Below, piece after piece: positions 1-64,000 of a DNA stretch of 64,000 nt. The number at the start of each line of letters is the position of its first letter. The stretch's first letter is position 1. The notes beneath the pieces were generated by a model. That model ran no database searches. It was not told the DNA's origin and saw only the letters and a list, made by a program, of their open reading frames with translations. Both the position numbers and the translations under genes were made by a program. The stretch covers positions 1,736,001 through 1,800,000 of the forward strand of contig NC_043010.1 in assembly GCF_006345805.1 (NCBI RefSeq). The letters are read 5' to 3'. This DNA is from Octopus sinensis (lineage: Eukaryota).

Positions 1-744
1 TGAGACTATCGAACCGTCGTCTCATGGTAAGATGATATATATTTTATACAAAAGTTCCAAAATATAGATTCAATAATTTTGCTTAAGACGTCTCCAACGC
101 AGGATACCCTCGTGACAACAAACAATTCGTTTCCATTTTTAACACAAAAAAAGTTAACGAAAAACAGAAAAGATTCCATTACATGCATAATGATATGAAA
201 TTCACTTATTGGTATCATGTTCTTGGCATCAATTAAGGCTTAAAGAAGAATGGATTTATTTACAGAAAGACAGAATTCTATAATTCTGCTGTTAGCCATT
301 AAAACTGCTAGAACTTTTTAATAGAGACGAACTGTTGTTTTATAACAGAAAAGAAATTATCAAAGAGTATTTTGAGATGAAGCATTGTGGGATATTAAGA
401 TAGTAAAACACTTATTAGGGCCGAAACAGTGGAAAATAAAATAGATATGTGAAAACAGAACAATGGTTGAAGTGTTACCTTGTAGTTTTTCAATATTCAA
501 GTGTTAGAACTAGTTAATCAGGATAGACATAGAGAAATGGGAAATGGAATAAAACGGTTAATGTGAGAGAGGCTCGTGACATGCGCAGACTGGTGTTGTT
601 ATAATGGTCAGTTTGCTTCGTGTAGTTCTTGTTAGTTGTTTAGTGCTGGTTTCAGCTTGTTAATTATCATAGCATCCTTGATGCTTTTAAATATAATATA
701 GAGCTTGTTTACTATTATCCTGTTGTTAGCCTATACTCTTTTAC

Positions 745-984
745 TTGTTTCAGTAATTTGACTGCGGCCATGCTGGAGCATCGCCTTTAGACGAGCAAAT
801 CGACCCCGGGACTTATTCTTTGTAAGCCCAGTACTTATTCTATCGGTCTCTTTTGCCGAACCGCTAAGTGACGGGGATGTAAACACACCAGCATCGGTTG
901 TCAAGCAATGCTAGAGGGACAAACACAGACACATAACATACACACACACACACACAAACACACCACATAATAATATATATACAT

Positions 985-1038
<54 letters not shown>

Positions 1039-1140
1039 TACGACAGGCTTCTTTCAGTTTCCGTCTACCAAATCCACTCACAAGGCTTTGGTCGGCCCGA
1101 GGCTATAGCAGAAGACACTTGCCAACATGCCACGCAGTTG
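745..1140 (-). mobile_element. tRNA-derived SINE family A (internal (TA)n), 5'-truncated
   Basis: Reverse complement of the family consensus seen at 15611-15955 and 61898-62287. Confidence 0.85.
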
Positions 1141-1343
1141 AAATTGCATTGTAGACGCAGGCATGGTTGAGTAGTTAAGAAGCTCGTTTTGCAGTCACGT
1201 GATTCCAGGTTCAGTCCCACTGCGCGGTACCTTGCGCAAGTGTCTTCTACAACAGACCCGGGCCGACCAATTCCTAGTAAAAACTTTTATAAACAGAAAC
1301 TGTTTTGAAGCCTGTCGTGTGTGTATATATATATATATATATA

Positions 1344-1553
1344 ATTACTCCAAACATGAACAAAGAGAAAACACAACAACGCGAGGACGTAAAACAAGTA
1401 TAGTGTTATTGGACGCCCAGGAAGGAAAGAAAGAAGGAGGATTTAACGTTTCGAGCGGAGCTCTTCGTCAGAAACATAGAAAAAAGAAAGATCCAAGGAA
1501 GGGAAGACGGAGAAAGAAAATCGCCAACGATACACACGCGGTCACATATTGAA
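1344..1553 (-). mobile_element. About 200-bp Penelope-like/retrozyme-like element carrying a hammerhead (family 1 copy 1), inside a (TA)n tract
   Basis: Clear homology to 17668-17865 and 54358-54535 (CAACGCGAG(G/A)ACGT...GACGC(T/C)CAGG...ACGTTTCGAGCGGAGCTCTTCGTC); (TA)n on both sides. Confidence 0.7.
1441..1475 (-). ncRNA. Minimal type I hammerhead ribozyme motif, canonical CUGA core (family 1, copy 1)
   Basis: GUUU-CUGACGA-A-GAGC(UCC)GCUC-GAA-ACGU-U^AAAU: stem I GUUU/AAAU, stem II GAGC/GCUC, palindromic ACGU in place of stem III. Confidence 0.65.
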
Positions 1554-1625
<72 letters not shown>

Positions 1626-1638
1626 TATATATATACGC

Positions 1639-1685
<47 letters not shown>

Positions 1686-1716
1686 GTATATATATGTATA
1701 TGTATATATATATACG

Positions 1717-1758
<42 letters not shown>

Positions 1759-2087
1759 TATACGAGTGTGCGTTTGATTTTTTGTGTTAGACCTCACCAT
1801 CACTTGATAACCGATACTGGTTTGTTTTCATTAACATATGTAACATACCAATTCGGCAAAGGAGATCGACAGAATAAGTACTAGACTGAAAGAAGGAATA
1901 GCAGCTAAATCTTTCTCCAATCCCATTGCAGACGTCATAATGAAGGACAAATTGAATAGTGTAGGCTTAGATACACTATCCAACGTGTCACTATCCAAGA
2001 GATAGATGAAAAACCATGATTACAGGCCTCCTTGATCAGGGCTGACCTGGGGTTAAACAGCACATGAAAATGCAGGCTAAACAGGAA

Positions 2088-2234
2088 GTACCATGCGCAA
2101 ACTGCGGCCTGCAGCACTTTCTGAATGACACGCATAACGAAAAATTATCTTGAATTATTTTTAGTTTTGCGGCCCGCCTGATGATAATCCATATCTCATG
2201 TGGCCCACTTTTTGGCAATGTTTGCGCATGCCTG
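2088..2234. mobile_element. Degenerate hAT-type MITE
   Basis: CCATGCGCAAACTGCGGCC at the left end, GTTTGCGCATGCCTG at the right end; internal GCGGCCCGC and TGTGGCCC. Confidence 0.55.
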
Positions 2235-2459
2235 ATCTAAGTTGTCAACTGATTTGCTGGAAACAGCTGCCAAATCTCCCTCAAATCATACACTAGCATC
2301 TAAAAATGGGAATAACGCTGCTTGAAATGATAAAGATGCGATGGTCAGTGCTGGGATGTCATTGATTACCGGCCTGCTCATACATTCACAGCTGGGACTA
2401 AACAACAAATATTATAAAGCAATACACCTTAGCCACTACCATTGGCTCTCCTATCAATA

Positions 2460-3075
2460 TTGGATTTAAATTTTGACACAAGGCCAGCAATTCCGGTGGA
2501 TGGGGTAAGTCGATTACATCGACCCAAGTGCTAAATTGGTACTTATTTTATCGACTCCGAAAGGATGAAGAGCAAAGTTGACCTCAACGGAAATTGAACA
2601 CAGAATGTAAAGACGGACGAAATGCCGTTTAGCATTTAGCCCGGGGTGCTAATGATTCTGATTTCTTCTATCAATATCATATACAAACATTAGGCGGTGA
2701 GTTGGCAGAATCGTTGACACGACGGGCAAAATGCTTAGCGGCATTTCGTCCGTCTTTACGTTCAAATTCCGCCGATGTCGGCTTTGCCTTTCATCCTTTC
2801 TGTTCAATAAAATAAGTATCAGTTGAACACAGGTGTCGCTGTAATCGACTTACTCCCTTTCCCAGAGTTACTGGCTTTGTGCCAAAATTTGGAAACAGTA
2901 TCATAAACACGTCGGACAAAATGCTTAGCGGCATTAATTTCGACTTATTACGTTCTGATTTCAAATTCCGCCATTGCCAACTTTGTTTCATCTCTTCGGG
3001 GGTCGATAAAATAAAATACCAGTAAAGTACTAGGGATGAATGTAATCGAAATTGCTGGCTTTGCGCCAAAATTAC
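2460..3075. mobile_element. Cluster of diverged SINE family B copies in both orientations
   Basis: Minus copy at about 2460-2660; plus copies at about 2695-2900 and 2910-3075, all with the TTCATCCTTTCGGGGTCGATAAA-like core. Confidence 0.75.
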
Positions 3076-3193
3076 AAAAGGAAATTACATGCACACGCGT
3101 TTCTGTATATACGTGACTAGACATAGATAAATACGCATGTACACACACCTACACACAACCACTCTTCTTTCTTCCCCTCCCTCTTTCTCTCTG

Positions 3194-3249
<56 letters not shown>

Positions 3250-4900
3250 CTGCCTCTCACACAGACACGCCTACATATACATGGACGATGGACGTCTAAA
3301 AACGACGGTAAATGCTTACTGAACCAATATGGAATAGAAATGGTTCAGGAAGTGTAATGAGTTAGTTCAACTTCCCCAAGTTTCAATGCTCAACACGTGT
3401 CACACGGATCAGTGAAGAGGTCATGAGTGTGTGACAAATGACTTTGATATTAATAACTAATTAATAAATTTATAATGAAGAGAATGATTAGGAAAACCAA
3501 TGCATGTAATTGATCCCAATTAACATATCTATTACACCTTATGATTTAAGATTACATCGATGTATAATATACGTATGTATGTGTGTGTGCGTGTATATTT
3601 ATATACATATGTGTGTGGGTGCGTGTATGTATATATTTGAAAATAAATGTCTGTGTGTGCACATTAGAAACATACATACACTCATATATACATACATATA
3701 TATATATGCACACAGATATACAGACAGAGAGAAAGAGGGAGGGAGGGAGGGAGAGGAAAAGCTTGAGTGGTTGTGTGTATGTGTGTACAGGTGTATTTAT
3801 CTATATCAATGTTGGAATGTTTACGGCCTTGTAACCTTGCGGTTCGGCAAATAAAAACGATAGAATAAGTCCTGGGATCGATTTCTTCGACTAAAAAACC
3901 CTTTAAGGCGGTGCTCTAGCATGGTCGCAGTCAAATGACTGAAACAAGTAAAAAGAAATAAAAAGAATGTACACACACACACACACATGCACACATACTC
4001 ACATACATATGTAATGAGACACTACTACAAATAGACGTACGAAATTCAGTTTAGATTGTTCATATTTTAACCATACTCTTTACTCTTACTCTTTTACTCT
4101 ATGTAGTTTTAGTTATTAGAAAGTGAAGTACAGGCTTAAGTTGTTTTAAGTGAGTGAAGATAACAGATTTTTAACTAAATACTTATGCATTTTCTGTTGT
4201 GTCTGGGGAGAGTCATTTTCATTTTGTGCCTTATAATATAACACACTCACCGGTTTCCACTTTTTTCTTATATTTATTTTCCAAAAATTTTCGTTGCGTC
4301 TTGCAACCTTTTCAAATGCATTTGTTTTCCATCCCTAACTTATGTCAACCAATATCCGGTGTATTGACTCTTGGATACAGTACCCAGTCTCTTCTTTTCT
4401 GTCTACATTACCCGGTAGAAATAGAGCAGACAAGAACAGAAACAAAGTGAAAGAGAAGGAGAGAGAGAGTGAGAGAGACTGAGTGAGTGAATGAGTGAGT
4501 GAGTGAGTGAGTGAGTGAGTGAGTCAGTCAGTCAATCAGTCAGTGAATGGGAGAGACACTGTAGCAGAGAGACAGACAGAGAGATACAGTGATCTACATA
4601 TAAAAATTGTGGGGAATCATCAGAGACAGCGCAATAGTGAAGTACGGTGACAAAGCGAGAGAGGGGGGAAAGAGGTGGGGAGAGGGAGAGATTGAAAGAA
4701 AGATGACAGAGAAATTGAGAGACAGAGTGAGTTTGTGAGTGTGTGCGTGTGTGTGTGTGTGTGTGTGACTGGATGCATAAGCACCTGTGTAGTGGTCTCA
4801 CCGAACTGCTATTTAATAACGGAAGATGTTATGTACAAGTATCCGTTATGTTAAACACCATCGGGGTTTATCCTTTTCGCTCAGGTATATATATACATAT

Positions 4901-4931
<31 letters not shown>

Positions 4932-5003
4932 ATATATATACACATATATGCATACATACATATATATATATACATGTATATATGTATATATATATATATA
5001 TAT

Positions 5004-5039
<36 letters not shown>

Positions 5040-5109
5040 AATGCGATTACTTGGTAAGCGATGCGAAATTTTACATTTTGTAAATAATAATAATAATGAT
5101 GGTAATAAT

Positions 5110-5195
<86 letters not shown>

Positions 5196-5206
5196 TATAG
5201 TCTTAA

Positions 5207-5349
5207 AGCTTATAAGCGATCACTGTGCATTGGCTAAGTTAAATAGTTTAATACTGGGGCGGGAAAAAATGTCAAACTCTACTTTTTGCTGTCATGGGCT
5301 TATATTAGACTATTTGACTTTGTCAATGGAAGGTGATCGCTTACAAGCT
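5207..5349. mobile_element. MITE with TTAA TSD and AG..CT termini (Kolobok-like)
   Basis: TTAA at 5203-5206 and 5350-5353; about 45-bp imperfect TIR AGCTT(A/G)TAAGCGATCAC...AAGT(T/C)AAATAGT(T/C)TAATA. Confidence 0.7.
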
Positions 5350-5585
5350 TTAAGCTTATAAAAAAATTACACACACCGTCATTTAAGAAATAAATATATC
5401 ATTACCAAACTGAGAAAGAAAAAAGAAAAACAACAAAAATAACAACGGGCTTCGTGGCAGGTTTCAACTATTGATTTTGATTAGGTGAATAGAGACAGAT
5501 TTTTGATTTGATTTGAATCGGTCTGTTAATGCTCTTTACCGTCTCAAATTCGCGCAAATATCATTTAAAATCTTAGTAATTAATT

Positions 5586-5654
<69 letters not shown>

Positions 5655-5693
5655 CAAAGTGGAGTTGTAGGGTACCGCACGAGTGGAATTATA

Positions 5694-5852
5694 TACGAAA
5701 GAAGGTTTGAAAATGCAATTTAAAAGATGCTTCCTTACTTTACCGGTTTCACTCTTTGGAAAAAATTGTCAAAAGTAACATGTGGAAGTTTGAGAGTGAA
5801 ACCGGTAAAGTAAATAAACATCTTTTAAATTGCATTTTCAAAACCTTCTTTC

Positions 5853-5855
<3 letters not shown>
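5694..5855. mobile_element. Tc1/mariner-type MITE with long TIRs
   Basis: TACGAAAGAAGGTTTGAAAATGCAATTTAAAAGATG and TTACTTTACCGGTTTCACTCT mirrored at the right end; TA flanks. Confidence 0.8.
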
Positions 5856-5890
<35 letters not shown>

Positions 5891-6247
5891 CATCTAGAGA
5901 TTATCATGGGAAAATAACAAGGACATGTTTACGAAAACGAGTATTATGAATCTTTGTTTTGGAATAAAGGTTCTCGAAACAATTCACATACAGCTATAAA
6001 CAACTGCATGTAAATAATGGGTAGAAAAATCCTTTTTCGGTAGAAAAAAGTCGATGGTTTCGACTTTTCTATCCAAAAACGTTTTTTAAATCCAATATTT
6101 ATATGCTATTCTTTATAGCTATATGTGATGCGCTTCGAGAACCATTTTTTCCATCTCACACACGCTAAAAAAAAAATTGAATTATTTAGCTTTTTCTCGA
6201 AAGTTTATACATTTCTTATAATTATTATTATCATTATTATTATTATC

Positions 6248-6256
6248 ACTTACCTG
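6248..6256 (-). other. 5' splice donor ending the protocadherin exon (phase 0)
   Basis: Minus strand reads CAG|GTAAGT (perfect consensus), followed at once by an (AAT)n tract; the ORF read-through beyond it is low-complexity (SDNNNNDNNN). Confidence 0.85.
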
Positions 6257-8653
6257 TGCTGCCACCTGCATGGTATTTGGTAATTGTGTTCCTGGAGGAG
6301 GTATTTTCCAGCTTTGTCCAGATTTTTTTACTAACTGTGGATCTTGTCGCAGCAATGTACTTTGTGAACTTCTGTTGTGCTCCTGTTCCGATACAACAGT
6401 CACTGGCACATCATATTGTGGCACCACTTGCCCGCAAATATATTCTGACAGATTATTTTGACTAAATAGTTTAGAACCATCAACTCCGCTAGTATACTGG
6501 TTATTTCTGAGATTGTTTCTTCGAACAATACACACAGTTATTGATATAACTACTACCAAAGCTACTATTACTGTTGCTACTAACATAATAATCAGTAAAT
6601 TGATGTGAATTTTATCATCAGACTGTTTGTGAACTGCAGTAAACATCTTTGATGTTTTGTTGCTTACTGTAAGGGTTAAAGAAAGGGTGCTGGTTGCTGA
6701 TAAAACCGGCGCACCGCTGTCTTTGACTACAAACTGGAGGTTATACGATCCTGCATCGTTTTGATAGACTGGACGGGAGAAAGACAAAACTCCTGTGTAA
6801 AGGTTCACAGTAAATAATTGTTTGTCATTTCCTCCAAGTATTTCATATTGGAGGAAAGCATTGACATGACTGTCTCTATCAGAGGCTCTTAGCGCCGTAA
6901 TGTCATTCTTACCCTGTGGATGATAATGGACATCTAGATTGAAAGGATCCACGCTGGGGAATGTAAAATAGGGTGCGTTGTCGTTTTTATCAATGACTTC
7001 AACCACAACATTTGCTGTGTTGTTCAACGAAGGAGTTCCGTTGTCTTTGACTAAAACTTTAAATTTATAAACGTCTTGTTGCTCCCTGTCCAGTGACTGA
7101 GTGGTGGAGATGAAACCAAAATTAGATATTTCAAACGGAAGAAGATAGCCTTGGTTGTTCAACAAAGAATATGTCAGTTCACTGCCAGAATCAAGGTCTG
7201 GATCTGTGGCATTTATAAAACCAATGGGAAAATTAGGTTCTTCATTTTCGAAAATTAAAAATTTAAATGTATCCTTGGTAAACTGTGGATGTACGTCGTT
7301 GACATCCATTACTTGGATGGAAAAATTCTTAGTTGTTCGCAAAGGAGGAGTCCCGTTGTCTTGGCATGTAATCGTAAAATGTAGAAAATTATCAATTTCT
7401 CGATCAATGTGGCTTTTTATGACAATTTTATATTTCATCTTTCCTAGACTTTGAAGTTGGAGTTTATCGTGCTCGAGTTCACAACTCACTTCTCCATTCT
7501 GACCAATATCATTGTCTGTAACCTTGACATAAGCAATAAAGCTGTTAACTTTGACCCCTTCAAAAATGGAGGCTACATCATTGGTAGTAAGAGAAATGAA
7601 GTTGATATCTATATCAGGAGCATTGTTTTGTTGGTTGATGACATTCACAAGTACTATAGCTGTTGAACTGAGTGGCGGTATACCCTCGTCGCGGGCCTCA
7701 ATCAACAGCTTGTAACTTTTCTTAGGTTCTGTGAAGAACTTTTGATGTAAAAAAAGTTCTCCTGATGTTTTATTCAGCTCAAAATAAGATATGTCCAGAG
7801 CTGATGACTTGGTGCTGAAATAATACGATATTCGTCCATTTTTCCCGGAATCCAAGTCTTTTGCCGACAGTATAACTACAGGTATATATATCAAGTGGCC
7901 GTTGTTTACTGTAATGTTATAGATATTCTGGCTAAAAACTGGTCTGTTATCGTTGATATCGGCGACTGATATAGAAACATCTAATACGCAGGGCAGCCCA
8001 CCATCATTGGCTACCACTTGTACATGATAAGAATCTTTAAGCTCTCTATCTAGTTTCTCTTCCAAAACGATTCCGAGTTCAGTAGAACCATCGTGTTTCC
8101 TAGAAACAGACAATGTAAATGGCTCCGACATTTCCTTTCTCAGCCGATATTTCAACTGAGAATTCAGGATACCAACATCTCTGTCAATGGCATTTGGAAT
8201 AAATTTCGTCGTTCCCTTCATATCACTTTCTGAAAATTCCAAATGAAATTCTTTACTCTGAAAGTCTGGTCTGTTATCGTTAACATCTTTTATAATAATT
8301 TTAATTTCTAAAATCTTCACAAACGATTCCCTATTTCTCACAGCCACTTCGACCATCCTGAAACATTCGGTGTTGTATTTACAAAGGGACTCAGCATCTA
8401 ATACCTGAGCGGTATAAAGTTTCCCACTTTTGGAAATATTAAATAATTTTGAGCTGCTCTCATTTCCTTTCTGGAGCTGTTGAAACCAAAACAAACTGTG
8501 ATCCTTCAAAGGAACACCATTCACTAAATGTGTGTCGGCTGCAATATCACCAATATAGCTCCCGGGGTTCTGACCTTCTTCTACATAATATGTCAAATCT
8601 ATGCATAAAGATGCCTGTAGCAAAAGGAGAAATGCATAGATTTTTATCAGCAT
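6254..8653 (-). CDS. pcdh: Protocadherin, large coding exon (signal peptide, EC1-EC6, TM, partial cytoplasmic tail); gene continues past a splice donor
   Basis: ATG at 8653 (AAGAAGATGC; in-frame TAA upstream) gives MLIKIYAFLLLLQASLC signal peptide. Cadherin motifs DVNDNRP, LDRE, DINDNRP, AKDLD, DVNDVHP, ATDPD, LDRE, DKNDNAP, ASDRD. Cys-X5-Cys (CKYNTEC, 8363-8383) in EC1. TM INLLIIMLVATVIVALVVVISITVCIV at about 6527-6607. Ends at CAG|GTAAGT; 2400 nt = 800 codons. Family-level name only. Confidence 0.97.
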
Positions 8654-8657
8654 CTTC

Positions 8658-8723
8658 TTATCCGGAAGTAATGTCACAAAAACATTGACATAAATTCCAA
8701 CACGACTGTTTTAGATTTCGCAT
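8658..8723 (-). promoter_or_regulatory. Upstream ORF (MRNLKQSCWNLCQCFCDITSG*) in the putative protocadherin 5'UTR; second uORF MSMFL* at 8691-8674
   Basis: Direct translation; TAA ends 4 nt before the main ATG. Depends on the 8735 acceptor being used. Confidence 0.5.
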
Positions 8724-8734
8724 GGATGCCTGAT

Positions 8735-8766
8735 CTGAAAGTAGAAAAAAAACAAAAACAAAAATT
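8735..8766 (-). other. 3' splice acceptor upstream of the protocadherin start (81-nt 5'UTR portion 8734-8654)
   Basis: Minus strand TTTTTGTTTTTGTTTTTTTTCTACTTTCAG|ATCAGG: long polypyrimidine tract plus CAG. Confidence 0.75.
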
Positions 8767-8769
8767 AAT

Positions 8770-8804
8770 AATAATAATAAATAATAATAATAATAATAAT
8801 AATA

Positions 8805-8841
<37 letters not shown>

Positions 8842-9047
8842 GATAATAATAATAATAATATTTATAATAACGATAATAATAATAATAATAATAATAATAA
8901 GAATAATAATGAATAATAATATTAATAATAACGATAATATAATAATAATAATAATAATATAATAACGATAATAATAATAATAATAATAATAATAATAGTA
9001 ATAATGATAATAATAATAATAATAATAATATAATAATACTAATAATA

Positions 9048-9078
<31 letters not shown>

Positions 9079-9229
9079 TACGATAAAGAAATAATAATAA
9101 TATAATAATAATAATAAAATAATAATGTAATAATATAATAATAATAGTAATAATAATAATTAATAATAATAATAATAATGCTAAATAATAATAAAAATAA
9201 TAATAATAATAATGATAGTAATAGTAATA

Positions 9230-9261
<32 letters not shown>

Positions 9262-9357
9262 TAATAATAATAATAAGAATATATAATAATAATAATAAGA
9301 CTAGTAATAATAATAATAATAATATATAATAATAATAATAATATAATAATAATAATA

Positions 9358-9388
<31 letters not shown>

Positions 9389-9581
9389 TAATGATATATA
9401 ATAATAATAATAATATTAATAATAATAATAATAATAATAATATAATAGTAATAATAAATAAATAATAATAGTAATATAATAATATATATAATAAGATAAT
9501 GATATCTATAATAATAATAATAATAAGTAATAATAATATAATAATAATAGTAAATAGTAATAATAATAATAATAATAATAG

Positions 9582-9624
<43 letters not shown>

Positions 9625-9660
9625 TAATAATAATAAATACTAATAATAACAATAATAATA
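8770..9660. repeat. Long (AAT)n microsatellite (about 890 bp)
   Basis: Direct reading; immediately upstream of the protocadherin acceptor. Confidence 0.95.
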
Positions 9661-9788
9661 AAGACGAAATAAATTACAATACATATTAAAATTCAACTTC
9701 GTTTTTCTTTTCTTCAGCTATTTTTTTTTGTACCGGAATATATTTTCCTTCATTTCAATTTTAATTTTTTTAAACTTTCTGTGTTGCT

Positions 9789-9859
<71 letters not shown>

Positions 9860-10398
9860 TGATGATGATAATGATGACGATGATGATGATGATGATGATG
9901 ATGAGAATAATGATAATAAGGAAAATAAATGAATTTATAAATAAATGATTGAAGAAATAAACTATTTTGACATTTTTACATAATATTTATTTCTTTAAAA
10001 TTTTTAATTTTATCAAAAGAACTCTATTTCTGCAGGTATTTTTCGAAACAATGTAATTTTTAAAAAAAGATAAATACAGTTTCTTTTTTTCCTTTTTTTT
10101 TCTTTTGTAAGTATATTTTTCTTTTGTTTTTCACTGTTTTCCTGTATTATCAAGTTTATTTTCAAGTTCCTGATATTCAGGCATGAAATTGCATTTAACT
10201 TGTTCCTAGCTAAAAATATATGAAATAAAAATCTTAAATTTAAAAAAAAAAACAACGCAATACTAAAATAAAAATGATAATAAAAGGAACTCAATATGCA
10301 AGAAAACAGAAAGAATGTAAGAATTATTTCTAAAATATAAATAACCACCGTGAAATTTTCTCCAACGCCCTCTGAAAACTACTTACAAGATGTGTGTG

Positions 10399-10460
<62 letters not shown>

Positions 10461-10524
10461 TGCGTGTGTACACATGCATGCGTGCGTATGTATATGTATA
10501 TATATATATATATATAATATATAT

Positions 10525-10555
<31 letters not shown>

Positions 10556-10879
10556 CCCATAAATAGATAGATATGTACACATACACATACACACCCACAA
10601 AATTTAGCAGAGAATATAAAATAATATTAAAATTTGTGATAGTGACAATTTAATGACAACTCATTCTAAATGGTTAAAAAAGACACACACACACAAACGC
10701 ACACACACACACACACACACAACACACACACACCAAAAACAAATCACACACATGCACACGTACACATATGACATAAACAAATGATAATAATTAACAACGA
10801 AAAAACAATGAAATTATTGTTATGGGGGTTGACTCAAAAACTTATATAGATTACACAACCAAAGAAAATATATATTACA

Positions 10880-11176
10880 ACAGTGGTGTATATATATATA
10901 TATATATACATATATAGATTATATATAATATATCATACATATATATACACTCCATATATATATATATATATAACACTATATATAATGTAATATATTATAT
11001 TATACATATATATACACACACCTATATATATACATAAATGTATATTATATACGTCTATACTTATATATATTAATATATAATTACTAATATATGCATAAAT
11101 ATATATATATACGCATAATATATATATCCATATATATATATATACATATATGTATATAAATATACGTGTATATATG

Positions 11177-11231
<55 letters not shown>

Positions 11232-12598
11232 TATATATATACATACGTATATATATGTATACCTATACATGTATATATATACATACATATATCCATGTAT
11301 ATATACATATGTATATATATGCATATATACATGTACATATATATATCATATATATATACATATATGTATATAATAGTACATTACATAACACACCACACAA
11401 ACACTCGCACTTATGTCTATATATAATATATATATATAATATATATATATATATATTATATATCTATAATAGGCGGTTGTAGATATGTAGCCATCTTGAC
11501 ACTACAAAAGAACAATTATAACTGCACATGTTAGACTTGGAGGGATTTCAAAATATTTAATTTCACGAATTCCTCTTCACCGTTCTTCCTCTAATCGTTA
11601 TCCTACCCCTAACACTACTACCACTACCACCAACACAACAACATTTCTTCAATCATACTACCAGTCAGTAATCTGGTTACCAAAGTTTATTGCTTGCAGC
11701 AAACACGAGGAGTTTGCTGGTAGTTTTTCATTTTGCCAGATTTGGTGAAACATATATATATACATTACATACGTATTACCACACACACACACACACACCA
11801 CCACACACCCAACATATATATATATATACATACATCATATACATATATACATATAATATTTATATATATATATATATATAGATCATATATGAATCTATGT
11901 ATAGATATATATATATATGTGTGTGTGTGTGTAGTGCATATATATATATGTGTGTATTTATATATATGTATACATATTCGTATCCATATACGTGTATATA
12001 TATATATATATACATATACATGCACATAAATTTACTTGTGCATATAACTATATATGTTGTATGTATGTGTGTGAGTATGTGTATATATGTGCGTGTGTGT
12101 GTGTGACAAAGAGAGAGAGACACACACACACAGACAGAGACAGAGACAAAGTCAGACAGACAGAAAGAGAAAGAGAGAGATGAGAAATGAATTATACACA
12201 CACAAACAGGTATGCATATATGCATTTATAGATACATCTGTACATGCGTAGATATAAACAGGTACGTGAATGAAAACATACACAAGCACGTTGTATATAT
12301 ACAAGCGTGTATATATACAAGCGTGTATATGTTGTTATACACATATGTTAATACAAAATTTAACATATAAAATTATATGCAGTAACAAAATATTGAAATT
12401 GGTTTGTGTCATGTGTGTGAATGGGTGTGTGTGAGAGAGAGGGTGGGTGGTAACAGAAAGAGAGGGATAAGAAATGAATCAGTGCGACCATACACACTAA
12501 TCGTGTACACACACACACACACACACACAGATATACGCACAGTTCCAAGCTAATAATTAGTACGCACGCAGAAACATATCTGTGTATGTAAACTTATG

Positions 12599-12648
<50 letters not shown>

Positions 12649-12974
12649 ATATATATGTGCATGTGTCGTGTGTTAATGTTATGTATGTATGTATATATAT
12701 ATATATATATATATATTATTGATTGATTGATTGAATTCTTTGAAATCATATGCAAATGAGTATGTGCGCATTCTTAGCTATTCATATGCACACACCTACG
12801 CACACCACATGTTTATATATGTATATGTGTGTTAGCATACACACACACACACATATGTATGTACACCATATAAGTATATACACATACATACGTACTTACT
12901 ATCTACGTATAACTTTGTACGTATGTCTAAATATGCGATTCGCTAGCATGCATATATATGTATATTTATATATG

Positions 12975-13066
<92 letters not shown>

Positions 13067-13234
13067 AATATAAATATAAATATATATGTTATATATATAT
13101 ATATACTCAGATTCATAAATATTAAATGCACACACTTATATTCACGCGTGAAAACGCGCATGGACTCATAGTTACACACACACAACACACACATATCTCC
13201 ATATATAAACACACAGACACGCACACACACACAC

Positions 13235-13269
<35 letters not shown>

Positions 13270-13655
13270 CGAAACATAGAAAGTAAAAAAGAAAGGACAG
13301 AGTTACTTAGAAAGAGTGATTGGAGAGAAAGGCAGAGGTAGGAGGAGAAGCGGGTAGGGGTGAGAGAGAGAGGGGGAGGGGTAAGGAGGATGGAAAGTTC
13401 AAAACATGTTTGATGACAATACTTTAGAATACTGAATTTATAATATCTTATATTGAACGACCTTCGGTAACAATGTTTTCAATAATCGATAGAAATTGCA
13501 TTGTTTTTATTGTTTGGGACTTTTTTTAACATATCAGACTTCAATACGATGTACAAAAAATTTTAAGGTTATGCAAATTATATGTATTCATAAATACATA
13601 CGCACCTCCCACATGCATACATATGAGTACACATTCACACACACACACGTAAGTG

Positions 13656-13691
<36 letters not shown>

Positions 13692-14100
13692 ATATGAATG
13701 CATTATATATATGTGTGTGTGTGTGTGTACATACATATATTTGTTTAGTGTGGTGCATATCTATATATATATATATATATCTATATATATATATATTATA
13801 TATATATATATAGTATGTGTGTGTGTGTGTGTGTGAGTGTGTGTATGTATATAAATTATGTACGAATATAAATTATATACATATGTGTATTTGCGTGTGC
13901 ACATACACACATGTATATAATTTATATTCGCATATAATTTATATACGTACACACATACACACACCCACATATATATAATATAATATATAATGCATTCATA
14001 TCTATATACGCGTTCAAATGCATACGCAATACACACATACGCATATATAATTTATGTTCATACAAATATTTATATTAATATATATATATATATATATACA
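10880..14100. repeat. Compound (TA)n/(CA)n/(TG)n/(GA)n microsatellite-rich block
   Basis: Direct reading. Confidence 0.9.
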
Positions 14101-14376
14101 CACAAATACACACACAAAGCGAGAGAGAGAGAGGTGAGGAATCTCTTTAAAGTTTAACATTATTATAGAATGGTTTGTTACCAGCGTCACCAGAAGATAT
14201 GTTGTGATGTTTTAAACAATCTTCAATTCTTGAAGTCTATGTGGAAATTCACCTTTATCTGCGCTGAATCTCACTTTCAGCCATATTTTCATCCATATTC
14301 TCATCTATCTTCAAGTCTTTTTTCAATTTCTATTGTTTTATTGTTGTATTTCTGTTCTTGCCAAATAAAAAAATGA

Positions 14377-14585
14377 TTAACCCTTTGAGCAAGCGTGTAC
14401 GTTTCGTTTGACTATAATATACACCTGGAAGACGCAAGCGCGGGCAGTCACATGGTTTATCCTTACGGTTCGCTGATTGGCAGAAACATGATTATTTTCA
14501 GACATAAACAGAAAACTATGTGATCACCCGCTTTTGCGTCTTCCAAGAGGATCATCAAACGAAAACGTGTCCGCTAAAGCGTAGC
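14377..14585. mobile_element. Imperfect foldback element, possibly a piggyBac-type MITE
   Basis: TTAA-CCCTTT left end; arms GTTTCGTTTGA / TCAAACGAAAAC and TGGAAGACGCAAGCGCGGG / CCCGCTTTTGCGTCTTCCA; right TTAA not intact. Confidence 0.5.
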
Positions 14586-15556
14586 TGCAGATTCAAGGTG
14601 TTGTTGCTAGAATATTGGCGAAGTCCCAAACGCCAAGTCACTGTTTAGGAATTGAGCTTGATTCACAATATGCAAACGTAAAAATGACTGTAAACACTAA
14701 AACAGGATTTTGTCAGCGATATATAACGTCAGAAAGCGACTAACCATTCAGGTCTTTGGGAGATACATTACGAACGTCTTTTCATGTAGTAGTTGGGCTG
14801 ATCGGCAAATATGCAATAGAACCAGCAGATGTGTAACTCATTAGAATACCTGTTGCAGGCAACATATTGCAATAACATTGTCATTGACGATTTTGTCTTT
14901 GGCGCCCTTCTTTGACAGAACTTTAGGTAATATATAAACCGTTCGTCTGGCAAACCACCTGTAGTCATGACATTTAAAGTCAACTCTCTGCTGGAACCTA
15001 CGCCACTAATCTTCGGTTACAGAAGTCGACAACTATAACCCACTGTCATTGCTGACACTCACTTCTCTCACGGACACATCTGAAGAAAATCACTCGGTGT
15101 AAACATCTCTTCCTGTTGTCGTAGCCTGTCATTACCGAGTAAATATGCCTTTAAGACACTCTGCTTTAATGACACACCAAATGTCACTAAAGTTCTATCT
15201 GCAAATATTAAAATATTAAAGGCTACACTTAAAACTAAATTTAATATGAAAGACAAATATAGCGTTCTTATTTTCACTATACATCTAACATAACTGCATA
15301 ACTTTTATCTTTTACCTGTTTTAGCCGTTGGACTACAGCTATGCTGAAGCAAAGCTTTTAATCAAACAAATCAACCCCAGAACTTATCTTTTTAAAAGCC
15401 TGGTATTTATATTATCGGTCACTTTTGCCTAAACGCTAGGTCTCGGGGACGTAAACACACCATCACAAGTTGTCAAGCAGTGAGTGGTAGGGGACAAACA
15501 AGGATGCAAAGACGTGCACACATATATATTATACCTCCACACACACACACACACTC

Positions 15557-15588
<32 letters not shown>

Positions 15589-15610
15589 TATATAGATAGA
15601 TAGATATATA

Positions 15611-15955
15611 GGCGCAGGAGTGGATGTGTGGTAAGTAGCATGCTTACCAACCACATAGTTCCGGGTTTCGTCCCACTGCGTGACACTTTGGACAAATGTC
15701 TTCTGCTATAGCCTTGGGCCGACCAAAGTCTTGGGAGTGGATTTTGTAGACGGAAACTGAAAGAAGCGCGTCGTATGTGTGTGTCTGTGTTTGTCTCCCC
15801 ACCATCACTTGACAACCGATGCTGGTGTGTTTACGTCCCCTTAACTTACCGGTTCGGTAAAAGAGACCCGCTAGAATAAGTCCTGGGGTCGATTAGTTCG
15901 ACTAAAGGCGATGCTCCAGTATGGCCGCAGTCAACCGACTGAAACAAATAAAAGA
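15611..15955 (+). mobile_element. SINE family A, near full length; further partial copies at about 3815-3968(+), 15315-15510(-), 15990-16120(+), 16170-16325(-), 16360-16705(+), 21040-21160(-)
   Basis: GGCGCAGGAGTGGATGTGTGGTAAG tRNA-like head, CAAATGTCTTCTGCTATAGCC, GTAGACGGAAACTGAAAGAAG, tail GACTAAAGGCGATGCTCCAGTATGGCCGCAGTC. Confidence 0.85.
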
Positions 15956-16122
15956 AAAAAAAACAAAAATATATTCGTCCTTTTTTGTCACCGCACCACC
16001 ACTTGACAACCGGTGTTGGTGTGTTTACGTCCTTGTAACATAATGGTTCGGCAAAAGAGATCGGTAGAATAAGTACCAGGTTTAATAAAAAAATAAGTGC
16101 TAATGACTGAAACAAGCAAAAG

Positions 16123-16169
<47 letters not shown>

Positions 16170-17667
16170 CCACCGACTTCTTCCTGTTTCCGTCTATCAA
16201 GTCCACTCATAAGGCCCAAGTCTATTGTAGACGACACATGCCCAAGGTGCCATATAGTAGGACTGAACCCGGAACCATGTAGTTGGGAAGCAAGTTTCTT
16301 ACCATACAGCCACACCTCCGCCTATATGTATGCTTTATGAATACATACATATGTATGTATTCCAAAAGCCCGTTGTTTCGGGTTCTGTCGCGCTGCTCGG
16401 CATCTTCATCAAGTGTCTTCCGCCATGCTGCGTGCTTGAATTTGATAGACGGTATCATGTTGTAGGAGCCAGTTGCATTTGTGTGTGTGCGTGTGTCTAC
16501 GTTTTACAAACCTCTCACTACTTGACAACCGGTATTAGTTTGTTTACGTCCCTGTCACTTAATGTTTCGGCCTATGAGACCGATAAAATGAATACCTCCC
16601 TTAAAAACAAAAACAAAACGTAAAGTTCTGGGATAGATTTGTTCGACTAAAACCCCCTCAAGGCGGTGCTCCAGCATGGCCTCAGTCTAATGACTGAAAC
16701 AAAAAGACACGATATGCTAACAAAAGCAAAAAAATAAAAATGCTTGGAATATCATTCATCGTAGGCTTGTTTGATCAAAACTGGCCTACAGCTATAATTA
16801 CAAGAATAACATTTGAACCGCAATGATTTCAGCTTAAATTCTGATTAACACTTCCTTTTGAAATAATTACTTCTATATGAAACATGGCCTCTATCGATAA
16901 TAACAATGGTTATAATCATAGAACTAATTTGTATCTCCACCCACGATCTTTAAGCATAGCTTTAAGGAGTCTATTATGTATCTACACACTTACACACAAA
17001 CTTACATTGTGACTATTCATGCAAACACCTGACAAATCCAAGTAAATATCCAAAAATTGTACAAACATTTAATAAACGCTCTCACGAAGAAATTTCATTT
17101 AATATTTATTTTTTTTACGAGAAAATTATTGTTTATAGTTTGTTTTCCGGGTCATTAACCTTAATTTTAATCTCTCATCTGATACATTATATTTTGTTAC
17201 TATATTCTGCTACTGTTATGACAAGTTTCTTCTTTTTTATTTTTTTGTGGAAGGTGCCTTGAAAGCCAGCGTTTTTAAGATTATTATCCTTTTAGCCAAC
17301 AGATTTTAATCAGCGTAGTATTATATTGGAGCTTACGAAGTAGGGTGGAAAATATCATGAGGGAACTATAAGAGCTGATAACTGTTTAGAAAGGGTCGTA
17401 ATTTTTCTTAGAAATACAAAATTTAAACCAGGTTAAACACCTATAGACATGTGTATCATACTGAAAGAAAATAAGGCAAATTTACTACGATGTTCGTCCG
17501 CAGATATCACTTATGAATGTGGTGGGTTCAAAAACACAATATATATCGGAGGGAGAAACTGGTCCATTATATATTGTGCTCTTAAACACAGCACGTTGGA
17601 AAGAGATATTACCACTGGAAGAAGAATAGATCAGTTAATTTTCCTTTCACGAATATATTCACAAGTA

Positions 17668-17865
17668 TATATATAAAGTTAATCCAAACAAGAAAACACA
17701 GAAAAAAAGAGAAAAAAACACAGCAACGCGAGAACGTGGAACAATTAAAGTATTATTGACGCTCAGGAAAGAAGGGAAGGAGGGTTTAACGTTTCGAGCG
17801 GAGCTCTTCGTCGGAAACAAGGAGAAGGAAAGATCCTAAGAAGAGAAGACAGAGGAAAAAATATT
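17668..17865 (-). mobile_element. Penelope-like/retrozyme-like element, family 1 copy 2
   Basis: Homology to 1344-1553; begins after a short (TA)n with GTTAATCCAAACAAGAAAAC. Confidence 0.7.
17784..17818 (-). ncRNA. Hammerhead-like motif, family 1 copy 2 (CCGACGA core variant)
   Basis: GUUU-CCGACGA-A-GAGC(UCC)GCUC-GAA-ACGU-U^AAAC; U4 replaced by C. Confidence 0.5.
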
Positions 17866-18282
17866 TAAGCTGGTGGTGCTCAAGAGATCACAAAATCAGA
17901 AAAGGAGAGAACCTCAGGTTAACAAACACATCGATTGGATCACATTTATAGTTTTTTTTTAATACAAAACATGACAAAACAAATAGATTTGTTACGTCAC
18001 CTATTAGTTATGTCATGATTTGTATTAAAAAATAAGCTATAAATGTGGTCCAATTGATGGGTTTGTAAATCTGAAGTTCTCTCCATTTTCTGAATATTAG
18101 TGTTTGTTTCTTGATAAACCCTTGTTTACCCTGTTGCTACTTGCACCCTACGAGCATGGTAGTGTGCCTGCACCCCAATGCCCGGGGATAATACGAGTAA
18201 CAGATACCGATAGTACATACTGATATTTTAGCCCTTAACCGGTTTATAACTGCTAACTCTTTCTCTCTCTCTCTTTCTCTCC

Positions 18283-18376
<94 letters not shown>

Positions 18377-19299
18377 AGCGGTTATAAATTGTTCGTGTTG
18401 TTGTTGGGGTCATTAGAATTTATAAACTTTCGAGAGAATGTGAAATAATTCGTTATTAGAATTGGTTCAGGAAGCACATATATGCAATGAATAATAGTTT
18501 CACATTTCGGCACAAAGCCAGCACTTTTTAGAGGAATGTGGAAAGTTGATTATATTGAGCCCCAGTGCTCAATTGCTACTTATTTTATTGACTCCGAAAG
18601 GATAAAAGGCAAAGTTGACCTCAGCGAAATTTGAACTCAGAACATAAAGACGGGAGAAATACCGCTAAGCAATTCGCCCGGCGTGCTAACGATTCTATCT
18701 TTGAATTGCAATAAATAATGATATGTAAATATTGGGTTGTAGAATCCTTCAAATTTTTCTAAAACAATAATAAAGTTAAAGTGAAGGACGAGTATATAGC
18801 GAGTGCGTTTATTTAGCGAAAACTAAAAAAAAGTGATCGACCCGAAATATAACGATATCTCTTTCTATACACGATTTCACATCAGAAACCTTGCAAAACA
18901 AATTCATGAAATTATACGTACGTGTGTGTGTGTGTGTGTATGTTCATGTGTATTTATATGTACGTTTATGCTATATTGTTTTAATTTACCTTATGTGTAT
19001 TCTATTTTTTTCTTTCTGTTTATTGGACAGACATTGGAATATCTTGCTTAACATGTCATTCTCCAGCGGTCTTTTGATAGAAATGTATGTATATGTCTTT
19101 GCACGCGCACATATTGATTGAAATACGCGCACACACTCACACATGCGTGCAAAACGCGCGCGCACACACTCACGTACACATACAAACACAAACACACACA
19201 CAGAAACACACACGAAACCGAAATGAGGATGTATACAATATCACAGGTATTTTTGTCGTTATAGCTGTTAGTGAAGTTACTGCTACCACTATTGCAGCT

Positions 19300-19346
19300 G
19301 CTGCTGCTACTACTGCTGCTGCTGCAGATGATGATGATGATGATGA

Positions 19347-19399
<53 letters not shown>

Positions 19400-19583
19400 A
19401 ATGGTGATGGTGATGGTGAACATGTAATTGATGATGTGTATGATTATGAAGACGACGATAACGATGATGTTGATGATGATGATGATGACAGTGGTGCTGG
19501 TGTTGGTGGTGGTGGTGATGAGGTGTGTGATGCTGTTATTGTTATCACTAATTGCTGCTGACACTATCGACACCCCCACTTCA

Positions 19584-19625
<42 letters not shown>

Positions 19626-19769
19626 CACCAACTTTACGCTTTCACCATCGTCGTTGTCATTCCGAGCTGTCACATAGGTTGCAAAAGGCTACTACAGTAG
19701 TCACCATCATCATCATCATCATCATCATCACCATCATCATCATCAACATCAACACCACCGTCGTCGTCG

Positions 19770-19826
<57 letters not shown>

Positions 19827-19830
19827 CCGT
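19300..19830. repeat. (GAT)n tract (about 19327-19490) and complementary (CAT)n tract (about 19700-19830)
   Basis: Direct reading. Confidence 0.9.
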
Positions 19831-20592
19831 CTTTGTCGTCGTCGTCGTTATCATTCACATAAAGATCAATGAACATCATCATTTCCATAATCGTCATAAT
19901 TGTAATCGTCGTCGTCATAGGCACACACACATCATAATCATCATCATCGCCACCACCAAATATATCTTCCTCTATTTCCTCATAATTATGTTTCTATACT
20001 GCACCCCACCGCCACTTCCACTTCATTTACCTTCTCTTTCTCATTAACATCATCATTATTACTATCCCTATACATTATCATTATCATCATCCTCATCATC
20101 GTCTTCGTCGCTGCAATCATCCCTTTCAAGATGGAGAAAGAAGTTAAAAACAGGGTTTGTGCAAATGACAAACTCGAAATTTTATTATTAAAATTCTGCC
20201 AAAAATGTGGAATGTTTGTAATATTTAGCGAAGCCAACATTTCAAATTAGGTGCCAAAACCAGTTTCGAAAGATAATTTGACGTTTGTAACTCGATTCAT
20301 ATGGTCAACCTCGCGGCAGATATCATGGGATTTTAAATTCCAAATGACTGACAATAGAAGATTTTCATATCAGAATTGCTATGAAATTTTCCGGACAATC
20401 AAACCTCATTTCAGAAGTTTTCACCAACGGCCCCCGACTTCTGGCTCACACACGTACTGTCTCCTCTTACAGTTCTTTCTCTCTCTCTCTTTTTTGTTAC
20501 TGCAATAATGGCGTCTAATCCTTGAAGGTGACTGATCTCGAGCCACTACTTACTCACATCAACTATACTGTGACCCTGCGTCCCTTCTCTTC

Positions 20593-21003
20593 GGTGAGCT
20601 GGCAGAAATGTTAGCGCGCCGGGCGAAATGCTTAGCGGTATTTCGTTTGCCGTTACGTGCTGAGTTCAAATTCCGCCGATGTCGACTTTGCCTTTCATCC
20701 TTTCGGGGTCGATAAATTAAGTACCAATAACGCACTGGGGTCGATATAATCAACTTAATCCCTTTGTCTGTCCTTGTTTGTCCCCTCTGTGTTTAGCCCC
20801 TTATGGGTAGTAAAGAAATAGGTATTTCGTCTGTCTTTACGTTCTGAGTTCCAATTCCGCCGAGGTCGACTTTGCCTTTCATCCTTTCGGGGTCGATAAA
20901 TAAAGTACCAGCTTCGCACTGGGGTCGATGAAATCGACTTAATCCCTTTGTCTGTCCTTGTTTGTCCCCTCTATGTTTAGCCCCTTGTGGGCAATAAAGA
21001 AAT
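20593..21003 (+). mobile_element. SINE family B head-to-tail dimer (second unit from 20821 lacks its 5' end)
   Basis: GGTGAGCTGGCAGAA head; GACTTTGCCTTTCATCCTTTCGGGGTCGATAAA core (resembles Nin/Deu-type SINE domains, unverified) and tail TTTAGCCCCTT..GGG..ATAAAGAAATA, each present twice. Confidence 0.85.
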
Positions 21004-23352
21004 ATATTGTTGCCTGCCATACCTCAATGTTCGGCCTGCAGTAACAGTGTCCGTCTACCAACTCCACTCACAAAGGCTTTGGTCAGCTCCAGGCTATAGT
21101 TGTAGACAATTGTCCGAGATATCACGCAGTGGGACTGAACCCAGAAAGCACACTTTTACCGCACAACCACCACAAACTTGGAGAGAGAGAGAGAGAGAGA
21201 GAGGGGGGAGGGGAAAGAGACGGGGAACGAGAGAAACATTAAAAAGACTAATGTCAAATAAGTCAGCGTCGACTCAGCGACGCCATATATGCGGCACCAA
21301 AATGGCCGTAGCACAACGTTTCATATTCAGCCCAAATTCACAATTCTTTGTAAACAAAACGGAGGTGCTCACATCTGTAAACCTTTGATCGCAGGTTTAT
21401 TCAAGTTGAGCTGTCCTGAAATTAAATGATACAACGGTGGGGTAGGAGATAAAAACATGTCCGCCACTCTATCCTCGAGGCTGTTTATGACCTCAAAATT
21501 TTGTAGACTAAATCAAACGTAATATTTTTCATTTAAGTATTTTGGTAGAATTTTTAATCGAAAAAATTACTTTTGTTTGTTAAAGGTCAATAAATAAATA
21601 AAAAAACGCTGAGAAAAGTTGCCCTTTAAAATTTGAAGGAAGAATTATGTTGGAGGGTGAGGAAAAGAGAGGGAGGAAGAGAGGGAAGAGACAGACAGAC
21701 AGACGAGGAAAAAGAGACAGGGAGAGAGCGAGCGAGAGAGAGTGGCGAGTTTGGTGGAGAAACGGACAGATACAAAGAAACAAATAAAACAAACAAGAGA
21801 GGGAAAGAGAGTGAAGGAGAAAGGGAGATAGTGGGGATGGAGGGAGAGAGAAACAGACAGACAGACATAGAGACAGTGATAGCGAGAGACAGACAGACAG
21901 AAACGACCAACCGGACAGCCAGCCAGCCAGCCAGCCTGACAGTCAGCCAGACAGACAGACAGAGATAGCGTTAGAGATGGACAGACCAAACAAGTATCAG
22001 TTGAGCAATGGAGTTGATGCAATCGACTTGCCCCTCCCCTTACAGAATTGCTGGCCTTGTACCAAAACTAGAAAGAATTATATTTAGCGCCCTCTTTAGT
22101 TTTTTTGCATAGGCACAAATCTACAAATTTTACGGTAAGGGTTTAATCGATGAATTCGCCTCTCCCAGTATTTTGTTGGTATTTTAAAAAGTGAAGTCAC
22201 ATGGACTAGTGGTTAGGGTGTTGCACTCGCGGTCTTGTGACCGCGGTTTCGACTCCCGGACCGATTTTGCGTTGTGTTCTTGAGCAAAACTCTTCATTTC
22301 GCATTGCTCCAGTCCACTCAGTTGCACATGGGCTCCCTTGTGACAGACTGGAATCCCATTCAGGAAGGAGGATGTTGTGGTCTCGGTCACTCATACACCA
22401 TGGAAATCAGGTTAATTGCTCGATCTATCCTTGGACAGTAACGTTCAAAAAACTTTCTTCGTCTTCTTCTTCACCTTCCCCTTGTCCTTCACCTTCTCCC
22501 TCTTCCTCTTCTTTTTCTCCATCTACTTCTGATTATTTTTCTCCTACTTCCTCTTCCACTTCTTTTTCTCCTACTTATTCCTCCTCCTCTTCTTCTTCCC
22601 CTTCCTCTTCTTTCTCTCCTAATTCCTCCTCCTCTAGTTTTCCTTCTTTTTCCACTTTGTCTTCCTCTCCTTCCTCTTCCTCATCCTTTTATTTCTTCTT
22701 ATTCCCCTTCCTTTTCTTTTTTCCTCTCCCTCTTCCTTCTCTTTCTTTTTCTACCTTTTCCTTTCTTTCCTCTTCTTCCTCTCCTGCATCCTCCTCCTGC
22801 ATCTTCTTCGTATTCCATTCACATCTACAATGCATTATAGTCATATAGATCTGTTGCAGTACTTACTTAAGAGGTACTTTATTTTACGAGCTCCAATGAG
22901 ATAAAAGGCAAAGTTGACTTCGGCAGGATTTGAACTTAGAACGTAAAGAGCCTTAAATAAATGCCGCACAAGTATTGTTACTGAGGCCGATATAATGGAA
23001 TCGATCAAACCCACCTTCCCTAAAAACTTGAGTAAATGTGTCTATGATAGAAATCACTGTAACATATTGACAGAAACTAAGGAGTTTGGTTCCAGTTGGA
23101 TATTCTATTTCCGTCTCTTGATAATACCATTATTCCAAAGTTCGTCTGTTCTGGAGTTTAGAGTTACAAATCACATCCAAAATATCTGCCAACGAAGTGT
23201 TCTCATGGGAAGGATCTGTAGAAACAGTAAAAGGCTGAGTCAACAAAAGTCACGTTATCGGTCGAAGAACTGATTAGAAAAAAAAAACATACTCAGGCGC
23301 ACCTTCTGTATAAAAATTTAATAGTAAAGTAGATGCTAACTTATCTAATGTA

Positions 23353-23590
23353 TTGGGTTGTCTGGAAAGTTCGTGCCGATTTGTAGTAGCTTACCTTTCG
23401 ACTTATTTTAGAACATGGTTGAGTCCATAAAATAGGATTTCACTAGACCTCCATTTAGAGTTTAAGGAAAGATGGAAACGCATTGTGCAACAAAATGTTT
23501 CATATTTGGTTGATTAAAAATGTAATGGCAAGTATTTATTGAGCTTTTTCTTTCCTTTACAAATCGGCACGAACTTTCCGGACAACCCAA
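23353..23590 (+). mobile_element. Internally deleted mariner element (MITE)
   Basis: 33-bp TIRs TTGGGTTGTC(T/C)GGAAAGTTCGTGCCGATTTGTA with one mismatch; TA TSD; residual transposase end EFKERWKRIVQQNVSYLVD*. Confidence 0.9.
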
Positions 23591-25640
23591 TAGTAAGTCA
23601 ATACATTTCAAATAATTTCTTTCTAATTTTGTTAGGGACGGGCAAATCAATTATGTCGACTCCAGTGCTCAATTGGTACTTATTTTATCGACCTCGTAAG
23701 AATCAAAGGTAAATTCGACCTTGGCAGCATTTGAACTCAGCGTAAAGAGCCGGCTGAAATGCCGAAAAGTATTGAGCTAATAATTCTTCCAGCTCACCGT
23801 TTTAATATATTTCAATAATTAAGATTACACATTTAGCGATGAAGATAATCGATATCTTAAATTAATAATTATAACCAAAAAAAAAAAAAAGCGAAATTTT
23901 AATTAATTACAATTATTTAAATATGAAAGACGACGAACTGACAATGGTTATCGTGTTCAACAAAATGATTTGCAGCATTTCTTTCGGTTTTACGTTCAAA
24001 TTTCGCCGTGGTCGTCTTTGTCTTTCATTCTTTTGAGGTCGTTGAAATAAGTATCAGTTGGTTTCGAATTTTGGCACAGAGCCAGCAATTCCGGAGGAGG
24101 GAATAAGTCGATTACATGGATCCCACTGCTTAACTGGTACTTATTTTATTGATTCGGAAGAATGAAAGGTAAAATTTACCTTGGCGGAATGTGAACTCAG
24201 AACGTAAAGACGGACGAAATGCCGCTATGCACTTTGTTCGGCCTGCTAACGATTCTGCTCGCTTGCCGCCTTTGAAAATTCAAATACTGGTTTCAAATTT
24301 CAATGCAAAGCTAGCAATTTTATTAGGGTGATTGCAGTAGTTGACTGGTAATTATTTTATCAAACCGGAAAAGATAAAAAATGGTTTGCCTTAGATTTTT
24401 ATTAGAACGCAAATCACTCCTATATTGTCATTGTTGTTTAGCCCCAGACATATAATTTGCATTTCACCCCTATGGGATCAATAAGATAAAGTGCTAGTCC
24501 AGTACCCGAGTTGATGGACTTGGCTAGCCTCTTGACCCCACAAAATTGCTGACCTTCTGCTTGAATTAGAAAGAATTATTAGCGGTCAGTATGCAGAGCA
24601 TTGAACTTTGTTTAAAAGAAGTCATCAAGATATTTGCTCCGGCGCTCTACATTCTACGTTCAAATCCTACAAAAGTCAACGTCGCCTTTTATTCTTCTGG
24701 AATTGAGGAATAAATTACCAGAATAGGATCGGGAACAGGGGGTGCTGAGGGTGCAAGCGCACCCCTTCAAATTTTCGTGGGGCAATAAAAACGCTCTGAA
24801 TACCCTACTGACAACTGGATTTGCATCCCCTAAGCAAATTTCGTCCCCGCACATATGTTCCAATTGATATTTAGAGCGATAATTATCGTGTTATTTCTAC
24901 CAGCGAATTTCTACCCCTAATTTCTACGTTAGAAATTATTATTAAACACTCAGTAAAGCTCTATTTGTCCTTATTACATGTACAACTGGATTAAAGGCGG
25001 CGGATTAACAATAAAATATCCTGTGGTATCTAGTTAGGAGTATGTTATTGCATTCACGATCAAATCCCAGTCGAGATAAACGTTGTGTTTCTCCTATCAT
25101 CATCATCATCATTATTATGAACCCTTGCGCATAACTGATCCGAGTCCTACGACTCGTAGACCAGGAAGTGATGGATAGGGTAGTGAGAATTGGGCGTGAG
25201 AAATGAGGCAATGAAAGGAGCGGAACGTGACGTGGGGCAACGAAAATGAGACAATAAAGAGGTCAAGGTGAGCAAATTAGCTGAGTTGCTGCCTGGTGCC
25301 GTTGAGCAGCCATTTACTACTCCGAGGTTGGTTGTTGGAGAAGAGAACCTCGGCAATCAGAAAGAAATCAATAAATGCTTATTTCGACTCTCTCTTTTTC
25401 CCCACTCCGTCACCTCTCTCTTTTCCTCTACTCCACCAACTCTTTTCAACATCACCACCACCACCACCACCATCATCATCATCATCGTCTCTCCCGTCCG
25501 CCATTTTAAAAGAGTCATGCTGAATACAGATTTGGTAGCATAAAGATTGTTAAGCTTAAGTTTTAATACTTTCATTCTCAGCTGGAATTAAGTAAACCAA
25601 GTTCGTTGTCAGAATAAAATTACACACACACACACACACA

Positions 25641-25679
<39 letters not shown>

Positions 25680-25732
25680 CGCACATACGCAGGCATGTGC
25701 ACATATATGTAATTAGTTTTCCAATTGTATTG

Positions 25733-25763
<31 letters not shown>

Positions 25764-25788
25764 AATATATGCACATATAAATATATAT

Positions 25789-25820
<32 letters not shown>

Positions 25821-25941
25821 CGTACGTGCGTGCATGTGTGTGTACAGATACATTTATACCTATAAATATGTGTATAGAAATGTATGTGTATGTATATGAA
25901 TGTGTGTATGTATCCACATATATATATATATAATATATATA

Positions 25942-25972
<31 letters not shown>

Positions 25973-27355
25973 ATATATATATAAATATGTACACACACAA
26001 CACACTCTCACACACATACCTATATACATACATAATCTCTAATATATATATATATATCCGTAAATATATATGTATATATGTGTGTGTGTGTGTATCTGTG
26101 TCTGATATATATAGATATACTCACACACATACACACACACACATACACACACATATATATATATGTGTGTGTTGCTTATTCTATAACAAAATTTCTTTAA
26201 AATACATCACATTATTTCCTTTCAGTTTTCTTCATCTCATTCCCTCATTTGTTCATTCATTTGTTCTTTCATTCTTACATTCTATCATTTTTTTTGTTTG
26301 TTTTTTTTTGCCTTTCCACATCTTCCTTCCTTCCTTCTTTCTTTCCAAATGTCTGATCTGCAGTTAATTAAATTCTGAATGCATCGTTAATAGATTCTGA
26401 AATTTAACAATCATCATATTTACTGAGGATTTCTATAATTAAAGTTCATAGCCTCCCACCCCACCCTTCCCCACTGCAGCGTCTTCATTATCGTTATCAT
26501 TATCATTAACAGTATTGTTATCATCATCAGCATCATCAACATTATCATGATAATACTCACCATCATTATTATTATCATGATAATACTCACCATCATCGTC
26601 ATCATCAATTATCATTATTCTTATTGTTTTTACCATATTACCATTTTCATTGTTAATATCATTATCATCATCGTCATTGCCATCAGCATCATCATCATCA
26701 TCTTTGTCCTCCTTCACATCTTCCTCCGCACTCTTCTCCTCCTCCTCCTCCTCCTCCTCCTCATTATTCTTGTTATCATTGTCATCATCATTCTATTAGT
26801 TAATGAGTGTATATATTGAGTCTGTGTGTGTTTTGCATGTATTTCCATGTGCCTGCCTTTTATATATATATGTGTGTGTGTAGGTATACATAGGTATACA
26901 TATATGTATTTATATACGTACGAGGGTGTATGTATGTATGTATGTATGTATGTATGTATGTATGTATGTATGTATGTATGTATATATGAATGTATGTATG
27001 TATGTATGTATGTATGTGTGTGTGTGTGTGTGTGCACGTGTGTATGTGTGCGTATTTCAGGTTCTCTGTCCTTGTCTCTTCGTCCATGTTAGTCGTCCGT
27101 TAAACAGGTCTGCTAAGCTACAAGTATCACCATAGCAACACAGCTGTGAAAGTGTTGTGTCAATATGGTTCTAAACAGACCACAGTAAATATAGGAACTG
27201 TGAACAGTTGTTGTTGTTGGTGGTGGTGTTGGTGTTGGTGGTGTTGGTGGTGGTTGTGTTGGTGGTGGTGGGGAGTGTTAGTACCCTTTCAATGACAACT
27301 ATCGACCTATGTGTGTGCGTATGTTCACACACACACAAATATATATATATAATAT

Positions 27356-27401
<46 letters not shown>

Positions 27402-27407
27402 ATACAT

Positions 27408-27426
27408 AGATAGATAGATAGATATT

Positions 27427-27506
<80 letters not shown>

Positions 27507-27549
27507 AGATAGATAGATATTTAGATAGATAGATAGATAGATAGATAGA

Positions 27550-27582
<33 letters not shown>

Positions 27583-27608
27583 AGATAGATGATAGATAGA
27601 TAGATATT

Positions 27609-27663
<55 letters not shown>

Positions 27664-27733
27664 GTAGATAGATAGATAGATAGATAGATAGAGATAGATA
27701 GATAGAGATAGATAGATAGATAGATAGATAGAG

Positions 27734-27804
<71 letters not shown>

Positions 27805-27805
27805 G
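27408..27805. repeat. (GATA)n tetranucleotide array
   Basis: Direct reading. Confidence 0.95.
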
Positions 27806-28391
27806 AGATGTATTGATGCACACACACAAACAAACAAACACAAACACGTATTTATATATCTTCCGATTTTAATCTAGAGTTAATTTTGACAGGTCACCTG
27901 CTTAGTAGCAAGACTTTGAAGGAAAACAACTGGTTCACTTCATAATCCTTCAACCTAATACCAGCTAAATAATGACTAAGTTATTTTCCAAATTTTTCAT
28001 TAGTTCCGAAATTAATTGAAATATAAGCAATACCCATCAACAGAATTTTGGTAATAAGTGCCAAATTTTAAGAAGAGCTTGTAGATCTTTATTGTCCCAG
28101 ATATCATGATCATCTGTAGTGTAAGGATTAAAGAGTTACATTCTCCCCTCAAGAACTCAAATTCAACCGTATTTTGTTCAAGACAGGTTGGTGCGTTTAC
28201 TGTTAGTCCATATGTGACTAAATCAGTAACCCTACCAAACTTGCTTGGTAAGGCGGATGGTTTTCGTTAAACGTTCTGCAGGATAAAAAAGAAAACCCAT
28301 CAAGGGACGAAAGAACTTAGTAATGGCGTCAATAACCATCCAACAGATGGGAGTGAGAGACGCATAGTCTTTGTTTCAATATATGTCTGAG

Positions 28392-28500
28392 ACTGATTAC
28401 CAAAGTGGGTCGTGCCACCTCTTTGAGGGTAGTGGAAAGATCCAGGGAACGTTGAAGAAATGTAGAGTGATAATGGGGTGGGAAAAAGGAGGTGATGGCT
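28392..28500. mobile_element. Fragment of the hAT MITE family seen at 57874-58146 (opposite orientation)
   Basis: CTGATTACCAAAGTGGG, GAAAGATC, GTTGAAGAAATG and AAAAGGAGGTGATGG align with the reverse complement of that copy. Confidence 0.6.
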
Positions 28501-29029
28501 GACAATGCTCACGCCTCTATTTTTCAATGGTACACTCAAATTGAGAAAATAGTGTTTAAAAATCGATTTGAAAAACGTTGTTTTAATAAAAAATAACTTC
28601 AAGTAAAACAGAATATAAAAAATAAAGAAAGATATAAAGCAAAAGTTTACTAACGAAGCTGGTCATAAAATTCTCATGAGAATTCCCTAAAAAAGACGAA
28701 AGTATATGACACTAACAATAATAACAAGAACAACAGCCACAACAAAATGAAAAGTGATCATTATAATAATAATGGACTCTCCCGTCGAAGATGATGAATG
28801 AGCGTTCAGCTTTTTGTCGAATGATCTGCGCAAATGATTTGTTTATAGGGATCGAATGGTTGTGCCGCACATTAGCTCACTGTCTCCATCAAATCGACAA
28901 AATCCTTTCGTTATTCGCGTCCGAAGGTTTATATAAAAGACTGAGGACGGCCCATGACAACGCAACACAAATAGGGAGGGGCTGGAGTATATAAAAAAAA
29001 ACAGAATAAAAATAAAAACTATAAGTTAA

Positions 29030-31320
29030 ATTTCCAAAAGAGGGAGACTTCCAAGGGCTGCTTGTGAAAACTCCCCCAAAACCCCGATCGCCCTGACCTT
29101 TCGGGCAAGTGCCCTCTCCACTTCATCTACTCTCGACCTAGAGGCGCATGCATAGATTACGCCCCTCCACTCGAGCTTTTCACTCTACATTCACCCACCT
29201 TTTACCAAAATTCCTGAGAGGCAGCATTTCCCTCTCTACACACACTTTCCTTTTCAAGTGAAACGTGAAAAAGTTGATGAGGACTTGAACAAAAAGGAAA
29301 GTGTTTGTATTCATCTCTTTCAACCTGGTCTACCACACAATCTTTTTTGCTAAGGCCACCAGACAAAGAAACACTACCTGCCCTTCCCGACCAAAGGAAG
29401 TCGTCAGGGTAATCTTCACGATGCACTCAGTTGATATCCGGATCCATTCTACACGCAATAGCAGGTGTTCAATATGTAAACCCAGCAGTCAGAAATGCTC
29501 AGGCACTGAGCAAAAACGTGAAGAACAGTTTCTTCGCTCTGCGCATGCCTCGAACAAGCCCGGCTGACCTCACTTCCATGCTTGTAGAGTTTATCCCTAA
29601 TCAGCAATCCCCCTCCCCGGTAGCACTGCCAGGCCAGGGATTTCTAGAAGTTACCTATGAACCCCGGTCCGAAAGTTCTCTGGAACAAACTAGCCAACTC
29701 ATTCTCATCGACACCCATAATTTCCTCAAGAACCTCCTCGCACTTGTCCTCCTCTGACCCTCTATAGAACGCCTGAGTGTAGCCGGCCAGTTTGAAAGTG
29801 AACAACTTATATTATCTTTATCTACTGGCCTACAGAATACCTTATCTAGATACAACCTGGATGACCCGATGCAATTCGTCCACGTCCACATTGGCGAAAT
29901 CCAGTCGGCACCTTTCAAAGAGTTGGAAATGTCTGAGCAAGTTTACGTGGCTTTTACCACCTTCTCTTCTATCTGCTAGCCCCATACAATCCAAACGTGG
30001 TTCTAAGACGGGGTTCCAATCGCCTACTAGCACTAAACGCTGGGATATTTCGAGGACAGTTTCCAGACATCTGAAGAAATCCAGCTATACTGCTCTTGTC
30101 GGAGTATAGACAGCCACCAGTCTGAAGGAACCCTTGCATTGCTGTTCACATCCAGGACCACCAACTTACCTTCTGGGTCGAGGAAGATAATTTTCATCAG
30201 ACCTCTCCAGAATAACACCGCGGCTTTACCTCCTATTACCGGTTGACATGGAGATAAATATATCTCTGAGGTCGTTGAGTAGATGGCCTTGTTGCCCAGG
30301 CGACCCCTGGCCACGTGCATTTATACTGCCAACTCTGAGCAAGGCCATGTTAGATTAAAGTACAGAAGTGGAAAAAGCAAATTTTTTTGGCGAGGAGGAG
30401 ATGGATGTTCCGTCCTTATAGGTATATGTGGATGTTTCCACGAGCTGGGTTTTTTTTTGTTGATATTCTTTTATTTATGTCTCTCTGGAAGCCCCTACTC
30501 CTTCAGGATCTTTTCTTTTGATGTTGTAAGTGTTTTGGGATGTTTGTATGACTAATGTGTGTCGATGCGTTGTTTCTTGGTGTGATAAAGACCGTGTGTG
30601 CGATGTCTGTATGGTTATATATGTCATCCATTAGTTTTGTACTGTTTGTTTATTGCTGTGTAGTTCAAAATGTTTGACTTTTGTTGGTGTTGAGATGTGC
30701 GATCTGGAAGTTGTGCAAATTGGGCTGTGCTTGTGATGGTGGGGGGGTCTGTGGTAGTGGTAGTGAGGATGATGGTAGTGATGGGGATGATGCTGTTGTT
30801 GATAGTGCTGGTGTGGATGATGTTGGGAGAAGTATTAGAGAATTTGTCTTTGGTGGTATCTCCCCACCACCTCTGGTGATACCTGCCGTTTTTGTGTGTG
30901 TGTGTGTGTTGATGTCGGTATTACTCTGGTTCTTTTTCTTTTGTTTGATTTACCGACCTTTTCCCACTTTGGCCCTTCGTACTCCACCACGCTGCAGTAC
31001 ATGTCTGATTGCTCCGAACACAGGAGGGACAATCTTGCGGAGCTTTTTGCGGTTTTCTGTTGATAAAGTTGTTGTTTGGGGGGGGATCTGATGCTGTTGT
31101 TTTTACTGCTGTAGATGTTGGTGAGTTCTCTTTTGTGTTTGTTACTGTTGCTTCCACTGTTTTGTCATTGTTGTTGTTGTTGTTGCTGCTGCTACTTCTG
31201 TCGGTGCTGCTGTGATTGCAGTTGGTGCTACTGTTGGTTACTGTTGTTTTTGCAGCTGTAGTAGCTCGTTTTGTATGTTTCTTTTTTGCTGTCCTTTTAG
31301 TTAATGATGATGGCGGTGCT
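29030..31320 (-). mobile_element. Degenerate Tx1/L1-like LINE internal fragment: ORF1 C-terminus, ORF2 endonuclease and linker; no RT
   Basis: ORF2 ATG at 30348: MALLRVGSINARG...LLNDLRD; then DPEGKLVVLDV, FRLVAVYTPT, GDWN and WTWTN....SRLYLD (APE endonuclease motifs) across frameshifts. T/K/P-rich low-complexity ORF1 tail upstream. Confidence 0.85.
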
Positions 31321-31448
31321 GCAGCAGTCTACAGACTTTTGGAATGCACCTTGTAAATATATATTCCAGATTGTCAGAATAAAGGATAGCTCATGGTGTG
31401 TTTGGTGTTAAGAAAATAAAAGTCACTGCAGAGAATCGCAAAAAATAG

Positions 31449-31545
31449 TCAATCCCACTGTGAAGAACATAGGAAAAGTGTCTTCTACTGTAGCCTCAGG
31501 CCGACTTGTGAGTGAATTTGGTAGAGGGAAACTGAAAGAAGCCCG

Positions 31546-31579
<34 letters not shown>

Positions 31580-31810
31580 TGTGTGTGTGTGTGTGTGTGT
31601 GTACGTTTGTGCTTGTCTCCTACCACCGCTTTGCCAACCAGTGTTGGTGTGTTTACGTCCCCGTAACTTAGCTGTTCGGCAAGAGACCGATAGAGGAAGT
31701 GCTATGGTTAAATAACAAATACTGGGGTAGATTTATTCGACTAAAAAAAAACTTTTTCAAGGCGATGCCCCAACATGGCCGCAGTTTAATGACTGAAACA
31801 AGTAAAAGAT
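31449..31810 (+). mobile_element. SINE family A copy
   Basis: Same body and tail motifs with internal (TA)n(TG)n. Confidence 0.8.
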
Positions 31811-32152
31811 AACAAAAAAAAAATCAGAAAAATTGTCTACATCAGATGGTTCTCTATTTCAAGAACCATTTCCAACTTTTGTGATGCCCATTCCAGTTAA
31901 TTAAATGGCATACGACTGCCAAAATTCTCAGCGATAGACCTACGGAAGATTGAGACACCGATCCAATATCATTTTCATTTAAGCATTTTCCTACTCGCTT
32001 ATATATTGTCAATAGAAAAAAAACAACAAACATCTTCAGGTCTTAACCATCTCAGTCACGAGAAGCTCAGATTTATTGCGTTTATTGGAGTCATCAGTTA
32101 TTTGTACAGAATTGCTAATGTATGAAAATTTACGTCGGGTTCTAGTGGGGAC

Positions 32153-32603
32153 GATGGTTAATGTGCAACAGTCTAATACATGTATGATTGTATGTGATGA
32201 TTAATGTGCGACAGTCGACGACATGTGAAATTGCAGCGGATAGTTGAGGTGCAACAGTCTACTACACGTGAAATTGCATGTGATGATTAATGTGCGACAG
32301 TCTGCTACATGGGAAATTGTATCTGATTGTTAATGTACAATAGTCTACAAACCACATGTGAAATTGTATGTGATGATTAATGTACAAACTACATGTGAAA
32401 TTGCAGGTGATGGTTAATGTAAAATAGCTTACGTACCACATTTGAAATTGAATATTTGATGATTAATGTACTACATGTGAAACTGTATATGATGGTTAAT
32501 GTATAGAGGTCCACGTACCACATGTGAAATTATATGTGATGATTTATGTACTATAGTGTACGTACCAAATGTGAAATTTCATGCGATGGTTAATGCACAA
32601 CAG
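32153..32603. repeat. Minisatellite, 11 units of about 43 bp (range 33-49)
   Basis: Consensus GAT(G/A)(G/A)TTAATGT-variable-ACATGTGAAATTG(T/C)ATGT; units start at 32153, 32196, 32239, 32282, 32325, 32372, 32409, 32458, 32491, 32538, 32585. Confidence 0.9.
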
Positions 32604-32699
32604 AAGATGGGACTGTAATTTGAAAGAGATTTGGCTGCTGTTTCTAGTAGATCAAACGCCTGCATAGAAATGTTATCATTAGTTCGTGTTGTTTTTGTC

Positions 32700-33270
32700 G
32701 TTGGTTATTGTAACGATGGTAACTGTGGTGGTGTCATGGCAGGGATGTAGGTGGTGGTGGTGGTGAGTATCGTAGTGGTGGCTATGGTTGCAGTTCTTGT
32801 AGTGGCTGTGGTTGCAACTTTGTGCAGTGACGGTGATAATAATGATGATAATGGTGGTAGTGGTGGTGGCGGCGGCATTGGCAGTGGTGGTGATGGGGGT
32901 AATGGTAGAGGTTATGGTGGTAGTGCTAATAGTAGTAGTGGTAATTGAAGCATTCTGGTGGTAGTTGTAGTTGAGTTGATGGTGGCGATAGTGATGCTGA
33001 TGCTGGTGGTGGTGGTGGTGGTGGTGCTGGTGGTGGTGGTGGTGGTGGTGCTGGTGATGGTGGTGGTGGTGGTCATGGTGGTCATGGTGATGATATTTGT
33101 TGTCCAAGGTGGTAGTGATAGAGATAGTGGTGGCGGCGATGGTGGTGGTGGTGGTTGTGATGATGATGATGATGATATTGTTATTAGTGGTGGTGGTGGT
33201 GGTGGGGTGGTGGTGGTGGTGGTGGTGATGGTGGTGTTGGTGATGATGAATTTGATGATTGTGGTGGTGG
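32700..33270. repeat. Degenerate (GGT)n/(GAT)n trinucleotide region
   Basis: Direct reading. Confidence 0.85.
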
Positions 33271-33679
33271 CGGAGGCGACGACTGTGGGCTGAATGTTGT
33301 AGTGTAAAAGCAGAGTGGAAGGAATGCAAGAAGAGAAACCATAGCAAAGAAATGAATTGATAATGGACTGCAAAGAAGAAGAAGACCTTGGAATGGCGGA
33401 GCAACTGTCTCAGCTTGTTTGGGTAATATTTCAACAACTAAGAATGATAATAAATGGAAGAAATACGAAAAAGACAAAGAAAAAAAAAGACAGGAAAACG
33501 AAACGAAACAAAATAGGTGAGTGAACAGGGAAGGAGGAGGAGGAAAGAAGGGGAGGATAGAGGAGTATTGGGGGGAAGGTGAGAGTGTGAGGGACTTTAT
33601 GTTCCTTTTATAGAAAGGAGAGGAAGTCATTGAAAATAGTGAGTGTAATAAGCAGAAATATGAAGATTGTTGAACTAGA

Positions 33680-33693
33680 GTCAGTTCATGTGT

Positions 33694-33725
<32 letters not shown>

Positions 33726-34640
33726 AGGTCTGTGTGTGTGTGTGTGTGTGTGTGTATAGGTTATGGTTGTATGTGTGTGTATGTACATGTGTAGTTCTGT
33801 GTATGTGGCTGTATGAGTGTATGCGTGTATGCAATTGTGTGTGTGTGTGTGTAGGTCTGTGTGTACATAGGTGTGTGGCTGTGTATGTGCGTATGCGTGT
33901 GTGTAGGTCTGTGTGTACGTGTGTAGGTTTATATGTACATAGGTGTGTGACTGTGTATGTGCATGTGTAGGTCTGTGTTGCTGCATGAGTGTATGTGCGT
34001 ATATGATTATGTGTGTGTAGGTCTGTGTGTACATAGGTTGTGGCTCTATGTGTGTATATGTGTGCGCGTGTGCAGGTATGTGTGTACATGTGTGGCTGTA
34101 TGTGTTTATGTGCGTATGATAGTGTGTGTGTGTAGGTCTGTATGTGTGCATGTGTAGGTCTATGTATACATAGGTGTGTGGCTGTATATGTGCGTATGTG
34201 TATGTGCATGTGTAGGTCTGTCTGTACATGTGTGTGGCTGTATGTGTGTATGTGTGTGTATGTGTGTGTGTGTAGGTCTGTGTGAGCATAGGTGTGTGGG
34301 TGTATATATGTGTATGTGCGTATGTGCGTATGTGAGTGTGTGTGTTTGTGTGCGTATGTAGGTCTGTGAGTACATATGTGTATGGCTATATATATGTGTG
34401 TGTGTGTGCATGTGAGTATGTGATTGTGAGGGGTATAGGTCTATATGTACGTATGTGTATAGTTGTATGTATGTGGCTGTATGTGTGTATAGGTGTATGC
34501 TTTCGTATATGTGTAAGCATATATGTATGTATACATTCATGTGGATGTGTCTGTGTGTTTATATGTATGTATGTATATGTGAATAAGTCTCTGTTTCTCC
34601 GAACATGCGTATGCGTGTAATCGTATTTGCATATATGTGT
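33680..34640. repeat. TG-rich compound minisatellite (recurrent GTGTAGGTCTGTGTG..ACATAGGTGTGTGGCTGT)
   Basis: The motifs TAGGTCT and TGGCTGT recur many times within (TG)n. Confidence 0.85.
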
Positions 34641-34764
34641 GTATACATGTTTGCATATGTATATGTGTGTGTTGATCTATCTGTCTGTATGGGTGCATCT
34701 TTGTATATGTGGTGGTCGATTATCCGTCGATCTCAATGATGAGCGTTCAGTCGTTCGTTTAACT

Positions 34765-35109
34765 CAGTGGTTCACAACTATTTTTTTCCCCATCTATGGA
34801 CCCCATTAATTACTCTTCCGGTCTGGCGGATCTCCATAGTCATTCGATCTTTAAAAACTAGTTTTATTGATAATTCTTTCAAAATCCCTATTTAGATTTT
34901 CATATATTAACTTGTGTAGGTCGAACTAAGTAAAACATTAAAGAAATCTCGCAGTTTCTTGCAGTAGATACATTCAAAGCAAAATTCGTTCTCATAGCCC
35001 CTTAATATGCTAATGTGAATCCACAATTTACTATTTTGCTTGCGTGAACCCCTAAAAGTCTTATATGGGACACCCTGGGATCATAATGGAACCCGGTTGA
35101 GAACCACGA
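34765..35109. mobile_element. hAT (Charlie/Buster-type) MITE
   Basis: TIR CAGTGGTTCACAAC / GTTGAGAACCACGA; 8-bp TSD GTT(T/G)AACT; internal homology to 52764-53260. Confidence 0.8.
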
Positions 35110-35473
35110 GTTGAACTTAATTCTTGTTCGTGAAATAACAGACATTCCGACTGTTTCGACAACGACGGTTCCAGCTGATCCGATCAACAGAATAGCCTGT
35201 TCGTGAAATTAATGTGGATGTGGCTGAGCACTACACAGACACGCGGACCCTTAACATAGCTCTCAGGAACATGTAGCACGGGTTGCAACAATGCTAGTCC
35301 TTTGAAATACAGGTACTACTTTTATTTATTTATTTTTGGCAGCTGAGGGAACTGGAGCAATGAGAAATAAAAGGTCTTGCTCAACGATACAACGCGCGGC
35401 CGGGAATCGAACTCACGACCTTACAATCGTGAGCCGAATGCCCTAACCACTAAGCCTCGCACTTTCTTATTTC

Positions 35474-35708
35474 TTATTTCTTTATTACCAACAAGGGGCT
35501 AAACACAGAGGACAAACAAGGACAGACAGACAGATGGATTAAGTTGATTACATCGACCCCAGTGCGTAACTGGTAATTATTTAATCGACCCCGAAAGGAT
35601 GAAAGGTAAAGTCGACATCGGCGGAATTTGAACTTAGAACGTAGCGGCAGACGAAATACGGCTACGCATTTCGCCCGGCGTGCTAACCTTTCTGCCAGCT
35701 CGCCGCCT
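35474..35708 (-). mobile_element. SINE family B, full length; other copies at about 18480-18700(-), 22860-22970(-), 23640-24270(mixed), 48840-49250(+), 52590-52755(+), 53320-53500(+), 53990-54120(-), 63380-63520(-)
   Basis: Reverse complement of the 20593-20820 unit. Confidence 0.85.
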
Positions 35709-36536
35709 TAAGCCACGCACTTTCTGTAGGTGATATAAACGTGCAAGAAGCTCAGCATTCCACAGTTATATACATTATCTTAGTGTAATTCGCAGGTCCA
35801 AGCAGATCAGCGTGACACAAAACGTATATATAAGCGCTGGACTTCTCAATCACAGGTTACACTAAGATTCTTTCTACTATAGGCACAAGGCTTGAAAGTT
35901 TGAGGGAAGCGACCGGTCGATTACATTGACGCCAGTGCTTAACTAATACTTGTTTTACCGACCCCGAAATGATGTAAGGCAAAGACTTGAAGTCTATTTA
36001 ACAAATATCGAACTGGAAATAATGAAAGCTTCTGTCTACCCGGGCAGAATTCGAACTAAGATTGTAGAGGGGAGGCACGAATGCCTCAAAGCATTCGAGG
36101 GTTTCATTATTCTGCTAATCCACCACTCTATGTATATATGGGTGGAGGACAGCCTGTTATGCACATTTGCAAATTTGAATCGATTTTGTCAAACCAAGAC
36201 AGTTAAATCTGCCCTCACAAGTTGTGTCATCAGAATTATATGCCTGGGTAGGCAATAGTAGTCGAAGTTATGATCTTGTATTTAAAGAATCTAATAGCGA
36301 TCTGTGTCTGCAAAAGTGAATCCATAAAAATTTTGTAGATAAATAACATTGAATTATGTCGAGTTAATTTACAGCAAGGAGTGGGAAAATGTAATGTGAA
36401 GGAGATTTGTCCTTCTTCAGACAAGAAAGTATTTTAGGTCAATGCCGAGGGTGCGAAGAAAGAGAAGAGGGAAGCTGAAATCTGTATAAAATAATACATT
36501 GATTTTTCGTATTTAGTGCTCTTATTTAGTAGTAAG

Positions 36537-37310
36537 GGGAGGCGCAGTGGCCCAGTGGTTAGGGCAGCGGACTCGCGGTCGTAGGATCGCAGTTTCGATA
36601 CCCAGATGGGACGTTGTGTGTGTTTGAGCGAAAACGCGTTAAGCTCCACGAGGCTACGGCAGGGGGTGGTGGCGATCCCTGCTGTACTCTTTCGCCACAA
36701 CTTTCTCTGTCTTTCTTCTGTTGGCCTGCTTGCTTAGCCAGCGGGGTGGCATCATATGAAGGCTAAAACAATGCGAAGCACATTGTGACTAGCGATGTGT
36801 AGCAACATCTGATAGCCTGGTCGGTCACGGTGATCACGGAGAAAATATGTTTTCTTAATTTGACACAAGAATAATTTTAGAAAGGAGGAAAATTTACTCT
36901 TAAAAGAACTGACAGTAATTCATTCCGCCCTCTACAAGCTGTGTGGAGGCGCAATGGCCCAGTGGTTAGGGCAGCAGACTCGTGGTTTCGATTACTAGAC
37001 CGGGTGTTGTGAGTGTTTATTGAGCGAAAACACCTAAAGCACCACGAGACTTCGGCTGGGGGTAGTGGCGAACCCTGCTGTACTCTTTCACCACAACTTT
37101 CTCTCACTCTTTCTTTCCGTTTCTGTTGTACATGTATTTGAAAGGGCCAGCCTTGACACACACTGTGTCACGCTGAATCTCCCCGAGAACTACGTTAAGG
37201 GTACACGTGTTTGTGGAATGCTCAACCACTTACACGTAAATTTCATGAGCAGGCTGTTCCGTTGATCGGATCAACTAGAACCCTCGTCGTCCCAACCGAC
37301 GGAGTGCCAC
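36537..37310 (+). mobile_element. Two SINE family D copies (36537-36840, 36944-37310); related pieces at 43495-43610(-), 35130-35460(-), 56790-57005(-)
   Basis: GGAGGCGCA(A/G)TGGCCCAGTGGTTAGGGCAGC head, TTGAGCGAAAAC..AAAGC.CCACGAG, CCCTGCTGTACTCTTTC.CCACAACTTTCTCT. Confidence 0.8.
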
Positions 37311-37811
37311 GATATAAGCTGTATATATTGTCGTAACCTCAGCCAAGCAGGAACACAGCGGAGCATCTCTCCATAGTCGGTTAACTTTATAGAAATAGCA
37401 GTCAACAGAGAGAGGCTTTGGAGCTCACAGAAACCAAGAAGAGATCCTGTCAACGAATTCAAATTACAAAATGCAGTTTCATTTCTCATCATTTTGGCTT
37501 ATATGTTTCTTTTTCATCATCCTCATCATCATCATTTTATATTCGTTTTTCCATGCTTGCAAGGGCTGAGATGAGCCCTCCTCCAACACATCCTGCTATT
37601 TGTGTTCCTTCGTCTTCGCCTTTATGAGTTTCACTACCCTACTATCGTTTTCTTTTTACTCCACTTCATCTAACATTCTTCTCTTTCACAAGCTCCATGC
37701 ACTTTAAGTTAGTGGCAAAACTAGAGATAGATTGTCAGGTAGAATACCCAGTACCTTCAAATCATGATTGTAACCAAACGAAAGCACTAACCAATTTCAT
37801 AGTACCGCCTT

Positions 37812-37874
37812 CTCATGTGAAATACATAACCCTATGGTACCTCCTCATGTGAAATACACAACCCTATGGTACCT
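37812..37874. repeat. 32-bp tandem duplication
   Basis: CTCATGTGAAATACA(T/C)AACCCTATGGTACCT twice (37812, 37844). Confidence 0.9.
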
Positions 37875-37983
37875 AGATACTGTTAAACTCAATGAGGTAG
37901 TTGTTCTGTGTGGGATCTCGACAGGCTAGAAATAGCAAGGAAATCTTCGTTAAACCACACCCTGCGATCTTGAAAAGGAGAAA

Positions 37984-38331
37984 GTGGTTGTGTAATAAGA
38001 ATCTTGCTTTCTAACCACATGGTTCCGGGTTCGGTCTCACGCCGTGATACCTTCTATTTTAGCTTAAGGCTGATCAAATCCTTGTGAGTGAATTAGGTAG
38101 ATGGAAATTGTAAGAAACCCGTAGTACGTGTGTGTGTGTGTGTGTATGTGCGTGTTTGTGACCCACTACCGTTTCATAACCGGTTTGTAAGCTAACGTCC
38201 ATGTAACTTAGCAGTTCGGGAAAAGAGACTTAAAGAACTAACAAATAAATACTGGGGTGGATTCACTCGACTAAAACTTCTTCAAAGCGGTGCTCCAGCA
38301 TGGCCGCTGTCTAATGACTGAAACAAGTAAA
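37984..38331 (+). mobile_element. SINE family A copy
   Basis: CTAACCACATGGTTCCGGGTTC head, internal (TG)n, tail GCGGTGCTCCAGCATGGCCGC. Confidence 0.8.
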
Positions 38332-38603
38332 ATGTTTTGGCAATGGACTTTGGGATACACGATTCCCGAAAAATGAAATGACAGGATGGCCATGGATGGC
38401 CATGCCCTTTAACTGTAAGACTTCTCTGATCATGACAAACTGATGCTAAACATCATCATTATCGCCAGTGACAACCATTACGACGACAGGAATTGTACAG
38501 TTGAAAATTTAAATATCTTTGCCATGGTTACTCGCGAAGACAAATGGACAAGACTCCACCCATATTTCTTTGATTCGTAGACACCCGACCAAACTCGGCC
38601 ATC

Positions 38604-38647
<44 letters not shown>

Positions 38648-38731
38648 TAATAATAATAATAATATTTGCTATAATATTTAGGAAATTCATTACACTGTCT
38701 TTGTTGTTGTTGATGACGACGATGATGTTGG

Positions 38732-38778
<47 letters not shown>

Positions 38779-39240
38779 GTCATGGTGGTGATGATGATGA
38801 TGATGATGATAATGATGATGATGATGATGATGATAGTGGTGGTGGTCATGGTGGTGATGATGATGTCGTCGTTGTTCTTTTCATTTTATTTCACCTTATA
38901 TTTATTTATTTATTTATTTACACTTATTTTATTTTACCTTTATTTTTCGTTTTCGTTTTTACCTCAGTTTCAATTGGTTTGTTAGCTGCACACTGCAAAT
39001 GCTGCAAGCAATGCAAAGTCTATTGACTTTATTTCAGTCACCTCAATATCCAGGCCCTTAGACACACACACACACACACTGAAGGAGAGAGAGAAGGGGG
39101 GAGAGAGGGAGAGAGAGACGGAAGGTGAGAGAAAGGAAAACGAGGAAAGAAAGATAGAGCCGTGCACAGCGACGACACCATCGCATACACACGTGCAAGG
39201 ACAAGAAACATCATCATACACACACACACACACACACACC

Positions 39241-39482
39241 ACACACACGTAAACACATTTACACTTTCACAAATGCATAGGAACATACTCTTAACTACAG
39301 ACACATACAAACACACGCGCAGACACTCAGTCACATATACACAAACACACACACACACAACACACACACGTAAACACATTTACACTTTCACAAATGCATA
39401 GGAACATACTCTTAACTACAGACACATACAAACACACGCGCAGACACTCAGTCACATATACACAAACACACACACACACACA
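39241..39482. repeat. Near-perfect 121-bp tandem duplication bounded by (CA)n
   Basis: CGTAAACACATTTACACTTTCACAAATGCATAGG... at 39248 and 39369. Confidence 0.9.
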
Positions 39483-39583
39483 CACATTTATTTAGACAAG
39501 CATTTACACGTACATTTAAACATACACTCAGACACATTTCTTTTCACCCACAAACATGAGCATATTAACCAGTAGCAGTAGCC

Positions 39584-39617
<34 letters not shown>

Positions 39618-39659
39618 CAGTAGTAGTAGTAATAGTAGTAGCAGCAGTAGGTGATTGTG

Positions 39660-39708
<49 letters not shown>

Positions 39709-39765
39709 CAGCAGAAGTAGTGGGTGATGATGGTGATGGAGGTGGTGGTAATAGTAGCAGTGTGG

Positions 39766-39817
<52 letters not shown>

Positions 39818-39947
39818 CAGCAGTAGTAGAAGCAGAAGATTCTACACGAAATTGTTACTAATATAGCGATGTGTAAGGACAGCAGAAAAGTTTTACCTTT
39901 TCTTTTTTCCAGAAAACTTAAATGAAAGAAAATAAAGATAACTTCTA

Positions 39948-40514
39948 TTTTATGAAGGTCACCGCCTAAATTTATCTAAAAATTTATTTTTATTTTTATT
40001 TAATCAAAACTATGGCCTGAATAACCTTGTTATTATATTCAAAATGTGATCTGGCAAAATCTGCTTTAATGTTACCCCAAATCTGTGACCTGGTATAACC
40101 TAGCATGACCTGGGTGATATTATACTAAATATATGACCTAATTTTATGAAGATCAATGCCTAATTAATTTTCTCTTTTTTTTTTAATCTAATCAAGACTG
40201 GCCTAAATGACCTTGTCGTTGGTATACTCAAAATGGGATCTGACAAAGCCTGTTTCAATGTTATACCAGAACTCTGACTTGGCATGACCTAGTATGACCT
40301 GGGTGATGTTATACTAAATGTATGACCTAATTTTATGAATATTAATGCTTAATTTTTTTTTTTAAATATCTAATCAAAACTATTGCCCTTAGGACCTTGT
40401 CATTATTATACTCAAAATGAGATCTGACGTAACCTGTTTTAATGGTATACCAAAACTGTGACTTGGCATGATCCAGCATGACCTGAATGATGCTATTACT
40501 AAACATATGACTTA
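39948..40514. repeat. Three-copy tandem repeat of about 190 bp, rich in TGACCT
   Basis: Units start TTTTATGAA at 39948, 40142 and 40331; shared TCAAAATG.GATCTG and ATGACCTG..TGAT. Confidence 0.9.
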
Positions 40515-41152
40515 ACACGACTGGTTGAAGGTCGCTGAAGTTCCCAGAAACTGTCGCCACAACATTACTTTGACAAATATAGAACTGATGTTAGAAAAAC
40601 CCAAGTAGGTGGTTCCGTTAATACCTGAAATTTAGTGTCGACCAAATACAATATATCGTCTACAAAGAAGTTTTGTACTAATATTGATATTATCGAAAGG
40701 AATATGATTCATAATTTAAATAAGGAAATTTGTGAACATTGAATGTAAAAGAGTATAAACAAACGTAAAATAGTGTAAACAACTAAAATAAAAGTATATC
40801 TAAATAGCATTTTTTTCTTAATACTTTTTTATGTAGTGGTCGAAGGAAGCTCTGGCTTTCGTTAGCAGTGGTCCCCATAACCATTCATGATGCAGAGGTT
40901 GGGAGCTTATTTCAGCTCGGGGGTGAATCGTCATCACATGTCACTTAGTCACAAACACATGTCATACAGCTGCAATAGAATGCTGCATCACCAACAATAA
41001 TGTGATTTATCTTAGGCATCACCCAGTAATCTATCAAAGTCCATTTACACATACAGCTGGTATGACTTCTCTCCCTCATTTTATGCCTTCGTCGTAGATT
41101 GGTAGATTTGCTAGTGTCTGTAAATATGCATATATATATGCATATATATATA

Positions 41153-41190
<38 letters not shown>

Positions 41191-42724
41191 CATATATATA
41201 CATATATATATGCATATATATATGCATGTATATATATATGCATATATATATGTATGTATATATATATATGCATATATATATGTATGTGTATAATTATATA
41301 TGTATATATGTATATATATGTATATATATATATATGTATATAGATATATATATATATGTGTATATATATATATATATTATATACATATATATATTATATA
41401 TATATATATATGCATATATATATATATATAATATATATGTATATATAGTATATATATATATATTATATAATATATATATATAATATATATATATATATGC
41501 ATATATATATTATATATGTATATATATATGTATATATATGTATATATATATATATAATATATATATATATATAATATATATATAATATATATATATATAT
41601 AATATATGTATATATATATGTATATATATATATATACATATATATATATGCATATATATATGCATGTATATATATATATATATGTGTGTATATATATGCA
41701 TATATATATATATTCTATATGCATATATGTATACTACACACACACACATGCACACAAGCACACACACACACGCCTACATACACACCCACATACACATATA
41801 TACATGCCGCATGCAATATGCTCACTCGCGGGCATATATCCAGTAACGTGTCTTCCACATGACATTCCCTCGCGGGAAAGAAAGAATAAATATAGATCGA
41901 AAATAGAAAAACATATAATTAAAATATATTTCAGTGAAATGAACTAATTTCCTTTCTTCTAAATTAGAATATTTCTGAACAAAAGTTCATGAACAAATAA
42001 ACAAATAATAGATTTTCAAAATGATAAGAAAACGAAATTTTTCTCTTTCTGTTTTTGTTTATTTGTTGATTACTTTGTTTTGTTCTTGCTGACATATTTG
42101 TCTAGGTTTTTTATTGCTGTTTTTTTTTCTTTCAATATTTGCGTTCGATAATCTTATTGTTGTTGTTGTTGTTTGCATCTATAGATACATCTCTGTACAC
42201 ACACAGACACACACACATATATATATATATATACATTTACATATATATATAAATACATGTACATATATGCCTATACATATATATACATAAACATATACAT
42301 GTATACATATATGTATGCATATAATATATATATATATGTACATATATACATATATATACGTACATATATACATATATATATATATTATATATATATATAT
42401 ATACGTGACATATATACATACATATATACATATATGTACACACATATATATATGCATATATATGTACATATATATACATGTATATATACACATATGCATA
42501 CATATATATATATATATGTACATATATATATATACACACACACATATATATATACATATATATATATACATACATATATATACATATGCACATATATATA
42601 TATACACACACACATATATATATATACATATATATATATATACATATATATATATACATATACACATATATATATACACATATACATACATTTATATGTA
42701 CATGTATATATACATACATATATA

Positions 42725-42957
42725 TACATTATTTACATTTGACGCATATTTATCCTCATTTTTTTTGTTGTTAACACAATGTTTCAGCTGATATACCCTC
42801 CAGCCTTCATCAGGTGTCTTGGGGAAATTTCTAACCTGGGTTCTCATTCCTAAGGTATTTTTCGATGTTCCTCTTCTTATTAATACTATCATTCATGTCA
42901 CTGCCTGGAATCGAACTCGGTATCTTGGGGCTAGTAGCCCACGCTCTTAACCACTTC
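42725..42957 (-). mobile_element. tRNA-headed SINE-like element ending in a hammerhead motif
   Basis: Minus strand: A-box-like GTGGTTAAGA (42954-42945), B-box-like GAGTTCGATTCC (42918-42907), short AT-rich spacer, hammerhead (42818-42773), then a (TA/CA)n tract. Confidence 0.65.
42773..42818 (-). ncRNA. Minimal type I hammerhead ribozyme motif, family 2
   Basis: GACAC-CUGAUGA-A-GGCUG(GAGGGUAUAU)CAGCU-GAA-ACAU-U^GUGUU: 5-bp stem I, 5-bp stem II, canonical core; ACAU probably a CpG-decayed ACGU. Confidence 0.7.
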
Positions 42958-43196
42958 TAGTTCTTCTCCTCCTCCTGCTCTTTGCCAAGAATTCACAACA
43001 ACTACGAACCTACATGAGTAAACAAGAGAGACAGAGACAGTCAGAAACAAGAAAATGCCACTTGTATTTGAATACTATGCAAATATTCTTTTAGAAAACT
43101 TTTCATTTAATTTTTCCAAACTTTAATTGTTTCCCATACTTACAGTTGAAAAAGTCGCAATGACCGAAACCGGTACATATATATATATATATGTAC

Positions 43197-43255
<59 letters not shown>

Positions 43256-43312
43256 TATGTATACATATATATACATATATATATACATATATATATATAT
43301 ATACATATATAC

Positions 43313-43398
<86 letters not shown>

Positions 43399-43612
43399 AA
43401 ACGCAAAACAATAGTTTACAGAACGTTGTCCCAGGCAACAAAAAGGATAGAGATGGCATCCAAGGATGGCGTCGAATAATGCCTACAACCAATTTGGAGC
43501 TTTTAGGCGTTTTCACTCAATAAAAACACACAACGCCCGGTCTGGGAATCGAAACCGCAATCCTCCGACCGTGAGTCCGCTGCCCTAACCACTGGGCCAT
43601 TGTGCCTCCACT

Positions 43613-43858
43613 TGCGCTCTTTTAAAGCCTAACCAGACTCATGGGCCCGGTTTCCCGGATTCAATGGCGTATGTGTTCCCCAGCTGGACGGGACTCCAGT
43701 CCATCGCAGCGTTACTCCTTTTTGCCAGCTGAGTGGACTGGAGCAATGTGAAATGAAGTGTTTTGCTCAAGAACACAACGCGTCGCCCGGTCCAGGAATC
43801 GAAACCACAACCTTACGATCATGGTGCTGACTCCCTAACCACTAAGCCACGCGCCACC
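43613..43858 (-). mobile_element. tRNA-derived SINE family C; other copies 22198-22400(+), 47365-47598(-)
   Basis: Head GGCGCGTGGCTTAGTGGTTAGGG...GGTTTCGATTCC; body TTGAGCAAAACACTTCATTTCAC and TGCGATGGACTGG.GTCCCGTCCAG (V-SINE-like by resemblance). Confidence 0.8.
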
Positions 43859-43923
43859 ACTCATTTGACACTAAATCATGCTAAAAACAAAAAACAAAAT
43901 ACCTCTCTCCCTCTCACCATTCT

Positions 43924-43968
<45 letters not shown>

Positions 43969-45596
43969 CTTCCGCTCTTTTCTGTGGAGGACAAAAACAC
44001 TTTTCTGGAGCCAAGTTTTCATTGATGATATATCAACTTGTCTCTTTTTCTTTTTATTTCTCTCTTCTCTCCTTCCCACCTGCGCAACATTCTCTCTACG
44101 TTATTTCTCTCTCTTTGCTTATCCCTCTTTATTACTGCGTCTTCCCTCTCACTACCGCCCGTTTCTTGCTCTTTTACATTCGCTCTGTTCTCCCCCCACC
44201 ACCACCCAACACTCTCGCTTTACCTTTGCCTGTCTTCATTGTCCCCTTCGCCTCCTACCACACACACCAGTTCACTGTCCTGTTACTTTCTCTTTTTGTT
44301 ACAATTTCTCATCCCCGCCACCAATTCTCCCGCACTTACTCTCTATCTTCCTCTCTCTCAACCACTTTTCTCCGCTCCCACCAACACAAATCCCCCCCCC
44401 CACAGCTTTTCTCTGCCTTTCTTCCCTTCTTCACCGGCACCACACTCTCTTCCTAAATAAAACGTTAACAAATTTAAACTTAAACCTCCTTTTTCAAGGT
44501 AAGTTTATGTCTCTTTCTGCTGTAATTTTTTTCTTTTTCTGTGAATGTAATTTTGTAGTTGAGATATGCTGTTCGAACAAGTCAGTCACATTCCGTTTTT
44601 TGTACAGTTCGATGCCTTTCCCCCCACCCCCTTGTGTAATGTAAATTCTTCAACTGTGAAAGAACAACCAGTTATGTTTTCTAGTTTGTCTGGTTGAGCC
44701 AAATAGGCAGCCAAACAGTCTCGTGTGCATGTATTCCTCACGAATGCACAAGTGTGATTCCCATATCAATATTCGAACCTTTGACCTCTGGGCATTCAGC
44801 TTGATATGTTAACAATTCTTCCAAATGTTATTCTATTCGGGAAATTGAAGTAAATAAATAAACATGAATAAAAGACAGTATAAGCGAAGTTAACTAAACA
44901 TACTTCACGTCTTGTAGAAGTTTCTTGTGTAAAGGTTTCTCGGCGCAGATATGGCTCCGTGGTTAAATTCATTCAGGACAAACCAACTCGTAGTTTCGCG
45001 TTCACTCCCACCTAAAGGCACTTTAAGGCAAGTGCATTTTATTATAAACTCTGGTCGACCGAGGATTTGTGAGTAAAATTTAGTAGCCAGAAACTGTGTG
45101 GAAGTTCGAAGGGTAGTTTTCTGTTTTGTGGTAATAAACCTAATCCGTTACTTAGATTAAATACCATACACACGTGGCCCATAGTATCCTGTGGAAACCC
45201 TTTATTGCAAAATTTGGGACCAGGTTTGTGGTCTGCGAATAATTCCTACCCCCCCCCCTGACCAATGTCAGAGGCCGTGCAAAGTTTATTGGCGTCGCCC
45301 GCTATCTACTGTAAAATTCCTGCATTTAATAAGAAGAAAACATGGATTCTATCGCTTCGAAGGAGCTAAATTTAAGCTACAAAAATAGCAATGGTGGTCC
45401 TGAAATGTCAATGTTCCGTTTTCTGCACAGTTGACTACTTTAATATTTAGTTTAAAACAAACGTTGGAGCAAAGATATATATATATATATAATATATATA
45501 TATATAATTAATAATAATATCAAAGGGTAATCAGAAATGTCCATTACCAGTGGCCTAGCGTGTAAAAAGTTTAGTCAATAAACTATATGTTATTCA

Positions 45597-45776
45597 TATA
45601 AATACAGTGTACAGTAAAACCATTGGTCCAGGAAATAGATGGTAAATGTTTTTATTTTTCATTCCCTTCGAAATTTTATCCCTAGTAGTGGTTTGGAATT
45701 TAACTGTCCTTTCTAGCGTGCAAGGAATCCTATGATGGATACCTCTTATGTATTTAAATGTACACTGTATTTATAT
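45597..45776. mobile_element. Short inverted-repeat element (Tc1-like TA-CAGTG ends)
   Basis: TATAAATACAGTGTACA at 45597-45613, perfectly inverted at 45759-45775. Confidence 0.5.
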
Positions 45777-45829
45777 TTATTTATATATATATATATATAC
45801 GTGTGTGTGTGTGTGAAGACGCATGGTCT

Positions 45830-46049
45830 TGCGGATTGTGGTTTCAATTCCTAGATCAGGTGGAACGGTGTGCTCTTGAGCAAATCACTTCATCCCACGT
45901 TCCTCTGTGATCATTTTGACACCTAACGTATGGTACACCTGTTCAGGCAACGCCTATTTGATTGGGGGATTGAGCTAATGTACAGCAAATACATTTGATC
46001 GCAGGTCGTTCGGCAAAAATAGAACACTCCTATTTCGACGGGAGGGTCC

Positions 46050-46055
<6 letters not shown>
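45830..46055. mobile_element. SINE-like family E; a diverged opposite-orientation copy at about 28760-28900
   Basis: Shared ATAATGGAC(C/T)CTCCCGTCGAA and GTACATTAGCTCA / GCACATTAGCTCA motifs. Confidence 0.55.
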
Positions 46056-46091
<36 letters not shown>

Positions 46092-46185
46092 ATATATAAT
46101 TATTTTATTTATTAGGAAATGAAAAAAAAAATCCCGGCGTCACAGAGATTCAAATAAAATGAATTATTCTTGATAAGGAAATATA

Positions 46186-46966
46186 TGTTATTTAGAAGTC
46201 CCCATGCAATTCATCCGATCCTAATCTACATCACACCATATAATAGAATCTTATTTTAATACTTACTACAACAGCTGTCAGCTGAATCTATGATAAAGAT
46301 GATACGGCCAACTGGACTGGCAGAGGAAGGTAAGGCATATTTTTACTGTACGGTTGCAGTACTGAAAGAGTGTGTTTGGAGAACGAGAATGGAAGGTTCG
46401 GTGAAAGGGTCCTTCATCTCTGGCCCCGGTTTGCTGTCCTACTTCAGATACCATCTGAAGAGCAAGAAGGGGTTGAAGAGGAGGACCCTGCCACTGAGAG
46501 AATACCAGAAACGATGGAAGGATGTGATGAGAAAGGTGGGTGTTAGTAACCCAGCTTAATCATTGACGAAAGGAAAAGATCGTTGCTGGGCCTCATAGGC
46601 TGCCGGGTTCGATCCTTTACTCTTTTTGTTCGTTTTTCTTTATTTGTTTTCGTTTTATTTTGAAAAAAAAAAGTTCTAGTTAAAGGAAAATTTAATCTTT
46701 ATATAAAATATTTTTTAAGTAAATTTTTAACATGTAACTCATTCGAACTCATGTAACATTTTTGTCTTTTGTTTGTCCTGTATTGTCCCATTCTGTATAA
46801 GATCGTCATGGTCACAATAAAGATTCCATTTTAATACTTACTAAACATTTCTAAATTTCTCTGTAACACGTGAAATTTAGAAATGATTAGTAAAATAAAA
46901 TTCTATTATATGATGTGATGTATATTAGGATCTGATGAATTGCATGGGGACTTCTATCTCTAAATA

Positions 46967-46969
<3 letters not shown>
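46186..46969. mobile_element. Foldback MITE (about 100-bp arms) split by a LINE insertion
   Basis: AGAAGTCCCCATGCAATTCATC.GATCCTAAT.TACATCACA.CATATAATAGAAT.TTATTTTA on the left is mirrored at 46880-46969. Confidence 0.8.
46269..46827 (+). mobile_element. 5'-truncated Tx1/L1-like LINE 3' end with 16-bp TSD
   Basis: ORF2 C-terminus (FYCTVAVLKECVWRTR...FRYHLKSK...KRW), T-rich 3'UTR ending AATAAAG; TSD ATTTTAATACTTACTA at 46253-46268 and 46828-46843. Confidence 0.8.
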
Positions 46970-46997
<28 letters not shown>

Positions 46998-46999
46998 CA

Positions 47000-47325
47000 T
47001 ATGGCTTGGTAGTTAGAGCATCGGGCTCATAATCACGAGGTAGTGAGTTCAATTCCTAGACCGGACCGTGTGTTGTGCTCTTGAGCAAGTTACTTTACTT
47101 CACGTTGCTCCAGTTCACTCAGCTGTAGAAATGAGTTGCGACGTCATTGGCGCCAAGCTGTATCGGCCCTTGCCTTTCCCTTGGATAACACTGGTGGCGG
47201 GGAGAGGGGAAGATGGTATGCATGGGTGACTGCAGGTCTTCCATAAACAAACTTGTCCGGATTTCTGCCTCGGAGTGTAACTTTCTAGGTGCAATCCCAT
47301 GCGTATTTATGACCGAAGGGGGTCT
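47000..47325 (+). mobile_element. SINE with family C head and a different 3' body
   Basis: GGCTTGGTAGTTAGAGC...GAGTTCAATTCC head, TTGAGCAAGTTACTTTACTTCACGTTGCTCCAG, then distinct tail ending GACCGAAGGGGGTCTTT. Confidence 0.7.
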
Positions 47326-50300
47326 TTAGCCTGCCTATATATATATATATATATATATAAATGCACCTTTTTAAAGCCTAGCCAGGCTCATAGGCCCGGT
47401 TTCAAAGGAGTATGTGTTCCCCAGCTGGACGGGACGCCAGTCCATCGCAGCGTTACTCATTTTTGCCAGCTGAGTGGACTGGAGCAACGTGAAATGAAAG
47501 TTTTGCTCAAGAACACAACGAGTCGCCGGTCCAGGAATCGAAACCACAATCTTATGATCATGATGCTGACACCCTAACCACTAAGCCACGCGTCTCCACA
47601 CACACACATGCACAGAGAGAGAGGGAGAGATATATATACGTCGGACTTCCACTCAGTTTTCGTCGTCTAGCAAATTTGCTCACAAGAGATTAGTCGTATC
47701 GTCGACCTGATGCTACAGTAGAAAATACTGCGCTGTGGGACTGAACCCGAAACCACGCAGTTGCGAGTGTCTAAAGAGACAAAAAGGGAGGGGAAGGAAG
47801 ATAGATATACTTTCAAATAAGTTTCGAATGCAGATTTCACCGTTTTATGCAAATCTTTTTACACCTTCATATCTACATGTATTCATGTCTTCACACATAC
47901 ATTAATGCTCTCTCTCTCATACACACACACACAAGGCTTATCACTGAAAATAGAATATCTGCAACAACGTACGCTTGATGTAAAATGTATGTGTGTATGG
48001 GAGAAACAGACAGATGTTGGTCTCTGAAATATATGGTTCCAACACAAGTACTTAGCTATCGGCAAAATTACTGTAGGTGGTTGTTGTGTGGTAATAACGA
48101 CGGTGACGGCAAAGTAAATGCTTTTTTTGGTTAACGCACGTAACACAAGACAAGTTCACTTGATACCTTTCACCAGCGTTATTAACTTCCTTGTCATCTT
48201 TTCAATCGCAGCCGATCTTTTTCTGTAGCTTTTTATCCTTTTTTTTATTCCTTTATTTATTTTCTTCTATTGTTTCCTCATTTACCTGCAACATCATTCA
48301 TTTTCTCTGTGGCTGTCAGGAATCATAAGCTGACACTGTTTTTGAAGAGATGCCATATTACACGGAAACGTTTCTCAGCAATTTACCAGAAACACTGAAA
48401 ATTATGTTGTCCATATTAGAAGCGTAATATCAGCAATTTATGCGATATCTGGCGAGAGAAATTTTTCGCCAGGCATTTATTTACTAGAGACAATTTTTCG
48501 AATGTTTCAAACTTAAGAGTGAATAATGACTGATGAAATTTTACAGATTAAAGGCTTCTGAAAAACAAAATTCAAATGGAGTGGAAGCCAGTTGAAATGT
48601 TATCGAAACGAATAATTTTAAGTGCAAGAAAATGATATTTATGTGTGACTGTAATTTACGTTCTACCCATTTCCATTGTAAACGTGCAATTATGGAAATG
48701 TAATTTATATATCATGACGGTTTAAAGATTGCTAGCTGGCTGCTCCTCCTCATTGCCTCGGTTCTTATGAAGAGATACGTTGTGATATGTCATCTAGAAT
48801 TATGTCTGTCACATCAGCATTGCAGATATTTCTTTATTAATATTGGAAGGCAGCGAACTGGCAGAATCGTTGGCAGGCCAGATAAAATCTCTGAGCGGTG
48901 TTTCGACTGTCTTTATGTTCCGAGCTCGAATTCCGCCAAGGTCTACTTTGCTGTCATCATTTTGGTGTAAATGGAATAAGTACCAGTTGAGTACTCGGGC
49001 CGAAAGAATAGATACCTATTGAGCACTGGGGTCGATGACATCGACTAATCCCAACATCAAGAATTTCAGACTTTGTGCCTAAAGCAGAAAGAATTGTTTT
49101 CGTCTGTTTTTATGTTCTAAGCCCAAATTGTCTTTTGTCCTTTCGGGGTCGATGAAATAACAGTTGAGTACTGGGGTTGATGTAATCAACTAACCCAACC
49201 ATCCATAAAAAAAAATTTAGGCCCTGTACCTATTGTAGAAGGGATTATTATTGAAGGCGGCTAGCTGGCAGAATTGTTACCACGCCAGACAAGAAGTGCT
49301 TGGTGGCATTTCTCCTGGATCAATGCCAGACAGCCTTTGGGTTTGCTGCCCTCTCTTTATCGCCCCCATGCAAGCATATACAGCAAATACAAAAGTGCTG
49401 TCGCCATATAATTGTCGTCCGGAGCGGACCCATCCCCCACCGTTGCCTCCCCGCCACCTATATATGCAATCAACCCAATGCCTATTTTTTACATAATGAA
49501 TTTGCCTACCATATATACTATTCTACTTTGCATAAAACTTTAGCTATATTGGTACTTCTGACTCTCATTTTTTAAGTATTCTAGTGTGTCAATATTTTAA
49601 CAATATGATGGTACCTTTTTAAATTATAACATTGCTTCGTAAATTAAAATCAAATAATTTTAAATTTTCAAATTTTATCCTCAGCTGCAATATTTTAAGT
49701 AAAAATCTTTCTTGTTCTGTACTTTACCAGATGTAATAAGTTGTCCTGAACTTTTCCAAGTGTAATAACTTGTCCAGTAATTTTCCAGGTTTATAATCTT
49801 AAGAATATTATTTCCCTTGCTCGCATTTTTCCATGTAATCCATGTTTTTTTTCCAGGCTTTGCTATTATGCTAATTAATAATGTGTCAATTAGCGGTGTC
49901 GTTGATAATTTTCTCCTTACCTCAATGACGCCGGTGACATATTAAAAGTCCCTTATAGAACTATATTCATAAAAAGTATAGAACTATGTCATCACCCTCA
50001 AAATTGAGAAACAAACACTCGTAACTGTTTTCTTTTAAAACTTCATTGCATTAAATTGATGCCATGAAATTCCTCGAATTGAGCTTAATTACAATATAGT
50101 TACAATATAATTACATTTAAGCTTAATTAAAATATAGTTTGTATTTAAAATAAAGTTAATTATACTAAAACCCAATTTGTTGTCTTACTCATATTTTTTC
50201 ATGATATTTTATCTCTCAACTTTGATACAAATTTTTGTTGCATGGGAACAAAACTATGAAATTCTTCGTGCGTTCTTCTATCATTTGCACTAAGATAAAT

Positions 50301-51199
50301 ATATTTTGCTTTTAAAATTAAAAAAGTCTATTTTGATCTAAACATAATTGGTGGCATTACTTACTCTCCTATAAACGTTGCTACAAATTTTGATGTAAAA
50401 CTTTTTTTTCTACTGAATCAAATCTCAATTATGTTCTGCTAAAATGTAGCTAGGGATGGATCCTCTTCAAAAATGTTAAGTTTTCGATTTGGCTAAGAAC
50501 TGAATTAGCGACAAGCTCTGAAATATGCTGCGTGTAAGTAAATTGCGGCCTTAAAAATATTCAACTACTACCGTAGTTGAATGATATATAATATGTGGGT
50601 GTGTGTATTATCTACCCACTGCTTTAAAATCGGTGTTGGTTTGTTTACGTTCCCGTAACTAAGTGGTTTTGGAGAAGCAGCTGATAGAATAAATACCATA
50701 CTTTAATAATAATAAAAAAATAAGTACTGAGATCGATTTGTGCGACCAAATCATTCAAGGTTGTGCCCCAGCATGGCCGCAGTCGAGTGAGTGAAACAAG
50801 CAAAAGATAAAGATAATGAAGATATATATTCCACATAGATTATAAACAAATGGCCTCCAATCCTGAGGGGTCATTTGTTTATAATCTATGCGGAATATAA
50901 ATAGAAGTTACTTCATTTCTCTAACACATCCTGCTGTTGTTCGTATAGATCTAAGGCAAAAGCGACCGGTAGAATAAGTACCAAACTTCAGAACCAAGTA
51001 TTTTGGTCGATTTTTTTTTTTCGACTAAAACCTTTTAACTTGGTGCCACAGCATGGCCGCACTCCATTAAGTAAAACAAGTAAAATGATGAAAGTATTAT
51101 TAAAACTACTGATCCTTAGTTGTATTTAGCCATGGGTAGATGGGGTCACTGTTTATAGGACTTGTTTAGAGTGCTGAATATCTTAGGACTGGTTCTGTT

Positions 51200-51610
51200 G
51201 GATCTTTTCGGTTTGAACGGCAGTTTTTTCTAGCGGTGTCATGAAATTGTCTCCCATAATTATGACCCTAGTAACGATCTATTGCATTTCAATCTGTTTT
51301 AGGGTTGGTTAGGGTGGGGGGAAGGGTATCTTTTTTTTCTTCACAAATGTAAATAAACCCAATCTGTTTCTTAAACGAGGGACATATTCATACGGCACAG
51401 AATGTTTTCACCTCAATAGACGTCATTGATTGGTTGAAATTGCAGAAATTGAAGAAAAAACAACAACAAATATCTTACAAACTATAGAATTTTCTCAAAG
51501 CCAAGAGAAAAAGATGTTTTATAAACACATTCTACCAGTATACAAAGTTTAAAAGTGTTTAGTTACGTGGAAATTATTTTAAAAAACTGCCATTCAAACC
51601 GAAAAGATCC
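51200..51610. mobile_element. 411-bp non-autonomous DNA transposon, GGATC termini, 8-bp TSD (superfamily uncertain)
   Basis: 30-bp TIR GGATCTTTTCGGTTTGAA(C/T)GGCAGTTTTTT; perfect TSD GTTCTGTT at 51192-51199 and 51611-51618. Confidence 0.9.
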
Positions 51611-52763
51611 GTTCTGTTTTATATGTGACCATTGCGTATTTGTGTATATTACAAGAGGGTAGGGTGTTATTGGAAGTAGATTTGGTTGTCATATTTGGTT
51701 ATTTCGGAACTAACGCGTAGATTCCGTGATAGCTTGTACCCTCATCATCTTGAAGGAAACAAGTGCAGTGACAGAGCTAGTATTGCTAGCTCGCCCTCAC
51801 TTTCTACTTGTTACCCTACTGAACAACTGTTTCCACGGTTGATATTTGTTTCAATGTGTTTCGATGAGTGTGTTTGTCTGCTTGTGTGTATGTGGTCGTT
51901 TGCGAATCTGTTGTGTCCGTGTGTATTGTCTTGTGCGTATGTAGCTGTTCATGTCTCACTAGGATTCTGAGTGTGTATATAGGCGGTTGAGTGTTTCACA
52001 GTTCTGTCAATGTTTGTGTGCTTATGTGAATACGGTTGTATACGAAACTCGTGTTTATTTCGTTGTAAAATGTGTCACTATAGAAATTCTGCGTGTGTGT
52101 CAGTTTGAAACGAGATATTCTTTCATCTTCCAACACCGTTCAATTAAAACCAGTTACTAAAATTAGTTATTAACGCCCCCCCCCCTAGTCAAATGCCTAG
52201 CAACCTGTTAACTAGCATACCAACCAGTCAACAAGCTCGTCTACCAATTAACCAACAAACAGACCAGCCATCCAACCAATCTACCAGCACGCCAGCTAAC
52301 TAACCACCCAACTAACCGAACAGACAACCAGTTAACCAGCCAAGCACCCGAGGCACAATTTCTAATCTACATCAGCATTATAAATTCATTTGGTGACGAC
52401 AGCAGCCACAACAATAACAACAACAACCACAAATAGTGTTGATTACTTTTTTAACGTGTGTGAAATATCTACTAATGATCTATTTCGATAATTTATTTAA
52501 GAACTTTTTAATATTTTTGGTTATTTTTTTATGCTTAGTTTTTAGTCAGATAAAAGAGATAATTAGATTTCTCGTTTTAATTACTCTTATTATTGTTGGT
52601 GAGCTTGCAGAATCGTTAGCACGGTGGACAAATGGCATGGCTGCATTTCATTCACCTCTTTACGTTCTGAGTTCAAATTCCACTGAGATCGACTTAGTCT
52701 TTCATCTTATAGGGGCCGATAAAAGTACCAGTTGAGCACTGGGGTCGATGTAATCGACTAGCC

Positions 52764-53260
52764 CAGTGGTTCTCAATCATTTTTTTTTATCTATGGACCC
52801 TTTTGATTGGTATTTTATTCTGATAACCCCCCACCCCATATCCATCGGATGTTCAAAGAATAATTTTATAGATGCTTCTTTCAAAATTTCTATTTTATTT
52901 TTCAAATATTGCTCAACTGATACTTTTATCGACCCCTATAAGATGAAAGACAAAGTTGATCTCTGTGGAATTCGATCTCAGAACGTAAAGAGGTAGCTAA
53001 AATGCCGCCCTGCATTTTGTCCACTGTGGTGTCACTTCTGCAATTAATTAAAATTTTCAAATATTCATTTGTGTAGTTTGACCTATGCAAAACGTTAGAA
53101 AAAAACAGCTGATTTTTTTGCAATATATATATATCTATAGTAAAAAAATTTTCATGGACCCTAAAAATACTAACTTGGATCTCCAATTTGCTATTTTGCT
53201 TGCATGGAGCCCCCAAAATGTATCGTCAGGGGTCATATGAGCCGCTATTGAGAATCACTG
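52764..53260. mobile_element. hAT MITE inserted in a SINE B and containing a SINE B piece
   Basis: TIR CAGTGGTTCTCAAT / ATTGAGAATCACTG; perfect TSD GACTAGCC at 52756-52763 and 53261-53268. Confidence 0.9.
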
Positions 53261-53514
53261 GACTAGCCCCTTCCCCAAAACTCAGGCTTTGTACCAATAA
53301 AAGGAAGAATTTTTTTATTAGTGTGGCGTATTGGCAGAATCGTTAGAGCGTCGGACAAAATATGCTGCGGTATTTTTCAGGCCTTTTTACATTCTTGCGG
53401 AAGTTAACTTCGCCTTTTTGCGGAGGCTATGAAATAAAATACTTGTCTGGTTTTGTGATCGACTTGCCCCTGCTCCCAAAATAGCCTATAGTAGAAAGGA
53501 TTATCATTATTATT

Positions 53515-53935
53515 TCGTTTGATTTCCATTTTATTTCATCTTCTGGCCGGGTCTCAACCAGATACCTAAGGCTCGTATATTCTACATGGAGAGAAAGTTC
53601 CTGAGAGGGTGAGCGGTTGATATCAACATAATTCTTTGAACCTCGTAGATTGTCGGTTTCCCTGAGATCTGGTCAAAAACTTTGTCGGTACCTTTCTTTA
53701 TCATCTGCACAACAACAGGGGTGGCTTTGGTTTTTAATTTCCACGCCCTCATATCTCCATCTCAAGGTCCTTATATTTCGACATTTTTCAAATTCTTTTG
53801 CAAAGATATTTCTATCAATAAGCACTGACATATCAATTAACAGGCATGTTTTCCGTCTTTATCTTTGATGACGATATCTGTCCTGTTAGCATTTATTTTT
53901 GCCTGCCTGTACGTATCCCATTGCACACTAGTGTT
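53515..53935 (-). mobile_element. Dong/R4-like non-LTR retrotransposon 3' fragment (restriction-like endonuclease)
   Basis: Frameshifted QWD..., NANRTDIVIKDK, CLLIDMSV, KEFEK.SKYKDLEMEI, WKLKT..PVVV, STAHPLRNFLSM*; matches the RPD..D..E-K-KY RLE pattern; 3' end abuts (TAA)n. Confidence 0.85.
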
Positions 53936-54317
53936 TCAGGCACAAAACATTTTATTATACAATTAACATAGAAAATGTTTTCATTTGGTTCGATTTACCA
54001 CCAAAGGTAAATGGATGAAAGGCCTTAGCGAGATCTGAACACGGAACGTAAAGAGCCGGAAGAAATGCCCCTAAGCATTTTGTCCGCCGTGCTAACGATT
54101 CTGCCGGGTCACCGCCCAAGGGAATGCTATGATTTGGTGAAAGAAACTGCAGATGTACATTCACGAGGTTAGTAAGTGTTGCTGTCCGAGCTCTTGAATA
54201 ATATATCCTGTTTATGACAGATAAACAGGATATATAATCAACACGTCAAATATTATGAAAAAATTATTATCTCCCTTGTAATACCTACGGTAACTGGGTA
54301 TCACACACACACACACA

Positions 54318-54357
<40 letters not shown>

Positions 54358-54359
<2 letters not shown>

Positions 54360-54535
54360 TTAATCCAAACAAGAAAACAAAAAAAAACACAACAACGCGA
54401 GGACGTGGAACAAATATAGTATTATTGGACGCTCAGGGAAAAAGGAGGGTTTAACGTTTCGAGCGGAGCTCTTCGTCGGAAACATAGAAGGGAAGACAGA
54501 GGAAAAAAATCGCCAACGGTACACACGAGGTCACA
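54358..54535 (-). mobile_element. Penelope-like/retrozyme-like element, family 1 copy 3
   Basis: Homology to the other two copies; same GTTAATCCAAACAAGAAAAC boundary after (CA)n(TA)n. Confidence 0.7.
54449..54483 (-). ncRNA. Hammerhead-like motif, family 1 copy 3 (CCGACGA core variant)
   Basis: Identical over 35 nt to copy 2. Confidence 0.5.
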
Positions 54536-54739
54536 CATACATACATACGACGGGGTTCCACATTGTTGCCAGTTAGCAAAAACAGATTCATTCACAAGGC
54601 ATTGATCAGCCTGAGGCCTATAGAAGACACCTACCCAATGTGCCTCACAGTAGGACTGAACCCAGAACTACGTGATTGCAAAGCGAGCTTCTTAATCACA
54701 CCCCCTATATGTGTGTGTGCACGCGCGCTCTTGTATGTG

Positions 54740-54962
54740 CAAGGCCGGATTAAGACCCATAGAGACCCTAAGTACATAAAAGATTTTGGTGCCCCACATG
54801 TATGGTATTCAAAATAGGTAATAATTATAGTAATCCATAAAATAAAGTTTCCCCTTCGAATATTATTTTAGCAGGTTTAAAGTGATTTCTTTTGTGGCGT
54901 AAACCATTTACCATAATGTCCCAAGCACGTGCTTATTTTGCTTAATGATTAATCCAGTGGTG
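54740..54962. mobile_element. hAT-type MITE (CAGGGCCGGATTAA-like ends)
   Basis: CAAGGCCGGATTAA ... TTAATCCAGTGGTG; flanks TGTATGTG / TGTGTGTG. Confidence 0.55.
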
Positions 54963-55888
54963 TGTGTGTGTGTGTATGTGTCTCAGCATGTCATAGTTGT
55001 CAATGGGAGTAAGCGGAACATTCCAAGCGAGGCCAGTTGATACTCCGAATGTAAGCTGACGCCAGGAGTAAAAAGGAGAGGAAATTGTTCTCTCTCGTTG
55101 CAGACTTTAAACCACATTTAAACCCATCTTCGTGGAAAAATTCGCAACAATTTAACCTCACCTCCATCCACCCCACTTTACTCTGTCTCAGGTGTAAATG
55201 TCTCACTACCTGTAATCAATAACTCATTCACATTTCATAACAAATTTTTATTGTTATTTTTTCGTATTTTGGAAAGATTTGGGCGGTGGGTGGGGAAGAA
55301 GCAATGAAGTTATTTACTTTTTTGTTTATCCATATTTTTTGCTTGCAATTGATGTAGTTCTTTCATTTGTTCTCTCACTTCTTCACTTTCTCTTTTTCTC
55401 TTATTCATTCACACCGCGCGCCTTCCTTCTATTTTACTTCTAAATTCTCTCATACTTAACACGTCTTACTTTCACTCACTCGCAAACACTTATTCTCTCA
55501 CTCCCTCACTCATTAACTCTGACGCAGTCTCACTCTCACTCACGTATTCTCATTCACTCACTCGCATTCTCTCATTCACTCACTCGCATTCTCTCATTCA
55601 CTCACTCGCATTCTCTCATTCACTCACACACACTTACTCGCATTTTCTCATTTATTCGCTCTCTCTCTCTTTCTCACTCTCTCACTCATTTTTACTCACT
55701 CACTCTCTCTCTCTCTCTCTCTCTCATTTACACACTCTCTCTCTCTTTCACACACACTCTCTCTTTCACACACACACTATCTCTCTCTCAAAAATTTCGC
55801 ATCTATTTTTCTTTCTTTTGCCACCTTCAATCACACGTCTCTCTATTATTCGCCCTTTAACACATTCGCTTTCTTTCCATTATGCCTG

Positions 55889-55923
<35 letters not shown>

Positions 55924-57669
55924 GTGGTTCTCGGTAAAATCTCCTCCACAGACAGAACAGACCAACTTTTTAAATCCAGGGTGTGTCAAAAATATTGATC
56001 TGCTGATAAAAACGATTTTTTTTTCTGTCTTTGCAGAATCTGAATCGTGAATAATATTTTCATATTGGAAAGTAAAGGACGGGGGAGGGGGGAGGATAAT
56101 GAGCGACAAACAACAAATGCATTAAAACACAAAGGTAAAACACAGAGAGAGAGAGAGAGAGAGAGGGGGCAGTGAGTGAGCAGGCCAGACAGAGAGAAGA
56201 GTATAGAAATGGGGAGACACATAGAGACGAGTCTATGTAAAGGGAAAGGAGGAGGTGCAGATAGACATAAGAGATGTAGATGCAGGCAGTTAGGCACACA
56301 GACAGGCACACAAAGCGGGACATAGTGAGAGAGCGACAGACATAGAGAGAGAGTGACACAGAGAGAGAGCAACAGACAGAGCGACACAGAGAGAGAGCTA
56401 AAGAGAGAGAGAGATAAAGGGAGAAAGAGAGAGAGAGAGAGCTAAAGGGAGAGAGTGTGTGTAATGTAACTCGAGTTCAGTTTTGTCTTCTTGCTGAGAC
56501 CTCACTAAAGATATTTCGTATACCAAAATTCATGTCATTAGTCCATTTCGGTTATTTCCCTTTGTTCACCATTTTGTCACAGACACAGAGAATGAGTACA
56601 AAGAAAGAAAGGAATAAAGTACGGAGAGAGAAAGAAAAGCAAAGCAAAATACAAGAGAATGAAAATGATTCGTTGCCCAAACAAGTTCGAGTCCTTGCAT
56701 CTGAGCAACGCTACTGCACAATGCACGTTGCGACTGAACGGTGCAACACCGTACAGACAACCACCACCAATGATTATAACTGGTACTCCGCGTACTCTTA
56801 ACGTAGTCCTCGAGGACATTCAGTGTGACACACAATGTGACAAGGCTGGCCCTTTCAATTACAGGTGCTATACATTTTTTGCCAGCCGAGTGGATTGGAA
56901 CTAAATGAAATAAAGTGTCTTCTTGAAGGACGCAACGCGCCGCTGGTTTTCGAACTCCCGACCTAACGATCGCGAACCGAATGCCCTAACCACTAAACCA
57001 CGCGTCAGCATTACAGCTGATACATCACTCCAATTCAGGAGTGTTTCGTTTATTAGATTTTCAAAACTTGATTCGAAACTTCTCTTCAAGGAATGGTTCT
57101 GCTTTCTGAACAATGTGATCACGCCATGGCTCATTGTTAATTGATACGGATTTCTGCGTTTTTCGTTTCTTTTCGTTTCTTTTCTTTTTTATTCTTGCAT
57201 TTTTTTTTTCATCACCCTGACACACAGACATACGCGTACAGAGAGGTATGTGTGCACGCGCACATTTGCACACGCCCACATACATGCGCGCGCTTTCCGG
57301 CACGCATAGGCGCACACATGTACACACTCCCGTGCACACACAAAGTATATATACACTAACATGCATGAATATGCATTCATACATAATATACATACGCGCA
57401 CACATATACAAACACACACATTAATACAAAAACACACACACATACAGATACACACGTAAACACAAACACATTTTGTACTAATGACTCGCTGACCTATTAA
57501 TTAATTAATTGATTTATTAATTATTCTACGACACAGTGTAAATGGGAGCTTCTGAATGGCAGTTTAACTTGCCAAAAATAGCGACCAACTCCTCACTCAA
57601 ATTCCAACTTATCGCCTTGTAAAATAAATGGCACATTAGTTAATGTAGGCCTCGATAGACTGTCTAGTG

Positions 57670-57870
57670 CAGTGATTTTCAACCAGGGTTCCGCCAGTAC
57701 AGTCCAGGGGTTCCGCAAGAAGTTACAAAACTGCTAAAATCAGCAGTAATTTTCAATTCTCCTGTGCAGATATGTGTGCATAAAACTATTAAATTATTGC
57801 ACTGAGGTTCCTCGAGCCAGTGGAATGTTTCCTTGGGGTTCCGCTCCAGCAAAAAGTTTGAAAAGCACTG
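57670..57870. mobile_element. hAT MITE
   Basis: CAGTGATTTTCAACC / GTTTGAAAAGCACTG; perfect TSD GTCTAGTG at 57662-57669 and 57871-57878. Confidence 0.85.
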
Positions 57871-57873
57871 GTC

Positions 57874-58146
57874 TAGTGGTTCCCAAACTTTTTCGAGTTG
57901 CCGCCCCTTAGCACCCGGGTCACATTGCTAGCGCCATCCCACCCACTCACCGCCACAAACATAGACCATTTTCTGCAGAAAATTCAAAACAACTGTATTT
58001 CACAAATTGAACTTAACCTGAATAAACCATTATTTTCTTGTTTTTACATCCATCGCCTTCCTTTTGGTCACTCCATTTCTTCAACACCGCCACCCCAGAT
58101 CTTTCACCGCCCCAGGAGTCAGTACCACCCACTTTGGGAACCACTG
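57874..58146. mobile_element. Second hAT MITE, abutting the first
   Basis: TAGTGGTTCCCAAA / TTTGGGAACCACTG; right flank GTCTAGAA. Confidence 0.8.
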
Positions 58147-58620
58147 GTCTAGAATCTTGTTAAATTCCCTCCAACCACCGATTTTTCACGAGATTATTTT
58201 CAAAAAATATAACTTGTACGCAGTTTTACATAATGATGACGAAAATCGCTTTCATTATTTTTTGTCAAGCAATTTAGAATTAAAGAAATTACAAGCTTCT
58301 AAATTTATGTAATTCAATAAAAGTTATGTATACTGATCGCTTGAGCCACGGAGATCAGTACAAACGAAACCTTTACATGGTCTCTCGAAGTACAAGAAAT
58401 AGCAGCTAAAACTTCTTTAAACAACACCATAGCGTCTAGATATATATATATATATATATATATAAGGACGATGCCTTGTGTCACAGTGTAGCGTATTTCC
58501 CCGCTTGAGGCAGGACCAAGTTCGCTCCTCATGTTAAGTGTTATCAAAAGCTTTTAATGTTAATCTCTGCGGATGTTAGCTTTTATCGAAGCAAATCAAT
58601 ATACTTTCTTTTTTCTTCGA

Positions 58621-59017
58621 CTCTTTTACTCTTCTGCTTGTTTTAGTCATTTGACTGTGGCCATGCTGGAGCACCGCCTTTAGTCGAGCAAATCGACCCT
58701 AGGACCTATTCTTTGTAAGTCTAGTACTTATTCTATCGGTTTCTTTTGCCGAACCGCTAAGTTAAGGGGGCGTAAACACATCAGCATCGGTTGTCAAGCG
58801 ATGTTGGGGGAGGGAGACAAGCACAGACACACAAACATATACACACACATACATAAATATATATATATATATACGACGGGCTTCTTTCGGTTTCCGTTTA
58901 CCAAATCCATTCACAAGGCTATAGAAGACACTTGCCCAAGGTGCCACGCAGTGGGACTGAACCCGGAACCATGTGGTTGGTAAGCAAGCTACTTACCACA
59001 CAGCCACTCCTACGCCT
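58621..59017 (-). mobile_element. SINE family A, full length; other copies at about 44950-45110(+), 47650-47765(-), 50610-50815(+), 50950-51090(+), 54545-54700(-), 59670-60030(-), 62445-62605(+)
   Basis: Reverse complement of the family consensus from head to tail. Confidence 0.85.
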
Positions 59018-60299
59018 AAAATTCTGGTAAACTTGTTAAACTTTGGTGGTGAATAAAGAACTGCTTAAAAGAAAAAGATAGAAACCATTTCATTTTCCAA
59101 AGCAATTACGAAAATGGCACGAATTGAGTTGACAGGAATTAGGGTTATGTCACTTATATCGGACTCACAGAACTTGTCCAGCACTTATTTTATCAACCCT
59201 GGAGAATAGCTAAAAGACAAAGTTTGTAGGTGGATCATATCTGAACACCACCAGGTATATCGTATGTCACTCTGCCTATCCTTTCAATCCAGCAAGCTAC
59301 GAAGTTTTCTTTCAAAACAGTAGAATTAGACGGTACTTTATTCTTGCATTTTTAAAAAAATTTAAACTAGCATCACCCGACAAAAACAGTTGAGTTTGAG
59401 AAAAGACAAGACATTATTGGTATAGTACCACATATCACATGTCTGAAGCAAGAGTAAGTGGAGAATGTAGATCTGCGTATGCAAGACAAAGAGATCAAAC
59501 AGATGGCGAGGGCGCCTATGAAGCAATGAGCATTCAGAATTTCATTCTAAGCGAAAGTTGCAAGAGCCTTTGACTGGGATATACTGGCCCAAACTGGAGC
59601 CTAGCAGCCAGTAATACACGTCAGAGAAGTTAGGTCTACTGACAGAAATTGCTACAATTTTTTTACCTTTCACTGTTTTCAGTTATTAGAGCATGCTGGG
59701 GTACCTAACACCTTGAAGGATCGAGTCGTAAAACACGACCCCGGTACCTAGTTTTAAGTCAGGTGTTCTACTAGTCTCTTTTTGCTAGAGCTCTAGTTTA
59801 CAAGGACATAAATGAATTAACACCGGTTGTCAAGCAGCGGGGAGAACACACACATACATACAAAGACACAAATACACGGTGATCTTCCACACAGTTTCCG
59901 TCAACCAAATTCACTCACAAGGCATTGGTCATCCTGGGGGCAATAGTAGACATTTGCCCAAGGTGCTGCGCAACAGGACCGAACCCAAAACCACGTGGCT
60001 TTAAAGCGAGCTTCTTAACCACACAGCCCTTTACTTGACAATAAGGATTGCAATTTGAGACACCGTTTTGCACCTGTATAGCAACACACACACACACACA
60101 CACAGTCCACATACACATGCACACGCTTACATATGCACATACACCGAACGCACGCACACTCGGACACACAATGTCCACATACACACGCGAACACGCAGGC
60201 GCATTCACGCGCACGTGCGCAATGTCTACATACACACGCACGCGTACTCTTTCGCACGCTTGCAAACGCACACACACACACACACACACACACATATCG

Positions 60300-60565
60300 G
60301 GTACTACTTGAGAACAGTGGTCCCGGTGCGCGCACTCGCGTAGTCGCGCTAGCTAGTCGTGACTAGTCGATTCTACGACTACCTAGCAAAGTAAATAAAA
60401 CGCAAAATAATTTTTTGCACAAAGTAAATAATTTTTTAAAACACAAAATAATTTTTTAAAACAAAGTAAATAACACAAAGTAAGGATCGACTAGTCATGA
60501 CTAGCTAGCACGGATGCGCGAGTACGCGAGTGCGCCCACCGGGACCACTCTTCTTAAGTAGTGCC
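60300..60565. mobile_element. CpG-rich MITE with about 70-bp TIRs and 9-bp TSD (Merlin- or Mutator-like)
   Basis: GGTACTACTTGAGAACAGTGGTCCCGGTGCGCGCACTCGCGTA...CTAGCTAGTCGTGACTAGTCGAT mirrored at 60486-60565; TSD CACATAT(C/T)G at 60291-60299 and 60566-60574. Confidence 0.85.
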
Positions 60566-61897
60566 CACATATTGAGCTTCTGCACTCTTTCCTCCTCCCA
60601 AAATTTATTTCCCAAGCAGTCACCATCCCAAAACTGCCGAATAGAAAAACATGCTGAAGGCACTCTGCACTGGGCTGGAACCTGGAACCGAGTGGTTATG
60701 AAGAGCGCTTCTCCATCTGCACGTATTCCTAATTGTCGTCCATTGTCCAAAAATCGCAGCTTTTTATTATTATTGATTTTTATATTTAATAATGTTTTAT
60801 CCTTACAATTCCCATCACACACGCACATCCTAACCAGATATTCTCTTACATGTCGTATTGCTACGAGTGTTTTATCGTATGAATAGTATCGTCCCTTTAA
60901 GACAACGCCATCTCGTGAGATAGAGTTTATTATGAGCATTCGTTGTATTTCTGTTGTAAAGATGGGAAATTATAAACTAAGGTCGGGGGGGGGCTTGAGG
61001 GTGATGATTGTTGGTGTCTGGTGAGACTTGAGACAGCGAACCACGGCCTGACATCTAGTTAATATGACCAGCTATATAATGTGAAATAATGTAGGTCTGC
61101 GTGGAAGAGGCAGGTTAGATAGATGGAAAACTTTTGCAGCATATCTAGAAATCAATAGCAACAATAAATAAGTATCGACCAACAAGCCAAGTAACTGTAT
61201 AAAAATATGATAAACGGTGGGCATTTCGGGAGAATAATAAGACAAACGTCTTCTTTATAATCGCCAATTTATGATAGCAACTCTCGAGAGGACAAAATTG
61301 TAGTCATTTGTTGAAACTATGGAGATTAAATTCGGAGAAATAAAATGCAGCTCTGGTATGGCGCTTGTTGAATTGTATATTCAAATATGTTTCCCTTCGT
61401 TTTGTCCATCCGGTGATAAAATACATTAGTTTCAGCTGCAGAATTAATTCTAATGTACGATGATGAAGTGGAGATGAGAGGAAAAAAGATGAACAAAATC
61501 TCATCAAGGGGAGCAACTCTATATGGCCTTAATTTTCATTTGTAGCATCTTCGCTTATTTTCTCAATACTTGAACTAAAAAAAAAGTTCTTCAAATACGT
61601 AAAAATGAGTAAGAATGAGTAAAAATATGACAGGGACTTTAAGAATGGTGTATCAAAATGAATATATGAAGGAGCCTTTAGTCTTATAAATAATAATTGA
61701 ATTTAAGCTGTTTGTGGAAGTTGAACTATGAAGAAAATTGTATTCGAAGTAGATTAAGTGCTTCACACACGCACACGCCGTATTTACTTGCGTAAAAGTT
61801 GCACTGTCTTATACTTGATTATAATAGGGGAAAAAACTGGTATGCCACACATATACAGGTAAATACGGTGTGCTTGTATAAATGTGCGTGTGTATAT

Positions 61898-62066
61898 GGG
61901 CGCAGGTGTGGTAGTGTGGTAAGTAGCTTGCTTACCAGCCACACGGTTTCGGGTTCAGTCCCACTGCGTAACACCTTGGACAAGTGTCTTCTACTATAAC
62001 ACTATAACATCGGGCTGACCATCGCTTTGTGAGTAGATTTGGTAGACGGAAACTGAAAGAAGCCTG

Positions 62067-62106
<40 letters not shown>

Positions 62107-62287
62107 TTGTGTGTCTGTGTTTGTCCCCCACCATCGCTTGACAACCGATGTTGGTGTGTTTACGTCCCAGTAACTTAGCGGTTCGGCAAAGAGACCAATA
62201 GAATAAGTATTAGATTTACAAAGAATAAGTTCTGGGGTCGATCTGTTCGACTAAAGGCCACAGTCAAATGACTGAAACAAATAGAAT
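61898..62287 (+). mobile_element. SINE family A, full length
   Basis: GGGCGCAGGTGTGGTAGTGTGG head, internal (TA)n, tail CAGTCAAATGACTGAAACAA. Confidence 0.85.
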
Positions 62288-63089
62288 ACGCATGCGTGTG
62301 TGTGTGTGTTTATATATCTATGCACGTGCACACACTTAATATGTAGAATTGGAAAAGAAATAATGTAATTAGACTGATGAAGGAAACTTGTATTCTGTGT
62401 ACTAAAAAGGTGAACTAAAAAATCTCAAGGGGCTGAAAAACTCCATCCAGGCGTAGCTGTGCGCTAAGAAGCTTCCTTCCCAATCACACGGTTCCGAGTT
62501 CAGTCCTACTGCGTGGCATCTTGGGTAAGTGTCTTCTGCTATAGACTCGAGCCGGCCAAAGTCTTGTGAGTGGATGTAGTCGGTGGAAACCGAAAAAAGG
62601 CAGTTATATATTAAAAAAAAAAATAGAACAAAAACGCAATAGAGGACAAAACATCCGGACAGGCAGACGATACAAAGGCGGACAGGAAAAACAACAAATA
62701 GAGAGACAAGAAGAAAAAAAAAGACGGATCATTCGTGGCCTTTTCTCCTAAGTCTAGTTTCCAGATTGTCCTAACAGTTTCGGGCAATTACATTTGAGAC
62801 TGGTGACAACCAGATTTGAACAGTCACCTGATTGACCCATCCGTCGGAATCATCTTAAAGTAAAACATAAACAAGTAAGATGGAAACAAAGAAGTCCTCA
62901 CTACCGTCTAGAAATCCTACATAGTACTGGGCTATTTGTACATGAGGTATTCTACTCATTAAGTTTTATGCACAAAACGTGTAAGATGTTAAATTACTGA
63001 ACAATTTCACTCAGCAAAAGTTGAAATGAAATGCTCGAGGCACATCATATGAAAATGTTACTTTTTCCAAACAATATTCTTGCGATCGG

Positions 63090-63360
63090 CCTTGTCACAT
63101 CATCCTGTGATAAGCCTGGTCACATCATCAGTGAAGCTTCTTGCAGTATTTCGAGGTTTTCTTCATCAGATACCCTCACCGAGGCGGTCCAGCTGGACTT
63201 GATCAAGCTCTATGTGTCCAATTAGCAATTTCCCTGTTAGCACTGGCCCTTCCAAGGCTCGCATCTCCTGATACACAATCACCTTGAGGCAACCTCAGCT
63301 GCTTCCACAATCAACCAGATGGCTTTCTACCTTCCAGCCCTTGTGATGCCAAGCATGTTG
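63090..63360 (-). mobile_element. Hero-like (R2/NeSL-related) non-LTR retrotransposon 3' end
   Basis: LGITRAGR*KAIWLIVEAAEVASR*LCIRRCEPW, resembling the Hero ORF terminus; 3'UTR CTTGATCAAG.CCAGCTGG...GGTGAGGGTATCTGATG...CACTGATGATGTG. Confidence 0.75.
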
Positions 63361-63825
63361 GTATGAAAATGATGGATCGTTTTAAATTTTGACACAAGGC
63401 CGGCAGTTTTAGGGCAGGGCTAAGTCGATTATATCTACCCCAGTTTTCAACTGGCACTTATTTCATCGACCCCCAAAACCTCGAAAGAATAAAAGGCAAA
63501 GTTGACCTTGGCGGAATTTGAGATATATATATATATATATATATAGAATACAGTAGCGGTCATGATATAAGGGTCAGTAAGTACACGTTTATTGAAATAG
63601 TCATTATAGAAGATTAACTAACAACGCGTTGAGACTAGATATTCTACACATTTAGATCTACGTTAATATCTGTCTTACGTGAAAACTTAAAGTGAACGGA
63701 ATAAATATTTCGTAAGCTATGAGGAAATAAACAAGCGATCTTCCAAATTTGCAGCGGCTAAAAGTTAAGGGTCTCTTAGAAAAAAGTGAACTGCTAACTG
63801 TTAATTCTTATGATCTTAGATTATT

Positions 63826-64000
63826 TATTTCTTTACTACCCACAAAGGGCTAAACAAGGACATAGAAAGGGATTAAATCGATTACATCGACCCCAGTGCG
63901 TAACTGGTACTTAATTTATCGACCCCGAAAGGATGAAAGGCAAAGTCGACCTCGGCGGAATTTGAACTCAGAACGTAACTGCAGACGAAATACGGCTACG
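63826..64000 (-). mobile_element. SINE family B, running off the window end
   Basis: ATCGACCCCGAAAGGATGAAAGGCAAAGTCGACCTCGGCGGAATTTGAACTCAG. Confidence 0.85.

What the first reader, a model, noticed from the sequence alone, without database searches (positions are those of the whole stretch)
1344..1553. Canonical-core hammerhead element lying sense to the protocadherin, in its presumed downstream intron
Seen: CUGACGA-A-GAGC(UCC)GCUC-GAA-ACGU-U^AAAU on the minus strand, about 4.8 kb past the protocadherin donor, in a roughly 200-nt monomer with no Pol III head; this size and design resemble metazoan non-LTR retrozymes. Palindromic ACGU would permit dimer-assisted stem III. Inference: if transcription reads through here, slow cleavage could affect splicing, termination or recursive processing of the Pcdh pre-mRNA. 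Stem I is only 4 bp, so activity is uncertain.
Basis: partly seen in the sequence, partly recalled or inferred. Interest (0 to 1): 0.72.

Follow-up and report, generated by a model that had tools for sequence, protein, structure and literature searches.

The report
Minimal hammerhead motif in octopus repeat
The flagged hammerhead-like sequence is real, but it is one copy of a 215-base mobile repeat that sits in TA microsatellites of octopus genomes, and as a lone copy without a third helix it is unlikely to cut the protocadherin transcript.

Summary
It is not a chance match: a minimal-hammerhead descriptor hits once in 748 kb of octopus DNA and never in 30 shuffles.

It is not a locus-specific element. 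It is the conserved centre of a ~215-nt dispersed repeat. The window holds 3 copies; 9 young copies and about 9 older relatives lie in 748 kb from the window, O. bimaculoides and O. vulgaris (the one O. sinensis locus had none). Eight of the 9 young copies have (TA)n/(TG)n on both sides.

Its design matches the minimal hammerheads of Penelope-like retroelements: no helix III, palindromic CG at 15.2/16.2, an extra A after A9, a G10.1-C11.1 pair and a 4-bp helix I. Helix I covaries across subfamilies. Sister lineages with dead cores (U4C, A6U) also spread, so catalysis was not needed for spread.

By orthology the flagged copy lies sense in intron 1 of a protocadherin, 4.8 kb past a GTAAGT donor. 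The O. bimaculoides ortholog lacks the insertion. The copy is not tandem, has no partner nearby, and its catalytic fold is strongly disfavoured. It is a new member of a known kind, and an effect on the host transcript is unlikely.

The parts
1334..1552 (-). Copy c1 of the ~215-nt dispersed repeat (subfamily A, canonical core); this is the flagged unit
   Evidence: nhmmer with the family profile: E 1.8e-66; aligned with 8 other young copies
1441..1475 (-). Minimal hammerhead-like module. Helix I 5' strand GUUU 1475-1472; core CUGACGA 1471-1465; extra A 1464; helix II GAGC/GCUC 1463-1460 and 1456-1453 with loop UCC 1459-1457; GAA 1452-1450; A15.1-C-G-U16.1 1449-1446; H17 = U 1445; predicted cleavage 1445|1444; helix I 3' strand AAAU 1444-1441
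   Evidence: Sequence read directly; only full descriptor match in 748 kb; CM R1 score 80.6 bits
1557..1762 (.). (TA)n microsatellite on the 5' side of the unit (element strand)
   Evidence: TRF: period 2, 104 copies
1318..1343 (.). (TA)n(CA)n tract on the 3' side of the unit
   Evidence: Sequence
17668..17897 (-). Copy c2 of the same repeat (subfamily B, core CCGACGA = U4C)
54349..54540 (-). Copy c3 of the same repeat (subfamily B, core CCGACGA), inserted in the internal microsatellite of a tRNA-derived SINE
6254..8653 (-). Protocadherin exon 1 (aa 1-800 of the O. bimaculoides ortholog P0001, 99% identical), ending in CAG followed by donor GTAAGT at 6253-6248
735..2117 (.). 1.38-kb block of nested repeats absent from the orthologous O. 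bimaculoides site. It holds an inverted SINE fragment, (TA)n, unit c1, (TA)n(CA)n and a full octopus tRNA-type SINE at about 735-1300

Best explanation
The flagged sequence is an intact-core copy of a ~215-nt non-autonomous interspersed repeat of octopods. The repeat integrates into (TA)n microsatellites. Its most conserved segment is a minimal type I hammerhead module of the kind found in the terminal repeats of Penelope-like retroelements (PLEs).

Shown here:
- It belongs to a dispersed family.
- Its copies are embedded in microsatellites.
- The fit to the minimal hammerhead design exceeds chance.
- Helix I covaries between subfamilies.
- The copy lies sense in intron 1 of the host gene, by orthology.
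- The insertion is absent at the orthologous site in the sister species.

Inferred:
- The ancestral element carried the canonical CUGACGA core.
- Subfamily A, which includes this copy, keeps that core. Subfamily B (U4C) and an older family O2 (A6U) lost it yet went on amplifying. The module therefore probably served the element as a structured or protein-bound RNA segment, or as a protein-assisted, dimer-dependent ribozyme, and not as an obligatory self-cleaver.
- Mobilisation by a PLE-type reverse transcriptase/GIY-YIG endonuclease that nicks AT-rich DNA.

At this locus the copy is a solitary monomer with no helix III, a 4-bp AU-rich helix I and no partner in the intron. It is most likely catalytically silent and a neutral intronic passenger.
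For: Family: 3 copies in the window. Nine young copies and about 9 older relatives lie in 748 kb covering the window, O. bimaculoides and O. vulgaris; the single O. sinensis locus (L004) held no copy.

Microsatellite embedding: 8 of 9 young copies have (TA)n/(TG)n on both sides.

Design: an extra nucleotide between A9 and G10.1, a G10.1-C11.1 pair, a palindromic 15.2/16.2, no helix III and a helix I of 4-5 bp are exactly the traits listed for PLE minimal hammerheads (PMC4209133).

Chance: 1 full match in 748 kb on both strands, against 0 in 30 shuffles.

Covariation: helix I pair 4 reads GC 7, CG 2, AU 1, GU 1, UA 1, UG 1, unpaired 3. The covariation score is 0.134 against 0.052 +/- 0.015, with 0 of 500 shuffles reaching it. 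Helix II is kept in 14-15 of 16 copies although the loops differ (UCC versus GUAG).

Core states: A = CUGACGA, B = CCGACGA, O2 = CUGUCGA, and two more distant relatives read CUGACGA and CUGAUGA. A canonical ancestor needs the fewest changes.

PLE biology: Neptune and Naiad PLEs prefer (TA)n targets (PMC8557442). In the anole PLE, hammerhead-dead mutants still insert, the ribozyme is protein-assisted, and targets are AT-rich (PMC11167929).

Inertness here: no tandem partner. The region's minimum free energy is -7.7 kcal/mol with z = -0.68, in a non-hammerhead fold. The hammerhead stems alone give -3.0. The swapped hammerhead dimer gives -4.1, against -15.4 for two monomers and -24.7 for the best dimer.

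Not conserved: the O. bimaculoides ortholog has 140 bp of unrelated sequence in place of the 1.38-kb block.
Against: - No autonomous PLE (RT or GIY-YIG ORF) and no pLTR carrying this module was found in the 748 kb available. The PLE link rests on motif design and target preference only.
- Helix II is 4 bp, shorter than the 6-8 bp reported for PLE minimal hammerheads.
- The T/C difference at U4 lies in a CpG context (CCG to CTG). The canonical core of subfamily A could therefore be derived by deamination and not ancestral. Five of 6 informative sites group c1 with an O. vulgaris copy, which shows only that T is a subfamily trait.
- The sample is small (about 18 copies), and related sequences inflate covariation statistics.
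- Secondary-structure energies ignore tertiary contacts and proteins. PLE hammerheads can be protein-assisted, so some cleavage cannot be excluded.
- Only a cleavage assay can show inactivity.
Confidence: 0.68

Rival explanations
1. One reading: this is an active intronic ribozyme. Read-through transcription lets the motif cleave the protocadherin pre-mRNA, alone or as a dimer, and this influences splicing, termination or recursive processing.
For: The core is canonical and sits sense inside intron 1, by orthology. Seven of the 9 young copies lie inside annotated protocadherin gene ranges; 6 are sense and 1 antisense. The other two, c2 and c3, have no annotated host. PLE hammerheads can be protein-assisted.
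Against: There is no helix III in cis and no second copy in the intron stretch held by the window. The nearest copies are 16 and 53 kb away and carry U4C. The catalytic dimer fold is disfavoured by more than 10 kcal/mol. PLE minimal hammerheads cleave poorly even as dimers in vitro. The insertion is missing in O. bimaculoides, whose ortholog is 99% identical in protein. Retrozyme-type elements are reported as depleted from introns in vertebrates.
Confidence: 0.04
2. It is a chance look-alike. The conserved block is a structural or protein-binding segment of a retroposon with no hammerhead ancestry. The family consensus is CCGACGA, and the canonical CUGA arose by CpG deamination.
For: Six of 9 young copies read CCGA or CCAA. 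CCG to CTG is the favoured mutational direction. Lineages with a non-canonical core spread well. Rfam hammerhead models give no hit. No PLE partner was found.
Against: Apart from U4, every core position fits, as do the extra A, G10.1-C11.1, GAAA, the palindromic CG, U16.1 and a non-G H17 (U, C or A in different copies). Helix I pair 4 covaries, GC to CG and AU. The older O2 family and two more distant relatives carry U at position 4. A full descriptor match is expected fewer than 0.03 times per 748 kb.
Confidence: 0.15
3. It is a hammerhead-bearing SINE-like retroposon moved by a LINE, in the manner of the schistosome Sm-alpha/Sj-alpha elements, and not a PLE derivative.
For: The unit is short, non-coding and dispersed with a simple-repeat 3' end. 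Copy c3 follows a tRNA-type SINE head directly.
Against: No tRNA-like head was found in the window by ARAGORN, and none lies upstream of the five copies whose flanks were read beyond 70 nt. The c3 head belongs to an abundant separate SINE (31 hits) whose internal microsatellite was the target. Both flanks are (TA)n, which points to microsatellite targeting and not to an A-rich LINE tail.
Confidence: 0.1

Closest known systems
Minimal hammerhead motifs (min-HHR) of Penelope-like elements (Cervera & de la Pena 2014, PMC4209133)
   Same: Type I topology and canonical core. No helix III or loop 3. Palindromic 15.2/16.2, so that two copies could build helix III. An unpaired nucleotide between A9 and G10.1. 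A G10.1-C11.1 pair. Helix I of 4-5 bp with no defined loop 1. Many variable copies per genome. AT-rich or (TA)n insertion sites, as for Neptune and Naiad PLEs (PMC8557442).
   Different: Helix II is 4 bp with a 3-nt loop, against the 6-8 bp reported. The unit is a solitary ~215-nt element, not a pLTR flanking an RT/GIY-YIG ORF. No autonomous partner was seen in 748 kb. Most sampled copies carry core-inactivating changes.
Metazoan non-LTR retrozymes (Cervera & de la Pena 2020, PMC7229834)
   Same: Non-coding, low-GC unit of a few hundred nt with a type I hammerhead. A possible origin from PLEs (bioRxiv 10.64898/2026.07.22.740005).
   Different: Retrozymes are head-to-tail tandem arrays, from dimers to multimers. 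They carry canonical hammerheads (helix I of about 6 bp, loop-loop contacts, a short helix III with a palindromic loop) and are expressed as circular RNAs. Here there is no tandem array, no helix III and no loop 1.
Dimer-dependent hammerheads of newt satellite 2 and avocado sunblotch viroid (Forster et al. 1988, cited in PMC4209133)
   Same: Helix III is too weak in cis, so activity needs two motifs that pair through a palindrome.
   Different: Those occur in multimeric transcripts that bring two motifs together. This copy is isolated in a long intron.
Schistosome Sm-alpha/Sj-alpha SINE-like hammerhead retroposons (reviewed in PMC6765202)
   Same: A short dispersed non-autonomous retroposon carrying a hammerhead.
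   Different: Those have a Pol III promoter and a complete, active hammerhead with helix III. Neither is present here.

Membership tests
Hammerhead ribozyme (catalytic core consensus) | C3-U4-G5-A6-N7-G8-A9 ... G12-A13-A14 ... A15.1/U16.1 and H17 (not G) | tested here: met
   CUGACGA 1471-1465, GAA 1452-1450, A1449/U1446, U1445. An extra A lies between A9 and G10.1, a variant known in natural hammerheads.
Hammerhead ribozyme (catalytic core consensus) | Three helices around the core, including a helix III closed in cis | tested here: not met
   A15.1-C-G-U16.1 are contiguous, so no hairpin is possible. Helices I (4 bp) and II (4 bp) exist. Rfam hammerhead models give no hit even at E<=10.
Hammerhead ribozyme (catalytic core consensus) | Site-specific self-cleavage | not testable with these tools
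   Energetics only: the catalytic dimer fold gives -4.1 kcal/mol, against -15.4 for two monomers and -24.7 for the best dimer.
PLE-type minimal hammerhead (min-HHR) | Core without helix III, with palindromic 15.2-16.2 | tested here: met
   The ACGU palindrome at 1449-1446. It is the only full descriptor match in 748 kb, with 0 in 30 shuffles.
PLE-type minimal hammerhead (min-HHR) | [quoted passage not shown] | tested here: met
   A1464, and G1463 paired with C1453. Both are kept in 14-16 of 16 family members.
PLE-type minimal hammerhead (min-HHR) | Short helix I (4-5 bp) and long helix II (6-8 bp) | tested here: inconclusive
   Helix I is 4 bp (5 bp in the O2 family), so that part is met. Helix II is only 4 bp, so that part is not met.
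PLE-type minimal hammerhead (min-HHR) | Consensus families with covariation and compensatory changes | tested here: met
   Helix I pair 4 shows six pair types in 13 of 16 copies. Covariation exceeds all 500 shuffles. The sample is small and the copies are related.
PLE-type minimal hammerhead (min-HHR) | Location in the pLTR of an element encoding RT plus GIY-YIG endonuclease | tested here: not met
   No such ORF or Pfam hit in the window ORFs. No GIY-YIG-like motif or long TE ORF in the 475 kb held at that point, namely the window and loci L001-L005. A genome-wide search was not possible.
Metazoan non-LTR retrozyme | Head-to-tail tandem repeats of 150-450 bp, each with a hammerhead | tested here: not met
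   TRF finds only (TA)n arrays around the unit. All 9 young copies are solitary.
Metazoan non-LTR retrozyme | Canonical type I hammerhead with loop 1/loop 2 contacts and a short capped helix III | tested here: not met
   Helix I is open-ended, loop 2 is UCC, and there is no helix III.
Metazoan non-LTR retrozyme | Expression as linear and circular RNAs of unit length | not testable with these tools
tRNA-derived SINE | Pol III tRNA-like head at the 5' end | tested here: not met
   ARAGORN finds no tRNA in the window. No head lies upstream of four of the five copies whose flanks were read (c1, c2, L002_31133, L001_56592). The head next to c3 belongs to a separate abundant SINE.

The most novel reading that the evidence does not exclude
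Subfamily A may be a still-functional, protein-assisted minimal hammerhead element. It would insert preferentially in sense within the introns of the octopus protocadherin clusters. Its cleavage, aided by a PLE protein or by pairing between transcripts, would shape processing of the long protocadherin pre-mRNAs and so contribute to isoform output.
Probability: 0.04. Interest if true: 0.75.

Novelty: new member of a known kind. Interest (0 to 1): 0.3.

Why it matters
Minimal hammerheads are known to be very numerous in animal genomes. My literature searches found no description of one in a cephalopod.

This family shows three things side by side: a solitary, microsatellite-targeted unit; covariation that supports the hammerhead helices; and successful lineages with dead catalytic cores. 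That agrees with recent evidence that hammerhead cleavage is dispensable for PLE insertion (PMC11167929).

For the scan the practical lesson is that a canonical core in a repeat should be judged on the family, not the single copy. For octopus biology the copy itself is most likely a neutral intronic passenger in a protocadherin gene.

Tried and rejected
- Rfam on the whole window at gathering score, and on 1000-2000 at E<=10: no hammerhead. The only hits were microsatellite 'miRNA' artefacts.
- Metagenome scans for the block. The 27-mer gave 0 hits. The 19-mer gave 17 hits, all bacterial coding sequence unrelated to the repeat.
- Protein-database search with the open frame that crosses the repeat on the plus strand, hoping for spurious ORF calls that would give more copies: no hits.
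- First reading, that CUGA is a private CpG-to-TpG mutation of a CCGA consensus, based on the 3 window copies. I revised it when more copies showed that T is shared by a subfamily and by older outgroup families. It is kept as a rival.
- The idea that the unit is the 3' body of a tRNA-SINE, from the head next to c3. Rejected because the other four copies whose upstream flanks were read lack a head.
- Alternative pairing GUUUC/GAAAC in place of helix I: no covariation support (and the O2 family).
- Search for a PLE partner: Pfam on 9 window ORFs, then a GIY-YIG regex and long ORFs in the window and loci L001-L005. This found nothing but protocadherin exons and low-complexity frames.
- The orthologous site of c2 in O. 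bimaculoides falls in an assembly gap, so presence or absence could not be scored.
- The paper by Lunse et al. on dimeric PLE hammerheads is not held in the library.

Full report
OBSERVATION

On the minus strand the window reads GUUU-CUGACGA-A-GAGC-UCC-GCUC-GAA-ACGU-U|AAAU at 1475-1441. The unit is bounded by (TA)n arrays (1557-1762 on one side, 1318-1343 on the other). TRF finds no array with a period near 200, and ARAGORN finds no tRNA-like sequence in the window. Rfam finds no hammerhead, either at gathering score over the window or at E<=10 in 1000-2000. That is expected, because there is no helix III for those models to score.

IS IT MORE THAN CHANCE?

I wrote a descriptor for the minimal hammerhead: CUGANGA, 0-1 extra nucleotide, helix II of at least 4 bp, GAAA, a palindromic 15.2/16.2, U, H, and helix I of at least 4 bp. 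In 748 kb of octopus DNA searched on both strands it matches once, at this site. It matches 0 times in 30 block shuffles. Without the helix I requirement there are 3 matches against 0.13 expected.

IT IS A DISPERSED REPEAT

The 31-nt block recurs at 17814 and 54479 with two mismatches. Alignment shows three ~215-nt copies on the same strand, 78-88% identical.

The protocadherin ORF (6182-8677, minus strand) is 99% identical to O. bimaculoides 'protocadherin beta-2 isoform X1'. The DNA, however, is only 96% identical in the exon and 84-92% identical outside it. The window therefore comes from a close relative of that assembly, not from the assembly itself.

I fetched eight protocadherin loci from O. 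bimaculoides, O. vulgaris and O. sinensis. A family profile and a covariance model find nine young copies and about nine older relatives. Eight of the nine young copies have (TA)n/(TG)n on both sides. Copy c3 sits inside the internal microsatellite of a tRNA-type SINE. No target-site duplication can be read in such flanks, as reported for microsatellite-targeting Penelope-like elements (PMC8557442).

THE MODULE AND ITS EVOLUTION

The hammerhead-like block is the best conserved part of the unit, and it is what the diverged relatives retain. The lineages differ in the core:
- Subfamily A (c1, L002_31133, L024_48975) reads CUGACGA.
- Subfamily B (c2, c3 and three O. vulgaris copies; the partial O. 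bimaculoides copy L001_56592 probably also belongs here) reads CCGACGA or its CpG-decay product CCAACGA.
- An older family, O2 (five copies), reads CUGUCGA, with loop GUAG and helix I CUUU/AAAG.
- Two still more distant relatives read CUGACGA and CUGAUGA.

Five of six informative sites group c1 with an O. vulgaris copy. The T at position 4 is therefore a subfamily trait, not a private mutation.

Over A, B and O2, a canonical ancestor needs two changes and either alternative needs three. The opposite polarity (CCG to CTG by deamination) remains possible and is kept as a rival.

Helix I pair 4 shows GC 7, CG 2, AU 1, GU 1, UA 1, UG 1 and 3 unpaired. Helix II is kept in 14-15 of 16 copies despite different loops. 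The covariation score is 0.134 against 0.052 +/- 0.015, with 0 of 500 shuffles reaching it. Slid controls give 16-45% of cells paired against 85% for the real structure. The competing pairing GUUUC/GAAAC has no such support. The sample is small and the copies are related, so this is supportive evidence, not proof.

COMPARISON WITH KNOWN CLASSES

Cervera and de la Pena (PMC4209133) define minimal hammerheads in the terminal repeats of Penelope-like elements by these traits:
- no helix III;
- a palindromic 15.2-16.2;
- a conserved G10.1-C11.1 pair;
- a helix I of 4-5 bp;
- a long helix II;
- high variability within a genome;
- very low activity in vitro, and only as dimers or trimers.

The octopus module meets all of these that sequence can test except helix II length, which is 4 bp. 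Neptune and Naiad PLEs prefer (TA)n targets. In the anole PLE, hammerhead-dead mutants still insert, the ribozyme is protein-assisted, and targets are AT-rich (PMC11167929). This fits the finding that the U4C and A6U lineages kept spreading.

Retrozymes, by contrast, are tandem repeats with canonical type I hammerheads and circular RNA products (PMC7229834). The tandem and canonical-helix criteria fail here.

I found no RT or GIY-YIG ORF in the window ORFs or in the window and loci L001-L005. The PLE link is therefore inferred from design and target preference.

THE HOST GENE

Exon 1 ends CAG|GTAAGT at 6254/6253. In O. bimaculoides the orthologous gene continues after a 17-kb intron to exons 2 and 3. 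The window holds only 6.25 kb beyond the donor, so the unit lies sense inside intron 1 if the gene structure is shared.

The orthologous O. bimaculoides site has 140 bp of unrelated sequence where the window has the 1.38-kb block 735-2117. That block comprises an inverted SINE fragment, (TA)n, the unit, and a full SINE. The insertion is therefore lineage-specific, although the encoded protein is 99% identical.

LIKELY ACTIVITY AT THIS LOCUS

- The 71-nt region has a minimum free energy of -7.7 kcal/mol (z = -0.68), in a fold that pairs UGACG with CGUUA and buries the core.
- The hammerhead stems I and II alone give -3.0 kcal/mol.
- The strand-swapped dimer that would create helix III gives -4.1 kcal/mol. 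Two separately folded monomers give -15.4, and a non-catalytic duplex gives -24.7.
- The covariance model finds no other copy in the intron stretch. The other two window copies are 16 and 53 kb away and carry U4C.

Cleavage of the protocadherin pre-mRNA is therefore unlikely, though only an assay can exclude it.

VERDICT

It misses two points. This is one copy of a microsatellite-targeted dispersed repeat with a PLE-type minimal hammerhead, not a retrozyme. A role in host RNA processing also has no support. It is a new member of a known kind, of modest interest.

Noticed in passing
window 1-64000 vs L001: The window is not the O. bimaculoides reference. The protocadherin exon is 96% identical in DNA (99% in protein) and the flanks are 84-92% identical, so it comes from a close relative or a very divergent haplotype.
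   Followed up: partly
window ~735-1300 (minus) and ~1800-2110: A full copy of the abundant octopus tRNA-derived SINE, with an internal (TA)n(TG)n tract, lies directly 3' of the unit. An inverted SINE fragment lies 5' of it. The SINE head has 31 matches in 250 kb.
   Followed up: partly
window 17896-18093 (and L001 2633-2845): A ~200-bp stretch just upstream of copy c2 is its own reverse complement at about 83% identity. It is conserved in O. bimaculoides. Its nature is unknown.
   Followed up: no
L023 84172-84400 and 84866-85012 (both minus strand): A subfamily B copy and an older O2 copy lie about 470 bp apart on the same strand in O. vulgaris. Two hammerhead-like modules would be in one transcript. 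Both cores are inactivated.
   Followed up: no
window c1-c3; L001, L002, L023, L024 copies: Eight of 9 young copies share the orientation of the protocadherin gene of their locus. Of the 7 inside annotated gene ranges, 6 are sense and 1 antisense, which is not significant (two-sided p about 0.13).
   Followed up: partly
L001 ~2860-3000 and ~56540-56585: Assembly gaps (runs of N) in the O. bimaculoides assembly abut (TA)n tracts at or next to copies of this repeat. Copy counts from that assembly are therefore probably underestimates.
   Followed up: no
L001 45790-45854 (plus strand): A diverged relative with core CUGAUGA-A lies about 700 bp downstream of exon 3 of the O. bimaculoides ortholog. 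Its helix II is imperfect and it has no palindrome.
   Followed up: no
window 32679-34440, 42179-42791, 43757-44644: The long 'ORFs' listed mechanically here have no Pfam match. Those whose translations I read (33187-34440) are translated microsatellite or low-complexity sequence (TH/HT repeats), so these are probably not genes.
   Followed up: partly
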